Shown piece by piece: positions 1 through 64,000 of a stretch of DNA of 64,000 bases (position 1 is its first letter; each line of letters starts with the position of its first letter). Made by a program: the position numbers and the translations under genes. The stretch is taken from contig OY764159.1 in NCBI GenBank assembly GCA_963668175.1, forward strand, positions 2,496,001-2,560,000, in the 5' to 3' direction. The notes beneath the pieces are model-generated. The model saw nothing but the letters and a program-made list of their open reading frames with translations, searched no databases and had not been told where the DNA came from. This DNA comes from Syntrophales bacterium. Lineage in GTDB: Bacteria > Desulfobacterota > Syntrophia > Syntrophales > PHBD01.

Positions 1-1143
1 GGTTACGTCCTGCGTGACGAAGATGATATGCGCTTCGCCGTTTATCTGGGCCGAACGGGCGGAGAAAACACCGGTACGAACGGTTCCTTCTTTGTTCCGG
101 AAGAGATATTCCCGATCGAGGACGTCCCGGCCTGCTTTCAGGTCTTCAACCAGGGCCGCCCTATCTTTCGGATCGACCCAGAAATTCACCTCCGCGGCCG
201 TCCGGCCGACGACCTCGTGGCGCTGCCATCCCGAAACCTGTACGAACCCGGGGTTCCTGTCCACGATAACGCCGTCGGACATCCGCGAGATCGTGATGCC
301 GATAGGAACCGTCATGAAGACCTTGGAGAACATCTCCTCCGCCTGCTTCTGTCCGGCGATATCGTGGGCGATTCCCAGGAAACCCGTGATTTCGCCGCGG
401 GGGGAACGGATGGCCGTAACGGTCAGGGAAACGGGGAAGGTCGAGCCGTCCTTGCGCACAAAGGTCCATTCGCGGTTTTCCGTTTCGTCGCGCTCCGACT
501 TCAGCGTGAAGATGCGGAAGCCCTCCACCGTGCATCCCGTTTCGGCGTTCAATTCGGCGCTGCGGGCGGCCAATTCGGACGGGAGGTGAAAGATGAGGGG
601 CGTCGCGCGGCCGACGACGTCTTCCGCGGTATAGCCCAACAGTTGTTCGGCGCCGCGGCTGAAGGCCGTGATAGTGCCTTCGGGGGTCGAAGCCACGATG
701 GAGAATTTCACTGCGGCCTGAAGGATGTCGTCAAGGGATTGCGAAGTCCCGCAGACGCTCCCGGCGGCTTCTCCCCGCCGGTCCTGTCTCCCCGGAATGC
801 CTTCCATGCCCAGGACGGCGACGGATTTCCGTCCGGGATCGGCCCCGACCGGAACGGCCATGGCGGTCCAGCGGACGTTCTTCACCGCCCGGTCCCGGCA
901 GAGGACGGGGATGTCGCACGGCTCCCCGGGATCGTCCGTCAAGGCCCGGCGGATCATCTCCATGAACGGCGCGGCATCGCCGGGGGCAAGGAAAGGCCAG
1001 GCGGCTGATCCCTTGAGATCGGCAAGTCCGTACCCGGTGCACCGTTCAAAAGTCCCGTTCACCCAGACCGCCTCCCCGGAGTCCGTGAAGACAGCCGCCG
1101 GGACGGATGCTGCGGCAAAAATACGTTGCGGATAATCGTTCAT
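1..1143 (-). CDS. Multi-PAS sensor protein, 3'-truncated by the window edge
   Basis: Manual translation from ATG at 1143: MNDYPQRIFAAASVPAAVFTDSGEAVWVNGTFERCTGY... and ...DRNPGFVQVSGWQRHEVVGRT...HIIFVTQDVT. These are PAS/PAC repeats, and the frame runs off the left edge. Confidence 0.8.
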   Translation of the reverse strand, partial: MNDYPQRIFAAASVPAAVFTDSGEAVWVNGTFERCTGYGLADLKGSAAWPFLAPGDAAPFMEMIRRALTDDPGEPCDIPVLCRDRAVKNVRWTAMAVPVGADPGRKSVAVLGMEGIPGRQDRRGEAAGSVCGTSQSLDDILQAAVKFSIVASTPEGTITAFSRGAEQLLGYTAEDVVGRATPLIFHLPSELAARSAELNAETGCTVEGFRIFTLKSERDETENREWTFVRKDGSTFPVSLTVTAIRSPRGEITGFLGIAHDIAGQKQAEEMFSKVFMTVPIGITISRMSDGVIVDRNPGFVQVSGWQRHEVVGRTAAEVNFWVDPKDRAALVEDLKAGRDVLDREYLFRNKEGTVRTGVFSARSAQINGEAHIIFVTQDVT

Positions 1144-1466
1144 CGTTTGTTCAGGAAATAGGTGCTTTATCCGGCAAAAGACTGATGTTTCGACCCTGCC
1201 GCCGGCGAACAGGCGCCTGCTGTCGCCCTATGTGTGCGCCAACGTTCATCTTTTTATTTCGCAAGGGCGCTTAAGGGCCTTCGCTGGATTGTATACCAAT
1301 TATCGTGCCAGGCGCTGCGCCGGGGAGGACGGCGGCTATATCCGCTGCATTGTCGCGCACTAATATCGATAGAGCGGCGTCGTCCGGGAGGAACGGTGTG
1401 AGGGGCGGCGGTCTTTTCCGTCCGGTCCGCCGGAATCTGTCCGAAAAGTCGGATCATGCCGGGCGG

Positions 1467-4400
1467 TTAGTGCCGGTCCAGGACCTCCCTCACCTTGTCG
1501 GCGAGCACTTTCATCGAGAAGGGCTTCGGGAGAAAACCGGCGTCCTCGGTCAGCGCCCCGTACTGGGCGATGACGTCGTCCGCATAGCCCGACATGAAGA
1601 GATGCTTCAGCTCCGGATAGATGTCGTGGAGTCTTTCCGCCAATTCCCGGCCGTTCATCTCGGGCATGACCACGTCGGTCATGAGCAGGTGAATCTTCCC
1701 GGCATGTTCCCCGGCCAGGCGAATCGCCTCGCCGGGCGTGCCGGCGGTCAGGACCCGGTATCCCTGCTTTTCCAGCATGCGTTTGCTGAGCTGCAGGATG
1801 GCCGGTTCGTCCTCCACGACGAGGACCGTTTCCCTGCCGGACGCCTCGCGCACCTGTGGCGCCGCGACGAACACCGGTTCCGCCTCGGCCGTGTGCCGGC
1901 GCAGGTAGACCCGGACGGTCGTTCCCCGGCCGAGTTCGCTTCCAACTTCCACGAATCCGTCGTTCTGCTTGACGATGCCGTAGACCGTCGCGAGACCCAG
2001 GCCCGTGCCCTTGCCCGTCTCCTTGGTCGTGAAGAACGGCTCGAAGAGCTTCCGGAGGACCTGCTTGCTCATGCCGCAACCGTTGTCGGAGACGGAGAGC
2101 ATGACGTAATGGTCGGGCCGGCAGCCGGGGCGGCCGTTGCAGTAAGTCTCGTCCAGATGGATGTTGACCGTCTCGATGGCGATGCGGCCGACGCCGGAAA
2201 TCGCGTCGCGGGAATTGACGCAGAGGTTGGCGAGGATCTGGTCGACCTGGGAGGGGTCGATCTTCACCGGCCAGAGGTCGCCTCCGGGCAGCCAGGCCAG
2301 TTCGATATCCTCGCCGATGAGCCTTTTAAGCATCTTGAGCAGGCCGGACACGGTTTCGTTGATGTCGAGCACCTTCGGGGAGACGGTCTGTTTGCGGGCG
2401 AAGGCCAGGAGCTGGCGCGTGAGGTCGGTGGACCGCAGGGCGGCCTTCCGGATCTCGGCCAGATCGGCGATAAGCATCTGCTCCGGCTCGGCCTCTTCCA
2501 TGGCCATCTCCACGTGGCCGAGGATGACGCCCAGCATGTTGTTGAAGTCGTGGGCGACGCCGCCCGCCAGGCGGCCGATCGATTCCATCTTCTGGGCCTG
2601 GATGAGCTGCTCCCGGAGGTTTTCCTGCTCCTCCTCCGCCCGTTTTCGCTCGGTGATGTCCGACTGCGTGCCCACAAGCCTCACGGGATTACCGCCGTCG
2701 TCCCATTCGATGGCCTTGCCGCGGGAGAGGATCCAGCACCATTTCCCCGCCTTGGTCCGCATCCGGATATCGATGGCGTAACCTTCGTTCCTGGCGAGAC
2801 GCTCCTTGATCTCCCGTTCCGCCCGTTTCAGGTCTTCCGGATGGGCGAGATCTTTCCACGAGTCGTAGTGCTGGCGGAATTCGTAAGGATCGTATCCGAG
2901 CATGGTATAGCACTTCGGACTGAAAACCGCCCGGCCCGTGGAGAGGTCCATGTCCCAGACGCCGTCGTTGACGGCCTCCAGCGTCCGCTGCAGCCTCTCC
3001 TTGCTGCCGCGGAGCGCTTCCTCTACCCGTCGTCTTTCGGTGACGTCCTCGAAGGTGGCGACGATGCGTCTCGACTCGCCAAGCTCCTGCCCGATCCGGG
3101 AAACGCTCATCCGGCAGAATATCTCCCGGCCGTCCTTGCGCACGAACGGTATATCCGATTCGAAGACGAAGACCGACTGCATGGTCAGGGTGGAATAGAG
3201 CGTGTCTCCGTATTCCTCCCATTCCTCGTCGCTCCTGAAGATCACCCGGGTGCTCTTGCCGACCAGTTCGTCGGGATGCCAACCGAAAACGTCCTCCATG
3301 GCGTCGTTGGCGAAGAAGATGCGCCGACGTTCGACGCCGAAGAGTGCGAGGGGGACGGAGAGCAGGATCGACTTTTCCAGCTCCCGGCTTTCCCGGAGGG
3401 CGTCTTCCGCCTGCCGGTGGGCGGTAATGTCCATTGAATTTCCCAGGATGGCCGGACGGCCCCGGAACTGGATTCCCGTAACCGTCTCCATGATCCAGCG
3501 TATATGGCCCGTTTTCGTGACGATCCTGAACTCGTAGGGCAGCGTATTCTCGCCATTGAGCATTGATCGCGCCCGCTGCCTGATCCAGGTCCGGTCCCCG
3601 GGATGGACGATGAAATCCGACCGCCGTCCCGTAAGCTCGTCCGGCCGGTATCCGGCGTAGGACGCGGCGTTGTCGTTCAGGAAGACGAAGTAGCCGTTCT
3701 GGACGACGTAGACGCCGGCGAGGGATTTCTCGACCAGGGTCTTGTAGCGCTCTTCGCTTTCCCGGAGGGCGTCCTCGGCGCGCCGGCGGGCGGTGACGTC
3801 ACGGACGATGGCCCACATGCTGGCGGGTTTGCCGGCACTGTCCCTGACGAGCATGACCTGGAGTTCCACGGGAAAGACGGTGCCGTCCTTCCGCCGGTAC
3901 TCCTTCTCGTAGATGTCCGAATAACCGCGGGCGAGGATCTGGTCGGAAACGATGGCGGCCTCGAAGGTATGCCATTTCTCCGGGGTGAAATCCCTGTAGG
4001 TGAGGGATTTGATCTCGTAAGGCGTGTAGCCCAGCAGGGCAAGGAAGGACTCGTTGCAGTCGATGATAAAGCCGTCCATGTCCGCGCTGACGACGGCATC
4101 CACCATGCTGCGGTGCAGGCTGCGGTATTTGACTTCCGACGCGCGGACGGCCTCTTCCATCATCTTGCGCTCGGTAATGTCCGTGCAGATGCCGATCATC
4201 CGCGCCGGACTGCCGTTTCCGTCGTACCGGTTCTCGCCCCTGGCGTTGATCCAGCGGACGGACCCGTCGGCGCGGATCACCCGGTAGTCGGAGTCGAGGG
4301 CCGTGCGGTTGCGCAGGGCGTCGTCGATACGGCGGCAGGCGATATCGGTGTCGTCGGGATGGAGGACGCGCTTCCACGTCTCGATGGATGCCTCCGTTTG

Positions 4401-4712
4401 CGAAGGGTCCATGCCGAAAAGCTCGAACAACTGGTCCGACCATTCCATCCGGTTGCAGGCGATGTCCCAGTCCCAGGTGCCGACCCTGGCCGCACGCTGC
4501 GCCATCTCCAGCCGTTCATTGGCGCGGCGAAGTCTTTCCCCGGTACGTTTCTGCTCATCGAGCGCCTGTTCCAACTCCAGGACCTTGCGATGCATTCCTT
4601 CGCTCTCTTCCGGCATCTCCCTAATCGCTCCAGCCTGTCCGTACATGCCCGTCCTTTCGTCCGGTCCGCACCGCCGTCGGGTAATCTTCGGGACATCGTG
4701 GATGGTATCCAT
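1467..4712 (-). CDS. Multi-PAS hybrid sensor histidine kinase/response regulator
   Basis: Several PAS/PAC repeats, H-box [11 protein letters not shown], HATPase (DNGCGM, GTGLGL) and C-terminal REC (VLVVEDE...DVVMP...KPF). Confidence 0.95.
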
Positions 4713-4926
4713 GACGCCCCGATAAATTAACGGACGGGTACGGTTATGTCAATCGGCAACTTTTTGGATTTTAATATGGGGGTGGAGAGGCGGGGACTTT
4801 CATACCTGAGGGAGGGGGAGTATGACCGCCCCTTTGCCTCTCCGGCGTTTTTTATGATGGCGGGACGCCGTTCAAACTTTTTTGACGTCTCCGGCTGCTC
4901 TGGGAGCTGGCAGCGTTAATGAGTCA

Positions 4927-4942
4927 TGCACGATCGGTGCCA
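4927..4942 (-). promoter_or_regulatory. Putative sigma-54 (-24/-12) promoter
   Basis: Minus strand TGGCACCGATCGTGCA (GG-N10-GC), about 215 bp upstream of the 4712 start. Confidence 0.6.
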
Positions 4943-5101
4943 GAAGACGTCTATGGGCCGTCAAAATATTAATTAATGATAACGGCATGATATGTTCGTG
5001 GGAGGGAAGGGTTGCTGAAGATGGGGTTCGTATATCGGCGGATCTGTCTTCCGGGAAAGGACACTGTCCGGTCCGGCTGGACGAAAGGTGCTTTACAGCC
5101 G

Positions 5102-5833
5102 TCACGGCTTATTTTCGAAAATGTCCGGATAGAGGTCTTTCGCACATTCCGGGCATATGCCGTGGGTGAATCTGGCTTCCGTGCGGTCGCTCAAATACTT
5201 TTCCACCTGGTTCCAGTAGCCCTTGTCGTCGCGTATTTTCTTGCATCTGGCGCAGATGGGGAGAATGCCCCGCAGGGTCTTGACCTCTTCGAGGGCCTGT
5301 TCCAGGCGCTTTCTTTCCCCCTCGAGCGCCGCTTCGGTCTTCTTTCTTCTGGCGATTTCCGCTTCCAGTTCGGCGGTCCTGATTCTGACCCGCGCTTCCA
5401 GGGTCCGGTGGGCCTCGCGGAGTTCATCTTCCGCCCGGCGGCGCGCCTTCTGCACCTCCGTTTCCTCCATGACCCTGCGGACGGCGGGCGCGAGCCGCTT
5501 GTGGAGGAGGGTCTTGAGGACGTAGTCCTTGGCGCCCTGGGTGAAGACGTCGATGGCCGTCTCTTCCTTCAGGGCACCGGTGACAAGAATGAACGGCGTA
5601 TCGGGGAGGCGTTTCTTCGATTCGGCCAGGGCCTTGGCGCCGTTGTAGGCGGGCAGGTCGTAATCGGACAGGATCAGATCGGGGGCGCATTCGTGAAGCC
5701 CCCGGATGAAGTCATGCTCTGTCTTGACGACCTTGGCCCTGAAGGCGATTCCGGCTTCCTCGAGTTCGAACTGGATCAGTTCGGCGTCGACGGGATTGTC
5801 TTCCAGGATGAGAATATTCAACGGCTGCTCCAC
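5102..5833 (-). CDS. Response regulator with coiled coil and Cys-rich C-terminal domain
   Basis: REC domain (ILILEDN...LSDYDLP...YVLK) and C-terminal LPICARCKKIRDD...THGICPEC. GTG start at 5833 chosen; the ORF extends to 5950. Confidence 0.88.
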   Translation of the reverse strand: MEQPLNILILEDNPVDAELIQFELEEAGIAFRAKVVKTEHDFIRGLHECAPDLILSDYDLPAYNGAKALAESKKRLPDTPFILVTGALKEETAIDVFTQGAKDYVLKTLLHKRLAPAVRRVMEETEVQKARRRAEDELREAHRTLEARVRIRTAELEAEIARRKKTEAALEGERKRLEQALEEVKTLRGILPICARCKKIRDDKGYWNQVEKYLSDRTEARFTHGICPECAKDLYPDIFENKP

Positions 5834-6112
5834 GGCGCGGTTTCCTCGCAAGGTAGTGCCGGTTATAAGCCACAACCCACCGTCACCGTCCCCCCCGCGG
5901 CGTAACGACGGCCATACATCCATGTAACGCGCATAGTTCATGCGCGACACGCTCCGGTTTTATTCTAGCCGTGCACCCTTAAAAAACAAGGAGAGTTTTT
6001 AGTAGGCCGAATCGGAGGAGAAGACCCTCATGCCGCCACGGGCGCTGGCGGCCGGGAGAAGGCGTCCGTCCCTTCCGTGCGGCGGCGGGCCTGGAAAGGC
6101 CGGCGCGGTTCA

Positions 6113-8842
6113 TCAGAACGGAAGGGAGAAGTAGAAAGTCGCCCCTTCGTTTTCCTTCCCCTCGCCCCATACGCGGCCTCCGTGGCGGGTGACGATCTGC
6201 CTGACGATGGCGAGCCCCACACCCGTGCCTTCGTATGCGCTGTCGTCGTGGAGGCGCTGGAAGACGCCGAAGAGTTTGTCGTGATAGGCCATATCGAAGC
6301 CGATGCCGTGGTCCTTCACGTAATAGACGGTTTCCGCGCCCTCGGCCCTGCCGCCGACTTCGACGGTGATCGTATAGCGGCCGGCGGAAAACTTGACGGC
6401 GTTGGACAGGAGGTTGACCCAGACCTGCCTGACGAGCGTCCGGTCGCCATGGGCCGGAGGCAGGCTTCCGTTGACGAGCGTCATGCGGAGTTCCGGATTC
6501 TGGAGACATTGTTCCTGCCATACTTCGGCGACGAGTTCCTCCATGTCGAGGGACGTCCGGGATATGGCCTGGCGGCCCGATCGGGAGAAGTCGAGGAGGT
6601 CGTCGATGAGCCGCCCCATCTTCCGGGCATTGTCCCGGATCACTTGGAACCTCCGGCCGGCTTCCGCGTCGAAAAGGTGCCCGTGGCTGTTGAGAAGCAT
6701 GCGGGAGAAGCCGTCGATGGCCCTGAGCGGCGCCCGCAGATCGTGGGAGATGGAATAGCTGAAGCTTTCCAACTCCCGGTTTGCCGCCTCCAGCTGCTCC
6801 GACCGCTCCTTCAGGGCCTTCTCCATCTGCATGCGCTCCGTGACGTCGCGGCCGTAGAGGTTGGCGTAATTTTCATCCGGGAAAGGCGTGATCCATACCG
6901 AGTAGCAGCGCCCTTCCATTTCCACGTCTTCCTGGACGATTTCCCCCCCGGTCATCGCCCGCCGGAAAAGGGGGCGCAGCGGGGCGGGGAGCGGGCTTCC
7001 GGGAGCGCACGCCCATCCCGGCTCCCTGATCGAGGACGGATTACAGTAGAGGACGGTTTCGTCGGCCGATGCGCGCATCACGGGGTGGGGGTTCTCTTCC
7101 GGAAAACGCGCCAGCCACTCGGCCCGGTCGCGGGCCGTCCGCAGGGCCGCCTCCGCCAGCGCGCGCTGGGTGCCTGCGCCGAGGACCGCGGCGATCTTCT
7201 CCAGCGTTGCGACCATATCCGAAGGGACCATGTTTTTCCGGCGGTCGGCAAGGTGGACGAGTCCGAGGATGCCCTTTTCCGTACGGATCGGGATCAACGC
7301 GATCGATTCGTAGCCTGTCCGGGGGCAGACGTCCCGCGTGGGCCCCTTCTTCTCCTCCGGTATAGCGGCGAGGACGCGGCGGGCCTCGTTCAGGTAGAAG
7401 GAGCCGCCTTCCGTATAGAAGGGCATTGCCGGGTCCGTCGTTCCGTTCATGACGTTGATGCACATGCACTGGTCCGTCTTAAGCGACAGCATGTTTTCCT
7501 GCGCGAGGAATTCGGTGCTGAATCCCAGGCAGGCCTGGTACGGGATCTGATCCTGTTCGTCCCGGATGCGTATGCCGATGGCCTCGCATCCGGTGATTTT
7601 CTTCATTTCGGCGGCGAATTCGTCGAGCATGCCTCTCATGTCCGTGTGCCGGTTCGCGATTTCCAGAAAGCGCCGGGTCGTGGCCAGTTCGTAATCCGCC
7701 TGCCTCTGTTCCGTGACGTCCAGGGCGAAACCGACCGTTCCCGCGATGTCCCCCTTGTCGTTCAGGTACGGTATCTTGTCCATCAGCACCCATTTTCGGC
7801 CGCCGGGGGTTTCGAGGGGCTTCACCATGCCTTGTTTAGGGGTGCCCGTGTCGATGACCTCCCGGTCGTCTTCCCAGAAGTCGCGCGACTGGAGGGGGAA
7901 TATTTCCCAGGATGTCCGGCCCTCGACGTCGTTCTTCGGCCGGCCGGTCGTTTCCGCGAAAGCCCGGTTGACGCGGATGAACCGGTTCTCCTGATCCTTG
8001 TAAAAGATCATGGTGGGCGAAGCGTCGATGATGGTTTCAAGCTCTTCGCGCTGTCTCTTGAGATCGTAGAAGAGGAGGCGGTAAGGATTCTCCAGCCCCG
8101 TGACGATGATCGCCCGGTAGATGAAATAGAAGGCGAATATCTTGAGAAAATGCCCAATGAGGTTCCAGCGGCCGTAGACATCGATATAGAAGGTGAAGGC
8201 CATCTCCGAAGCGATGCTGAAAGCGATCGACACGGCGACGAAACCGAGAATCTGCCGGTCGAACTTTTCTCGGCGGATCCAGAGGACCGCAAGCGAGGCA
8301 ATCAATATCCCGCAGATGATATATTCGCTCGCGACCTTGAAGGGGGTGAGTCCCCAGCCTTCGACATAACAATCGGGAAACATCGTACCGGAAAAGATGG
8401 CCGCGAGAAGCAGGACGGTCGCCGTCGCGTAGACGGCAAAGACGGCATCGGGGCGCGGCTTCCGGTCGATCAGCCACGCCGCTCCCAGGAAGGAGAGGGC
8501 CTCCATGTACCGGGCGCCGATCCACAATTGCGTTGGCAGGTTGGCGTCGTATCCGGAGAAAATGCCGATGCCCTTGTAGCTCACGGTGTGGACGAAGTCG
8601 ACGATGCCGATGAAGAGGAAGGCGATGCCGATGAGGAGCACGTAGGTGTTTGCCCCGAGGCGCCGCGTGTTCCAGGCGATGACGAAAAGGGAGAGGGCGA
8701 TGACGATGGAAAAACTCTCGGCGACGGTGTGGAACAGAAGAAAGCTGTGGAGGCTCGTGACGTAGAGTCCCAGGCACAAGAATGGCCAGACCAACAGGTT
8801 TAAGGCGTTCCTGGAGATAAAGGACCGAAGTTGCATTGCCAT
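6113..8842 (-). CDS. MASE3-PAS-GAF sensor histidine kinase
   Basis: N-terminal membrane domain (FLLFHTVAE, DFVHTVSYKG), PAS, GAF-like region, H-box SYSISHDLRAPLRAI and HATPase GTGVGLAIV. Confidence 0.92.
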   Translation of the reverse strand: MAMQLRSFISRNALNLLVWPFLCLGLYVTSLHSFLLFHTVAESFSIVIALSLFVIAWNTRRLGANTYVLLIGIAFLFIGIVDFVHTVSYKGIGIFSGYDANLPTQLWIGARYMEALSFLGAAWLIDRKPRPDAVFAVYATATVLLLAAIFSGTMFPDCYVEGWGLTPFKVASEYIICGILIASLAVLWIRREKFDRQILGFVAVSIAFSIASEMAFTFYIDVYGRWNLIGHFLKIFAFYFIYRAIIVTGLENPYRLLFYDLKRQREELETIIDASPTMIFYKDQENRFIRVNRAFAETTGRPKNDVEGRTSWEIFPLQSRDFWEDDREVIDTGTPKQGMVKPLETPGGRKWVLMDKIPYLNDKGDIAGTVGFALDVTEQRQADYELATTRRFLEIANRHTDMRGMLDEFAAEMKKITGCEAIGIRIRDEQDQIPYQACLGFSTEFLAQENMLSLKTDQCMCINVMNGTTDPAMPFYTEGGSFYLNEARRVLAAIPEEKKGPTRDVCPRTGYESIALIPIRTEKGILGLVHLADRRKNMVPSDMVATLEKIAAVLGAGTQRALAEAALRTARDRAEWLARFPEENPHPVMRASADETVLYCNPSSIREPGWACAPGSPLPAPLRPLFRRAMTGGEIVQEDVEMEGRCYSVWITPFPDENYANLYGRDVTERMQMEKALKERSEQLEAANRELESFSYSISHDLRAPLRAIDGFSRMLLNSHGHLFDAEAGRRFQVIRDNARKMGRLIDDLLDFSRSGRQAISRTSLDMEELVAEVWQEQCLQNPELRMTLVNGSLPPAHGDRTLVRQVWVNLLSNAVKFSAGRYTITVEVGGRAEGAETVYYVKDHGIGFDMAYHDKLFGVFQRLHDDSAYEGTGVGLAIVRQIVTRHGGRVWGEGKENEGATFYFSLPF

Positions 8843-9281
8843 ACTGTTTAAAGGAAAAGGATTAAATCATGGAGCATTCCGGACCATGCCCGCGATGTCT
8901 CCCTCAATGGCAAAATAGGAAATATTCGCCCCGTTGTCAACCGTAAAGGCTGACTTTCCGATTCATTTGTTATATCGGATGCATGGCGACGGCGGCGGCA
9001 TTTTGCACGGACGGGTCCCGGCCGCGGCCGATCCTTTTCAACGGCGCGGCGAATGACTATATTAAGATCGACAATGATTCCGGTCATCCGCCCGTTCTTG
9101 TCGGAAGGGCGGAACCGGGAGGGAAAGGAGGCAACCGATATGAAATCGGCCAATGATATGAAAGGGAAGCGGGCGGGTGTCCGCGCGCCGGTGAGAACTG
9201 CCGGGGCGGACCGCTGCCAGCATGTATTCGAGTATTACGGTCCGTAACCCCGTACGCCCAATGCGTCTTGCGGGAAAAGAA

Positions 9282-9311
9282 AACGGAGACGGCCAACTGT
9301 CCGTCTCCGTT
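9282..9311 (-). terminator. Intrinsic terminator downstream of the MCP gene
   Basis: Perfect 11-bp stem AACGGAGACGG/CCGTCTCCGTT, followed by a T-rich tail on the minus strand. Confidence 0.75.
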
Positions 9312-9333
9312 CTTTGCATTGCATCGACGCTTT

Positions 9334-10839
9334 TTACGCCTCCGCGTGGGACAGCGGCTTTTCCTCGTACCGGTAACCCTGGTCGGTAAGGGTCTCGCAG
9401 GCCGCGACCCCGGTGATCAGGCCGTTCAAATCGGCGACAAAATCCCTCAACTGCAGCGCCTGGGCATTCATTTCCTCCGAGGCGCTGGCGGATTCCTCCG
9501 CGTTGGCGGCCGTCGCCTGCGTCACCTTGTCCATTTCGGCGACGGCCTTGTTGATCTGACCGATGCCCTGGGCCTGCTCCCCGGACGCTGCCGCGATCTC
9601 TTCGATCAGGCCGGCGATCTTGCCCGATATGGCGACGTTCTCCTTGAAGGTTTCCTGGGTGATTCTTGTCGCATCGTGCCCGGTCTTCACATTCTTAATC
9701 GTGTTTTCGATCAGGCTGCTCGTGTTCTTCGCCGCTTCGGCCGCCCTCATGGCGAGGTTTCTGACCTCGTCGGCGACCACGGCGAATCCCGCACCCGCTT
9801 CACCCGCGCGGGCCGCCTCCACGGCGGCGTTCAGGGCCAGCAGATTGGTCTGAAAGGCGATTTCGTCGATCGTCTTGATAATCTTGCCGGTTTCCTCGCT
9901 CGCCTTCATCACCACCTCCATGGCCGCTTCCATGTTGTCCATATGCACCGTCACGGTATCGACGATCTTCTTGGCCTCCGCCATCATGTCCTGGGCCATC
10001 TTGGCGTTGTCGGCGTTCTGCTTCGTCATGGAGGAGAGCTCTTCCATCGACGAGGATGTTTCTTCCAGGGAGGCCGCCTGCTTGGATGTCCCCTCCGCGA
10101 GGGACTGGCTGGCCGTGGAGACCTGGCTCGACGCGGCCGCGATCTGGGCGGCGCCGTCGCACAATCCGGAAACCACGCGGTTGATCGGTTTCGTCACGGA
10201 GCGGGTGATGAGGAAACCGAGGGCAAGCGCGGCAATGGTGGCAAAAACCGTGAGGCCGATGGTGACGGCCACCGTCCAGTTGGCCGTCGCCGTGTTGCCG
10301 TCCGCTTTCGCCTTGGCCTGGGTGATCTTGATCTCGGTAAGCTTGGCGATCGCGCCGTCGATCTGCGCGGCTATGGCCAGGGCCTCGCCGCGCATCAGGG
10401 CCATGACCTCCTCCGTCTTTCCTTCCTTGGACAAGGCGACGATCCTGTCCCTGACCGGATGGAATTTCTTGAGGCCGGCCGCAAGGGATGCATAGACATT
10501 CCGCACCTCGTCCGATTTGATCGACTTCTCGAAATCGGCAAGCTTGGCATCGATTTCATGGTCGAGTTCCGCAAGCCGCTTGAGATAATCGCCGGGGTCC
10601 TTGCGCATATACCCGTTGAGGACGACGTCGCGCAGGTTGACCCGCGTCCGCTGGTAGAGGGTGGAAACGGCGGCGATATCGCCCAGGGGCTGCGTGTTGA
10701 CCTCGTAGAGTTCCATGTCCAGACGGTCTATCTTCTTGATGTTCACGATGCCGAAGAGACCTATGCAGGCGGCTATAAGGGCAATGATGATGAACCCCCC
10801 CAGCATCTTCTTTGCTAGACTCATGCTTTTCATAATCAA
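9334..10839 (-). CDS. Methyl-accepting chemotaxis protein (four-helix-bundle sensor)
   Basis: Two TM segments and the signalling hairpin [34 protein letters not shown]. Confidence 0.95.
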
Positions 10840-10938
10840 TCTTCTCTCCTGTTCTCGGTAAAAGTTGGAAAACGTTCAGCAGCGCGTTACCGCTGCACAG
10901 GTGGCGCTTCGCGCAAGACCGGACCTGATAACCAAAAT

Positions 10939-10954
10939 CGCACACTCTGTGCCA
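10939..10954 (-). promoter_or_regulatory. Putative sigma-54 promoter of the MCP gene
   Basis: Minus strand TGGCACAGAGTGTGCG (GG-N10-GC), 100 bp upstream of the start. Confidence 0.6.
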
Positions 10955-11220
10955 AAAAAAGCAAAGAAAGCGATAAAGTTAGGAAAGTTGTGATATCGGA
11001 CGGTTGGAGAGGCCGGCCCGGGAGGCATGCCCGCCGGAGCCGGGAAGAGGCAGGCCATTGTCCTGAAATACTGGACAAAATCCGGTGGGCCGGTACAAGG
11101 TGTCGCCGTATACAGGATTTTAACGGCAGGGACGTTTACGACGCCGGCTGACCGTTTTGAGTGACCCGCGGGGAAGACGTTGTACAATATTTAGAAATAT
11201 CAACATATTCGCTGCTGCGA

Positions 11221-11248
11221 TGGCCCCTTTTTTGCATAGCCCTTGCCA
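11221..11248. promoter_or_regulatory. Two overlapping, opposite-strand sigma-54-like motifs
   Basis: Plus TGGCCCCTTTTTTGCA (11221-11236) and minus TGGCAAGGGCTATGCA (11233-11248) share the TGCA -12 element. Confidence 0.4.
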
Positions 11249-11368
11249 GCAGCCGTATCGTGATTATATTGCTTCCACATGAAAGCGGCGCACGGGAGGC
11301 AACCGGACGATCTGAACCGCCGCAAGTAACCGCGATACCGCCTCACGCCATTCGACTGTCAAGGAGGA

Positions 11369-11818
11369 ATGATCATGCAGGACACGCTTGCTCTGGAAAA
11401 CAAGAAGCTTATCGGCGCTTTCGTTAACGAAGTCTTCGTGAAGAGGAACCTCTCCGATCTGGACCGGTACATGAGAAGCGACTATATTCAGCACAATCCC
11501 ATGGCGAAACAGGGTATGGACGGCTTCCGGAAGTTCTTCAGGGACTGGTTCGACGCCGTGCCGAACTGGAATTACACCCTTAAGAAGATAGTCGCCGAAG
11601 GCGATCAGGTCTGGATATACGGCACATACGCCGGGACGCTCAAAAAGCCGTGGCTGGGCGCTCTGCCCTCGCCGCGGGGACTGAAATACGCTTACGATGC
11701 GGTGGACATCTTCCGCGTCCAGGACCACATGATTGCCGAACACTGGGACGTCATGGACGTCTACGAGCTCTACCGGCAGCTCGGCGTGCTCGCGGAGCGC
11801 CGGAAAAAGGCCGCCTGA
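11369..11818 (+). CDS. SnoaL-like/NTF2-fold ester cyclase family protein
   Basis: YIQHNP, IVAEGDQV and DIFRVQDHMIAEHWDV motifs; RBS AAGGAGG. Confidence 0.88.
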   Translation: MIMQDTLALENKKLIGAFVNEVFVKRNLSDLDRYMRSDYIQHNPMAKQGMDGFRKFFRDWFDAVPNWNYTLKKIVAEGDQVWIYGTYAGTLKKPWLGALPSPRGLKYAYDAVDIFRVQDHMIAEHWDVMDVYELYRQLGVLAERRKKAA

Positions 11819-12045
11819 CCGGTTTCGCAATCGCTGCCGCAGACAGGAAGATCGTCTTGGATGGTAGTTTCCACCTACCGTAGTCCTGCGGGTAAATCCC
11901 TATTCCCTTAGGCAGGCCGTTGCCTTAAGGTGCGCCGTGAACGCCGGACGGGGAGTATCCCCGCCGTCGAATGCGGCGGCCGGCCGTGATACAGGGCCGC
12001 AGAACATAGCGGACGCATATTGGGCAAAGACAGGGGGGATAAACC

Positions 12046-13002
12046 ATGCCGCTGAAAATGGACCCGGCAGAAGGTAAGGGACGGCCCGCGGGAGCCGCGG
12101 GCGTCTGGTTCCGGGTTTTCCGCCTCCATTATGTGCCCACCAGTATCTTTCCGGCCGTCCTGGGCAGCATCGTCGCCTGGGCAAGCTTTCATAAATTCGA
12201 CGCCTGGACTTTCTTCCTAGTGATCGTCGGCGTAACCGTCCATCACGTCGGTCTCAACATGATCGACGACGTCTTCGATTTTCTCCATGCCGTCGACCGT
12301 ACCCACGGCGGGGACAAGAATCCCTACACGGGAGGGAGCGGCATCCTCACGGGCGGGCTGCTTCCCGTTTACCGGGTCCTGTCGGCGTCGATCTTCTGCT
12401 ATATCGTCGCCGTCGGCATAGCCATGTACCTGACCGTCGCCGTCGGGTGGCCGGTCCTCGCCTTCACCGCCTTCGGCGTCTTATCGTCCATCTTCTACAC
12501 GACGCCCCCGATCCGCTACGGCTACCGGGGGTTCGGCGAGCTTTCGCTCCTGGTCAACTTCGGACCCGTCATCAGCCTCGGGGCCTTCTACGTCCAGACG
12601 GGGACGATCGCGTGGGAGCCCTTCGTCGTGTCCCTCGTCCCCGGGTTCCTCATGTGGTCCATGATCGTCATCAACGAGATACCCGATTACGAGGAGGACC
12701 GGGAAGCGGGAAAACTGAACCTCGTCGCCCGCCACGGCCGGAAATCGGGCGTCGTCCTGTATGTCGCCGGACTTGTCTGCGCCTACGCCGTCATGATCCT
12801 GTCCGTCGCTTTCGCCTGGACGCCGTCGGGCGTTCTCCTGGGACTGCTCACCGTCCCCGCCGCCTGGAACGCTTACCGCATCCTGGAACGGAATTACATG
12901 GACAGGATGGAAATGGCCCCGGCGAACCTCGCCACCATCAGGGTCCACGCCCTGACGCTGATCTTCCTCATCGCGGGCTACGCCGCCGCAGGCTACCGGT
13001 GA
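12046..13002 (+). CDS. menA: UbiA/MenA-family prenyltransferase (DHNA octaprenyltransferase-like)
   Basis: Polytopic membrane protein with NMIDDVFDFLHAVD, YTTPPIRYGYRGFGE and NEIPDYEEDREAGK motifs. Confidence 0.8.
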   Translation: MPLKMDPAEGKGRPAGAAGVWFRVFRLHYVPTSIFPAVLGSIVAWASFHKFDAWTFFLVIVGVTVHHVGLNMIDDVFDFLHAVDRTHGGDKNPYTGGSGILTGGLLPVYRVLSASIFCYIVAVGIAMYLTVAVGWPVLAFTAFGVLSSIFYTTPPIRYGYRGFGELSLLVNFGPVISLGAFYVQTGTIAWEPFVVSLVPGFLMWSMIVINEIPDYEEDREAGKLNLVARHGRKSGVVLYVAGLVCAYAVMILSVAFAWTPSGVLLGLLTVPAAWNAYRILERNYMDRMEMAPANLATIRVHALTLIFLIAGYAAAGYR

Positions 13003-13647
13003 GGCCGTCCCAATACCATCGTTTCATCATATAACCGCCTTCTTTCCGCTTGAGGCACTGCCTCGCGGCAGCGACCCGATTTAGAGAGACTTGCATATTT
13101 CCCGTCAAGTATTTCATCTCCCAATATGCGCCCGCGTTCTATCTTTCGACGTTTCCGGCAAGGAGAGCTATGCCCGGGACCATAACACCGACAGGAATCA
13201 TCGTCCGTTTCATAATCCCCCCACAGGACCCGGGAGTTAAGAATGTATATATCCAAAAAGAACAAGATAGCGAATGTCGATGAACATATAGAATAGAAGC
13301 TGTTTCCTATCATGACATTCCATATAGACGATCCGGGTGGATTGGAAACGAATGGCCGGAAATGCGGCAAGGGACCGTGCCCCGCCGAACCGGACCGGCA
13401 CGCCGGAATCTCCACAATCATGACTCTTTCCTTCATCCTTCGGTTGATGAATTTTTTGAAATGTGAGAGATTACGGCGGATAGGGTTGACGCATGGCAGT
13501 GCCTCGCGATCGTCGTCGGGAGGGGGAACACGCGTCGACCCACGGTACGGGAACCCGTCTCCTCCTCTGTTTATTCAAGTTGCTGCTCGGTCATTTCCTG
13601 GAAAACCGTCGAAAATCTCCATTTAACATCTGAACGATAGGAAGATC

Positions 13648-16203
13648 ATGATCGATATCTTTCACTCCCCCGTCTTTGAAGACGAGGACAAGACGCTCAA
13701 TGCCAGGCTCCTCTTCACGATCACCTGGACTTTCATGCTCACGGGATGGCTCACGGTGTTCATCGCGGTCTTCATACCGGAAACGACGGGCCGCTGGCTT
13801 CTGCTCATCGCTTTTATCGAGCTTATGGGACTCGTACTGCTTGCGCTGAACGCGAACGGATACACACGCGCGGTAACGAATCTCATGATCGGCGCCATCT
13901 GGCTGGCGGCGACCGCCATGGCCCTCACGGGCGGCGGCACCCGTTCCAATGCGATGGCCATCTATCTCGTCGCCGTCGTCATTGCGGGTCTCGTGCAGAG
14001 CGGCAGGGCGGGCGCCGCGACGGCCGCTTTCTGCAGCCTCACGGGGCTGGCGCTCGTGTATCTCGAATACGAGGGCCTTCTGCCGAAAAGCCGGATCGCG
14101 CATAACCCCCTGACGCTCTGGATCGCGTACACGTCGTATATGGCGATTATCATCGTCCTGCAATACCTGGTCAGCGGCACGATCAGAAACGCCCTGAAGC
14201 AGTCGCGGCGGGAACTGAGAAGCCGGCAGCATGCCGATGCGGCCCTGCGCGAAAGCGAGGAGCGTTTCCGCTCTTACGTGGAAAATGTCAACGACATCGT
14301 CTACACGCTTTCGCTGGAAGGCATGTTCGCCTATGTTTCGCCGATATGGACGGAAAAACTCGGCCACGATGTCTCCGAGGTCGAAGGCCGTTCGTATGAG
14401 GCGTTCGTGCATCCCGAGGATGCACACTTGTGCCGCGCGTTTGTCGAGCGGACCGCAACGACGGGAAGGAAGCAGGCCGGTGTCGAATACCGGGTGCGAC
14501 ACAAGAACGGCGAGTGGCTGTGGCATACGTCGAATATTTCGCCCCTGCGCGACGCCGACGGTACGAAGATCTCCAGCCTCCTGGGGGTCGCCCGCGACAT
14601 CACGGAGCGCAAGCGCGCCGAGGAGGCCCTCCGGGAGAGCGAGGACCGCTTCCGCGGCATGATCGAACAGTCGCCCCTTTCCACCCAAGTCCTGTCGCCC
14701 GCGGGCGAGGTCATCCATGTGAACGAGGCCTTCGTGAAACTTTGGGGCATCACGGCGGAAGACATGAAAGGCTACAGTATCCTTCGCGACAGGCAGCTTG
14801 AAGACGCCGGAGTCACGCCGATCCTGCGAAAGGCGTTCGCGGGGGAGCAGGCAATGACGCATATCGTCGAGTACGACGCGAGTAGCACGCTCGGAAAGGG
14901 CAAGCGGGTTTTCGCGCAGGGCGTCTTCTATCCCGTCCTGGATGCCGGCGGCGCCCTCCGCTACGTTATCCTCGTCCACCTGGACTTCACCGCGCGCGCA
15001 CGGGCCGACGAAGAAAGGAAGAAGCTCCAGGAGCAGCTCCAGCAGGCCCAGAGAATGGAAGCCATCGGGACACTGGCAGGCGGCATCGCCCACGATTTCA
15101 ACAATATTCTGACGGGCATCATCGGCTACACGGATCTGTACATCAACGAGGTGCGCGACCGGCCGGAAGTCCACCACGGCATGAAGCAGGTCTTGCAGGC
15201 CGGCAATCGCGCCAAGGACCTGATTACGCAGATCCTGACCTTCAGCCGCATGACCAACAAGGAAAAGATACCCATCAAGCTTGAACCCGTCGTCAACGAG
15301 ATCGTTAAATTCATGCGGGCGTCGCTGCCGACGACCATCGAAATCCGGAAAGACGTCGGAGCCGTTTCCGGCGCCGTCATGGCCGATCCCACTCAGATGC
15401 ACCAGGTGCTGATGAACCTGTGCACCAACGCCGGGTTCGCCATGAAGGATACGGGCGGCCTCCTGACGATCGTTCTGCGGGAATCGACGGTGACCCCGGA
15501 GGACCTCGACCGCCATCCGGCCCTGAAACCCGGACGCTATCTTCAGGTGACTGTTCGGGACACGGGCTGCGGCATTTCCGAAGAAAACCTGGGGAGGATA
15601 TTCGACCCCTATTTCACGACCAAGGAGAAAGGCGAAGGAACGGGGCTGGGGCTGGCCGTCGTGCACGGGATCGTCAAGGACCACGGCGGGGAGATCGACG
15701 TGGAAAGCAAACCGGGACAGGGGACCGTTTTCAGGATTTATCTGCCGTTGATGGAAGCGAAGGCGGTCGACGAGAAAAAGACCGCCGACGTCATGCCGAT
15801 GGGAAAAGGCGAAAGGATCCTTTTTGTGGACGACGAGAAGATCGCCGTCCAATTGAGCAGGGAGATGTTCGAAAAGCTCAACTACCGCGTAACGGCAACG
15901 GGGGATCCCGTGCAGGCCCTCGAACTGTTCAGGAAGGAAAGCGGCGCATTCGACCTGGTAATTACGGACAAGACCATGCCGCATATGACCGGTTTCGATC
16001 TTACGCGGGCCGTCCGGGACATCCGGGCCGACATCCCCGTTCTCATCTGTTCCGGATTCCAGGAACAGGGGGACCAGGAAAAGCTCTCCGCATTGGGTAT
16101 CGGCCGGATGCTGATGAAGCCGATCCCCATGAAAGTGCTCGCCGGGGCCGTCCGCGACATCCTGGACGGAAACGGGGAGACGCCGGAGACCATTTCGATA
16201 TAA
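13648..16203 (+). CDS. Membrane-bound PAS hybrid histidine kinase
   Basis: N-terminal TM helices, two PAS domains, [11 protein letters not shown], HATPase and C-terminal REC. Confidence 0.95.
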   Translation: MIDIFHSPVFEDEDKTLNARLLFTITWTFMLTGWLTVFIAVFIPETTGRWLLLIAFIELMGLVLLALNANGYTRAVTNLMIGAIWLAATAMALTGGGTRSNAMAIYLVAVVIAGLVQSGRAGAATAAFCSLTGLALVYLEYEGLLPKSRIAHNPLTLWIAYTSYMAIIIVLQYLVSGTIRNALKQSRRELRSRQHADAALRESEERFRSYVENVNDIVYTLSLEGMFAYVSPIWTEKLGHDVSEVEGRSYEAFVHPEDAHLCRAFVERTATTGRKQAGVEYRVRHKNGEWLWHTSNISPLRDADGTKISSLLGVARDITERKRAEEALRESEDRFRGMIEQSPLSTQVLSPAGEVIHVNEAFVKLWGITAEDMKGYSILRDRQLEDAGVTPILRKAFAGEQAMTHIVEYDASSTLGKGKRVFAQGVFYPVLDAGGALRYVILVHLDFTARARADEERKKLQEQLQQAQRMEAIGTLAGGIAHDFNNILTGIIGYTDLYINEVRDRPEVHHGMKQVLQAGNRAKDLITQILTFSRMTNKEKIPIKLEPVVNEIVKFMRASLPTTIEIRKDVGAVSGAVMADPTQMHQVLMNLCTNAGFAMKDTGGLLTIVLRESTVTPEDLDRHPALKPGRYLQVTVRDTGCGISEENLGRIFDPYFTTKEKGEGTGLGLAVVHGIVKDHGGEIDVESKPGQGTVFRIYLPLMEAKAVDEKKTADVMPMGKGERILFVDDEKIAVQLSREMFEKLNYRVTATGDPVQALELFRKESGAFDLVITDKTMPHMTGFDLTRAVRDIRADIPVLICSGFQEQGDQEKLSALGIGRMLMKPIPMKVLAGAVRDILDGNGETPETISI

Positions 16204-16423
16204 AACTCCGGGGCGGCGGCCTCCGGATTGTGCCGGCAAGGGTAACACCGGGCAATCCGATTGCGTCTTCGGTCCCCGTCATCCGCCATGCCTGTGCCGC
16301 ATTTAAGAAAATAATCACGCACCTGTCGATATGACGGCTTCCAATCGTACACGAAAGAAATAGCGGCGCATTCACTAGGAACCGTAACTTATCATTCAAA
16401 ACCGGAAATCGGGGAGGAAGATT

Positions 16424-17050
16424 ATGGAACCGACGATTTGGGTAGAAGCGGTCGGCAAGCTGGCGCCCACAGGTATTGCCGGAATCAGTATCTTCTATGT
16501 ATACCTTCAATACAGGCGCAGTCAAAAATGGAGAGCGTCCGATCTGGCTCAGACTCTCCTGCAGAAACTGGATTCGGACCAATCCCTCAACCTGGCGTGT
16601 CAGGCCCTCGATTGGGGAGTCGGCCCGCTTATCCTTCCGGATCGATACCGTCCGCTTTTTCCTTATGAGAAAGAGGGCGCAATGACGGCGATCATGGCGC
16701 ACGATCCGGAAGTTTTGTGTGAGGCGGTTAAACCTCGGCTGAATGAGTCGACACTGCGTGATCCCCGGGGTCTTGTCTACCGATACTGTTTCATCAAGCT
16801 GTTTGATTTTTTCGATAAGATGTACAGATTGGTAATGACGCGCCAATTATCGCTGGAGGATATAGGCGATGCAAGATACTGGCTGTTGCAGATTCGGGAT
16901 TACGCATATGCTCCGCACACGCGAGAAGGGCGCTCCGTATTTCAGCCGGCCCTGCATCGATGGGATTTCAGGAACGTCATCCTGTTGGGGGAAATGCTCG
17001 ATGTGAAGGATTGGAGCCGAGGCGAAGAATGGACGGATAAGAACGGCTGA
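16424..17050 (+). CDS. Hypothetical protein (N-terminal TM helix, AT-richer)
   Basis: 208-aa ORF with GGAGG RBS; composition differs from the flanks; no family recognised. Confidence 0.7.
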   Translation: MEPTIWVEAVGKLAPTGIAGISIFYVYLQYRRSQKWRASDLAQTLLQKLDSDQSLNLACQALDWGVGPLILPDRYRPLFPYEKEGAMTAIMAHDPEVLCEAVKPRLNESTLRDPRGLVYRYCFIKLFDFFDKMYRLVMTRQLSLEDIGDARYWLLQIRDYAYAPHTREGRSVFQPALHRWDFRNVILLGEMLDVKDWSRGEEWTDKNG

Positions 17051-17204
17051 GACGGCGGAGCAATGCCGCCGGACAACACATAACCGCTGATCGCCGTTTC
17101 GCCGGGGATTTCATGAGAATCTTTCCAGCAGACGGCATCGATGCGGATTCGCGGGTGACGCAGTAAGATAAACGGCTTCCGACGTCATTTTATACCCGGG
17201 TTCT

Positions 17205-17699
17205 CTACGGGAGACGGTTGCCTCCGTCGACGGCGTCCTCGATCTTCAGGGCGTATTCCTTCATCCGGGCCTCGGCGTCGTCCATGCCGTGGCAGACGGC
17301 AGTCAATGCCAGGATGCGCCGGTAAGAGGGGATGTCGATCAGCTCGACCGTTATGCCCAGGTTGAAGCCGACCTGGTTCACCGTCCCGTACACGACATAA
17401 TCGGCGCCCGTATGCCTGCCCGCGAAGTAAATATCGCCTAGGGAGAGGTCCGCGCGCTCCTTGCCCCGAAGGGCGCCCTGCGCGTCCGGGCCGAGAAGCC
17501 TGATCCGGCCGTCCTCGGCCAGCGGTTCCCGGAATATGCGGAGAACGGTCCGTTCGATGTCGCTTCTATTCTCCACGTCGTGGACGGTGAACGGCAGCAC
17601 CAGGACGGTCTTGACACCGCCCGTGCCGGCCGCCGGGGCATCCGCCCAGGCGGGCAGCAAAATCAGAATCGCCGTCAGGAAACAGGCCGCGGTCTTCAT
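17205..17699 (-). CDS. Exported TolB-N/CsgG/FlgO-like protein
   Basis: Signal peptide MKTAACFLTAILILLPAWA; VLVLPF and GADYVVYGTV motifs. Confidence 0.65.
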   Translation of the reverse strand: MKTAACFLTAILILLPAWADAPAAGTGGVKTVLVLPFTVHDVENRSDIERTVLRIFREPLAEDGRIRLLGPDAQGALRGKERADLSLGDIYFAGRHTGADYVVYGTVNQVGFNLGITVELIDIPSYRRILALTAVCHGMDDAEARMKEYALKIEDAVDGGNRLP

Positions 17700-18017
17700 G
17701 CGCTCTCTCCTTCGGAGAAAAATACTCATCGTGTAAAAAGCTACACCCGAAAGAGGAGAGAATGCAACCGTAGTTTCTTGGGAGGAAAAAGGGGCTGCGG
17801 CGAAGGCCCGCATATGCGTGACCCCTGCGGAACAGGGAAACCGCCGCCGCATGTCAAACCCTCCGGAAGCGGGACCGGTCCCTGCGGTCGGCAAGCCTTC
17901 CGTTAAATATGGAATCCCGGTTTTGAATATGATAAATCGCCGGAGGGCGGCTCGACCGCATTGTCCAGCCGATCTCGCGACGGTGTCAAGCTGCTTTTCT
18001 TTCTACAAGGAGGTTTT

Positions 18018-18452
18018 ATGGACGAGCAATTCGAACAGGTAACGGTCAATTTGATAAATCGGAAGGTTCAGTTCATCGGCGTATCAAGGTCTAATCCGGA
18101 GCGTCCCGTTACATTCGATTATAAAGCCCCTCTCGGGGATGGCCAGGGTTACAACGGTCTTGAACTGCTGCTGATGAGTTTTGCCGGATGCAGCGGAACG
18201 GCGATCCTGTATCTGCTGAGAAAAATGGGCAAGGACGTATCCGGCATGCAAGTCAATGCCAAGGGTCTGAGACGCGACCAGCCTCCCATCAAATTTGAAA
18301 AAATATTTCTCGAATTCGTTTTGACCTCGGCCGATACGCGAGATGCGGATATACAAAAAGCGATTCGTCTTGCCGAAGAATCCGTGTGCCCCGTATGGCA
18401 GATGATCAAGAATAACGTTTCGGTCACGACCGAATACAGGATTAACGCCTGA
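18018..18452 (+). CDS. OsmC family protein
   Basis: ELLLMSFAGCSG and ESVCPV two-Cys pattern; AAGGAGG RBS before ATG 18018. Confidence 0.9.
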   Translation: MDEQFEQVTVNLINRKVQFIGVSRSNPERPVTFDYKAPLGDGQGYNGLELLLMSFAGCSGTAILYLLRKMGKDVSGMQVNAKGLRRDQPPIKFEKIFLEFVLTSADTRDADIQKAIRLAEESVCPVWQMIKNNVSVTTEYRINA

Positions 18453-18664
18453 CGCGGCAGACAACGGCTTGTCCCGCCTGCGGCCGTAAGATGTGGAAGT
18501 TAACAGCCGCGGCCGATTTCGCGCCCTGTCCGCGGGATTTATGGTTTTCCAGCATTGAAAAACAGGGATAGCGTCGGCGCCCGGGCCGTTTGGCCCGGGC
18601 GCCGATTCTCTTTCGCATGCCGGACGGCCCGCCGGTCATGCCTGCGGAACCGCCGCCGGTATCA

Positions 18665-20602
18665 TTAAAAATCCTTGAAATCGCCTTCGTCGAAGGGAAT
18701 GACCTGTTCGGGTTTAGCCGCGCCGGCGCGCCCCTTTTTTTTCGCCGCCGGCCGCGCACCGGTTTCCGCGGCGGAAGGCGGAAGCGCCGGAAGCCTTCCC
18801 GCCGCAGCAGGCATGGAAAGCGCCGCATCGCCTGCGCGAACGGGCGCGTCGCCGCGGCCGCCGCCGATAACGCCGGCAAGGTCGCGGACCGCTTCCCGCA
18901 TGGCGACCGCCTGGGCGTTCATCTCTTCGGAGGCCGATGCGGATTCCTCGGCATTGGCCGCAGTCTCCTGGGTCACCTTGTCCATTTCCACGACGGCCCT
19001 GGCGACCTGCTCGATGCCCTGGACCTGTTCGTCGGATGCCGCCGCGATCTCGTCGATGAGGCTTCCCATCTTCATGGTGATGTCCATGTTGCGCCGGAAC
19101 GACTCCTTGGTGGCGTCCGTGAGGCGGGTGCCGTTCCTGACGTCGTCCATGGTGTTTTCGATCAGGGTGCTGGTGTTCTTGGCGGCTTCGGACGCCCTTA
19201 AGGCCAGGTTCCGGACTTCCTCGGCGACGACGGCGAACCCCGCCCCGGCCTCGCCGGCCCTTGCCGCTTCCACGGCGGCGTTAAGGGCGAGGAGATTCGT
19301 CTGGAAGGCGATCTCGTCGATGGTTTTCAGGATCTTCGCCGTCTCCTCGCTGGAGGAGGCGACGGCGGTCATGGCCTTCGCCAGGCTGTTCATGTGGCGG
19401 TCGACGTCCGTAACGATGTTCTCCGCCTCGTCCATCATGCTCTTCGCCTCGCGGGCGTTATCGGCGTTCCGGCGGGTCATGGAGGACATCTCCTCCATGG
19501 ACGAGGACATCTCCTCAAGCGACGACGCCTGTTCGGCTGCGCCCTCGGCCAGGTTCTGGCTGGCGGAAGCCACCTGCGTGGACGAGGAAGCCAGTTCGGC
19601 GGAAACGTTGTTGAGGCGGTCGGCGATGCGCCGGATCGGGCCGGAGATGCTCCGGGAAAAGAGGAGAACCAGCGGAACGGTCAGGGCCAGGAAGATAAGG
19701 CCCGTCAGGACAATGTAATTGCGCAGGGCGTGGGACTCCGCGAGCATCTCGTCGACGTTCTGGACGACGGCGATGCTCCAGCCGGTCGTCTCGACGGGGG
19801 CGTAACCGGCCATCTTCCTGAAGCCGCCGAAGGTGAAGACAGCGTATCCCGTCCTGAGGGACGTCATCTGAGTCCCGATTTCCTTCAGGCCGTCCTGCTG
19901 GTTGGTATTGACGGCCATGATCAGCTCCTTTTTCGGATGGGCGATGAAAAGGCCGGTCTTGTCGATCATCATCGCGTACCCCGTCTGTCCGATCCTGAGG
20001 GCGGTGACCCTGTCGGCGACGAAGCCCACCTTGATGACGAAGACCACGACGCCGGCGAAACCGCCCGGGCCGGACATGATGGGCGCGCAGACGATGGCCA
20101 CGGGAAGGCCCGTCACCCTCGATTTGACGATATCGCCGATCGAGGCCTTGCCGCCCCTGGCAATGCCGAAATACGCCCGCTGGCCGATGGGAAGGCCCTT
20201 GTAGCCGCCGCCGTTGCCGTCGGCATAGATGATGCCCTCCGCATCCGCGATGAAAATGGCCTCGTAATCGCCGCCCATCTTGGCCAGAAACGCGGTCAGC
20301 CTCTTGTCCAGGGTCGCCACGTCGGCGGCGGCAGCGGCCTTGCCGTTCTTCGCGACATTGGCGGCCGCCTCCACGATCTCATGATCGATGGACAGGTTCG
20401 CTGCAATCTTCAATTCTTCGTTGAGAAGCGACTTGACATTATCGGCGAGATGCTGCGCGGTGCTTACCATCTGGACCCTCGCCGCCTCTTCGAGGGCGTT
20501 CGACGATTTCACCGCCGAGATGACGCCGGCGACGATCAGAGGCACGGCGACAATGAGAATTCCACCACAAACCAACTTGAAACCCAACGTCCAGCTTTTC
20601 AT
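18665..20602 (-). CDS. Methyl-accepting chemotaxis protein (dCache sensor)
   Basis: TM-dCache-TM ([20 protein letters not shown]) and MCP signalling domain; C-terminal [11 protein letters not shown]. Confidence 0.95.
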
Positions 20603-21009
20603 AGATTCCCCCCCCCAGAATGATTTGTAATCAGAATCGCGGGATTTGGCCCGACCGTTCAAACGGTCCTGTTTTTCAAGATAGAGACACGGGCATGGGC
20701 GCCCTTCCTTTCACCTCCTTACGTGATCCTCCATAGTCGTTGCATATCCGTTCCAGTCGCTGTAAAACCCGCAAATGCCGTCTGCCTTCCTGCGTTTTTC
20801 TCTCCGGAGGCACGCGGGCTATTCCCGCAATCGTACCGCCGCCGTTTTTAGAGGATTTCTCCCCGCTTGGCAAGACAAAATTGTTCGCGCAGCACCGTCC
20901 GGCGGGAAGGATTGCGGATAACATTCGGGAAATATCGCGAATGTGAGGCCGATGGAACGTGCGACAACTTTGTCGGCATTCTTAAAATTCCGGAGTTCCT
21001 GCCGGGAAA

Positions 21010-21258
21010 TCAAGCGCGGCCGCGGGGCTTCAACCGCATGAGGCTTTTCCTGCCGTGTCCGGCGGCGACGGTTTCCGACCGTGAAGGCGCGGGCGCGGCC
21101 CGGTCTTCGGTTAATAGTCTTATGCAGTAATCATGGAAAATCAGCAGAAAAGCGCTGTCGTTTTTCTCCATGGCTCTCCGGGCGTCGGCCGGTATCGATT
21201 CGCCGTACAGGGCAACACTATGTTTGCCGCGGAAAAACAGCTTTTGCAGAAAGTTCAT
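21010..21258 (-). CDS. Possible small hypothetical protein
   Basis: 82-aa ORF (MNFLQKLFF...) co-oriented between two MCP genes; weak RBS; no motif recognised. Confidence 0.3.
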   Translation of the reverse strand: MNFLQKLFFRGKHSVALYGESIPADARRAMEKNDSAFLLIFHDYCIRLLTEDRAAPAPSRSETVAAGHGRKSLMRLKPRGRA

Positions 21259-21392
21259 GATGATATGCCTTTTTCCGGCGCCGCAGGCGGTGCCGGGGAG
21301 AATGGGCGGCGCCGCCTGCGCATCGGCCCTCGCGGTTTAAGATGAGGAAAATGCGGGGAGCCTGTCGCTAAACGGGCCCCCCGCAGAATATT

Positions 21393-23324
21393 TTAAAAGT
21401 CTTTGAATTCGGAATCGCCGAGGGGGATGACGTGTTCCGGCCGGCCGGCCGCGGACCTCGGGGCATCCTTCGCCGGCCCCTTTCTGAATTTCGGCCTGAC
21501 GAGGGGCAGTCCGTGTCTTTCCAGCCGCGGCGATTCCGCCATCTCGGCGGAAACCGCCATGCGGCCGTTGCCGCTGCCGCCGATGACGGCGATCAGCTCC
21601 AGGACCACTTCCTTCATCGTAACCGACTGGGCGTTCATCTCTTCGGAAGCCGAGGCGGACTCTTCCGCATTCGCGGCGTTCTGCTGCACAACCTTGTCCA
21701 TCTCATGGACGGCCTTGGTGACCTGGCCGATGCCCTGAGCCTGCTCGTCCGACGCCGCGGCGATCTCGTTGATGAGACCCGCGACCTTGCCGGCGCTTTC
21801 GGCCACCTGCGAGAAATCGGTGTTGGTCCGTCCGACCAGTTCCGCGCCGGCCTTGATTTTCTTGATCGTTCCTTCGATCAGGCCCGAGGTGTTCCGCGCG
21901 GCGTCGGCCGCCCGTATCGCCAGGTTCCGGACCTCCTCGGCGACGACGGCGAATCCTGCTCCCGCCTCGCCGGCCCGGGCCGCCTCCACAGCGGCATTGA
22001 GGGCGAGGAGGTTCGTCTGGAAGGCGATCTCGTCGATGGTCTTGATGATCTTCGAGGTGTCTTCGCTGGCTTTCGTGATGTCGTCCATCGACACCGTCAG
22101 CTCCTGCATCGAGCTGTTGGCCCGCGTGACGACCGACTTCGTCTCTTCCATGAGCTTGTTGGCCGTATTGGCGTTGTCGGCGTTCTGCTTCGTCATGGAG
22201 GACATTTCCTCCAGGGACGACGATGTCTCCTCGATGGCCGCCGCCTGTTCGGATGCCCCTTCGGCGAGGCTCTGGCTGGCGGTTGCCACTTCGCTCGATG
22301 CCGCCGTGATCTGTTCGGCGCCGGCATTCAGCTTTTCCGAGGCCCTCTGGATGGGCACCGCGATGGCCCGGGCGGAGAAGAAAGCCGCCACAGCCGCCAG
22401 CAGGGCGAAGAGGACGATGCAGATCAGGGTGGTGTTCCGTATCGCAGTGACGGAATCGAGCATCTCGTCGATCGGGACGGCGGTGACGACGCTCCAGCCG
22501 TTCAGCTTGACGGGGGCGAAACCGGACACCTTGCGGATTCCTTTATAGACATACTGAGTGACTCCCGATTCTCCGGCGAGCGCCTTCTTCGTCAGATCCT
22601 CCAGGCCCTGCTCCTTGGCGATGTTGAGCTGGAGGGCCTGCTTGGCGTCGGGAAAGACGACGACGGTCCCTTCCTTGTTGACGATATAGGCGTAGCCCGT
22701 CTTGCTCAGTTTGACCTCGTTGATCTTCGCGGCCAGGAAGGATACATGGACGATGCCGGCGACGACGCCTATGACCTGGCCGTTTTCGTCCTTGATCGGA
22801 TGAGACAGGGTGGAGACCGGCGTGTTCGACTTCTTCGACATGTTGACCGTATCCAGGCTTGTCTGTCCCTGGAGGCCTTTCTTGAAGTAATCTCTGTCGG
22901 CCAGGTTGAAGCCCTTCGTTCCCCCTTTGATATTGTCGGCGATGACGATGCCGTCCCGGCCGATGACGACGATCGCCTCGTAGCGGCCTTCGGTGATGCC
23001 CTGGAGCCTGTTCATCTCGCGCTGCAGCAATTCCGCCTTCGAAGCGTCGCCCGCGTTTTTGTCCTTGACGGCCTGGATGACGGCCTCCCTCTGGGCCAGC
23101 ATGGCGACGGCGTTGGACTCGGAAGTCAAGACGCCGTCGACCATGTCCGCGATGCTCTTGGAGACCATCAGGGACTGATCGTAAGCCTCCTTTTCGATGG
23201 CTTGTTTGGCGAAATAGAAGGAAATCGCCCCCAGAATGATGATCGGCACGATCGCCATGAGGCATCCTCCCAGCACGAGCTTTGTCTTCAGCCCCCCCCC
23301 TCTGAACGATAAACCTTTAAGCAT
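21393..23324 (-). CDS. Methyl-accepting chemotaxis protein (dCache sensor)
   Basis: dCache ([15 protein letters not shown]) and MCP signalling domain; C-terminal [11 protein letters not shown]. Confidence 0.95.
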
Positions 23325-23412
23325 TTTACCCCTCCTGATCTAAAGTTGAACAACACTATTGCCGCCAGCCTCGGGAGTTCCTCACCTTCATCTCCGTCCG
23401 GCCGGTAATCCG

Positions 23413-25452
23413 CTATACCGTGTTGCCGTCCAGAACCTCCCTGATCTTCCGAGAAATTTCATGGATGCGGAAGGGTTTCTGGATGAAGCCCTGACAGCCG
23501 CGCATCAGGATGCGCCGGGTCTGGTCGTCCAGGCTGTAGCCGGACGCCAGGATCACCTTCACGCCGCCGTCGATGCTTGCAAGGGACTCGAATGTCTTTT
23601 CGCCCGACATTCCCGGCATGATCATGTCGAGAACGACCAGGTCGATCTGGCTGCCGTATTCCATGTAGAGAGAAACGGCTTCCTGGCCGCTGCCCGCCGT
23701 GATAACGCGGTAGCCGAGGTTTTCCAGGATATCCTTCGTGACGGCGGCGATGCTCTGCTCGTCGTCCACGACGAGGATCGTTTCGTGTCCCCTCAGCGCT
23801 TTTTCCGGAGGATTGCCCGCCGTCGTAATTTCATTGACGGAGGCCGGAAGATGGATCGTGAAGGTCGTTCCCCGGCCGGGACTTGACTGGACCGTGATAT
23901 AGCCCCCGTGGTTTTTGACGATCCCGTAAGCGGAAGCCAGGCCCAGGCCCGTACCCCGTCCGGGACCCTTCGTCGTGAAGAACGGATCGAAAATCCTCTC
24001 GAGGGTCTTCTCGTCCATGCCTGCCCCGGTGTCCGCGACGGATATCATGATAAAGCGCCCGGGGGACACTCCGTGGGGCAGAACGTCCGCTGAGCTGCGG
24101 ACGACGTTGCGCGTCTCCAGGAAGATGTCTCCGCCGCCGGGCATCGCCTGGGCTGCGTTGATGAGGACGTTCAGGAAGACCTGTTCGATCTGGCCCTGGT
24201 CCGCGTCCACGGCCCAGATGGGATCTTCAAGCGTCATGGCGATGGCGATCTCTTTGCCCGCGCGGTTGAACATGGAAGCGCTTTTTTCCAGAAGGGCGTT
24301 GATGTCGATGGTCACGATCTCGTATTTACCTCCGCAGGCGAAGCCGAGAAGCTGCTGGGTCAATCGTGCGCCGCTCTCCACGAGTTCTTCGATCTTCTCC
24401 AGGCGGGCACGGTGGACGTCGTCCGGCGCCAGGTCCTTGATCGACATCTCGGTGTTTCCCTGGATGCCCATCAGGATGTTGTTGAAGTCGTGGGCGATGC
24501 CGCCGGCCAGGGTCCCCAGCGCCTCCATCTTCTGCGCGCGCATGAGCTGAAGCTGGAGCTTCTGGTTTTCCTCCATGGCCAGTTTGTGCCCGGTCACGTC
24601 GATACAGACGCCGGATATGGCATTTTCGTCGAGGGACGCGCTCAGGATGATATTGCGGATATCTCCCTGCCGCGTCACGAATTCGACGGCGTGGTTGGTT
24701 ATCCTGCCGTTCCGGCGGAGCATTGCGAGAATATTCTTTCGCTCCTCCGGATCGGCGTAAAAAAGGTTCGAGTTCGTCCGGAGAAGTTCTTCGATCCCGC
24801 CGTAGCCGAAGATGTCGGCCATGGCCTGGTTGGCGAGCCTATATTCGCCCTCGACCGTCGTGCGGTAGATCCCGACGGGGGAATTGTCGACGAGGTTGCG
24901 GTACTGTCTTTCGGAACGGGCCAGTTCTTCCTCCAGACGCTTGCGCCGTGTGTGGTCCCGGAGACATTCGATGGCGCCGATGATGTGGCCGGCAGGATCG
25001 CGCAGGACCGAAGCCGTGGCGTAGAAGTGGGCATCCTCGCCACTCGGCATACCCGGCGCGTAGCCTTCGGCATAGTGAAATTCGTTTTCGCTGTTGACGA
25101 CCGTGTATTGGGACTGGACCGCCTGCGCGGCATCGGGATGGAGGACGAGGTCGATGAGCATCGGCCGTCTTTTGCCGTAAAAGGGCAGGGCGTATTCGTA
25201 GTCTCCCTTGCCGAGCATAGCTTCCGCCGGAACGCCGGTCAGCCTTTCCATGGCGTGGTTCCAGGCGATGACGATGCCGTTCTGGTTGATGACCATCGTC
25301 GCATCGGGAAGAAAATCGACGATGCCGGACATGCGGCGGTTGCCCACCTGAGGGCTTTCTTCCGGCCGTTCCGGTTCGAACACCTGCCGGCGGAGCTCGT
25401 CGATCTCCTGCGCCGGCTTGATTCCCATGGAGCTTACCTTGCTTTTGCTCAT
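23413..25452 (-). CDS. Cytoplasmic PAS hybrid histidine kinase
   Basis: Two PAS domains, [11 protein letters not shown], HATPase and REC; start overlaps the cheW stop by 4 nt. Confidence 0.95.
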
Positions 25453-25955
25453 GCCACCTTTTCGAAGAGATCGGAGCCGGCGATGGCTCCGCCGAGGACC
25501 TTGTCGATATCGAGAAGCATCTTCACGCCCCCGGCCGCTTTCGCCATGCCGAGGATATACTCCGTATTCAGTTTGGCCCCGAAGTCGGGCGCATCTTCGA
25601 TATCGGCCGCCTTGATATTCAAAACCTCGGAGACGGAATCCACGACGATTCCGGTATTGACCGCCCGGCCTTCGCCGGAGAGTTCCACGACGATGATGCA
25701 GGTCCTTTCGTTGTAGTCGATGGCGTTCATGCCGAACTTGAGGCGGAGATCGACGACCGGGATGACCTTGCCCCGCAGGTTGATGACCCCCTTGATGTAA
25801 TGGGGCGTCTGGGGTATGGACGTGATGGTCATCATCCCGATGATCTCCCTGACCTTCAGAATGCCGATGCCGTACTCTTCGCCGCCGAGAGAAAACGTCA
25901 GGTATTTCCCCTCCCGAGTTGCCGTGTTTCCTTCCGCTGCTTGACGATCGCTCAT
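25449..25955 (-). CDS. cheW: Chemotaxis adaptor CheW
   Basis: YLTFSLGGEEYGI...GVINLRGKVIPVVDLR...GIVVDSVSEV. Confidence 0.96.
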   Translation of the reverse strand: MSDRQAAEGNTATREGKYLTFSLGGEEYGIGILKVREIIGMMTITSIPQTPHYIKGVINLRGKVIPVVDLRLKFGMNAIDYNERTCIIVVELSGEGRAVNTGIVVDSVSEVLNIKAADIEDAPDFGAKLNTEYILGMAKAAGGVKMLLDIDKVLGGAIAGSDLFEKVA

Positions 25956-26530
25956 GTTTCCCCCCTTGGTTCCGTTTTATTGAAAGGGCTTACGTCATCG
26001 GCCGGATGCCGCCGCCTTCGCCCTGTATGGCTTGTTCTTTAGGGGCCGTGGGCCCGTCTGTCCGCTCATACGTATTCCCTGCCGCCGCACGGCATGCGTC
26101 GGTCGGCCGTCTTACCGACGATGGAGACGCAGGTCTTACCCCCCGGGCGCACCGGCGCCCCTGCGGGGATATTCGCCCCGGCCGAAGGGATGAGCACTGA
26201 ACGCGTGATGGATAGTCCGGTCTGTAGAGACCGAGGAAGGAGTGTTTTCCGATAAGGAAAGAAGCTCTCCGTGGTTGTCGCAGCTGTAAAGGAAGGGGGA
26301 ATATCCGTCCGCCTCCCGGCAGGCGACGCGACAGGTACAGGTCTGTGAGCGGTCCTCCGACACCTTGCCACCGTTGGATGTGTAGCCGGAGAAGTTGTCA
26401 TAATACAAATGTATAACATTAGTATAAGCATTATATCGGTTTGTTTTAATAGAACGATGGCACGATTTTACTAAGGCAAGTCGCTTAAAAGATCAATATT
26501 AAATAATCTTTGGGAAATCTTAGGTGAAAT

Positions 26531-28666
26531 CTAATTTTGCCTGAGGGTGGACAGGTAGGCCCGGAGGTTGTGCTTCTTGGTGAGTTTCAATTTCTTCCGG
26601 ATGCTGTAGCGATGGAAGTTGACGGACCCCTCGGAAATGCCGAGTATTTTTGTGATCTCTTTCGTCACCTTGCCTTCTTCGATCAGGGCGGCGATCTGGA
26701 GTTCCCGGTTGGTCAGGTTCATGTATTTCGAAGAAAGCTTCCGGACGAACGGGGAGACGATCTCCTTCAGTTTCTCCTCGATGAGTTCGACATGGAGCAT
26801 CGCGACCCTTCCTTCCAGTTTCTCCCTGAGTTTTTCGATCTGGGGCTGGACGAGGACCTTGATGTTGGCGACGATCTGTTCTTCGAGCTCATTCTTGTCG
26901 TTGACCCGCTGATTCAGGAGGACGCGGAGGGCGGCATTCAGGTCTTCCTGCTCGCGGGTCTTCTTCTCCAATTCCAGGCCCCTCGATTTGAGCATCTCTT
27001 CCGCAAGCTTGCGGTCGGTGATGTCCCGGAGGGATTCTATGGCGCCGATGATCTGTCCCCTGCCGTCGGAAAGAGGGCTTGCGTTTCCCCAGACATACCC
27101 CCCGGTCCCCTTGAAACTGGGGACCCAGCTTTCGTTGACGATCATGTCGTTTTCCCGGCGGACGACGGTGTCGTACCATTCGGCGGTCCTGATGCCCGCG
27201 CCGAGGGCAAGGTCGATGAGCATGGGGCGGCGCTTGCCGTAAAATGGAAGGGCGTATTCGTAATCGGACTTCCCTATCATCTCCTCGGCCTTCACGCCGG
27301 TCATTTCCTCCATGGCGCGATTCCAGAAGATGACCCGGCCCGCGGTATCGATGACAAACGTCGCATCGGGGAGAAAGGCGATGATCTGGGCCAGCCGCTG
27401 CCTGGACTCCCTCAGTTCTTCCTCCGCCCGCCGCCGCTCGGTGACGTCCCGGGCGATGTAGCGGAATCCCGAAGCTTCGCCCGCGGCGTTCCGCTTGAGA
27501 TTCACCGTCATTTCGACGAGCCGCACGTTGCCGTCTTTCCCAATGATTTCGAAATCGCCGATCTGCGATTTCTCTCCGGTCCGGCGGATGCGTCCGAAGA
27601 AGACCCTCATCGTTCTGGCCGTTTGCTGCGACGTGTACTGCCGGTAGTTCATGGTCATGAGCTCGCGCCGGGAATAGCCGGTGATGCGGCAGGCCGGATC
27701 GCTGCAGAAGGTGATGTTGCCGGCCAGGTCGATCTCCACGTAGGCCTCGTCGATGCTCTCCAGGATGGTGCGGTGCTTCTCTTCGCTCTGCCTCAAGGCC
27801 TCGACGGCATGGATGCGTTCGGTGATGTCCCGGGCGTAGCCGGTCGTGCCGATGACGGCGCCCGAGGCGTCCCGGACGGAAGCCGTGAAGACTTCCTGCC
27901 AGTGCGTCTCTCCGTTGCAGAAGACCGGCCGCTCCATCATGACGGGTTCTCCCGTCTCCATCGCCGTCATATCGGTCTGGTGGTATATCTCCGCCAGGCC
28001 GGCAGGGAAAATTTCCGCGTCCGTCCTGCCGACGATTTCCTCCGCAGTGCGGTGTCCTGTGGTCGAGATAAACGCCTGGTTGGCCGCGAGGTATCGGCCG
28101 TGCCTGTCCTTCAGCCAGACGATGCCCGGCTGGTTTTCAATGATGGCCGTGAGGTACGATTCGCGGTGGCGGAGGGCGGTTTCGGTCTCCTTGATTTCCG
28201 TGACGTCCAGGACGGTGCCGATGATGGCGGGTCTGCCCCGATAGGACGTCCGGGAGCTGTAGACGGCCGCATATCTCGCTTCGCCGCCCTTGCGCAGGAT
28301 CCGGAATTCGTATCGGACGGATTTGTTCTTGCCGTCGATGCGGTCGCGAATGGTCCGGCGCACCAGGGGCAGGTCGTCGGGATGGATGAGGTCCGCCACG
28401 GTCAGGCCCAACACCGTTTCGCTGAAGCCGTAACCGAAGATGGCGGCGAATTCGCTGTTCGCGTATTTGATCGCGTCGTCCTGGATGAGATAGATGCCGA
28501 CGATGGCCTTCTCCGCCAGGTCGCGGAACATGCCTTCCGATTCCCGCAGGCCGTCCTCGATGCGCTTGTGTTCGGCCTCGGCGTGCTCCAGATCGCCGAT
28601 TCGCCGGCGCAGGCCGGATATCTCTTCGATCAGGTCTTCCCGTGTTCTGGTCCGGTCGCCCATCAT
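26531..28666 (-). CDS. Multi-PAS LuxR-family transcriptional regulator
   Basis: Four PAS repeats, coiled coil LNAALRVLL and C-terminal LTNRELQIA...VNFHRYSIRKKL HTH. Confidence 0.92.
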   Translation of the reverse strand: MMGDRTRTREDLIEEISGLRRRIGDLEHAEAEHKRIEDGLRESEGMFRDLAEKAIVGIYLIQDDAIKYANSEFAAIFGYGFSETVLGLTVADLIHPDDLPLVRRTIRDRIDGKNKSVRYEFRILRKGGEARYAAVYSSRTSYRGRPAIIGTVLDVTEIKETETALRHRESYLTAIIENQPGIVWLKDRHGRYLAANQAFISTTGHRTAEEIVGRTDAEIFPAGLAEIYHQTDMTAMETGEPVMMERPVFCNGETHWQEVFTASVRDASGAVIGTTGYARDITERIHAVEALRQSEEKHRTILESIDEAYVEIDLAGNITFCSDPACRITGYSRRELMTMNYRQYTSQQTARTMRVFFGRIRRTGEKSQIGDFEIIGKDGNVRLVEMTVNLKRNAAGEASGFRYIARDVTERRRAEEELRESRQRLAQIIAFLPDATFVIDTAGRVIFWNRAMEEMTGVKAEEMIGKSDYEYALPFYGKRRPMLIDLALGAGIRTAEWYDTVVRRENDMIVNESWVPSFKGTGGYVWGNASPLSDGRGQIIGAIESLRDITDRKLAEEMLKSRGLELEKKTREQEDLNAALRVLLNQRVNDKNELEEQIVANIKVLVQPQIEKLREKLEGRVAMLHVELIEEKLKEIVSPFVRKLSSKYMNLTNRELQIAALIEEGKVTKEITKILGISEGSVNFHRYSIRKKLKLTKKHNLRAYLSTLRQN

Positions 28667-29341
28667 ATATACTCTATGGCGTCTTGCGCCGCATTAAGTT
28701 CGAAACGGACGCGAGTCCTTGTTCTGCATGGTAATACCTGTCCGGTAGGCTGTCGTATGCTATGGGGACTGTAGCATGGCACTGCTGACGATTGACATGG
28801 GGCGGGGCGGAAGGCGCATAACGGGTGTCTGACGGTCCTGACGCAGGCCCGCCTCCACCCGTTCGAGGCGCGGCTTCTGCATGCTCCATATCCCGGAATT
28901 CCAGGCGCAGGAAGGATGTCCGGCGGATCATGTCCCGGTCGATATCCAGGGCAGGTCCGCTGTTGTTAAATTTTTTTCTCCCGGCAAACGTCGATGATTA
29001 AAGCCTAGACAGGCGGTTTATTCAGTGTTGCGTAGTTATACTTTGGATATGGTTACCGCATACATTCGCGGATGTCAAATAAAATGTGACAACCTGCGTG
29101 ATCCCTTTCTGCTTTGCATGACAGATAGAGGTCGATTTCCGAGGATCGGGAAGGCTTTCGGTGAGTGCATGGTTCCCGAATATTTTTCTGCCTGGATTTG
29201 TCCCGAGTCGCGGATGTGGCTGAAGGACGGAAGGATCATGGCAGGCGGGCGGGATGAAGGCCCGGGTGCACATTCGGGTGGCGCGTGTTGCCTTTTTTTG
29301 AGGCCGCGTCGGGATAAGCGGCCGGGGGCCTTTATAACCGT

Positions 29342-30214
29342 TCAGAAAGACTGGCAGTGCTCTTCGATCTCCTTTTCCACGGCGGGACGCCAGGACTTGA
29401 AATCGCCGAGAAGCGGTTCGAGAGACGAAAATTCGGGGAAGGCGTTACGGATTTCGTCGTTGGCCGAATCCCGGAATGCGTGATTCACGTAAACGTTGGC
29501 GGCATAGACTGCGAGGTGCAGCCAGAAATCGAACGTCGTTCTCTTCACTTCATGGTGGTACTCGATGGCGTCGGCAAGCTGGGCGGGAAAATGCCACTTC
29601 CGGACCAGGTGGCCGCCGATGGCGGCATGGTCGATCGGCAGGGTCTTTCTTTCGGCGTCGATGAAGGACAGGCCTTCCTCCTTCTGCGCCGCAAGCACCG
29701 ATCCGAAGAGGTCGGGCAGATGACGCGCCATGACGAGCTTCCCGATATCGTGGAGGAGGCCGGCGACAAAGGCGTCGGACGGGGGGGCGATCTTGGCCGA
29801 TTCGGTGAGATACCGGCTGGTGACGGCCACGGCGATCGAGTGTTTCCAGAGGTCCCGGATGTCGAAGTGGTCGTATTTGGTCTTCATGCGGAACATGTCG
29901 ATGGCGGCCACGGTGGCTATGGAGTTGCGCACCGACTCGAACCCCATGATCATCAGGGCCTGGGATATGTCGGCTATCCCCGAGCGGCGGGCATACAGGT
30001 ACGAATTGACGAGCCTTAGGACCTTGGCCGTGATGACCTGGTCCTTTTCGATGACTTCCTGGAGTTTGGTGTTCGATACGTCGACGTCCTGGAGCATCCG
30101 GTTGATTTCCAGGAGGACGTGGGGAACGGTCGGCAGGTCTTTGACGGTGTCTATCTGGTCCAGAACGGCCTGGCGGGCCTCGCTCTTTTCGAAATCGTTC
30201 ATGCTGAAATCCAT
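29342..30214 (-). CDS. HDOD domain protein
   Basis: LPTVP, DQVITAKVLRLVNS, LWKHS, AGLLHDIGK and IEYHH motifs. Confidence 0.93.
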   Translation of the reverse strand: MDFSMNDFEKSEARQAVLDQIDTVKDLPTVPHVLLEINRMLQDVDVSNTKLQEVIEKDQVITAKVLRLVNSYLYARRSGIADISQALMIMGFESVRNSIATVAAIDMFRMKTKYDHFDIRDLWKHSIAVAVTSRYLTESAKIAPPSDAFVAGLLHDIGKLVMARHLPDLFGSVLAAQKEEGLSFIDAERKTLPIDHAAIGGHLVRKWHFPAQLADAIEYHHEVKRTTFDFWLHLAVYAANVYVNHAFRDSANDEIRNAFPEFSSLEPLLGDFKSWRPAVEKEIEEHCQSF

Positions 30215-30288
30215 CCTTTTCTATGTTCTTGGGGCCTTTTTACCGGCCGGGCTTTCTTCCGGAGGCGGATTGTGCACGCCTGCGGCCT

Positions 30289-30702
30289 TCACATGAACAG
30301 GCCGAGAAGTTCCGGCAGGCTTCTCACGATCTGGCCGCGGCCGGAGTCGATGTAAATGCCGATCTGGGCGATAAGCGACCAGGCGAAGGCGAACTGAGCG
30401 AGGGCGAAGCCCGCGATCGTGAACTGGCTCACGCTCACGACGCCGACGCCGAACTGCGACAGGGTGAAAACGCCGCAGGCGAACTGGCCGATGGCGACGA
30501 CGCCCCTGGCCGGAACCGGCATCCGGTTGGGCCGGTACTTGAAGGAGATGTGGACCAGGGGGAGCCCCCAGAGTTCCGCCTCCGTCCTGTACTCGAATCC
30601 CCATCCGTCCCGCCTGTCGCGGGCGGGGCGGGGCGCGCCGCAGTGCGGGCAGGACACAGCCTCATCCGATATGTCTTGTCCGCATTCCCGGCAGGGTTTC
30701 AT
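30289..30702 (-). CDS. Zinc-ribbon domain membrane protein
   Basis: CRECG...CPHCG, followed by a GLPLVHI...ARGVVAIG hydrophobic region. Confidence 0.85.
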   Translation of the reverse strand: MKPCRECGQDISDEAVSCPHCGAPRPARDRRDGWGFEYRTEAELWGLPLVHISFKYRPNRMPVPARGVVAIGQFACGVFTLSQFGVGVVSVSQFTIAGFALAQFAFAWSLIAQIGIYIDSGRGQIVRSLPELLGLFM

Positions 30703-30766
30703 GAAAGTCCATTCTCCCTAAAGCCGTCGCCGGTGCTTTTCACCGGCGCAGGGCGCTTGGCCTTCG

Positions 30767-31075
30767 CTATCCGAAGAGCATCTTCAGCCGTTCGAGAAAA
30801 GTCGGCCTGTACTCGTTCATCCGGTTCCGGTATTCGTCGATGGACTTGAATTCGACATAGTGGATGACGGCGTCCCACGCCACCGAGGCCTGGGTGTTCG
30901 AGACCCACGATTCTCCGTCCACGTGGGGTATCCGCCCCGAGACGAACAGCCGCCCTTCGCGCCTCACAAAATGGGGGTATTCCATGAGGATGCCGTCCTC
31001 GCACCCCCGGGGCGCGTCGGCCAGATATAAAATCACGACCTTGCCGCCGAAGTCCGGCAGCCCGTTGTCTTCCAT
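30767..31075 (-). CDS. Hypothetical protein
   Basis: MEDNGLPDFGGKVVILYL... with GGAG RBS; host-like codon usage. The longer 5' extension looks non-coding. Confidence 0.65.
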   Translation of the reverse strand: MEDNGLPDFGGKVVILYLADAPRGCEDGILMEYPHFVRREGRLFVSGRIPHVDGESWVSNTQASVAWDAVIHYVEFKSIDEYRNRMNEYRPTFLERLKMLFG

Positions 31076-31511
31076 GTGATGCTCCGATCCGCTTATCGCA
31101 AATATAATAGCCCGTGACCGTCCTTCATGCCCCGGACCGTAATTCCTTATACCAAAAATGCTTGAGGGAAAGCAAAAGCAATTCGAGGGGCGAAGTCCGC
31201 CTCCGTCCCCCGGCCTCTCCTCCGACGTGTTGCACGGGCGAACAAGGAGACGGAAAGAAGCGTTCCCAGGGCAGTTCCTCCGGACCGACAGGTCCCGTCC
31301 GGCGGCGTTTCCGCTTTTGCGGCGATGGAGAGCCTTCCCGTCCCCGCCCCATATGTCCTTCTTCATCGGCAGTCTGCGGATATTCTGTAGGAAATATCGG
31401 ACGTGTCCCGATATCATGGGGAAAAAAGGGGGGAGGTGCCGCCCGGAAGACCTCAGGAAGAAGCCTTCCGGGCGGGTTGAGGGGAAAGGAGGGAAGTGGA
31501 ACCTGACGACG

Positions 31512-34500
31512 CTATATGTTTAATTTGTTCAGAAAATCGAGAAGGTACGTCCCGCCGACGCCGCCGAAGGGGATGAAGAGGGCCTGGATGGCCGGGTGCT
31601 GGGAGAACGGCGCAAAGGCCCCTTCGCGGGTGTCACGGATCTCATTAACGACGAATTCAAAGAGCCTGATCCCGTCCATGTCGCTTTGGGCAACGGCCTG
31701 CGCATACGGTATCCGGAGGCGATCCAGGGAAGACTTGCGCAGCCTTTCCGCGGAACGCCTGAGCAGAAAGGCACTGCTCCAGACGATCACGAGGCATAAT
31801 GTGAAAACCATAATGTCTCCGGCGGACATGACCCAGTTATCGAAATAATCAAATCGCCCCAGGAAAAGAATAAACCAGACGATAAACGGGCAGAAGATAA
31901 GTTTTCCGACGGCATCGGTTCGCTTTGCCACCAGACGGACGATTAGCCATGCTTCCAGAGCTATAATTTTCGAACATCGGGCTGTTCTACAATTTAAACA
32001 TGTCACGCGGAGTAGTTCCTGCAACATATTGTTTCCAAACCAAGAGGCTCCTTTCTCGGCGGCCAGTCTGATGAAGTGACGGCAGATACGCGTGATGTCC
32101 AGAACATAAAAGGTGAGACACGTAAATGCGAATCCGGACAGATAGATGATTTTGTCATCGACCCAGAGGCTGAACGCACCGCGAGCCGGTCGGAGCGGCG
32201 AATTGAAGGCATCTAAGATTGACAAGCACAATGCCAAAGTGAGGAAATAGAGAATAAGAACGCGCTCTGTACGCTGGTCGTTCTTATCCTCCCGGAGGTA
32301 GTCCATCCAAAGTTGGCCTATGGGTTGTCTATTGGGAGGATGTGTCGTCCATTGCCCATGGAAAGAGGTCAGCCAGTTCTTGACGTTCAGCACGGTGCTC
32401 AAGAGAGAAGGCAAGATTAAGGCGATCTTTTCCCATGGCAGGGTATTGCTTTGGCCCTGGGGGTAGGCTGCGAAGCGGAAATCGTCGCGGATGAGTTCCT
32501 CGTTCTCTCGGAGCTTCCTACGGGAGTTCCGCCAAAAAAATACGGAAAGGACGACGGCAAACAATCGGACCATTTCTGTAGGCCAGATACTGACGCCCTC
32601 CATGATGAAGAACGGTTCCTCCCGAGGATTTCTGAGAATACCGTAGTAGAATAGACAAACCAGGAACATTGCAACTGCAACAGCAAGAAAGACGAACCGC
32701 AAATTCTTGGACAGAATAGCGGTCACGCTTGTGAAGGTATTTTCGTGTACAAAGCAAAGAATCAGGAATGCAATGGCAATAATAATGATAATGATCCACA
32801 TCCATTTCAAAAAAATATCCCTTACGTTTTCGCTTCGATGCACGGTTGGCTGGGCAAGGCCGTCCTTTGCCTCGATATCGGTCAGGAGAACCGGTTGACT
32901 TCGGCCTATTTCGAAAAGCAAGGGCGGCGGTAACGTATCGAGATAGATCTTTTCCGGACTGTTCTCCTTCGTGAAGATTTTCAGAATCGTATAGAAGAGT
33001 GCTGTCTGATAACTGTCGCGGAAAGGGGGAACGGAGCCCTGAAGATCGACGGTTTTATCTTTTCGTAATGAGAGATCGAAATGGGAGGCGACAACAAGAT
33101 TCCGTGTCCATGGCAGATAGGCGGGATGAAGGAGGCGCGCATCCAGGTCCGTCGTAAAGAATATGGCCCGGGGAAAGTGCTGGCGGAATGCCTGCAGCGC
33201 CAGAAACTTGTCATAGAAATCGTTGCCCAGGATGCCGATGGCCTTGATCCCTCTTTCATGATCTTCAATTCTCAAGTCCTGATCGAGGCGCTTGGTTTCC
33301 AGCGCCAAACGCCGGAGATAGTCGAACTGACTGCGCCCGGTCGGCTGCTCGATTCTTTTCAGTTCTTCGAGGTCGGTATCTTTTTCCTTTTCCTTCTTTT
33401 TCGCTTCCCGGCCGTTCTGATCCCCCGTCACTTCTTCCTGGTTTCCGGGGATAATACCGTCAATGCCTCGCATATACGTGTATAGATGCAGCGTATTGTC
33501 GACGTTCTCATCGGGAAGCCTGCCTTCTATTGCTTTTGTCATCGCTTTCTTAAAGGCCTCGGGCAATTGCCGACCATACAGGGTGTCCATCTCGCCGACA
33601 AGGACGATGTGGTCACCCTTCCTGGGATCTATCCCGCGATTTGACAGCTCATTAATGAGGCTTTCCGCTATTGTTTGGTTCGTTCCAATCGTCCTGGCGT
33701 ATTCGATCCCGTGTTTAGACAGGCGCCAGATAATCTCAAATTCAGTCGTCTCCGATGTTCCCGTTAAGTTCATCAGCGGATCGTATAATGCGTGGTCGTC
33801 AACTGTGGCCATAGCCGAGAACATTTGGATGTGAGGAACCACGATAGAGTCCCGAGAATAAAAATTCGCGAATTGTATCATTTGCTGAAGCGTATCCGAG
33901 CCCGCGGGACCAATGATCCGAAAATGGACTCGATCGTCATCTCCGCGCAGACACTCGTTCAGACGCGACAAGCGAGTGAAGGGATCTTCTTTAAGGAAAT
34001 CGTCGTTCAGCCATAAGAGCAGGACGGCTTCGTCATTCCTGGAGTGGATAAACCATTCGAAAGGCGTGATGTTGGTCAACAACGGCCTGACAAACGTTAT
34101 ACGGTGGTCGGTTGTGATTTTCATATAATCGATATGATCAGGGTCCTTAGGCAGGAAGCCTCTTCTGCCGAGGGCGGAGAGAGCTGCATAACGCAGACGG
34201 ATGCGTTGCTCCGTATCTTCCGAATAAGGACCTCCGGAAACCATGATGCCCAAGATAGTTATGTGTCTACGGGCGTTAATTGCGCCTTTGAATTGATTTA
34301 CGACAAGGGGTTCGACGAGCTGCGTTTGGGTGCGTCCGGCGCACAACGTACATTGACCGGATACCGTGACGGAATGCGAGGTTTCGGGTGCTTTCGTATG
34401 ATCGATGACGGCCCGGAAGGGGTCCTGCCAGAGGCGGGCGGGCACTTTCTGCAAGGGATCGTAGACCTTGGTTTCGGTCGGCCGGAACGATTTGTACGGG

Positions 34501-34586
34501 GCCTGGACGAAGAAACTGATCCCCATGGCGGCCAAAAAGATGGCCAGGCCGGAAAAGGGCAGCATGGACCTGTTGTCGTTACCCAT
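31512..34586 (-). CDS. Large polytopic membrane protein of unknown function
   Basis: 1024-aa ORF: N-terminal TM, long soluble alpha/beta region (PARLWQDPF; AIGILGNDFYDKFLALQAFR...FFTTDLDARLLHP), multiple C-terminal TMs. Confidence 0.85.
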   Translation of the reverse strand: MGNDNRSMLPFSGLAIFLAAMGISFFVQAPYKSFRPTETKVYDPLQKVPARLWQDPFRAVIDHTKAPETSHSVTVSGQCTLCAGRTQTQLVEPLVVNQFKGAINARRHITILGIMVSGGPYSEDTEQRIRLRYAALSALGRRGFLPKDPDHIDYMKITTDHRITFVRPLLTNITPFEWFIHSRNDEAVLLLWLNDDFLKEDPFTRLSRLNECLRGDDDRVHFRIIGPAGSDTLQQMIQFANFYSRDSIVVPHIQMFSAMATVDDHALYDPLMNLTGTSETTEFEIIWRLSKHGIEYARTIGTNQTIAESLINELSNRGIDPRKGDHIVLVGEMDTLYGRQLPEAFKKAMTKAIEGRLPDENVDNTLHLYTYMRGIDGIIPGNQEEVTGDQNGREAKKKEKEKDTDLEELKRIEQPTGRSQFDYLRRLALETKRLDQDLRIEDHERGIKAIGILGNDFYDKFLALQAFRQHFPRAIFFTTDLDARLLHPAYLPWTRNLVVASHFDLSLRKDKTVDLQGSVPPFRDSYQTALFYTILKIFTKENSPEKIYLDTLPPPLLFEIGRSQPVLLTDIEAKDGLAQPTVHRSENVRDIFLKWMWIIIIIIAIAFLILCFVHENTFTSVTAILSKNLRFVFLAVAVAMFLVCLFYYGILRNPREEPFFIMEGVSIWPTEMVRLFAVVLSVFFWRNSRRKLRENEELIRDDFRFAAYPQGQSNTLPWEKIALILPSLLSTVLNVKNWLTSFHGQWTTHPPNRQPIGQLWMDYLREDKNDQRTERVLILYFLTLALCLSILDAFNSPLRPARGAFSLWVDDKIIYLSGFAFTCLTFYVLDITRICRHFIRLAAEKGASWFGNNMLQELLRVTCLNCRTARCSKIIALEAWLIVRLVAKRTDAVGKLIFCPFIVWFILFLGRFDYFDNWVMSAGDIMVFTLCLVIVWSSAFLLRRSAERLRKSSLDRLRIPYAQAVAQSDMDGIRLFEFVVNEIRDTREGAFAPFSQHPAIQALFIPFGGVGGTYLLDFLNKLNI

Positions 34587-35027
34587 GACGTCACCAGTTT
34601 TAATGTCTCAACACGGTCAACTGGTAAGCGCTTGTCTCGTCAGCCGTCATTCGTCGCACCGGCAAAGCCGCGTTGCACTTGCATCCGAGAGACTTGGGGC
34701 GTACAGGTTTGAGGGGTTAGGGAAAGCGTGGTGCGCAGTGAAGATAATCGCTTACATACCGTACAGGTCAATGACTTCAGCGTGGAAGCGAAGAGAAATG
34801 TAAGTAGCTGCAATGAGTATGGTTACATTAAAGCACAATTTTGTACAGGAGTCAATTGATATTTATGATGAATACAAATAAGGAATAGGAGTAATCGCCC
34901 TCATATTTTGAACGCGGGGGTGTTGTCGTCATGCGGGACGACGTGTATTGAGAATATGAAAAAATGTTTGAAGCGGGCGGGAGCGTTCCGACGGGCCATT
35001 CGCTTCGGACTTTAGTGTCGGCTTCGC

Positions 35028-35900
35028 TCACGTTTTATCCGGCAGGGCATCGGGCAGGGGCCAGCGGAACATTTCGTCGTCCATAACGCCGGAACAGACC
35101 CTGGTTACGGGGCCGGTCATGACGGCGTGGAAGCCGTCGCGGAAGGCGATGTGGATCGTGCCGCCCGGCATGTGCACGGCGATGTCCCCATCGCACAGGC
35201 CGAGCTTGTGCGCCACTGCCGCGGCGGCGGTGCTGCTGCTTCCCGAGGCCAGGGTGTATCCGGCGCCCCGTTCCCAGATCTCGATGCGGATGTTGCCCCG
35301 GTCCAGGACCTTCATGAACTGAACGTTGGTCCGGTTCGGGAACCGCCGGTCGTTCTCGATGAGCGGGCCGTAGCGCCGGGCGTCCTCCGCCGTCGGCTTG
35401 TCGATGAGGATAACGCAGTGCGGGTTGCCGACCGTCGCTGCAGAGAATTTGAAAACTTTCCCGTCCACGAGCATCTCTTCGTTGAGGACGTCCCGCGGCG
35501 GCCCGGTGACGGGGATGATCCGGCTGTCGAAAACGACTTCGCCCATTTCGACCTCGACCGTCCCGCCGCCGGGAGCGACCCGGCAAGACACCTTCCCGCC
35601 GGGCGTCTCCACGGTGAAGCTGTCGTTTCCCGCGAGGCCTTCGTCGTAGAGCGACCGGGCAAAGATGCGCAGGCCGTTGCCGCTCTTTTCCGCCTCGCTG
35701 CCGTCCGGATTGAAGATGCGGAGGCCGAAATCGCAGGTGGCGCTCGCCAGCGGCCCGTAGAGGATGCCGTCGGAGCCGATGCCGTAGTTGCGGTGGCAGA
35801 CGATGCGAACGATATCGGGGGAGGGTACGCCGTCGAGGGCCTGCGGGCCGAGGACGATGTAATCGTTTCCCAGGGCGTGATATTTCAGAAACGGGATCAT
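35028..35900 (-). CDS. dapF: Diaminopimelate epimerase
   Basis: KYHALGNDY, GIGSDG, NPDGSEAEKSGNG, GNPH and WERGAGYTLASGSS motifs. Confidence 0.9.
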   Translation of the reverse strand: MIPFLKYHALGNDYIVLGPQALDGVPSPDIVRIVCHRNYGIGSDGILYGPLASATCDFGLRIFNPDGSEAEKSGNGLRIFARSLYDEGLAGNDSFTVETPGGKVSCRVAPGGGTVEVEMGEVVFDSRIIPVTGPPRDVLNEEMLVDGKVFKFSAATVGNPHCVILIDKPTAEDARRYGPLIENDRRFPNRTNVQFMKVLDRGNIRIEIWERGAGYTLASGSSSTAAAAVAHKLGLCDGDIAVHMPGGTIHIAFRDGFHAVMTGPVTRVCSGVMDDEMFRWPLPDALPDKT

Positions 35901-35978
35901 GCTTTTTTCCTTTATCTTTGAAAGAAAAACCGGGGCGGCACGGGAACGGTTCCGGATATCGGGCCGTCGAATATCCGT

Positions 35979-36419
35979 TTACTCTGTGAATCCCTTTTCC
36001 CGCATGACGTCCGCGTGCCTGAAACGGGCCATGGCCGTCTTCATCCGCCGGAAGCCGAGCTTTTCGTAAAACGATTCCCTGCCGATGTTCGCATACAGGA
36101 TGATGTTGCCGGCGGGCAGTCTCTCCAGGATACGATTCATGACGGCGGTGCCGATGCCCTGCTTCTGATATGCAGGAACGATGGCGACATCGTAGACGGC
36201 GGATTGGTAAACGCCGTCGGAGACGGCCCGGCCGAAGCCGATCATGGTCCCTTCCCGATAGACGAAGACGACGGCGTAGCTGCTCTCGAAGGCCTTTTTA
36301 TGGTTCTCGGGCCGGTGGTACGCCATGCCGACGAGGCGCAGAGTGTCGGAAACCTTCTGCCAGTCCACGCCGGTGCAATCGTTTTTGAACTCCAGTTCCA
36401 TGACGAAGCCTTCAGGCAT
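35979..36419 (-). CDS. GNAT family N-acetyltransferase
   Basis: IGFGRAVSDG, YDVAIVPAYQKQGIG and FYEKLGF. Confidence 0.9.
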   Translation of the reverse strand: MPEGFVMELEFKNDCTGVDWQKVSDTLRLVGMAYHRPENHKKAFESSYAVVFVYREGTMIGFGRAVSDGVYQSAVYDVAIVPAYQKQGIGTAVMNRILERLPAGNIILYANIGRESFYEKLGFRRMKTAMARFRHADVMREKGFTE

Positions 36420-36978
36420 ACAACTTCTTCACGAGCCAGGCCATCCGCCGACCGAGGTTCTGCGCCAGGCCGATGCCCTCCGGGTCCTTCTCGACATCGC
36501 CCTTGTCGCGGGCCATGCAATGCGCCCGGCCGGCGATGATCAGGTCGTTGGAGAGGAAGAAATGGTTCATCGTCTCGATGGCGTGCAGGGAGCCCGTGCG
36601 GCGGAAGCAGGCGACGGAGGCCCCGACCTTGTCCCGGTACATCTTGTCGTTGGCGAGTCCGACGAAGCCCGCCCTATCGACGAGGGCCTTCATTTCCGCC
36701 GGGACGTCCTGGAAGAAGGACGGGGCCCCGAGGACGACGCCCTGCGCCTCCGCGATCTTTTCGATGTACTCGTTGGCCGCGTCTTTCTTGACGGCGCACC
36801 GTCCATCCCTGTTCTCGAAGCATTTGTAGCAGGCGATGCAGCCGCGGATGGGTTTCGCCGAAAGCTGGACGATTTCGGTCGCGATGCCCTCCTTCTCGAT
36901 CTCGCGCATGAGATAACCCATGAGCGCCGTCGTGTTGCCGTCTTTCCGCGGACTGCCGTTGAAGCCTACGACCTTCAT
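36412..36978 (-). CDS. Iron-sulfur flavoprotein (Isf)/NADPH-dependent FMN reductase family
   Basis: GSPRKDGNT and compact CIACYKC-x7-C motif. Confidence 0.9.
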   Translation of the reverse strand: MKVVGFNGSPRKDGNTTALMGYLMREIEKEGIATEIVQLSAKPIRGCIACYKCFENRDGRCAVKKDAANEYIEKIAEAQGVVLGAPSFFQDVPAEMKALVDRAGFVGLANDKMYRDKVGASVACFRRTGSLHAIETMNHFFLSNDLIIAGRAHCMARDKGDVEKDPEGIGLAQNLGRRMAWLVKKLYA

Positions 36979-37144
36979 GCCTTGCCTCCTTGATTTTCGT
37001 GCTGTGCGGGCGGGGTGTTTCCGGGGAAGGGGAATGCCCCATGCCTCCCGCCGCCATGATTCTTGCAGGATTGAAGACGGTTTGGCAGGAGTTTATTGTC
37101 TGCGGCCGCCCTGTGTCCTGTCCGTTCCTTCGACGGCGCCGGGT

Positions 37145-37507
37145 TTACCGCGGTTTCATCTGCCAGAGGCCGAAGACCGCTCCCGTCGGATCGGCGAGAA
37201 TACTGAACCAGCCCATGTCCTTGACCTCCATGATGTCTTTTCTCACGACGGCGCCCAGGCGCAGGGCCTTTTTCGTGGCGGCCCCGACGTCGTCGACGAG
37301 GATATAGGGCAGCCAGACCGAAGGTGCGCCGGGGATGGGGTGCTGCATCATGCCGCCGCCTGTTCCTTCGCCGACCTTGATGATCGAATAGACGCCTTCC
37401 GGCGATGCGTAGTCTTCCAGATTCCAGTCAAAAAGCTTCGTGTAAAACGCTTTCGCGCTTTTAATATCTGTCGTGTTCAGTTCCACGTGAACGAATGGAT
37501 TTCCCAT
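37145..37507 (-). CDS. VOC/glyoxalase family protein
   Basis: MGNPFVHVEL...AKAFYTKLFDW...DPTGAVFGLWQ. Confidence 0.9.
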   Translation of the reverse strand: MGNPFVHVELNTTDIKSAKAFYTKLFDWNLEDYASPEGVYSIIKVGEGTGGGMMQHPIPGAPSVWLPYILVDDVGAATKKALRLGAVVRKDIMEVKDMGWFSILADPTGAVFGLWQMKPR

Positions 37508-37916
37508 GGGTCCTCCTTGTGTCGCAGGCTTTTCCCTCCAAGGCCGGGTCGCTGCGGCGTCGATTCGCCCCGGCTGATATCCGTCGCCGTCCGGACCGCC
37601 GTTCGGTTCGAACCGGATTCTGTTACATATAACAGATGGCGGGCGCAGAAACAATGAGGATCGACAGGCAGAGGACCGACGGCGGAAAGATCAAGGGTCG
37701 GGAGGGACGGCGGGAATGCATGGTGACGTCCGTTCTCGGGTTTCGTCCGGAAATCCGGACGGGACGGCAGCGGGGGTGTGCCCGTGGACCGGGAGGAACG
37801 GTCGGAAGCGCAAGAGCCGTCCACCGAAGGACGGCCCTTGCGAATATCCGTGCAGCGGTTGTATCGGGGGCGTTCATCCCCGTGCGTCGTCGAATCTCTG
37901 CCGCGACCCGCAACCC

Positions 37917-39791
37917 TTATGCCGGAAGCCCGAGGCCCTTGCGCTTGGCGGCGATATGGGCGGTGATGAGTTCGCAGGCCTTCACGGGGTCCGGTTCTAC
38001 GGCGAAGCAGGCCCCGAAAACGCCGTTCAGGCCCGATGTCGCCAGCTCCACGACCTTCTTGCTTCCCGCAATCGGCGGCATGACGCCGAGGACGGTATAG
38101 ATGCCGCTCGCCATGACGTAAAAGGCGATGGCGACGGCCTTTTCCGAATACCATTCGGGGGCGGCGCCCGCCAGGGGCAGCTTGTCGATGTCCACGCCGA
38201 TGGCGTTCGCCAGGGCGCAGGCGATAACCAATATCCGGGAGTTGTCCACGCACGAGCCGACATGGAGCACCGGCGGCACGCCGAGGGCTCCGCAGATTTC
38301 CTTGAGGCCGGGGCCCGCCATCTCCTTCGCCTCGGGGACCTGCAGGCCCGCCTTGCCGGCGGCGACGTTGACGCAGCCCGTCGTGAGCACGAGGATATCG
38401 TTTTTGATCAATCCCTTGATCAGTTCGACGTGCCCGTAGTCGTGCCTGATCTTCGGGTTGTTGCAGCCGACGACGCCGGCCGCGCCCTTGATCTTGCCCG
38501 CCTTGATCGCGTCGATGAGCGGCGCGAGGGTGCCCCCAAGGGCGCCGACGACGGCTTCCACGGAGAAGCCCGTCATGGTCGTGACCGGCCCCACGGGGAT
38601 CGAAACCCGTTTCTTGTCGCGACGGGCGAAGTTCTCCACGGCCTCGCGGACGATGCGGAAGGCCTGTTCCCTGGCGTTCGACGCCGTGAACTCGACGTGC
38701 TCCATGAGGTTGAAGTGCGCCTTTTCGGACGTCGTGTACATCTTCGTGTGGTAGCACTGGGCGACCCGTCCCATGGAGGGCATGATGCACTGGTAATCGA
38801 CGATGACGGCTTCCGCGGCCCCGGTCACGATGACCAGCTCCGTCATCAGGTGGTTGCCGGCCATGGGGATCTTCCTGCGCATCATGAGCTCGTTGCCGGT
38901 GCAGCACAGGCCGGCGAGATTGATCCCGGAGGCGCCATTCTTCTTGGCCAGGGCCAGCAGTTCCTTATCCTGCGCGGCGATCATCACCATCTCGGAGACG
39001 AGGGGGTTGTGCCCGTGCACGAGGATGTTGACCTGGTCCTCCTTGAGGACGCCGAGGTTGACGGTCGACATGCCGGGCGCGGGCGTTCCGAAGATGATGT
39101 CCGAAACCTCCGTGCCGATCATGGAGCCGCCGTACCCGTCGGCGAGGCTGCTCCGGACCGCCTGGAGCAGGATGGAGACATACTCGTTGTCGACGCCCAT
39201 GTGGGTGCGGTGCATCATCTCGGCGATCTCCCTGTCGATGCCCCGGGGGACGACGTTGACCTTTTTCCAGATATCGCGGCGCGACTGCGGCGCCCGGGCC
39301 GTAAGGGCGACCATCTCCTTCTTGATGCCGAAGTCGTCCATCATCGCGTCGGCGAGCTTGGCCGCTATCTCCTTGTCGGACGCGCTTTTCGCGTCGATGC
39401 CGTATTCCTTGGCTACGGCGCGCAGCTTGGCCGGGTCGCTGATCTTGTAGTCGGCGGTCTTGCCGCGGCCGATCTCGTCCAGGACGAGGACGAGGTCGCG
39501 GCCGTGATCGGAGTGGGAAGCGGCCCCCGCCGCGACCATGCGGGCGAGGTTGCGGGCGACGATGATGTCGGCGTCCGCGCCGCATACGCCGTACTGAGGC
39601 CCTTCGCCGAACGGATCGATGCGGCAGGGTCCCATGGCGCAGATGCGGCAGGATACGCCGAGTTCGCAGTACCCGCACTGCGGTTCCTGCTTCTTGAGCC
39701 TGTCCCAGGCCGTTTCGACGCCTTCGTCCAGGGCTTTCTTCAGCATCGCTTGCGCGTCCTTGCATATGGTCAGGTCTTCGAATCCGCTCAT
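37917..39791 (-). CDS. cooS: Anaerobic Ni,Fe carbon-monoxide dehydrogenase catalytic subunit
   Basis: CRICAMGPC, HSDH, HGHNP, CCTGNE, DYQC, GCNN, TTGC, GSCVD and SEK motifs all present. Confidence 0.97.
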   Translation of the reverse strand: MSGFEDLTICKDAQAMLKKALDEGVETAWDRLKKQEPQCGYCELGVSCRICAMGPCRIDPFGEGPQYGVCGADADIIVARNLARMVAAGAASHSDHGRDLVLVLDEIGRGKTADYKISDPAKLRAVAKEYGIDAKSASDKEIAAKLADAMMDDFGIKKEMVALTARAPQSRRDIWKKVNVVPRGIDREIAEMMHRTHMGVDNEYVSILLQAVRSSLADGYGGSMIGTEVSDIIFGTPAPGMSTVNLGVLKEDQVNILVHGHNPLVSEMVMIAAQDKELLALAKKNGASGINLAGLCCTGNELMMRRKIPMAGNHLMTELVIVTGAAEAVIVDYQCIMPSMGRVAQCYHTKMYTTSEKAHFNLMEHVEFTASNAREQAFRIVREAVENFARRDKKRVSIPVGPVTTMTGFSVEAVVGALGGTLAPLIDAIKAGKIKGAAGVVGCNNPKIRHDYGHVELIKGLIKNDILVLTTGCVNVAAGKAGLQVPEAKEMAGPGLKEICGALGVPPVLHVGSCVDNSRILVIACALANAIGVDIDKLPLAGAAPEWYSEKAVAIAFYVMASGIYTVLGVMPPIAGSKKVVELATSGLNGVFGACFAVEPDPVKACELITAHIAAKRKGLGLPA

Positions 39792-40399
39792 GGCTGCCTC
39801 CTTCTCAAATCGTTGAGCCTCTGTTTATAGGCCGCGAGGAACGAGAAAGCGTCGTCCCGCCCGGCTTCTTCACGGACTTCCTCCCGGACGCCCAGCCAGA
39901 CGAGCGAGGCCAGTTTCGCGGCGTCCCGGTCCATCTGCCGGTTGACCTCGTCGAAGACGAGGGCTCCCGTCTTGCAGGCGGCGACGCAGGCGGGGACTTT
40001 TCCCTCGGCCTGCCGTTCGATGCACTGGTCGCATTTATGGGCCGCCTCGCGGTTCGGGATGTAGGTGTAGTAACGGACCACGGCAAAGGGGCAGGCCATG
40101 GCGCACATCCCGCAATTGATGCAACGGTCCCGGTTGATGAGGACGACGCCGTCTTCGCCGGTCCGGTAGATGGCCTTGGTGATGCAGGCCAGCTCGCACG
40201 GGGCGGGTTCGCAGTGGCGGCACTTGTTGGGAAAATTGTTCCCGCCGGAGGAGAGGTAGATGCGGATGCGCGGCTTCGACAGGATCGGCTCGTAGACGGC
40301 CCCCACCGGGGTCTTGCTCGCCGAGTGGGCGACGGCGCACTGGAAGCTGCATTGGTGGCATCCCACGCAGCGTTCGGGTCTGACGATCACGGTTTTCAT
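39788..40399 (-). CDS. cooF: CooF-like 4Fe-4S electron-transfer protein
   Basis: CVGCHQC, CRHC...C...C, CINCGMCAMACP and KCDQC...PACVAAC; overlaps the cooS start. Confidence 0.9.
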   Translation of the reverse strand: MKTVIVRPERCVGCHQCSFQCAVAHSASKTPVGAVYEPILSKPRIRIYLSSGGNNFPNKCRHCEPAPCELACITKAIYRTGEDGVVLINRDRCINCGMCAMACPFAVVRYYTYIPNREAAHKCDQCIERQAEGKVPACVAACKTGALVFDEVNRQMDRDAAKLASLVWLGVREEVREEAGRDDAFSFLAAYKQRLNDLRRRQP

Positions 40400-40410
40400 G
40401 ACGGCCTCCG

Positions 40411-41628
40411 TTAAAGGGGTTTCATCAAATCGCTGATGGCGATCTCGCCGTTGACGGCTTTTTGGGGATCCACGGTAAGCGGCTCGGCCTTCCTTATCAG
40501 GTTGACGAACAGGCCCGCGTCTTCGGGGCAGTTGTAGAAGGCCAGCCCCACGGGGACATCGCCGCGGCAGGCGATTTTCCGGAACTGCTTCCGGGCCGGG
40601 ACGGACTTTTCGTAGACGGTAAGACCGGCGTCGCCCTTCAGCACGCCGGCCGAGATGAGGTGGAAGGCCGATGTCTTCAGGCTGTTCATGGCGACGGTCC
40701 CTCCGTAGCGGGAGGGGTAGCCGGCCATGTTCAGGGCGGCGTAGTAGCCCTGTTCCGCCGCCGCGGGCCAAAGGCCGATGATCTGGGGTTCGCTGCGGGC
40801 CGGGTCGTATGTCTCGCAGCAATCGCCGGCGGCGAAAATATCCGGTACGGACGTTTCCATGTGTTCGTCGACGGCGATGCCCTCGCCGATTTTTACCCCC
40901 GCCGTCGTCGCCAGGGCGAGATCGGGCCTGACGCCCTTGCCGGCCACGACGACGTCGCTATCGATCGTTCGGCCCGAATTGAGAGAAATTTGCTGCCTGC
41001 CGTTCCGGAAGTCTACGGCGGCGATGTCGTCGCCCGTCGTGATTTTGAGGCCCAGGCCGGCCAGGTCCTTTTCGAGGTGACGGCCGGAGGCCTCGTCCAG
41101 GACCATGGCGAGGGGGTAGGGGGACGCGACGACCATCTCCGCGGCGGCGTTTCTCGCGATGAAGCCATAGGCGGTCTTGATGCCGATGAACCCGCCGCCG
41201 GCGACGACTGCCCGGTCCTTGACCGCGGCGGCGATCTTGCGGGCGTCGTCCATGGTGCGGAGGACGAAGCAGTTCTTCCCTTCGTCGCAGTAGGGCGGTT
41301 TTACCGCCCCTGCGCCCGTGGCGATGAGGAGCTTGTCGTAGGCGAGCGTCTCGCCGTCTTCGAGGCGGACGGTCTTTCCGGCCGTGTCGATCCGTTCGGC
41401 CTTCCTGCCCCCGACGAACCGGACGCCGCGGGGGAGATCGGCGGGCGCCTTGATCGTCAATTCGGCTTCCGTCAGGGAGCGGCCGATGTAGTAGGAAAGA
41501 AGGCAGCGGCAGTAGGGGGGATAAGGTTCCCCGGAGACGACGGTGACAACGGCCCCCGGAGCGACTTTGTTCAGGGTGTCCAGGCAGGAGAGCCCGGCGG
41601 CGCTGGCGCCGATAATGACAATGTCCAT
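40411..41628 (-). CDS. FAD/NAD(P)-dependent oxidoreductase (FNOR type)
   Basis: IIGASAAG, LLIATGA, GGGFIG and TSVPDIFAAGDC; lies within the coo operon. Confidence 0.9.
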   Translation of the reverse strand: MDIVIIGASAAGLSCLDTLNKVAPGAVVTVVSGEPYPPYCRCLLSYYIGRSLTEAELTIKAPADLPRGVRFVGGRKAERIDTAGKTVRLEDGETLAYDKLLIATGAGAVKPPYCDEGKNCFVLRTMDDARKIAAAVKDRAVVAGGGFIGIKTAYGFIARNAAAEMVVASPYPLAMVLDEASGRHLEKDLAGLGLKITTGDDIAAVDFRNGRQQISLNSGRTIDSDVVVAGKGVRPDLALATTAGVKIGEGIAVDEHMETSVPDIFAAGDCCETYDPARSEPQIIGLWPAAAEQGYYAALNMAGYPSRYGGTVAMNSLKTSAFHLISAGVLKGDAGLTVYEKSVPARKQFRKIACRGDVPVGLAFYNCPEDAGLFVNLIRKAEPLTVDPQKAVNGEIAISDLMKPL

Positions 41629-41650
41629 ACCCCGTATCTCCTTTCGGAAA

Positions 41651-42469
41651 TCAGGTTAGAACGGCGTTGACGATGGCGTTGACGGCGGTCTTGACTTTCC
41701 GGCTCCCGACCGCCTCGAAAGGCTGCCGGCCGGCGATGTCGGCCTCGATGAAATCCCGGTGGTAGGGGATGAAGCCGAGGAATTCGAGATCCGGGAGGCT
41801 CGCTTCGAGGTACTCTCTGTCTTCCTTGTTCCTGATCTTGTTGCCGACGACGGCGACTTGGGTCAGGCCGATCTCGCAGGCAAGCCTGTTGATCTCCAGG
41901 GCCGTTTCGACGCTCCGTTTGCCCGGCTCGACGACGACGATGAGGCGGTCGACAGCCCCCGCCGTGCCCCGGCCCAGGTGTTCGATCCCCGCTTCCATGT
42001 CGAGGACGACGGCTTCGTCGCGTTGCAGGACGAGGTGGGCGACGAGGGATTTGAGAAGGACGTTTTCCGGGCAGACGCAGCCGCCGCCGCCCTTCTTGAC
42101 GCCCCCCATGACCATGAGCCTGACGTTTCCGTCGGCGATGGAGAGCTTCTCCGGCAGGTCCTCCACGGTCGGGTTCATCTTGAAGAAACCTCCCATGGAC
42201 CGCATTTTGGCCCCCGTCCTCTCTTCGATGAGCTCCTTCATGTCGGCGATGGGGACGATGCCGCCCCGGCCGTCCATGCCGAGTGCCAGCGCCAGGTTGG
42301 CATCCGGGTCGGCGTCGATGGCCAGGACCTTCATCCCCCGCCGGGCGATTTCCCGGACGATGAAGGCGGCGAGCGTCGTCTTCCCGACGCCGCCTTTCCC
42401 GCTGACGGCGATCCTTACGCCGCTCGCGTTCGTCTCTCTGCGGTGGGTCTGGCCTTCTTCCCGATGCAT
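41651..42469 (-). CDS. cooC: CODH nickel-insertion ATPase CooC
   Basis: GKGGVGKT, DADPDANL, GCVCP and DMEAGIEHLGRGT. Confidence 0.93.
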   Translation of the reverse strand: MHREEGQTHRRETNASGVRIAVSGKGGVGKTTLAAFIVREIARRGMKVLAIDADPDANLALALGMDGRGGIVPIADMKELIEERTGAKMRSMGGFFKMNPTVEDLPEKLSIADGNVRLMVMGGVKKGGGGCVCPENVLLKSLVAHLVLQRDEAVVLDMEAGIEHLGRGTAGAVDRLIVVVEPGKRSVETALEINRLACEIGLTQVAVVGNKIRNKEDREYLEASLPDLEFLGFIPYHRDFIEADIAGRQPFEAVGSRKVKTAVNAIVNAVLT

Positions 42470-42745
42470 GATGGGAGCCTTTCTCGCGGGACTGCGCCGC
42501 TGGATATGTCCGCCCGTGACTTTCCCATTCTATCATCACGAGCCGTCGTTCGTCAATGTCAGTAAAACAGGGGCGGACCGATAGGCCGGCGCGGTCCCCG
42601 GTCCGGCGGCAAGGCCCGCCGCTCCTGCATTCATATCACATCGCGCCTTCGGGGGCGATGTCTTTCTGCAAGGCGGTGAGCGGTTCCGCCGTCAACGAAG
42701 GCGTGGGCGTCGCACCGGTAAATCGTTTCAGCCTCGTTAATTTTA

Positions 42746-42774
42746 TTGACTTTTGCATATATTTTCCTTATTGT
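42746..42774 (+). promoter_or_regulatory. Putative sigma-70 promoter of the HU gene
   Basis: TTGACT-N17-TATTGT, 40 bp upstream of the start. Confidence 0.55.
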
Positions 42775-42813
42775 CGTCAGCGGCGGCATGTCTCACTAAC
42801 ACCAAGGAGGTAA

Positions 42814-43086
42814 GTGATGAACAAAGCGCAGTTGATCGACGAAGTGGCAAAAGCAACCTGTACCAAGAAGGAAGCGGAGCAGGCAATAAGCGCGACATTG
42901 GCAGCCATCAAGAAAGCGCTGAAAAAGGGCGATACCGTGACCCTGGTGGGTTTCGGCACATTCAGCGTCGGCAAGAGAAAGGCCCGCAAGGGCAGAAACC
43001 CCCGGACCGGCGACGTCATCAAAATAGCCGCAAAAAAGGTCCCTGTATTCAAAGCCGGGAAGGGTCTGAAAGACGCCGTAAAATAA
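42814..43086 (+). CDS. hup: DNA-binding protein HU
   Basis: MNKAQLI...VTLVGFGTF...RKGRNPRTG...[13 protein letters not shown]. Confidence 0.97.
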
Positions 43087-43219
43087 TAGGTACGTGCCTT
43101 GTCAAGACATGTTTGCCGGGCCGTCCCCTCAAACACGGGACGGCTCTTCTTATTCCGGCGGAACGGGCGGGGGAATTCGGGATAGAGGCGGAAGACGACG
43201 TCCCGCCGAGGGAGGGCCG

Positions 43220-43939
43220 ATGGACGACCTGTCGGAAAAGCAGCGGCAGTTCAACGCCGCCATGGACCGCTACAACGGCGGTCCCGGGTACATCCGTTTC
43301 GGAAAACTCGTCGCCTCCGTCAACATCGCCCTGCAACTGTATCTCCTGTGCCGTGTCCTGCCGCTGGACTTAAGCCTTCCGCTGCAAATGTTCGCCGTCG
43401 CTGCCGCCTGGATACTGGCCGACTTCGTCAACGGCCTGGTCCACATGGTCATGGACAACAGCGACAGCTACGAATCGATTGCAGGCCCCCTCGTCGCCAA
43501 CTTCCATCTCCACCACCGGACACCGCGCTACGAAAGACACAGCCTGCCCGTCGTCTACTTCAACGAGACGGGCTCCAAGGTCTGGCTCATCGGCTATCTC
43601 CTCTTCGTCGCGTATCTCATCGATGCGAGCCTCCACCCCGTCGCCTCGGCGGTGCTCGTCTACACGGGCGTCCTCTCCTCCGTGGCCGAAGTGTCCCACT
43701 ACCTGGCCCATACGTCCCGGTCGAAGCTTGCCATCTTCCTGGGCGACGCGGGCATCCTCCTCGGAAAGCGCCGCCATGCGCGCCACCACCTCGAGAACAA
43801 TGTCAGCTACGCCTTCCTCAACGCCTGGACCGATCCGCCCATCGACTGGCTCGCCGCCCGGATATACAAGGGATACAAGCTGACGACGGACCTCCACTAC
43901 GGGGCGTACGCGGGAGGGGACGCGAAAGAGCGGTTCTGA
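43220..43939 (+). CDS. CarF/TMEM189 (Kua)-family lipid desaturase-like protein
   Basis: ADFVNGLVHMVMD, FHLHHRTP, HYLAH and HARHH histidine boxes with TM helices. Confidence 0.8.
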   Translation: MDDLSEKQRQFNAAMDRYNGGPGYIRFGKLVASVNIALQLYLLCRVLPLDLSLPLQMFAVAAAWILADFVNGLVHMVMDNSDSYESIAGPLVANFHLHHRTPRYERHSLPVVYFNETGSKVWLIGYLLFVAYLIDASLHPVASAVLVYTGVLSSVAEVSHYLAHTSRSKLAIFLGDAGILLGKRRHARHHLENNVSYAFLNAWTDPPIDWLAARIYKGYKLTTDLHYGAYAGGDAKERF

Positions 43940-44004
43940 CCAGGGCTTGAGCTATCGCCGTATCGGGTTAAACGCGGCGGCATGACCGCCGACGCGAAAG
44001 AAAC

Positions 44005-44040
44005 AAGAAGGCGGCGCCGCCCGGCACCGCCTTCTTTTTC
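44005..44040. terminator. Bidirectional intrinsic terminator between convergent genes
   Basis: Stem AAGAAGGCGGCGCC/GGCACCGCCTTCTT flanked by A- and T-tracts. Confidence 0.7.
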
Positions 44041-44057
44041 CGTGGGTCCGTAAAATG

Positions 44058-44828
44058 CTATTTGCCCGGCGGCTTGCCGTAGGCGAACTTCTCCCGGTTG
44101 ACCTTGGCGATGTCTACGCCAAAGTGGGCAAGCTCGTCGAGGGTCGCCTCCATCATGGGCGGCGGGCCGCAGAGGTAGAACTCCTCGTCCTTTTCGACGC
44201 CGCGCCTGGAGAGGATGTCGGCGCTGAGCCTCCCCGGCTCGCAGGCGATGCGGGGGTACCGGGAGTCGTAGTGGCACTGCACCCCGTCTTCGCGGCTCAG
44301 GCAATGGATGACGGAAAGATTCATCTCCTCCGTCATCGCCCGGATTTCATCGGCGGCGAAGGCATCCTCCATCGTCTTCGTCGCCCAAAAGAGGGTCGTC
44401 ATGTTGGACGCCTTGACGTTCCGGAAATGGCGGAGAACGCTGAGAAACGGCGTGACGCCGACCCCGCCCGCGAGCATGACGATGTTGGGCTTCGTATCGA
44501 TGTCCTTGCAGAAGGCGCCCAGGGGTCCCAGGCACTTGACGGGATCGCCGGGCTTCAGTCCGAGGATGCCGGACGTGAATGCACCTTCTCTTTTGATGGT
44601 GAAGCGCAGCATGGGGTCCTCCGGAGCTCCGGAGAGGGTGAACGGGTGCGTCTCGCTCCAGCCGTCGTGGCGGGCGATGGCGATCGTGGCGAACTGGCCG
44701 GCCCGGCGCGCGGCGAACTTCGGGTCCGCCCCTTCGAGCCAAAGGGTCACGATGGACTCGTTTTCCGCTTCGACCTTGACCACCTTCCAGATATTCTGCG
44801 GGCTCTGCCCGGTACTCTGTTCCGCCAT
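44058..44828 (-). CDS. Ferredoxin-NADP reductase-like FAD-binding oxidoreductase
   Basis: AGQFA, HPFTLSG, GPLGAF, AGGVGVTPF and YLCGPPPM. Confidence 0.9.
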   Translation of the reverse strand: MAEQSTGQSPQNIWKVVKVEAENESIVTLWLEGADPKFAARRAGQFATIAIARHDGWSETHPFTLSGAPEDPMLRFTIKREGAFTSGILGLKPGDPVKCLGPLGAFCKDIDTKPNIVMLAGGVGVTPFLSVLRHFRNVKASNMTTLFWATKTMEDAFAADEIRAMTEEMNLSVIHCLSREDGVQCHYDSRYPRIACEPGRLSADILSRRGVEKDEEFYLCGPPPMMEATLDELAHFGVDIAKVNREKFAYGKPPGK

Positions 44829-44932
44829 GGTGTGAACCTCCCTGTATTCGATCTCGCGAATGGATTGTTCGTCGATATCGAGGCTGCCTTTTTCCCGGGG
44901 AGCTTGGGGTCTCTCCGGATTGCTAAAAAGAA

Positions 44933-44948
44933 CGCAAATAGCGTGCCA
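44933..44948 (-). promoter_or_regulatory. Sigma-54 promoter
   Basis: Minus strand TGGCACGCTATTTGCG, a near-perfect TGGCACG-N4-TTGC match, 105 bp upstream of 44828. Confidence 0.75.
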
Positions 44949-45142
44949 TTCCGCAAACCGTTATCCCGCATGGCGGGGGCTGCCGGAGAAGCAACCGCTT
45001 CTTCATTTTGCGATCCGTCGTCATCGCGGTCTTATGCGGGTGTCCGGACATATGGGCCGGATCAAGGGCAGAGATTCCGGAAAAAGGGACACCGTCCGGG
45101 CGAAGCAGACACTTCCCGCCAAAAGGGGATGGCCGTTTCATA

Positions 45143-46033
45143 TCACGGATTTTCGAAACGGAATGTCTCCAGGCGGGTGTTTTCCAGGTCGATGTGAAGC
45201 ATGGCGTGACGGTAGAGGTTCCCGCGTCCCAGGAGGATCTTGAGGACTTCCATCGCCTGGAAGGCGCCGATGACGGCGGCGGTTGCCGCCGGAACGCCGA
45301 GAAGGGCCTCCGGCCGCCTTGCCGCGTCGCCGGCAGGACCGGCGTTTCCATAGAGGAGTTTCAGTCCGGAGTCGCCCGGGTACACCGTCATGATCCGGCC
45401 CTCGAAGCCGGCCAGGGCGCCGTGGACGAGCGGCGCGGGCAACCGGCGGCAAATATCCTGCAGCACGAGGCGGTCCGGCACGCTGTCCATGCCGTCGACG
45501 ACGACATCGGCGCCGGCCAGCAGTCTACTGCCGGAGGCGGCGGTCAATCGCTCCCGGTGCGGTGTGACGACGACGCCGGGATTCACGTCCGCAACGATCC
45601 GGGCGGCGGTTTCCGCCTTCGACGCCTGCAGAACGGCAGCGCTGCTCAAGGCCTGGCGGTTCAGGTTCGATTCGTCGAAGACGTCGTCGTCGACAACGAC
45701 GAGCCTTCCCACTCCGGCGCGCGCCAGAAGAAGGACGACATGCCCGCCCAGCCCTCCCGCGCCGACGACGGCGACGATTGCTTCGGCAAGCCTGAGCTGT
45801 TCGGCGGGCGTGATGATGTCCCGGTTGCGGAGGTAACGGCAGGGGTAAACGGGGATACGGAGGGCGGCGCGGTAGACGTCGCCCGCCTCCGCGCCGTGCC
45901 GGCGGGCTATTTCCAGGGCGGCCCGGTCCTCGATGGCAAGGACGTCGCGCCCGGCCGGGTCGGCGATCCGGACAGCTTTTGCTTCGATGTCCCGGGTGAT
46001 GTCGGCGTTCATCGGCATCGCAACCTCTTCCAC
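45143..46033 (-). CDS. ThiF/MoeB/HesA family adenylyltransferase
   Basis: RYLRN, GAGGLG and DDDVFDESNLNRQ; no CxxC zinc pairs. Confidence 0.9.
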   Translation of the reverse strand: MEEVAMPMNADITRDIEAKAVRIADPAGRDVLAIEDRAALEIARRHGAEAGDVYRAALRIPVYPCRYLRNRDIITPAEQLRLAEAIVAVVGAGGLGGHVVLLLARAGVGRLVVVDDDVFDESNLNRQALSSAAVLQASKAETAARIVADVNPGVVVTPHRERLTAASGSRLLAGADVVVDGMDSVPDRLVLQDICRRLPAPLVHGALAGFEGRIMTVYPGDSGLKLLYGNAGPAGDAARRPEALLGVPAATAAVIGAFQAMEVLKILLGRGNLYRHAMLHIDLENTRLETFRFENP

Positions 46034-46151
46034 TCTTTTATCATAAAGGGGCTGTCCTCGCCAGGAGAGGAAAACGTGTAAGAAAAAAGTAGGAAAATCG
46101 TTTCCGGATGGGATAAAATACGGGCCAATCTCATGGAAAGGATTTCCGGCC

Positions 46152-46394
46152 GTGTTGATTGAAATAAATCTCTATGCCTCCCTGGCAGCCTTTCTTCCCC
46201 GTGCCGAAAGGGTAACCGCCGGACCTATGCTCGATGTGGACGAAGGGACGACGATCCTCGAACTCCTGCGACGCTTCCAGGTCCCCATGGAGCAGGTGAA
46301 GATGATCTTCCTCAACGGGGTACATGCGACGGGGGAGGAAGTCCTTCACGAAAGGGACAGGGTGGGCGTTTTCCCGGCCGTCGCCGGGGGCTAG
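46152..46394 (+). CDS. MoaD/ThiS family sulfur-carrier protein
   Basis: 80 aa, INLYASL...IFLNG...DRVGVFPAVAGG, ending in GG. Confidence 0.92.
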   Translation: MLIEINLYASLAAFLPRAERVTAGPMLDVDEGTTILELLRRFQVPMEQVKMIFLNGVHATGEEVLHERDRVGVFPAVAGG

Positions 46395-46442
46395 CGGCTT
46401 GCCGGAGAGTTCGCTTTTGAACAGGCCGTGCCCCCTGCATAG

Positions 46443-46502
46443 GGGGTGCTCAAAAATGCCCGGATGGAACGCTTTACGTTATCGGGCGATTTTCAACAGC
46501 CT
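46443..46502. repeat. Short imperfect inverted-repeat element (MITE/REP-like remnant)
   Basis: GGGGTGCTCAAAAATGCCCG ... CGGGCGATTTTCAACAGCCT (14/20 complementary), between convergent genes. Confidence 0.5.
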
Positions 46503-46508
46503 GTTAGA

Positions 46509-47132
46509 TCAGACGATCCGGAGTTCCAGCCGGACATATCCCGCCGGAAAATCCCGCACGGGGACGGAGGCCGGGTCGATAGCCTCGCCGTCCGCCTCGG
46601 CCGCCATGCAGCCGTCCCGCCATCCGGCGGGCGGGTTTCGGAGGAAGTCCTTCATCTCCTCGGCGCTCAATTCGATACCCTTCTCCAGAAACAAGGGCCC
46701 CAGCTCCCGGATGGTCAGGTTGAAAAGCTTTACGGTGATCCTGCCTTCCGCCGCCGCAGGCGTGTCCGTCTCCTCCTCATGGGTAATGCCGTTTCGCATC
46801 CCGGCATAAAATCCCCCGCGCCGCAAGGTTGCACCCAGGACGCCGGGCATGGCCGACGAGAGGGCAAGGACCGATCCGTCCCGGACGACGGCCGTATGCA
46901 GGTCGTCTATGGGCTTGCCGTTCAGGAAGATCGTCTGGATCCTCTTTTCGATGTAATCGTCGGGGAGGCCGAACCGGCCGGACAGAAGCTCGCGGACGCT
47001 GCCGCCGGTCCGGACTTGCTGGGCAAAACCCTGCTGCAGAATGGGGAAGAAGAAGGGAACGAAAGCCGCCCTCACGTCCAGGCGGAGGCGGCTGGTTGCG
47101 TCCTTGATCTGTCGAGGCGGTTCTCCGTTCAT
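46509..47132 (-). CDS. AOR-associated hypothetical protein with an internal MoaD/ThiS-like segment
   Basis: SVRELL...IQTIFLNGKPIDDL...DGSVLALSSAMPG followed by a C-terminal extension; immediately downstream of aor. Confidence 0.7.
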   Translation of the reverse strand: MNGEPPRQIKDATSRLRLDVRAAFVPFFFPILQQGFAQQVRTGGSVRELLSGRFGLPDDYIEKRIQTIFLNGKPIDDLHTAVVRDGSVLALSSAMPGVLGATLRRGGFYAGMRNGITHEEETDTPAAAEGRITVKLFNLTIRELGPLFLEKGIELSAEEMKDFLRNPPAGWRDGCMAAEADGEAIDPASVPVRDFPAGYVRLELRIV

Positions 47133-47203
47133 CCGGGCGCCCTGTCGTATCCTCGGCCGGGAGGCCTCATGCGGTCCCCCGGCCGCAAAAGGAAAACTTC
47201 GGC

Positions 47204-48940
47204 TTACCAGTTGTAGACCCTGTCCAGATCGGCATCGGAGACCTGGAAGACGATGTTGTGAGGCGGCAGGGGCTCCTTCTTGAAGAACTCGGGCAGCCGG
47301 TCCTGCTGGGCAGTGAAGCCCGCCCGCTTGTTGAAGTCCCGCTCCATCGTCAGAATCTTCTTGCCCAGGGCGGTCACGTCGTCGCCCGTCAGGTTGAGAC
47401 CGTAAAACGCATTGAGAAGGTCGAGGAGGGCCTGGAAGGTCTCGGGCTGGTCGAGGACGGCGAAAGCGATGAACAGGCACATGCCCGTCGCATCGATGGC
47501 GGCGGTGGCGATCTGGAGATCGCGGGAAAGCTCGATCTGTCCTTCCGGCTTCAGGGGATCGACGAACCCCCCTACCTTGAGGACGTTGGCGGTGACCGCA
47601 TAGCCTGCCGTGTGGTCGGCGCCCATGGTGGTCGTGGCGTAGGTGACGCCCATGCCCTGGATGGCCCGGGGATCGTAAGCCGGAAGGGCCTGTCCCTTCA
47701 CGACGGGGACACGCTCCACGCCGAACACCCTGCCCGTCACAGCCGCCCCGTTTCCGAGAATGCGCCCCAGGGGTGTTCCCTTGCCGACTTCCTTGATGAG
47801 GCCGATGGCGGCCTGGGCGTCGCCGAATTTGGCCAGGCCAGCCTCCATGGCCACGCCGATGGTCGCGCCCATCTCGATGGTATCCAGGCCGTAATCGTCG
47901 TCGAGGCGGTCGAGCATGGCGACCGCATCGAGGTCGTCGATGCCGCAATTGGCGCCGTGGGACCAGACCGTCTCGTATTCCGGCTGCTTGGTCAGGTAAT
48001 GGCCGTCCTTGTCCATATAAATGCCGGAGCACTGAATCGTGCAGCCCCGGTGGCAGCCGTGAACCGGGTTGCCGCCGCGGGCCTTTTCGGTTTCGGCCTG
48101 CGTTTCGCCGCTGATCCTGGACACGCCGGGGAAGCGGCCCCACAGGAAGTTGTTGGTGGGATAGCCGCCCGTCTCGTTGATGACGTTGGCGAGGACATTG
48201 GTGCCGTATGTGGGAAGGGCCTCCCCGGTGACGGGATGCTTCTTGAGGCCGTCGACGAAGGCCTTGTTGGCGGCCCGAAACTTTTCCGGGTCCTTCGGGG
48301 CGCGCATCGTCGTCCCCGTATCGTCCAGAACGATCACCTTCACGCCCTTGGCACCCATAACCGCGCCGACTCCGCCGCGCCCGGCATGGCGCGTGGGCCG
48401 TAATTCCATGTCGGTAAAGGCGACGGACGCTGCGGACATCTTCATCTCCCCGGCGGGCCCGATGGAGATGCAGGCGATCTTCTCCCCGAATTCCCGCTTC
48501 ATCTTGTCGACGAGATCGTAGTTGCCGAGCATCTTCAGGCTGTTGTCCGCCGTAGCCTTCACGCCGTCCTTGTTGATGAATATCTTATAGAGATCTCCGT
48601 TCTTGGGCTTTCCTTCCAGGATGATGCCGGCGTAACCGAGGCGGGCCAGGACCTGGGAAGGCTGCCCTCCGGAGTTGGCCTCCTTGATTCCTCCCGTGAG
48701 AGGGCTCTTGCAGCCCACGGATATGCGGCCAGACATGGCCGCCTGTGTACCGCTCAACATTCCCGGCGCGATGATCAGCTTGTTGTCCTCGCTCAAAGGA
48801 TGGGTCAGCGGCGGCACTTCCCGGGAAACCACGGCGGACGTCAACGCCCGTCCCGCCAATCCTGCGTATTCCCCCAGTGAATCCGCGGTTGCCTTCGGCC
48901 CCCCTTCGGCCCCCATATCGATCCTGAGTAATTTGTCCAT
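47204..48940 (-). CDS. aor: Aldehyde:ferredoxin oxidoreductase (tungsten-pterin family)
   Basis: KSPLTGGIKEANSGG, GRGGVGAVMGAKG, CHRGCTIQC, PEYET, DDYGLDT, GADH and GMC motifs. Confidence 0.95.
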   Translation of the reverse strand: MDKLLRIDMGAEGGPKATADSLGEYAGLAGRALTSAVVSREVPPLTHPLSEDNKLIIAPGMLSGTQAAMSGRISVGCKSPLTGGIKEANSGGQPSQVLARLGYAGIILEGKPKNGDLYKIFINKDGVKATADNSLKMLGNYDLVDKMKREFGEKIACISIGPAGEMKMSAASVAFTDMELRPTRHAGRGGVGAVMGAKGVKVIVLDDTGTTMRAPKDPEKFRAANKAFVDGLKKHPVTGEALPTYGTNVLANVINETGGYPTNNFLWGRFPGVSRISGETQAETEKARGGNPVHGCHRGCTIQCSGIYMDKDGHYLTKQPEYETVWSHGANCGIDDLDAVAMLDRLDDDYGLDTIEMGATIGVAMEAGLAKFGDAQAAIGLIKEVGKGTPLGRILGNGAAVTGRVFGVERVPVVKGQALPAYDPRAIQGMGVTYATTTMGADHTAGYAVTANVLKVGGFVDPLKPEGQIELSRDLQIATAAIDATGMCLFIAFAVLDQPETFQALLDLLNAFYGLNLTGDDVTALGKKILTMERDFNKRAGFTAQQDRLPEFFKKEPLPPHNIVFQVSDADLDRVYNW

Positions 48941-49240
48941 CTTGATCCCTCCTTGCTGAATGGTTTACGCCCTGAAAACCGGGGCCGTCCTTCCGCCGGG
49001 GTAACGTCCCGAAGATATCCGCGCTGCAGGCATGCGTCGACGGGAACGGACGCCTTGTTTCCAAACCCTCGATACGCTCATTCATTTTTTCGAAGGAGAT
49101 GCCGCCGTTTCTCTCCTTTCTTCAGCGGACGATATTCGATGCGCTTGCGATGATACGCTTTACGTCGAACCGCTCAAAGACGTTGGCAATGCGAGCAAGG
49201 ATGAAGTGGAGACGAATGCTGTAAGAGATGATAGGTCACT

Positions 49241-49296
49241 ATATGATTTGTATCATATACAAATTTTTAAAAGATGCAACATGTCAAATTTGACAT
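49241..49296. promoter_or_regulatory. Cluster of palindromic operator-like sites in the divergent aor promoter region
   Basis: ATATGAT-N4-ATCATAT (49241-49258), ATTTGTAT-N3-ATACAAAT (49246-49264) and perfect 16-bp ATGTCAAATTTGACAT (49281-49296). Confidence 0.6.
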
Positions 49297-49497
49297 AATG
49301 CACGCCTGTCCGGGGTTTGCCGCATCCCGACGAGGGGAGGTTTAAGAAAAGAAATCTTTGGTCCGGCAGGGACAGTCGGGCTTTTCGAGGATCTTTCCTT
49401 CCCCCCGCGCGGCGCCGATGTTCATTTGCTCTTGCCAAACGGCCTGTCGGTGCCTTATACTGACTTGGAGAAAGTACTTGGAAAAGGAACGCTTTAC

Positions 49498-50232
49498 ATG
49501 AACATCACGGCCTATATCGGCATCGACGATACGGACAACCTGGAAAGCCCCGTCGGCACAGGCAAAGTGGCACGCCAATTCGAACCGCTCCTGCCCGGGG
49601 GCGTGCGGCTCAGGGGCGTCGTGCGCCAGCAGCTTCTCGTCGACGCACGCATCCCCTATACCTCTCATAACAGCTCCGCCTGCCTGATCGTCGACTGCCC
49701 GGATGTGACATGCTTCCGGACGGTCCGGGAGAGGATCGTCCCCTACCTGGAGCAGTCGGCCGCCGAGGGCAGCGACCCCGGCCTGTGCATCGCCGCTGCG
49801 GGTGACGAAGCGCTGGACGCCCTCATGGCGTTCGGGAAACGCTGCACGAACACCGTCGTGACCCAGGACGAGGCCAGGAGGGCCGCTGCCGGGGTTCATC
49901 TTTCATGTCACGGCGGCACCTGCGACGGCATCATCGGCGCGGCCGCTGCCGTAGGGCTGACCGCTTCGGGCTGGAGTGGGCGGTTCATCGAGTACAACGG
50001 GCTTCGCAACTATCCCGATCCGGTTTCGGTGGCGGACCTTGCCGCGGCGGGCATCGTCGTCGTGTCCGTCGACCGGGACGCCGTCGTACCGATGCCCGCG
50101 GACCTGATAGAAACAGGGGGCTGGCTGCGGCCGAGGCTTATGGGCCACCGGGCTGTCCTGCCGGTTATGCCCGACGGGCCGGGCCGGTGGAAGAGCTTCG
50201 GAGGGAAGAGAAACAAACACAACGCCAAATAA
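49498..50232 (+). CDS. Stand-alone TiaS (DUF1743)-like N-terminal-domain protein
   Basis: YIGIDDTD, IPYTSHNSSAC, SDPGLC and GIIGAAAAVG motifs; too short to include the TiaS tRNA-binding domains. Confidence 0.7.
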   Translation: MNITAYIGIDDTDNLESPVGTGKVARQFEPLLPGGVRLRGVVRQQLLVDARIPYTSHNSSACLIVDCPDVTCFRTVRERIVPYLEQSAAEGSDPGLCIAAAGDEALDALMAFGKRCTNTVVTQDEARRAAAGVHLSCHGGTCDGIIGAAAAVGLTASGWSGRFIEYNGLRNYPDPVSVADLAAAGIVVVSVDRDAVVPMPADLIETGGWLRPRLMGHRAVLPVMPDGPGRWKSFGGKRNKHNAK

Positions 50233-50245
50233 AGGAGGACCGACC

Positions 50246-50455
50246 ATGCCGGGACAGATTTTTTACCGCGAAAGAAGGAAGGTGAGCGAGAAGGAGAAGA
50301 AACCCCGCTTTAAACTCGTGGCGTCGGCGGGCGTCGACATCGCCTTTTACGGGGACCACCTGCGGAAGAAGGAACTGGAGCAGATCGCCGAGGCCGTCGG
50401 GGCGCAGCTTGTGCTCCTGAAACACGGCGAGAAGGACGAAGAAGTCGAACTCTAG
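50246..50455 (+). CDS. Small hypothetical protein
   Basis: Strong AAGGAGG RBS; host-like codons; operonic between the TiaS-like and MoSto-like genes (alternative GTG start 50282). Confidence 0.7.
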   Translation: MPGQIFYRERRKVSEKEKKPRFKLVASAGVDIAFYGDHLRKKELEQIAEAVGAQLVLLKHGEKDEEVEL

Positions 50456-50495
50456 GCGCTCCGTCCGCGATACGCAGCCATCAGAGGAGGAAGAC

Positions 50496-51323
50496 ATGGC
50501 GCTCTACAGGGAACGCGACGGCAGACGTCTGCACGTGAAAAGCAAACTCATGGGCGAGTCCCTCGTGGGCAAGTCCTTTCTGGACGGCCTCAAGATTTCG
50601 CCGCAGCAGCGGCTCTTTCCGGACGTCAACGTGATCAAGATCGGCGGGCAGTCGATTTCCGACCGGGGGGCCAAGTACCTGCCCGCCCTGATCAAGGAGA
50701 TCGGCGCGGCCAAGAAGAAGCACCAGATGCTCGTTATGACCGGCGGCGGCACTAGGAGCCGCCACATCTATTCCATCGGCCTGGAACTCGGCATGCCGAC
50801 GGGCATCATCGCCAAGTTCGGAAGCTCCGTGTCGGAACAGAACGCGCTCCTCATCGCCACGCTCCTTTCCCCCTGGGGCGGCATCAAGATCGGCCACGAC
50901 GAAGTCCTGAAACTCTCGACCTACCTTGCCCAGGGCTGCATCCCCGTCATGCACGGCATGCCGCCCTACGACTATTTCGCCATCCCCGCGTCGAACCACA
51001 TCCCCATCCACCGGACCGACGTCGGCACCCTCATCGTCGCCGACCTGATCGGCGCGAAGAGCTGCATCCTGGTGAAGGACGAAAAGGGTCTCTTCACCGA
51101 CGATCCCAAAAAGAACGACCGGGCCGAATTCATCCCGGAGATCGGCGCGAAGACCCTGATGGAGATGGACCTGGACGACCTCGTCATCGAGCGCCCCTGC
51201 CTGGATATCCTCCAGAGGAGCGAGGTGATCGACCGGATCCAGATCGTCGACGGCCTGACGCCCGGCAATCTGACGAAGGCCCTCGCGGGCAAGCACGTCG
51301 GCACCATCGTCTACAAGGAATAA
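50496..51323 (+). CDS. Molybdenum/tungsten storage protein (MoSto)-like, amino-acid-kinase fold
   Basis: VIKIGGQSISDRG, TGGGTRSRH, EQNA, GMPPY, IPIHRTDVG, VKDEKGLFTDDP and GLTPGNLTKALAGKHVGT match remembered Azotobacter MosA/MosB sequences. Confidence 0.82.
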   Translation: MALYRERDGRRLHVKSKLMGESLVGKSFLDGLKISPQQRLFPDVNVIKIGGQSISDRGAKYLPALIKEIGAAKKKHQMLVMTGGGTRSRHIYSIGLELGMPTGIIAKFGSSVSEQNALLIATLLSPWGGIKIGHDEVLKLSTYLAQGCIPVMHGMPPYDYFAIPASNHIPIHRTDVGTLIVADLIGAKSCILVKDEKGLFTDDPKKNDRAEFIPEIGAKTLMEMDLDDLVIERPCLDILQRSEVIDRIQIVDGLTPGNLTKALAGKHVGTIVYKE

Positions 51324-51439
51324 CGCCGGGCGCCTTTGATGGCAGTGCCCGCGCCGCCGGGTTTATGTCCGGGAATGCCCCGATGCCCGGTGCCGGGACG
51401 TCCGGGAATGAACGTGCCTTGCCTTATCGCCGCCGCGCT

Positions 51440-51461
51440 GATATATCTCAAAACACACAAC
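51440..51461 (+). promoter_or_regulatory. Possible ModE/TunR-type operator upstream of tupA
   Basis: AT-rich imperfect palindrome GATATAT-N8-ACACAAC, 24 bp before the start; a degenerate match to GTTATRT-N8-AYATAAC. Confidence 0.35.
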
Positions 51462-51484
51462 AATCATCCGCCAAGGAGGATGCC

Positions 51485-52357
51485 ATGAAAGATACCATGA
51501 AACAGGTGGTTGTCGCCATGATTCTGAATATGTTGTTGATTCTGCCCGCGTGGGCGGCCGGCGGAGGGAGCGGCTTCATCCTACTTTCGACGACGATCGG
51601 GCCCATCGATTCGGGCATTGTCGGCGTCCTGGAAGACGCCTTTGAGAAAGAGACGGGCATCCGCGTGCGCCACGTGGGCGCCGGGACGACGGCCGCCTTG
51701 GAACTGGCGAAGAAGGGCGAGATCGACGTCGTCATGGCCCATGCCAAGTCCGCGGAAGATGCCTTCGTCAAGGAGGGGTTCGGGACGGCGCGGTATCCCC
51801 TCATGTACAACGACTTCGTCATCGTCGGCCCGGCCGCGGACCCGGCGGGGATCAGGGGCATGGCGTCCGCCGCAGAGGCCTTGAAGACGGTTGCGGCGAA
51901 GGAGGCGCTCTTCGTCACCCGCGGCGACAAGTCGGGGACGCACCTGGCGGAGTTGGCGATCTGGCAGAAGGCGGGCGTGAAGCCCGTGGGCGGCTGGTAC
52001 CGCGTCTTCGAGAAAGGGGCCGAGGGGAACGTCCCGACGCTGCTCTACACCGACGCGCAGAAGGCTTATACCTTCATGGATCGGGCCACGTACCTGACGC
52101 TGGGAAACAAAATCAATCTTGCCGTCCTCGTCGAGAAGGACGAGGCGCTCCTGAACCGCATCACGCTCATTCCCGTCAATCCCAAGAAGCTCCCGAAGGC
52201 GAATTACGCCGACACGATGACGTTCGTCAACTGGCTCACCGACCCCGGCAAGGGCCAGCTCGTCATCCGCGACTTCGGCCGCGACAAATACGGAAGCCCC
52301 TTGTTCTTCCCCGACTCCGAGGCGTGGGTGAAGGAGCAGGGGAAGCAATCGAGGTGA
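51485..52357 (+). CDS. tupA: Tungstate ABC transporter substrate-binding protein (TupA family)
   Basis: Signal peptide; STTIGPIDSG, MYNDFVIVGP, TRGDKSGTH and YTFMDRATY motifs. Confidence 0.85.
   Translation: MKDTMKQVVVAMILNMLLILPAWAAGGGSGFILLSTTIGPIDSGIVGVLEDAFEKETGIRVRHVGAGTTAALELAKKGEIDVVMAHAKSAEDAFVKEGFGTARYPLMYNDFVIVGPAADPAGIRGMASAAEALKTVAAKEALFVTRGDKSGTHLAELAIWQKAGVKPVGGWYRVFEKGAEGNVPTLLYTDAQKAYTFMDRATYLTLGNKINLAVLVEKDEALLNRITLIPVNPKKLPKANYADTMTFVNWLTDPGKGQLVIRDFGRDKYGSPLFFPDSEAWVKEQGKQSR
52273..52357 (+). repeat. Repeat A copy 1 (tupA 3' end)
   Basis: Core CTTCGGCCGCGACAA at 52273-52287 is identical at 53889-53903 and 56370-56384. Confidence 0.9.
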
Positions 52358-52448
52358 GCAGGGGGGGCGGGGGGGGCTGCCGGATTGACGATTCCTGATA
52401 ATGAAGGAAGCGCGCCTTAAAAGCGTCAGGACAGATTAAGGTTAAGGT

Positions 52449-53129
52449 ATGATTGATTGGTGCGAAAAAAATTCTTGGGTAGCTGTTTTTGACATCCTCG
52501 GCTTCAAAGAACAGATTCGTCAATCTGGCAAAGAATTACAGCGACATTTATTAAAGAGTAAGCTCGATAACCTGTTAAAAGAATTGGAAGATGAAGTAAG
52601 GAGTCTTGGGAAACTAGAGTATGTTATCTTCTCCGATACGATCGTTATTTTTGCTCCTGATTTAGAACCACGTTCGTATCCATTCTTTCTCCTTCAATGT
52701 ACGAAATTTATAGAGAACTCCATAACCATCAGATTGCCCGTCAGGGGTGCCATTAGTGTTGGGAAATCTTTCATTTCCCATTCGCCAGTCATGCTCATAG
52801 GTCCATCTTTCCTTGAAGCCTATGAATACTGCGAAGATCAGAACTGGATTGGACTTCTGCTGAGTCCTTCTGCTACACTTGAATTACGAGAAGCCGAACT
52901 AGAACCACAACGGCATAACTTCATATCGGACGATGCTGACATCCCACTCAGAAAACAGGCAAAGACTAATATCTTGGCATATCGATTTCAAAATGGAGAA
53001 TCAAATCATGAAAGCCATTTACTCCCTTATCTGGAAGAAATGGCGCATTTTGCCGCTGACAAGAATAAAGAAAAATATTGGAAGACGATTGATTTCATTA
53101 AGAAACACTATAAATATATAAACCGTTAA
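52449..53129 (+). CDS. AT-rich class III nucleotide-cyclase-like protein
   Basis: FDILGF, FSDTIV, RGAISVG and GPSFLEAY pattern; markedly AT-rich compared with the flanks. Confidence 0.65.
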   Translation: MIDWCEKNSWVAVFDILGFKEQIRQSGKELQRHLLKSKLDNLLKELEDEVRSLGKLEYVIFSDTIVIFAPDLEPRSYPFFLLQCTKFIENSITIRLPVRGAISVGKSFISHSPVMLIGPSFLEAYEYCEDQNWIGLLLSPSATLELREAELEPQRHNFISDDADIPLRKQAKTNILAYRFQNGESNHESHLLPYLEEMAHFAADKNKEKYWKTIDFIKKHYKYINR

Positions 53130-53230
53130 TGCATAAATCAAGATGGTTTTCGCCTTGAAAAATCGGCCGTTTTCCGTGCTTTTGGTGTGGGTAAAATATT
53201 TTAACGGTAGGATTAATATTAGCCCTGTCG

Positions 53231-53411
53231 GGCATCGCCTAAGCGTTGCGTCGTTGGCAACGGCCAGACAGCGGCCATTCTAGAAGCTTCCGGCATTGGC
53301 GACCAGGGTGTTTTGAAAACGCCCGACGCCGTGGGCCTCGTGCATATGGCCGCAAATGCAAAGGCCGACGGGATTCGCTTCGAGAAAAGCCATGACGCTG
53401 CGGTTGCCTAC
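53231..53411 (-). pseudogene. Repeat B copy 1: 3' remnant of a calcineurin-like metallophosphoesterase gene
   Basis: Translates VGNRSVMAFLEANPVGLCICGHMHEAHGVGRFQNTLVANAGSF*NGRC, with an in-frame TAG at 53280-53282. It has the GHxH motif and no 5' part. Confidence 0.7.
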
Positions 53412-53427
53412 CCGCCGGGGTTCCTTT

Positions 53428-53760
53428 TCACATATTGTTGATCAGGCGGTAATACTCCCTGATGTTGCGGATCGATTCCATCGTGGCCTGGTAGAGGAAC
53501 CAGCTCAGGATGAGGATGACGATGGTGAGGCCGATCTTCCACGCCCGCGATGTGCCGGGGCGGAGCCAGATCAGGGGCAGGGCCAGGGGGCCGACGCACA
53601 GGACCGCAATGACGATGAAGGCGGTCCGGAAGTAGAAGGGAACCTTTTCCTTGGCAAGGCATGGTGGGCCGGGCCTCGCGGATGAGAGAAATTCACCGCA
53701 GTGCTTGCACTTGATGGCGGCGTCCTGGATGTCCTCGGCGCAGTAGGGGCACTTCTTCAT
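53428..53760 (-). CDS. Zinc-ribbon domain membrane protein
   Basis: MKKCPYCAEDIQDAAIKCKHCGE followed by two TM segments. Confidence 0.85.
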   Translation of the reverse strand: MKKCPYCAEDIQDAAIKCKHCGEFLSSARPGPPCLAKEKVPFYFRTAFIVIAVLCVGPLALPLIWLRPGTSRAWKIGLTIVILILSWFLYQATMESIRNIREYYRLINNM

Positions 53761-53784
53761 GATCGCCTCGCTTCTTTGGGCCTC

Positions 53785-53850
53785 GCGTCGGTCAGACTAT
53801 ATAGAAACGCCGCGCGGGAGTCAAGATCGCGGTGATCTTCGCGAATCGCC
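53785..53850 (-). promoter_or_regulatory. Repeat C copy 1, containing a sigma-70 promoter
   Basis: Minus strand TTGACT-CCCGCGCGGCGTTTCTA-TATAGT (17-bp spacer); near-identical copy at 56272-56338. Confidence 0.8.
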
Positions 53851-53882
53851 TCGCCATGAAGGAAGGGAGCCTGGCGCATCGG

Positions 53883-53931
53883 CCGCGACTTCGGCCGCGA
53901 CAAGTTCGGCAGCCCGCTCCGTCTCCCGGAC
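53883..53931 (+). repeat. Repeat A copy 2 (degenerate tupA 3' fragment)
   Basis: 21-bp exact match to 52267-52287; reads RDFGRDKFGSPLRLPD versus tupA RDFGRDKYGSPLFFPD. Confidence 0.85.
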
Positions 53932-54053
53932 AAGAGTATTGTCTTGACTTTACGGGATGAAGGGAAGATGATATCCCCATAGTCGCATAGCGAGGCTGAG
54001 GGGGTAAATCTCTCCGGGACCTCCGCCCCACAGAGGGGCCGAATATACTGTTG

Positions 54054-54092
54054 AAACCCTGTCTATTACGATTAGATGGGGTTTTTGTTTTT
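54054..54092 (+). terminator. Intrinsic terminator inside the 5' leader of the YodL-like gene
   Basis: 12-bp stem AAACCCTGTCTA/TAGATGGGGTTT (two G-U pairs), 7-nt loop, TTGTTTTT tail. Confidence 0.6.
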
Positions 54093-54126
54093 GAACGGGC
54101 TTCAATAACAGGGAGAGGGGAAGACG

Positions 54127-54423
54127 ATGAAGACATATACGATCTGGTATAGGAAGGAGCCGACCTATTGGTTCGACCGCGGCCTGAAGGTCGAGGATGT
54201 TTACAGCGCGTGTTTCAGAGTCGGTCAGATTCAAGCCGCTTGCCTGGACGAAGTATTTCAGAATCAGCAGGCGGAGGTTTGGAATCGCGAGGAAGAAAGG
54301 AAAATGACGGAAATCGTAAAAAGATGGGGATTGCGCGATGCCTCCATGAGCGTGGGAGATATCGCGGAGGTCGACGGAAAATTCTATCAGGTCGCCCTGT
54401 CTTGCTGGAAACAGATGGATTGA
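54127..54423 (+). CDS. YodL-like hypothetical protein
   Basis: LDEVF...SMSVGDI...YQV...WKQM pattern; purine-rich RBS. Confidence 0.65.
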   Translation: MKTYTIWYRKEPTYWFDRGLKVEDVYSACFRVGQIQAACLDEVFQNQQAEVWNREEERKMTEIVKRWGLRDASMSVGDIAEVDGKFYQVALSCWKQMD

Positions 54424-54779
54424 TGCGAGAGAGGGCATGGGCGCGACGCTTTGCCCGTCGTGCGGCGGACACCGGGCAAGGATGCCTCTTCCCGAAGGAG
54501 GCCCCGATTCGGGAGATGCGTCGCAGAAGCCGGAAACGGATTAAAGCAATACTCCCGACAAAAACAATATTCGTGTAAAAAACAGACGATGCCCATGCGA
54601 ATCGAACCAGCCGGGGAAGGGGAAAAGGGCCGGTTCGACGAATTGCTGCGCCCGAAACAGTCCGTTTTACCCCGACGCCTTGACGTTCGTCCGGCGTATT
54701 CGATATCCCCGCGCGATACGAAGTCGAGGCCCCGCTCGACGCTGTGGGCGCGTGCGGCAAAGTTGAGAATGGGAAGGAT

Positions 54780-55250
54780 ATGAAAATTTACGTCGATGCG
54801 GACGGTTTCCCCACGGCGGCCAAGGACATCCTGGTCCGGGCGGCCCTGCGTTTGAGCATTTCCGCGGTCTTCGTCTCCAACAAGCCTATCCGCCTCGAAA
54901 CATCGGCGCTCTTTTCGCACGTCCTGGTTCCCGAGGGACCGGATATCGCCGACGACCGTATCGTTGCGCTGGTCGCGCCCGGCGATCTCGTCGTGACGGC
55001 GGACATACCGCTTGCGGACCGCGTCGTGGCGAAGGGCGCCTTCGCCATCAACCCGCGAGGGAAGCTCTACACGGAGGATAACGTCAAAGACCGGCTCGCC
55101 GTCCGCGATCTCCTGAGCGGCCTCCGGGACGGCGGCCTGATGACGGGCGGCCCGCCGGCCTACGGCCGGAAAGACTGCCAGGCCTTTGCCGCGCAATTGG
55201 ATCGATTTCTTGTCAAGGCCGTGGCGAATAAGACCAAAAACACGGGATGA
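54780..55250 (+). CDS. YaiI/YqxD (UPF0178) family protein
   Basis: MKIYVDADGFP, ADDRI, GDLVVTADIPLA and GGPP motifs. Confidence 0.92.
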   Translation: MKIYVDADGFPTAAKDILVRAALRLSISAVFVSNKPIRLETSALFSHVLVPEGPDIADDRIVALVAPGDLVVTADIPLADRVVAKGAFAINPRGKLYTEDNVKDRLAVRDLLSGLRDGGLMTGGPPAYGRKDCQAFAAQLDRFLVKAVANKTKNTG

Positions 55251-55260
55251 GATCGCGACA

Positions 55261-55401
55261 GGCATCGCCGTAAGCGTTGCGTCGTTGGCAACGGCGGGAC
55301 AGCGCCCTCTCTTGAAGCTTTCGGCATTGGCGGCCAACGGGTTTTGAAAAAACAAAACGGTCCGCGCCTCGTGAATGCAGCCGCAAAGGGTAAGGCCGAC
55401 G
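55261..55401 (-). pseudogene. Repeat B copy 2: metallophosphoesterase 3' remnant
   Basis: Homologous to 53231-53380 (25-bp exact block TAAGCGTTGCGTCGTTGGCAACGGC); translates VGLTLCGCIHEARTVLFFQNPLAANAESFKRGRC. Confidence 0.7.
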
Positions 55402-55518
55402 ATGCAAGTTCCGTGGACGGCCTTCTCCATTCCTAAACGGTGAAGACGTCTTCGCATGGCATCGCGGCCTCGCCCGGTGCTCCGGGCGCGAAGTAAGGCC
55501 CTGCCGCCGGTTCGGAGC

Positions 55519-56214
55519 TTATTGGGCTGCCGTCTGCTCTTTCAGCCAGGCGACGGCGGCCGCGTTCACCTCGGATTCGTGGCCCTCGTATTCGTGCCGG
55601 GCGCCGGGAATGGGCACCTGTTTGTAACGGGGCGAGGCAAACCGCTTGCGGAAATCGGCGGCCTTGGCGTCCCGGCCGCTGTCCGCGTACACGTCCAGCA
55701 CCGGGATTTTCACCCTGCGGATGGTGGCGTTGGCGTTAAGGGGCTCTTCACCGCCTCCCAGCAGCCCCACGGCGATGAAACCGGCAACGCCGCTGTCCGG
55801 TCGATCGGCCAGGAAGGCGCAGGCCATGCGTCCCCCCATGCTGTAGCCCATGAGGTACACACGCGCGACGCCCTTCTCGTTTTTCAGGAAATCGACGGCC
55901 TTTTGGATGCGTTCGTACGCATCGGGAAACGTCGCGGCATAGTAATGCGCCTGCTCCATGGTCTTCCTGCCCGAAACGACCGGCATCTGCAGCGACAGCG
56001 TATGGAAGCCGAGTTCCTGGTGGATGGTCTTCCTCATGGAGCCGACCACCAGGGAATCGGGATCGGCGCCCTGGCCGTGCGCCAGGATCACGCCGATCCT
56101 GGAGCCCTTGCCGTCCAGATATTTCCCGTCGGGCATGTCGGCGGCATGAACGGCGCCCGTCAGAATCATGAAAATTCCCGCAATAAACAGCGTCGAAGTC
56201 CTTGTCCGGCTCAT
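55519..56214 (-). CDS. Exported alpha/beta hydrolase (DUF3530-like)
   Basis: Signal peptide, ILAHGQG, GYSMG nucleophile elbow, PVLDVY and GARHEY. Confidence 0.85.
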   Translation of the reverse strand: MSRTRTSTLFIAGIFMILTGAVHAADMPDGKYLDGKGSRIGVILAHGQGADPDSLVVGSMRKTIHQELGFHTLSLQMPVVSGRKTMEQAHYYAATFPDAYERIQKAVDFLKNEKGVARVYLMGYSMGGRMACAFLADRPDSGVAGFIAVGLLGGGEEPLNANATIRRVKIPVLDVYADSGRDAKAADFRKRFASPRYKQVPIPGARHEYEGHESEVNAAAVAWLKEQTAAQ

Positions 56215-56271
56215 TCCGTACTCCTTTCCTGATTGTGGGTGAAATGGCGACAGATCGGCAGTCCCTGCCCG

Positions 56272-56338
56272 GCGTCGGTTCCAACTATATCGAAACGCCG
56301 CGCGGGAGTCAAGGACGCGGCGATCTTCGTGAATCGGC
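56272..56338 (-). promoter_or_regulatory. Repeat C copy 2, containing a sigma-70 promoter
   Basis: Minus strand TTGACT-CCCGCGCGGCGTTTCGA-TATAGT. Confidence 0.8.
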
Positions 56339-56369
56339 TTATATGATCGGTAACGGAATGTAGTTAGCG

Positions 56370-56445
56370 CTTCGGCCGCGACAAATACGGCAGTCCGCTC
56401 TTCTTCCCGGACTCCGACGCGTGGGTGAAGGCACAGAAGAAGTGA
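56370..56445 (+). repeat. Repeat A copy 3 (displaced alternative tupA 3' end with its own stop codon)
   Basis: 21-bp exact match to 52273-52293; reads FGRDKYGSPLFFPDSDAWVKAQKK*. Confidence 0.9.
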
Positions 56446-56514
56446 AGCGGGGGAGGGCAGGGTGATAAGCGTCCCGGCTTTTTAAGATGACATCGACACA
56501 GACTCGGAAGGCAT

Positions 56515-56555
56515 AAAAAAGGGCGGAGCCGATATGGCGCCGCCCTTCCGTTTTT
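56515..56555. terminator. Bidirectional terminator-like hairpin
   Basis: AAAAAAGGGCGGAGCC-GATAT-GGCGCCGCCCTT followed by a T-tract. Confidence 0.65.
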
Positions 56556-56571
56556 GCATTTTGTGTGTAAG

Positions 56572-57159
56572 CTATTTCCGGAACTTTTTCCTTATAACGG
56601 CGGCACCGGCAAGGCCGAGGCCGAGAAGCAGCATCGTGGCGGGCTCGGGAACGGCGGCCGTGCTGTCGGCGGTGGCGTGGATATGGAAATAATAGGAGAT
56701 ATAATAACCGACAACGGCAGAACCGTATATATCCAAATATTGATCGGTCAGCGTACCCTTCAAAATGGAAGGTTCGCCTGTCACAACAATGAATCCGTGT
56801 TCATCCGGGCTCGTCAAATCCAGCCAACTGCTTCCGTCGAATACCGATCCGGTGAACGTCCCGTAATATTTGTCGGGAAACACGAACGGGCCATACGGCA
56901 GCCAGGAAGACTGCATGTTGGTGCCCTGGAGGGTCACAAGGGTCTTATTCACCCAAGGCAGGTCGATATAGTTGTCTATCCGTCCGTAAGTCAGGGAACC
57001 GGACAGGGAATATTGACGTGTAACATCCGAAAAGTAATAACCGGACGCATCGGTAATATAACTCTGCGTCGGGTCGATGGTATAGGTGCCGGCCGCGGCT
57101 GTCACCGGGATCGCGACGAAGAGGAACATGAAGCAAACCAGGATAAACACTCTTCTCAT
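56572..57159 (-). CDS. PEP-CTERM sorting domain surface protein
   Basis: Signal peptide and C-terminal VPEPATMLLLGLGLAGAAVIRKKFRK. Confidence 0.95.
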   Translation of the reverse strand: MRRVFILVCFMFLFVAIPVTAAAGTYTIDPTQSYITDASGYYFSDVTRQYSLSGSLTYGRIDNYIDLPWVNKTLVTLQGTNMQSSWLPYGPFVFPDKYYGTFTGSVFDGSSWLDLTSPDEHGFIVVTGEPSILKGTLTDQYLDIYGSAVVGYYISYYFHIHATADSTAAVPEPATMLLLGLGLAGAAVIRKKFRK

Positions 57160-57192
57160 AAGGGCCTCCTGATAAAATAATCATAAAAAATA

Positions 57193-57380
57193 AGCAATAT
57201 ATATACCATAAATGTAAGTGTTTCTGTTTGCTTGATATCCGTTGCCGGGCCGGTCGTTTTAATGGACAGGAATATCAATAAAATTTACACTATTCTATGG
57301 ATATTCAAGCGATAAGGGAAAAATTGTCATATTATGCAGGAGGTTACGCTGATAATTACTATATGTAAAGAATATCGACA
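57193..57380 (-). promoter_or_regulatory. Sigma-54 promoter plus TGT-N11-ACA enhancer-like boxes for the PEP-CTERM gene
   Basis: Minus TGGTATATATATTGCT (57193-57208); TATCAATAAAATTTACA (57273-57289); TGTAAAGAATATCGACA (57364-57380). Confidence 0.65.
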
Positions 57381-57463
57381 TTTTAGCCGGGACAAATTGT
57401 CTTGACAGGTCTCGAACCATCTGTTTTATTTCTGTTATACAAATCTTTTTCAGGGAGCCTTCC

Positions 57464-58297
57464 ATGTCGCTGACGATTGAAAAGAACCGCATCGCCGGAG
57501 AACTCGACAAATACATCAAGGGAAAGCACGACGCCGACAAGGTCAAAATAGCTACGGTCTGCAAGATGACCGTGGGGCTCGCGATCAGCTTCACCGAACT
57601 CTTGAAGGCACTGAAGGCCTTCCGGCAGGAACTGACGGTGCTCGTCGGCAAGAAGAATGAGAAACGCTGGTTCACCCACTCCGCCGGGCAACTCGACAAG
57701 ATCCTGGCGAAGGGGATCGAGAACTGCACCAAGCCCGCCGAAAACGAGCAGGGGCTGGCCCACGGGATGAAGCGCGCGCCTACGACGACCGTGAAGGACT
57801 GGAACCGCAACTCGGGCAACACGGAATTCCTCGTCAACAACCAGGCTTTCAAGCAGAAGACGGCCACCATCGAGGATATCCGGGGATTCCTCCAGCAGTC
57901 CGGAATCGCCAACGCGCACATCCGCGACTTCCTGTGCGAGTACTTCAACCAGGACGGCCTTTTGGGCATGGGGCACGCGTTCGGCATGGTGGTGACCAGC
58001 GAAACGGGCATGTCCCCGAGCTTCAGCGGCGCGTATCACGCCATCAAGACCGTGTCGTCCCGCAGCGTGTCGTGTTACGACCGGGCGGAATTCTCGTCCC
58101 TTGTCGATATGAAAGCCGGCAGAATCACGAATCTCAAGACCCCGCTGCAATTCATCACGATTTTCAACCTGGTGGACGACGGCCGGGACGTCCAGATGTC
58201 CGATGTCGAATACGCCATCGGCAACTTGAACGGCGTCGCCAAGGACCTCCAGCCCAAAATCGAGGCCGCCATCAAGAAGATCAACAGCCTCACGTGA
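57464..58297 (+). CDS. Hypothetical soluble protein
   Basis: 277-aa ORF with GGGAG RBS and strong GC3 bias; no family recognised. Confidence 0.8.
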   Translation: MSLTIEKNRIAGELDKYIKGKHDADKVKIATVCKMTVGLAISFTELLKALKAFRQELTVLVGKKNEKRWFTHSAGQLDKILAKGIENCTKPAENEQGLAHGMKRAPTTTVKDWNRNSGNTEFLVNNQAFKQKTATIEDIRGFLQQSGIANAHIRDFLCEYFNQDGLLGMGHAFGMVVTSETGMSPSFSGAYHAIKTVSSRSVSCYDRAEFSSLVDMKAGRITNLKTPLQFITIFNLVDDGRDVQMSDVEYAIGNLNGVAKDLQPKIEAAIKKINSLT

Positions 58298-58385
58298 GGG
58301 CGGATGTTTGCTTTAAGAGGACAATAAACCTGTCCCTTTATCGTGCCGTCCGAATCGGCAAGCAAAAGAGAATAGGACAACCGGC

Positions 58386-60168
<1,783 letters not shown>

Positions 60169-60178
60169 CGTCGCCTCC

Positions 60179-60673
60179 TTATTTGCCGTTGTATTGTTCG
60201 TCGGTGACCTTCTCCATCCATTCCACGTTCTTGCCGCCCTGCGTTCCCGTGATGGCGATATGCGTCATGGCGGTGGTGGGCGACGCCCCGTGCCAGTGCT
60301 TGACGTTGGGCGGGCACGTGATGACGTCCCCCGTCTTGATCTCCACGATCGGGCCTCCCCACTCCTGCGTGCGTCCGACGCCGGAGGTGACGATCAGGCG
60401 CTGGCCGGCCGGGTGGATGTGCCATGCGGACCTCGCGCCCGGCTCGAAGGTGACGTAAGAGCCGGAATAGGGCGCCGAATCGCTGGCGGGGAAGAGCGGG
60501 TCGACGCGGACGCTGCCGGTGAAATATTCGGCGGACCCCTTGGCGGATGGCTGGGAGCCCGCGCGAGACACGGTCTGCGACTTCTGGTCCGCCTCTGCGG
60601 CTTTCACCTCTCCCATTAAGGCACCCGTCGAGGCGATGACCGAAAGCATAAAGAGCATGGCTGCGTATTTCAT
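60179..60673 (-). CDS. Cupin domain protein
   Basis: [18 protein letters not shown]...KHWHGA...MTHIA. Confidence 0.92.
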
Positions 60674-60735
60674 TTTTCCCTCCTTGCGATGGTTTGTCGA
60701 GAAAGTCCGTGGATGCTGCGAACGGCCGCCGGGTG

Positions 60736-61233
60736 TTATTCCTCCCGGAGTTTGCCGAGCCAGGCGTCGAGAGCGCGATCGACGTCGCCCTTCCGGGTCC
60801 GCTTTGGGCTGTGCAACTCGATGCCTTCGAGGACGAGGGCGTTTTTCGCTTGCTTCCCGAAGTCCGAAAGCGTCTTCCCGGGTCCGCCCTCGTGGGTGCA
60901 GAAGGCGGCGGCTTTCCTACCTGCGAAGTCCGCCTGTTTCAGAAAGCTCATCACCGGTGTCGATAACGTGTACCACCACACCGGGCCGCCGACCAGGACG
61001 AGACCGTACGGCGCCATGTCGGGCGCTTTATCCGTGAGCGCCGGCAGTTCGCCCGCGTCAAGCTCCCGCTTGGCCTCCTCTGTCAGCGCGGAATACCCGG
61101 CGGGATAGGTCCGCACGGTCTCGATCTCCACGATATCCGCCCCGGTCTTCTCCCGTAACTTATCCGCGATGCTTTTTGTCGTTCCCGTATGGGAATAGTA
61201 AACGATCAGCATCTTTGCATCGTGTTCGGTCAT
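60736..61233 (-). CDS. Flavodoxin
   Basis: [15 protein letters not shown] and FCTHEG. Confidence 0.9.
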
Positions 61234-61303
61234 ATCCTTTTTGCTCCTTGAAAGCTTTGTTGGGGAAAATATAGCCCCGCCCGTCTCCGATTGCTAGATA
61301 CGA

Positions 61304-61325
61304 TCCTGCCCAATTCTTGCCCAAT
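61304..61325. promoter_or_regulatory. 11-bp tandem direct repeat, candidate AraC operator
   Basis: TCCTGCCCAAT-TCTTGCCCAAT between the divergent flavodoxin operon and the AraC gene. Confidence 0.5.
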
Positions 61326-61429
61326 TCTATCCGGGGACTAGCCAAATGGCATCAATCGTGGTATGGATATTTGCAGAGGCGATTCATGATAATCTTGAAA
61401 AAGAAATGAATACGGTGGGATATTACGAT

Positions 61430-62332
61430 ATGACGAAAAAAGATCGTGAGAGCGTGGCAAGGACCAACAATCTGCTGAAAGAGAAATTACTCCGCCGCCT
61501 GCCGGAGGCGGGACGCTGCCCGACCGCCATCGACGGTTTCATGATCTCCCGGCGGCACGACGCGAAGGAGCTGGAAAACTGCGTTTACAAGCCGCTGGTC
61601 GCGGTGGTGGTCCAGGGGTCCAAGCGCTCCGTGATCGGCTCCGAGGAGTACCGCTACGGGGAGAACCACTGCTTGGTCATCGGGGTGGACCTGCCCAGCG
61701 CGAACCACGTCCTTGTCGCGTCGCCGGAGCGGCCGTTCCTGGCGGTGACGCTTGACCTGGACCCCTACCTGATCACGCAGCTCGCGGCCGAAGTCCCGCC
61801 CGCGGCCAAAACGGGGGCCCGCTCATACAAGGGCATGGCCGTGGCGGCGGTCGATCCGGACGTGCTGGACGCGTTCCTCCGCCTGATGGAGCTTCTCGAC
61901 AGGCCCGAACAGATACCGGTGCTTGCGCCGATGATCGTTCGCGAGATCCATTACCGCCTGCTCATCGGGCCCCAGGGGGAGCGCCTGCGGACGGTCAACA
62001 CGCTGGGCACGCAGAGCAACCAGATCGCCAAATCCATCACGTGGCTGAAGGACAACTACAGGGAGCCGCTGCAGGTCGACGAGCTGGCGAGAAAGGTCCA
62101 CATGGCGACGTCCACGTTCCACCGGCACTTCCGGCAGGTGACGACCCTGAGCCCCTTGCAGTTCCAAAAGTGCCTGCGCCTCTATGAAGCCCAGCGCCTG
62201 ATGCTGGTGCAGAACGAGGACGCCGCCGTTGCGGGCTCGGCGGTGGGCTACGAAAGCCCGACGCAGTTCAACAGGGAGTATAAAAGGATGTTCGGCGAGC
62301 CCCCGCACCGGCATGTGAACCAGATGCGGTAG
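61430..62332 (+). CDS. AraC family transcriptional regulator (YqhC-like)
   Basis: QGSK, REIHYRLL, FHRHF...SPLQFQK...RL and VGYESPTQFNREYKRMFG. Start uncertain (61346-61430). Confidence 0.93.
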   Translation: MTKKDRESVARTNNLLKEKLLRRLPEAGRCPTAIDGFMISRRHDAKELENCVYKPLVAVVVQGSKRSVIGSEEYRYGENHCLVIGVDLPSANHVLVASPERPFLAVTLDLDPYLITQLAAEVPPAAKTGARSYKGMAVAAVDPDVLDAFLRLMELLDRPEQIPVLAPMIVREIHYRLLIGPQGERLRTVNTLGTQSNQIAKSITWLKDNYREPLQVDELARKVHMATSTFHRHFRQVTTLSPLQFQKCLRLYEAQRLMLVQNEDAAVAGSAVGYESPTQFNREYKRMFGEPPHRHVNQMR

Positions 62333-62518
62333 GCCGATTTTGCGTATAAATACAATCTTTGAAGATTGCCGCCGGCGCGGCTATGAAATGGCCGTAAAAA
62401 ATTCTATTGATCGCCTTCACCGGAAAAAATCCTCATATATGGTAAAATTTCTTTATATATCCAAACTCTCATAACACCCCGAAAAATATATGCTTTACAA
62501 TTTCAAGCACATGCCATG

Positions 62519-62534
62519 CGGCATATGAATTGCT
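62519..62534 (+). promoter_or_regulatory. Putative sigma-54 promoter
   Basis: CGGCATATGAATTGCT (GG-N10-GC) after an AT-rich tract, about 530 bp upstream of the DUF362 start. Confidence 0.5.
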
Positions 62535-63066
62535 AACGATATAAATGTGCTTATGGCCTGCGAGTAGGGAGAAGCGGGTATCATCAGGAAAATCTCTCCC
62601 GCTTTTGTCTTTTTTCGTTCCGGCTTTACGGTCGCAGGCCGCCCTTACAATCGATCAAAATAGACCATTCTATTCCGGACACGCGCGGAAATGTCCGCGG
62701 CTGCCGTTCCCGGGCCCGCCGCCATGCCGCTTCCGGGCCTCGGCCCGGCCGGTGCCGCGGCTGCAGGAAAGAAGCGCATGAAACAGCCTCCGGCTGAAAT
62801 CGACGATCGGGAAGCAGCATCGGGAACGGTTCCGCCTCTTTTATGAAACGGCAATATTTAAAGCCTATGCAATTCGGAGGAGTTTTGCCCCCATCGTCAG
62901 GGGCGCGTCCCCCGGCTGGGAAAAGCTGCGTATCATGATTCATCCCTCCGGGGAATCTAACCGCAATCAAGTATGAATGCCCCCGGGAATGACGCTGCAA
63001 AACCAGAAGAGGGCAAGTGGAGTTGTCCGGCAATCCGCCCTGGCGCGGCCCAAGCGAAAGGAAGCT

Positions 63067-64000
63067 ATGAAAAAGGAAATTTCAAGAAGGACATTCATGA
63101 AAATGGGCGCCCAGGGGGCCCTGGCCCTGGGGTTCTGCGGCCTGGCTACCGGCTCCGGCCGGAACGCGTCCGGCATCGCACCGACCCCGCATGCGCCGTC
63201 CCCGAACCGTGCCGTCCATCCCGCCGCCGTTGCCGCCGTAAAGGGCAACAATCTGGATTCCATGACGAGAGACGCCATCGAGGCAATCGGGGGGATGGGT
63301 TCCGTCGTCAATAAGGGCGATACCGTATTCATCAAGCCGAACTTCGTCACTTTCCCCTGGGCTCGGACGAACAGATGTTTTCATATCGGAGAATGCACCA
63401 AGCCTGAAATTATCATGGCGGCCGCCGAAGAGTGCCTTAAGGCCGGAGCCGGGAAGGTCGTCATAGGCGACGGTTCCCAGATGCCGACCTACGACTGGAA
63501 ATACTCGTATACCCTGGATGGAAGCACGAACATGGTCGAACAGGCCGCCAGGCTGAACGGCAGGTACGACGGCAAAATATCCCTGGCCTGTCTGGAGGTC
63601 GATTATCCGTGCGACTATGCGATCCCTTCCCGCACCGCCCATGACAAATTATATGTCTCGAATATCTACGCCATAGCGGACAAAGTGATCTCCATCCCGG
63701 TTGCAAAGACCCATCGCTGGTCCCAGCTGTCGCTGGGAATGAAGAATTTCGTGGGCGCACTTTCCATTCAAAAATACGGCGCGTTCTTGAAAAATTCGTA
63801 TTGGGACAGGGGGAGCAAAATCGACCATTCGAGCGTATCGGCAATATCCCAGGCATTTTTAGACGTGGTTGCCGCAAAAAGGCCCGATCTCACGATTATC
63901 GATTTCTCCATCGGTCTGGAGGGAAACGGCCCTTCGACCGGAGCGGGCGGGAAAACCGTGGATGTGAAAAACCGATTGGGGTCCTGGCTGGTGCTGGCAA
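63067..64000 (+). CDS. Tat-exported DUF362 domain protein, 3'-truncated by the window edge
   Basis: Manual translation MKKEISRRTFMKMG (twin-Arg)...IGGMGSVVNKGDTVFIKPNFV...VIGDGS...IPVAKTH...LGMKNFVG. Confidence 0.88.
   Translation, partial: MKKEISRRTFMKMGAQGALALGFCGLATGSGRNASGIAPTPHAPSPNRAVHPAAVAAVKGNNLDSMTRDAIEAIGGMGSVVNKGDTVFIKPNFVTFPWARTNRCFHIGECTKPEIIMAAAEECLKAGAGKVVIGDGSQMPTYDWKYSYTLDGSTNMVEQAARLNGRYDGKISLACLEVDYPCDYAIPSRTAHDKLYVSNIYAIADKVISIPVAKTHRWSQLSLGMKNFVGALSIQKYGAFLKNSYWDRGSKIDHSSVSAISQAFLDVVAAKRPDLTIIDFSIGLEGNGPSTGAGGKTVDVKNRLGSWLVLA

Follow-up and report, generated by a model that had tools for sequence, protein, structure and literature searches.

A candidate tungstate/molybdate acquisition and buffering locus with a single-gene MoSto relative, divergent from aor in a Syntrophales bacterium

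To our knowledge, the storage protein MoSto is known from a single aerobic nitrogen fixer. The mechanism proposed for it is said to begin with a molybdate-kinase step, and functional meaning has reportedly been assigned to the nucleotide-groove motifs of its beta subunit and to a Met149 'gate'. TiaS, the archaeal tRNA(Ile2) agmatidine synthetase, uses a catalytic Asp cluster and an autophosphorylated Thr18 in its kinase domain, and the rest of the protein holds the OB and zinc-ribbon domains which bind tRNA. In the available part of a 2019 paper, MoSto was described as having no known homologues (PMC6448029). For the tungstate-binding protein TupA, a TTTS anion-binding motif associated with tungstate and the criterion residues Arg118 and Thr124 are given in the accessible text of the corresponding study (PMC5517513). 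The combination of aor, a ThiS-like gene and thiF has already been described, in the excerpt at hand, as Class I WOR with WorX and ThiF (PMC13328260). In the anaerobe Eubacterium limosum, according to the available section of the paper, tungstate is imported by Tup and the metal is held by Tub (PMC11980592). In the portions available of these recent tungsten papers, the systems named for tungsten acquisition and storage are limited to Tup and the TOBE protein Tub (PMC13328260; PMC11980592), and among the literature matches listed, there was no description that connects relatives of MoSto and TiaS-like proteins with tungsten in anaerobes. The gene set described here is widely conserved yet unstudied, and in this anaerobe it lies beside a tungsten enzyme gene.

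Layout of the locus and the aor side

The window analysed was a stretch of 64,000 nt from a Syntrophales bacterium (contig OY764159.1 of GCA_963668175.1, positions 2,496,001 to 2,560,000), and coordinates are given from its first letter. The first-pass annotation had proposed four co-oriented genes transcribed away from aor, which was borne out by the ORF listing and a start-codon check. These genes, all on the + strand, are G1 (49498-50232, 244 aa), g2 (50246-50455, 69 aa), g3 (50496-51323, 275 aa) and the tupA-like gene g4 (51485-52357, 290 aa). The first three are indeed tightly spaced, with g2 starting 13 nt downstream of G1 and g3 40 nt downstream of g2. Between aor and G1 lies a divergent control region of 557 bp (48941-49497). 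It contains a promoter-like site on the + strand (TTGCCA-18-TATACT, 49432-49461) and two perfect palindromes, TATGAT-N4-ATCATA (about 49242) and TGTCAAATTTGACA (about 49282); these features were derived from the sequence, a promoter scan and pattern counts over the whole genome. An Rfam search of the whole window at the gathering score returned zero families, and hence zero Moco/Tuco riboswitch matches.

The aor gene (47204-48940, - strand) was matched by AFOR_N (E 1e-53) and AFOR_C (E 1.6e-82), and encodes a single-subunit tungsten-type aldehyde:ferredoxin oxidoreductase in a Class I WOR layout; a ThiS-like gene and thiF are close by. The ThiF and MoaD genes noted on the aor side are both present: a ThiF/MoeB-like E1 gene (45143-46033, - strand) and a ThiS/MoaD-like gene of 80 aa (46152-46394), likely WorX, which lies on the + strand and is not co-oriented with aor. 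A 207-aa gene beside aor (46509-47132, - strand), which had been labelled 'Ubl-like', matched zero Pfam or NCBIfam families. Eighty related loci holding a G1 relative were collected with a search profile made from a 14-sequence alignment. The 207-aa gene was kept beside aor in one of them, L050, at 41% identity, and this was also the only one of the 80 loci with the aor-207-aa gene-MoaD-ThiF arrangement. An AOR-family gene was found within 10 kb in 5/80 loci, so the claim that the module is tied to aor did not hold. AOR is near-universal in the order irrespective of the module (37 of 41 genomes).

The MoSto-like protein g3 and its small partner g2

The g3 product has the amino-acid-kinase fold (PF00696, E 5e-25) and is specifically similar to MoSto over its full length. 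It matched the beta subunit (2ogx_B) at E 1.9e-63 over residues 18-272 and the alpha subunit (2ogx_A) at E 7e-48, and the best UMP kinase (2ij9) at E 1.8e-8. Identity to beta was about 44% (112/256 columns, counted by hand from the alignment). The stretches KIGGQS, TGGGTRSRH, GMPPY, HRTD and VKDEKGL of g3 line up with MoSto beta and vary little or not at all among 50 orthologues, which had 68 invariant columns in total, among them the N-terminal R11, L12 and H13 as well as G154, P156, P157 and Y158. The alignment thus places both the nucleotide-groove motifs of beta and a residue at the Met149 position in g3. Both g2 and g3 were found in 61 of the 80 G1 loci, where g3 was co-directional in 38 and convergent in 23; at the Met149 position, the co-directional MoSto type has Met, and Ile takes its place in the convergent one.

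The genome is complete (one contig, 4.57 Mb), and a profile search of its frames of at least 200 aa gave one strong MoSto match, the runner-up being PyrH-like (E 2e-6). The earlier description of a 'single-subunit' MoSto was therefore correct: g3 is the sole MoSto-like gene, and there is no second paralogous subunit. One-gene relatives of MoSto number in the thousands (4496 at E <= 1e-10). In a quick, provisional tree the alpha and beta subunits of Azospirillum formed one group (SH-aLRT 90), whose sister was the convergent type of single-gene forms (97). This tree, although its root is a very long branch, hints that the one-gene forms may represent an older state than alpha-beta.

The g2 protein is basic. 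Its N-terminal half (IFYRERRKV..EKKPRF) is basic as well, and its tail is acidic. It had zero family matches in Pfam and NCBIfam, and in Atlas it fell into unnamed clusters only, mostly from Thermodesulfobacteriota. Its AF2 model reached a pLDDT of 76.8, and g2 was given no fold because the top match in the VIA fold search had a Z of only 4.5. In a 63-sequence alignment, I5, F6, R8, R10, P20, R21, H38 and E43 were invariant. The g2 gene occurred in all 61 G1 loci bearing MoSto, and a profile search (E <= 10) found it in 6/6 further single-gene MoSto loci and 0/5 two-subunit loci. Among the 80 G1 loci, g2 was found in 64 and g3 was never seen without it. In every case examined, g2 is thus the constant partner of the single-gene MoSto and not of the two-subunit form. 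A predicted co-fold of g3 with g2 scored 0.00 against a mark of 0.32, which bears on the pairing neither way.

The TiaS-type protein G1, the TupA-like protein g4 and their genomic context

The 'TiaS-like domain' noted in G1 was weak by NCBIfam and firm by profile and fold. The NCBIfam TiaS model matched at E 4.3e-5 (residues 5-172 on model positions 3-170 of 422), with 22.3 bits against an equivalog cut-off of 600. However, the G1 family profile matched the TiaS structures 3u02, 3au7, 3amt and 4rvz (E 3.5e-16 to 1.4e-14), a Foldseek search with the AF2 model (pLDDT 95.6) returned TiaS chains alone at E <= 0.001, and VIA aligned 150 residues of the model with 3amt_A (Z 21.4, rmsd 2.0). PF22641 (TiaS_TCKD) was matched by 39 of 57 G1-family members, the window copy not being among them. 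D10, D11, T12, D13, T21, N58, G144, G147, G161 and R162 were invariant, which for D10, D11, D13 and T21 holds over 57 sequences. D10, D11 and D13 align with the DDTD of TiaS and T21 with the Thr located seven positions further on (Thr18), and T55/N58 and GxGxIGAxA are kept across the G1 family and TiaS. G1 is thus a stand-alone kinase-domain (TCKD) protein that has equivalents of the Asp cluster and Thr18, and lacks the C-terminal tRNA-binding domains. Its own C-terminal part (~85 aa, beta-rich) gave no match of its own in the whole-protein Foldseek and VIA searches, because TiaS fills the match list. Homologues of G1 are numerous (3693 at E <= 0.001, in 829 clusters at 50% identity).

Two other assignments of G1 were considered. 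The similarity to HPPK, the pterin pyrophosphokinase (VIA Z 6.1-6.5, Foldseek probability 0.91), was set aside as a common ferredoxin-like arrangement. A role as MogA/MoaB substitute was dropped, since the genome has one short MogA/MoaB-like gene (199 aa, MoCF_biosynth) and two MoCF_biosynth frames of roughly 424 aa, called MoeA by size alone.

Gene-neighbourhood analysis, the check suggested for the first-pass annotation, was positive. Besides the 61 loci with g2 and g3, tungstate/molybdate transport or TunR-like regulator genes were present in 49/80 G1 loci, some W/Mo gene in 53 and AOR or FDH in 17. Typical orders were TunR-TupA-TupA'-TupB-TupC-G1-g2-g3 and fdhA(Sec)-G1-g2-g3-DUF364-FmdE-TupC-TupB-ModA. 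Among 41 related genomes, G1 was present in 16/16 that bear MoSto. In a sample across the phylum, it was absent from 3 of 12 single-gene MoSto genomes (G113, G150, which is complete in one contig, and G161), so the putative store does not require G1, and in four more of the 12 it lay elsewhere in the genome, apart from the MoSto gene. Since G1 is also found in TonB/ECF-type clusters that carry no MoSto gene, it is linked to the transporters and not to the store. A haloarchaeal homologue adjoins a FecCD/Peripla_BP_2 chelate-type transporter, and G1 is therefore possibly not specific for W/Mo.

The fourth gene, g4, encodes a periplasmic binding protein (PF12849, E 2e-31) with a signal peptide. 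Its start at ATG 51485 is preceded by AAGGAGG, and the resulting 290 aa match the lengths of orthologues. The frame is open from an earlier ATG, at 51365, as well. The name 'TupA' stands as family membership, in view of the similarity to solved TupA chains (3lr1, E 1.1e-56; 5my5, E 2.4e-51), and not as canonical TupA. The NCBIfam TupA model NF041772 gave 155.9 bits, below its cut-off of 400. The motif TRGDKSGT (in FVTRGDKSGT) keeps the equivalents of Arg118 and Thr124, but the anion-binding motif is STTIGPIDSG, with TTIG and not TTTS, against ATTTSTQDTG in the canonical paralogue. The canonical tupA'-tupB-tupC(TOBE) genes are placed near 0.70 Mb in the genome, and tupBC are absent beside g4. 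In relatives, the TTIG-class TupA is found upstream of the canonical TTTS TupA' within one operon. TOBE domains in the host genome occur on TupC-like ATPases only, and the tungsten demand of the host is reflected in four AFOR_C matches, three FDH catalytic genes and FmdE, along with the MogA/MoaB-like gene and the two MoeA-sized frames.

Proposed function and comparison with described systems

We lean, on balance, towards reading the locus as a tungstate/molybdate acquisition-and-buffering module of three separable parts. The first would be the variant TupA-type periplasmic protein, relying on a TupBC permease and ATPase encoded elsewhere. The second would be a cytoplasmic store made of one MoSto-beta-like subunit (g3) and the small basic g2. 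Judging from its homology with the MoSto of Azotobacter, g3 would form a homo-oligomeric cage, whose subunits would drive the entry of the oxyanion into the cavity with ATP, and polyoxometalate clusters would form there. Because g2 occurs only with one-gene MoSto, it may stand in for the contribution of the second subunit, for example by closing the ATP groove or by lining or capping the cage. The third would be G1, a TiaS-type kinase domain with catalytic motifs kept and tRNA-binding domains gone, coupled genetically to W/Mo importers either right after tupC or within TonB/ECF-type clusters. Most likely it uses ATP to act on the metal species that is imported or on transport or storage proteins. 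Compared with the uptake-storage-cofactor module for tungsten proposed at first, the linkage to W/Mo genes is retained, and the tie to aor, the canonical TupA and the tie between G1 and the store are given up.

A bolder version of this proposal can be put forward, though we consider it doubtful. The G1 family, bacterial and archaeal, would represent a TiaS kinase domain recruited as an ATP-dependent enzyme for imported tungstate/molybdate or a chelated form of it; it could, for instance, be an oxyanion kinase or release factor through which TOBE-bearing or ECF/TonB importers deliver the metal for storage or cofactor insertion. In that version g2 would be the missing second component of the ATP-driven cage and enable a single-subunit polyoxotungstate cage, on which syntrophic and sulfate-reducing anaerobes would chiefly rely to store tungsten.

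A preference for tungsten is presumed in our reading. It is unlikely, in our judgement, that the module instead serves molybdate, or both metals without preference, and buffers Mo for molybdoenzymes as in diazotrophs. The commonest neighbours of G1 are TupA/TupB/TupC-type and TunR-like genes, and the operons of relatives include the canonical TTTS TupA'. The hosts, syntrophic or sulfate-reducing anaerobes, are rich in genes of the AOR family and for Sec-FDH, whose products are tungsten enzymes in studied relatives. However, the TupA paralogue in the window has TTIG and not the TTTS that the accessible text associates with tungstate (PMC5517513), and molybdate transporters of ModA type (13 loci) and MOT1 type (9 loci) occur in G1 loci; the metal may therefore be Mo rather than W. 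The two frames taken as MoeA also suggest, following the available excerpt, that both cofactors are made (PMC13328260). The characterised relative, MoSto, stores Mo, but the A. vinelandii protein takes up W too, as stated in the part available (PMC6448029).

The existence of a kinase fold in g3 raises another explanation, which seems quite improbable to us: g3, with g2, would be an oxyanion or small-molecule kinase and not a store, and its activated intermediate (e.g. phospho- or nucleotidyl-tungstate, or a phosphorylated pterin precursor) would feed W/Mo cofactor synthesis, with G1 as a second ATP-using enzyme. The combination of two ATP-using enzymes with a small protein in a single operon is reminiscent of a biosynthetic cassette, the G1 loci are linked to transporters and W/Mo enzymes, and the mechanism proposed for MoSto itself reportedly opens with a molybdate-kinase step. 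However, the full-length similarity to MoSto is far above that to any small-molecule kinase. The MogA/MoaB-like gene and the two MoeA-sized frames are already in the genome, thus no known cofactor step is vacant. Furthermore, G1 and g2-g3 part freely between genomes, which disfavours an obligate two-enzyme pathway. That G1 has nothing to do with metals, being a TiaS-like enzyme that acts on nucleotides or RNA, or else a protein kinase, and merely sharing operons, is very hard to believe: its sole known relative modifies tRNA and about 6/80 loci are without W/Mo neighbours (L069, L082, L089, L090, L095, L097), but everything past TiaS residue ~220 is missing, and in several families G1 is found in W/Mo transport operons, which come in two architectures independent of each other: one is Tup-type, the other TonB/ECF-type and equipped with a TunR-like regulator.

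The acquisition-and-buffering reading would matter because one-gene MoSto relatives are many, come consistently with a small partner and frequently with a kinase-like companion, and have as hosts anaerobes that depend on W/Mo for their formate and aldehyde metabolism. If true, it would account for the buffering of a scarce metal by syntrophs, show a homomeric form of the ATP-driven cage and reveal a role of the TiaS kinase fold outside tRNA modification.

Compared with described systems, the aor side has the same aor, 80-aa ThiS-like gene and thiF as Class I WOR with WorX and ThiF, plus the 207-aa gene, which matches no family and separates aor from the ThiS-like gene. Relative to TupABC (Desulfovibrio alaskensis TupA, 5my5; Geobacter, 3lr1), g4 is a full-length relative that differs in its TTIG motif, its score under the NCBIfam cut-off and its separation from tupBC. 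Residues 0-220 of TiaS (3amt, 3au7, 4rvz, 3u02) superpose on about 2-222 of G1, with DDTD, the Thr18-aligned Thr, PYT..N and GxGxIGAxAAVG in common; the structural alignment stops at TiaS residue 220, G1 having 244 aa against 417-440 aa in the solved chains, and G1 is bacterial, with metal transport and not translation as its genomic context. The Tub/Mop TOBE storage proteins (E. limosum Tub) have the same proposed role, the holding of W for tungstoenzymes, and Tub (~70 aa) is similar in size to g2, which has no TOBE match; its fold and mechanism are unrelated to the module, as it is a TOBE hexamer binding 8 oxyanions without ATP. The closest system is Azotobacter vinelandii MoSto (MosA/MosB; PDB 2ogx, 4f6t, 6gu5), which has the same amino-acid-kinase/UMP-kinase-derived fold as g3, the same nucleotide-site motifs and GMPPY, and likewise a tie to W/Mo supply. 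Unlike MoSto, g3 is one gene and not two, and has an obligatory 69-aa partner; two-subunit loci are without such a partner, the mosB-mosA loci of Azospirillum having neither G1 nor g2. The g3 type occurs in strict anaerobes near tup, fdh and aor, whereas MoSto belongs to aerobic diazotrophs.

Gene layout and protein families of the locus

The layout of 49498-52357 described in the first-pass annotation was right in all points that could be checked by ORF and family analysis. Four plus-strand genes encode, in order, a protein of the TiaS-kinase-domain type (G1; 49498-50232, 244 aa), a small partner (g2; 50246-50455, 69 aa), a relative of the Azotobacter molybdenum storage protein MoSto (g3; 50496-51323, 275 aa) and a TupA-like binding protein with a signal peptide (most likely 51485-52357, 290 aa), with intergenic gaps of 13, 40 and 161 nt. 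A promoter-like site (TTGCCA-18-TATACT, 49432-49461) was found ahead of G1 by promoter scan. No plus-strand terminator-like site was found in the gaps between the four genes, and the sole plus-strand candidate was a weak 5-pair stem inside G1 (49880-49897). The aldehyde:ferredoxin oxidoreductase gene aor (47204-48940, minus strand) is divergent from G1 and separated from it by 557 bp. It is followed directly by a 207-aa gene (46509-47132, minus strand), next by a ThiS/MoaD-like gene of 80 aa (plus strand) and then by thiF.

Perfect palindromes occur in the aor/G1 spacer at about 49242-49257 and 49282-49295. A post hoc search for TGTCA-N4-TGACA with an A/T spacer gave three occurrences genome-wide. 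One of these (about 2743 in L104, genome position 1378242) precedes a Sec-type fdhA by 246 bp and is adjoined by a 139-aa gene with only an HTH_1 domain (ModE-N-like), and the third has unrelated genes as neighbours; the motif, coming from a post hoc search, is possibly a shared operator. Just downstream of the tupA-like gene, GC falls to 0.52 at about 52400-54500, from about 0.60-0.63, in a stretch that has ORFs of no family alongside one for a small membrane protein of the zinc-ribbon type (53428-53760, minus strand). This stretch is possibly an insertion that parted tupA from tupBC.

No Pfam match and a weak NCBIfam TiaS match were obtained for G1 of the window. The profile of its family (57 members) matched only chains of TiaS, the archaeal tRNA(Ile2) agmatidine synthetase, in the PDB (E 3.5e-16 to 1.4e-14), and 39 of the 57 members matched PF22641 (TiaS_TCKD). 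Foldseek matches of the AF2 model (pLDDT 95.6) were likewise to TiaS only, and VIA placed model residues 2-222 on residues 0-220 of 3amt_A (Z 21.4, rmsd 2.0, 150 residues), the next unrelated match having Z 7.7. The invariant residues D10, D11, T12, D13, T21, N58, G144 and G147 fall on the DDTD, Thr18, PYT..N and GxGxIGA motifs of TiaS. Since the rest of TiaS is missing, G1 was assigned as a TiaS-type kinase domain and not as a TiaS. Its family is large, with 3693 matches and 829 clusters at 50% identity, and the members are nearly all stand-alone proteins of about 240-260 aa. In-frame stops in G1 were seen as TAG in one genome (G041:C86:3645-4364) and TGA in another (G008, L008).

The match of g3 was strongest to the MoSto beta subunit (E 1.9e-63; 112 of 256 columns identical by hand count on the printed alignment), followed by the alpha subunit (7e-48), against 1.8e-8 for the best UMP kinase. 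The nucleotide-site stretches and GMPPY are retained in the alignment to MoSto; the Met within GMPPY reportedly gates molybdate entry, as Brunle and colleagues are said to have found in 2019. The complete 4.57-Mb, one-contig genome holds one copy only. Public databases contain at least 4496 relatives of g3 at E <= 1e-10, under the names 'uridine kinase', 'uridylate kinase' or 'molybdenum storage protein'; the homology to MoSto is thus not in itself new, because some relatives already bear the last label. The gene is broken into two frames in G188 (G188:C21:52239-53067) and L065 (11080-11905).

The small partner, g2, matched no known family. Its relatives form a well-conserved family of 65-75 aa with invariant I5, F6, R8, R10, P20, R21, H38 and E43, and the AF2 model (pLDDT 76.8) consists of a two-stranded beta-hairpin, a helix and one more strand, for which the structural search returned no relative (best Z 4.5). 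The N-termini of g2 (..IFYRERRKV.., 50246-50290) and g3 (MALYRERDG.., 50496-50540), each highly conserved within its own family, have the string YRER in common, which may be chance.

Conservation of the triad in tungsten and molybdenum loci

At least 512 loci with a G1 relative were found when a single genome of each species was scanned, and the best 80 of these were analysed with flanks of 10 kb where the contig permitted. Most of the 80 belong to Syntrophales, Syntrophobacterales, Desulfobacterales or unclassified 'delta proteobacteria', and the tblastn counts are lower bounds since many loci stop at contig ends. At 50% coverage or more, g3 was present in 61 of the 80 loci, co-directional in 38 (G1>g2>g3, g3 67-81% identical) and convergent in 23 (G1> <PadR g2> <g3, g3 about 50% identical). 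The partner g2 was found in 64 loci; g3 never occurred without it (0/80), and g2 occurred without g3 in three, in two cases where the contig stops.

The co-occurrence with W/Mo genes, which the first-pass annotation had proposed to check, was found to be conserved: W/Mo transport or a TunR-like regulator was present in 49/80 loci, AOR or formate dehydrogenase (FDH) in 17/80, and any W/Mo gene in 53/80. By de novo ORF clustering and Pfam scans of cluster representatives, the neighbours included a TupC-like ABC ATPase with a TOBE domain (42 loci, most often directly upstream of G1), TupB (25), TupA-type proteins (at least 21), ModA (13), MOT1 (9), DUF364/DUF4213 (8), FmdE (8) and a selenocysteine-split FdhA with FdhB and cytochrome b. 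A regulator with HTH_17 and PBP_like domains, which we take to be the architecture of the tungstate-responsive TunR family, was present in 19 loci. In many Smithella/Syntrophus-type loci (L030, L032, L038, L039, L042, L043, L055, L056, L063), G1 directly adjoins, on the opposite strand, an fdhA-fdhB-cytochrome b operon with selenocysteine-split fdhA. After G1 come DUF364/DUF4213, FmdE and a transporter of the Mod/Tup type.

The link of aor to this module, also proposed earlier, was not upheld. The aor cluster was paired with the triad in only one other of the 80 loci (L050), and AOR-family genes were present in 37 of 41 related genomes whether or not G1 or g3 was there; the juxtaposition was therefore taken as local and not as part of the conserved module. 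The 207-aa gene, labelled Ubl-like in the first-pass annotation and matching no Pfam or NCBIfam family, is kept with aor in that Syntrophorhabdus locus (41% identity). The host genome has four AFOR_C matches (three by tblastn with the window AOR), three FDH catalytic genes, FmdE, one short MoCF_biosynth gene and two frames of roughly 424 aa with a MoCF_biosynth domain, taken as MoeA by size alone. Possession of two MoeA copies is read in the literature as pointing to synthesis of the W cofactor as well as the Mo cofactor (PMC13328260).

Transport contexts of G1 and TupA classes

The distribution of G1 and g3 speaks against reading the locus simply as 'one operon, one function'. Of the 41 related genomes, 19 had G1 and 16 had g3, with G1 present in every one of the 16. 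In a sample of 201 genomes of the phylum, g3-like genes were present in 17 and G1 in ten; of the 12 single-gene genomes, nine had G1 (adjacent in five, elsewhere in four) and three did not (G113, G150, G161; G150 is a one-contig genome). Three of the 'elsewhere' cases (G023, G160, G219) have G1 within a TonB/ECF-type cluster, and the fourth (G146) among ABC-ATPase, FmdE-like and TupA-like genes.

No g3 was present in 19 of the 80 G1 loci. In four of them the sequence stops within 2.5 kb past G1; in seven (L044, L051, L059, L075, L092, L098, L100) G1 lies inside a TonB receptor-ABC ATPase-CbiQ-S-component cluster; six (L069, L082, L089, L090, L095, L097) show no recognisable W/Mo neighbour; and the remaining two have Tup genes, L029 without g2 and g3 and L079 with g2 and no detected g3. 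Besides those seven loci, the TonB/ECF cluster recurs in L102 (G023:C21), L103 (G032:C2), L118 and L120. Its genes encode a TonB-dependent receptor, CbiQ-like T and ECF S-like components and two ABC ATPases, and a G1 of divergent sequence (35-54% identical) is part of it. The cluster resembles an uptake system, so far undescribed, that would combine outer-membrane and ECF-type import and may serve W/Mo or a chelated form. A TunR-like gene (HTH_17+PBP_like) lies beside it in G219 and in the G1-only genome G032. Furthermore, a haloarchaeal homologue of G1 (43% identity) adjoins a Peripla_BP_2-FecCD-ABC transporter. Since both recurrent contexts are importers and the haloarchaeal gene also stands beside a transporter, G1 is better called transport-associated than a storage component.

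By motif comparison, relatives carry two TupA classes in tandem (L021, L022, L024, L026 from Syntrophus buswellii, L027, L050, L073). The upstream class, which includes the window gene, has S(T/S)TIGPIDSG and (T/S)RGDKSGT; in the downstream class the motifs are the canonical ones, ATTTSTQDSG and SRGDNSGT. The TTTS of the latter is the motif reported, together with Arg118 and Thr124, for D. alaskensis TupA (PMC5517513). In this genome only the variant gene remains beside the triad, and the operon with the canonical class, tupA'-tupB-tupC(TOBE), maps to about 0.70 Mb (tupA' about 703343-704182; L106 2814-3800, minus strand). The variant class may have another oxyanion preference.

One-gene and two-subunit MoSto and comparison with known systems

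The g2 profile was run against all frames of 11 loci beyond the 80. It matched directly upstream of g3 in all six single-gene loci (L101, L110, L111, L115, L116, L117; E 9e-36 to 8e-31) and was absent (E <= 10) from all five two-subunit loci, of which two are mosB-mosA loci on Azospirillum plasmids and three are tandem pairs from this phylum. The g2 protein is the specific partner of one-gene MoSto. The G1 profile had no match in any of these 11 loci, and no G1 match was found on any of the ten Azospirillum plasmids with MoSto genes (0/10). Tandem MoSto-like pairs occur in five genomes of the phylum sample (G042, G054, G087, G115, G131), none of which has G1. In the three pairs fetched (L112 from G042, L113 from G115, L114 from G131), neither g2 nor G1 was found, the members are 38-51% identical to g3, one member of each pair is without the N-terminal ~38 residues, and TupB/TupC stand beside the pair in two.

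A quick maximum-likelihood tree was calculated from 50 single-gene forms, Azospirillum alpha (n=2) and beta (n=1) subunits and the host PyrH-like protein. The alpha and beta subunits cluster together (SH-aLRT 90) as sister to the convergent-type single-gene clade (SH-aLRT 97), and the co-directional g3 type is placed towards the root. This topology tentatively suggests that one-gene forms are ancestral, which is taken as a lead only because the tree is a quick one with a very long outgroup branch and several rows of deviant composition.

Homology and fold, together with the observed copy number, synteny and phyletic patterns, lead to a proposed mechanism in which g3 would assemble as a homo-oligomer into an ATP-driven cage for polyoxotungstate or polyoxomolybdate, the g2 protein would give what the second subunit gives in the alpha-beta forms, and G1 would carry out an ATP-dependent step coupled to import, the main cargo probably being tungsten.

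The window genes aor, ThiS-like and thiF fit the layout of Class I WOR, an AOR-type tungsten enzyme, with the ThiS-like WorX and ThiF (PMC13328260). None of the top-ranked literature matches listed described relatives of MoSto encoded by one gene, the small protein that accompanies them or a TiaS-like protein at W/Mo loci. In two papers, MoSto is presented as without known homologues (2019; PMC6448029) and Tub, a TOBE protein, as the first physiological store of tungstate (2025; PMC11980592). Beyond the homology itself, what is new lies in the architecture, in the partners and in the W context of an anaerobe.
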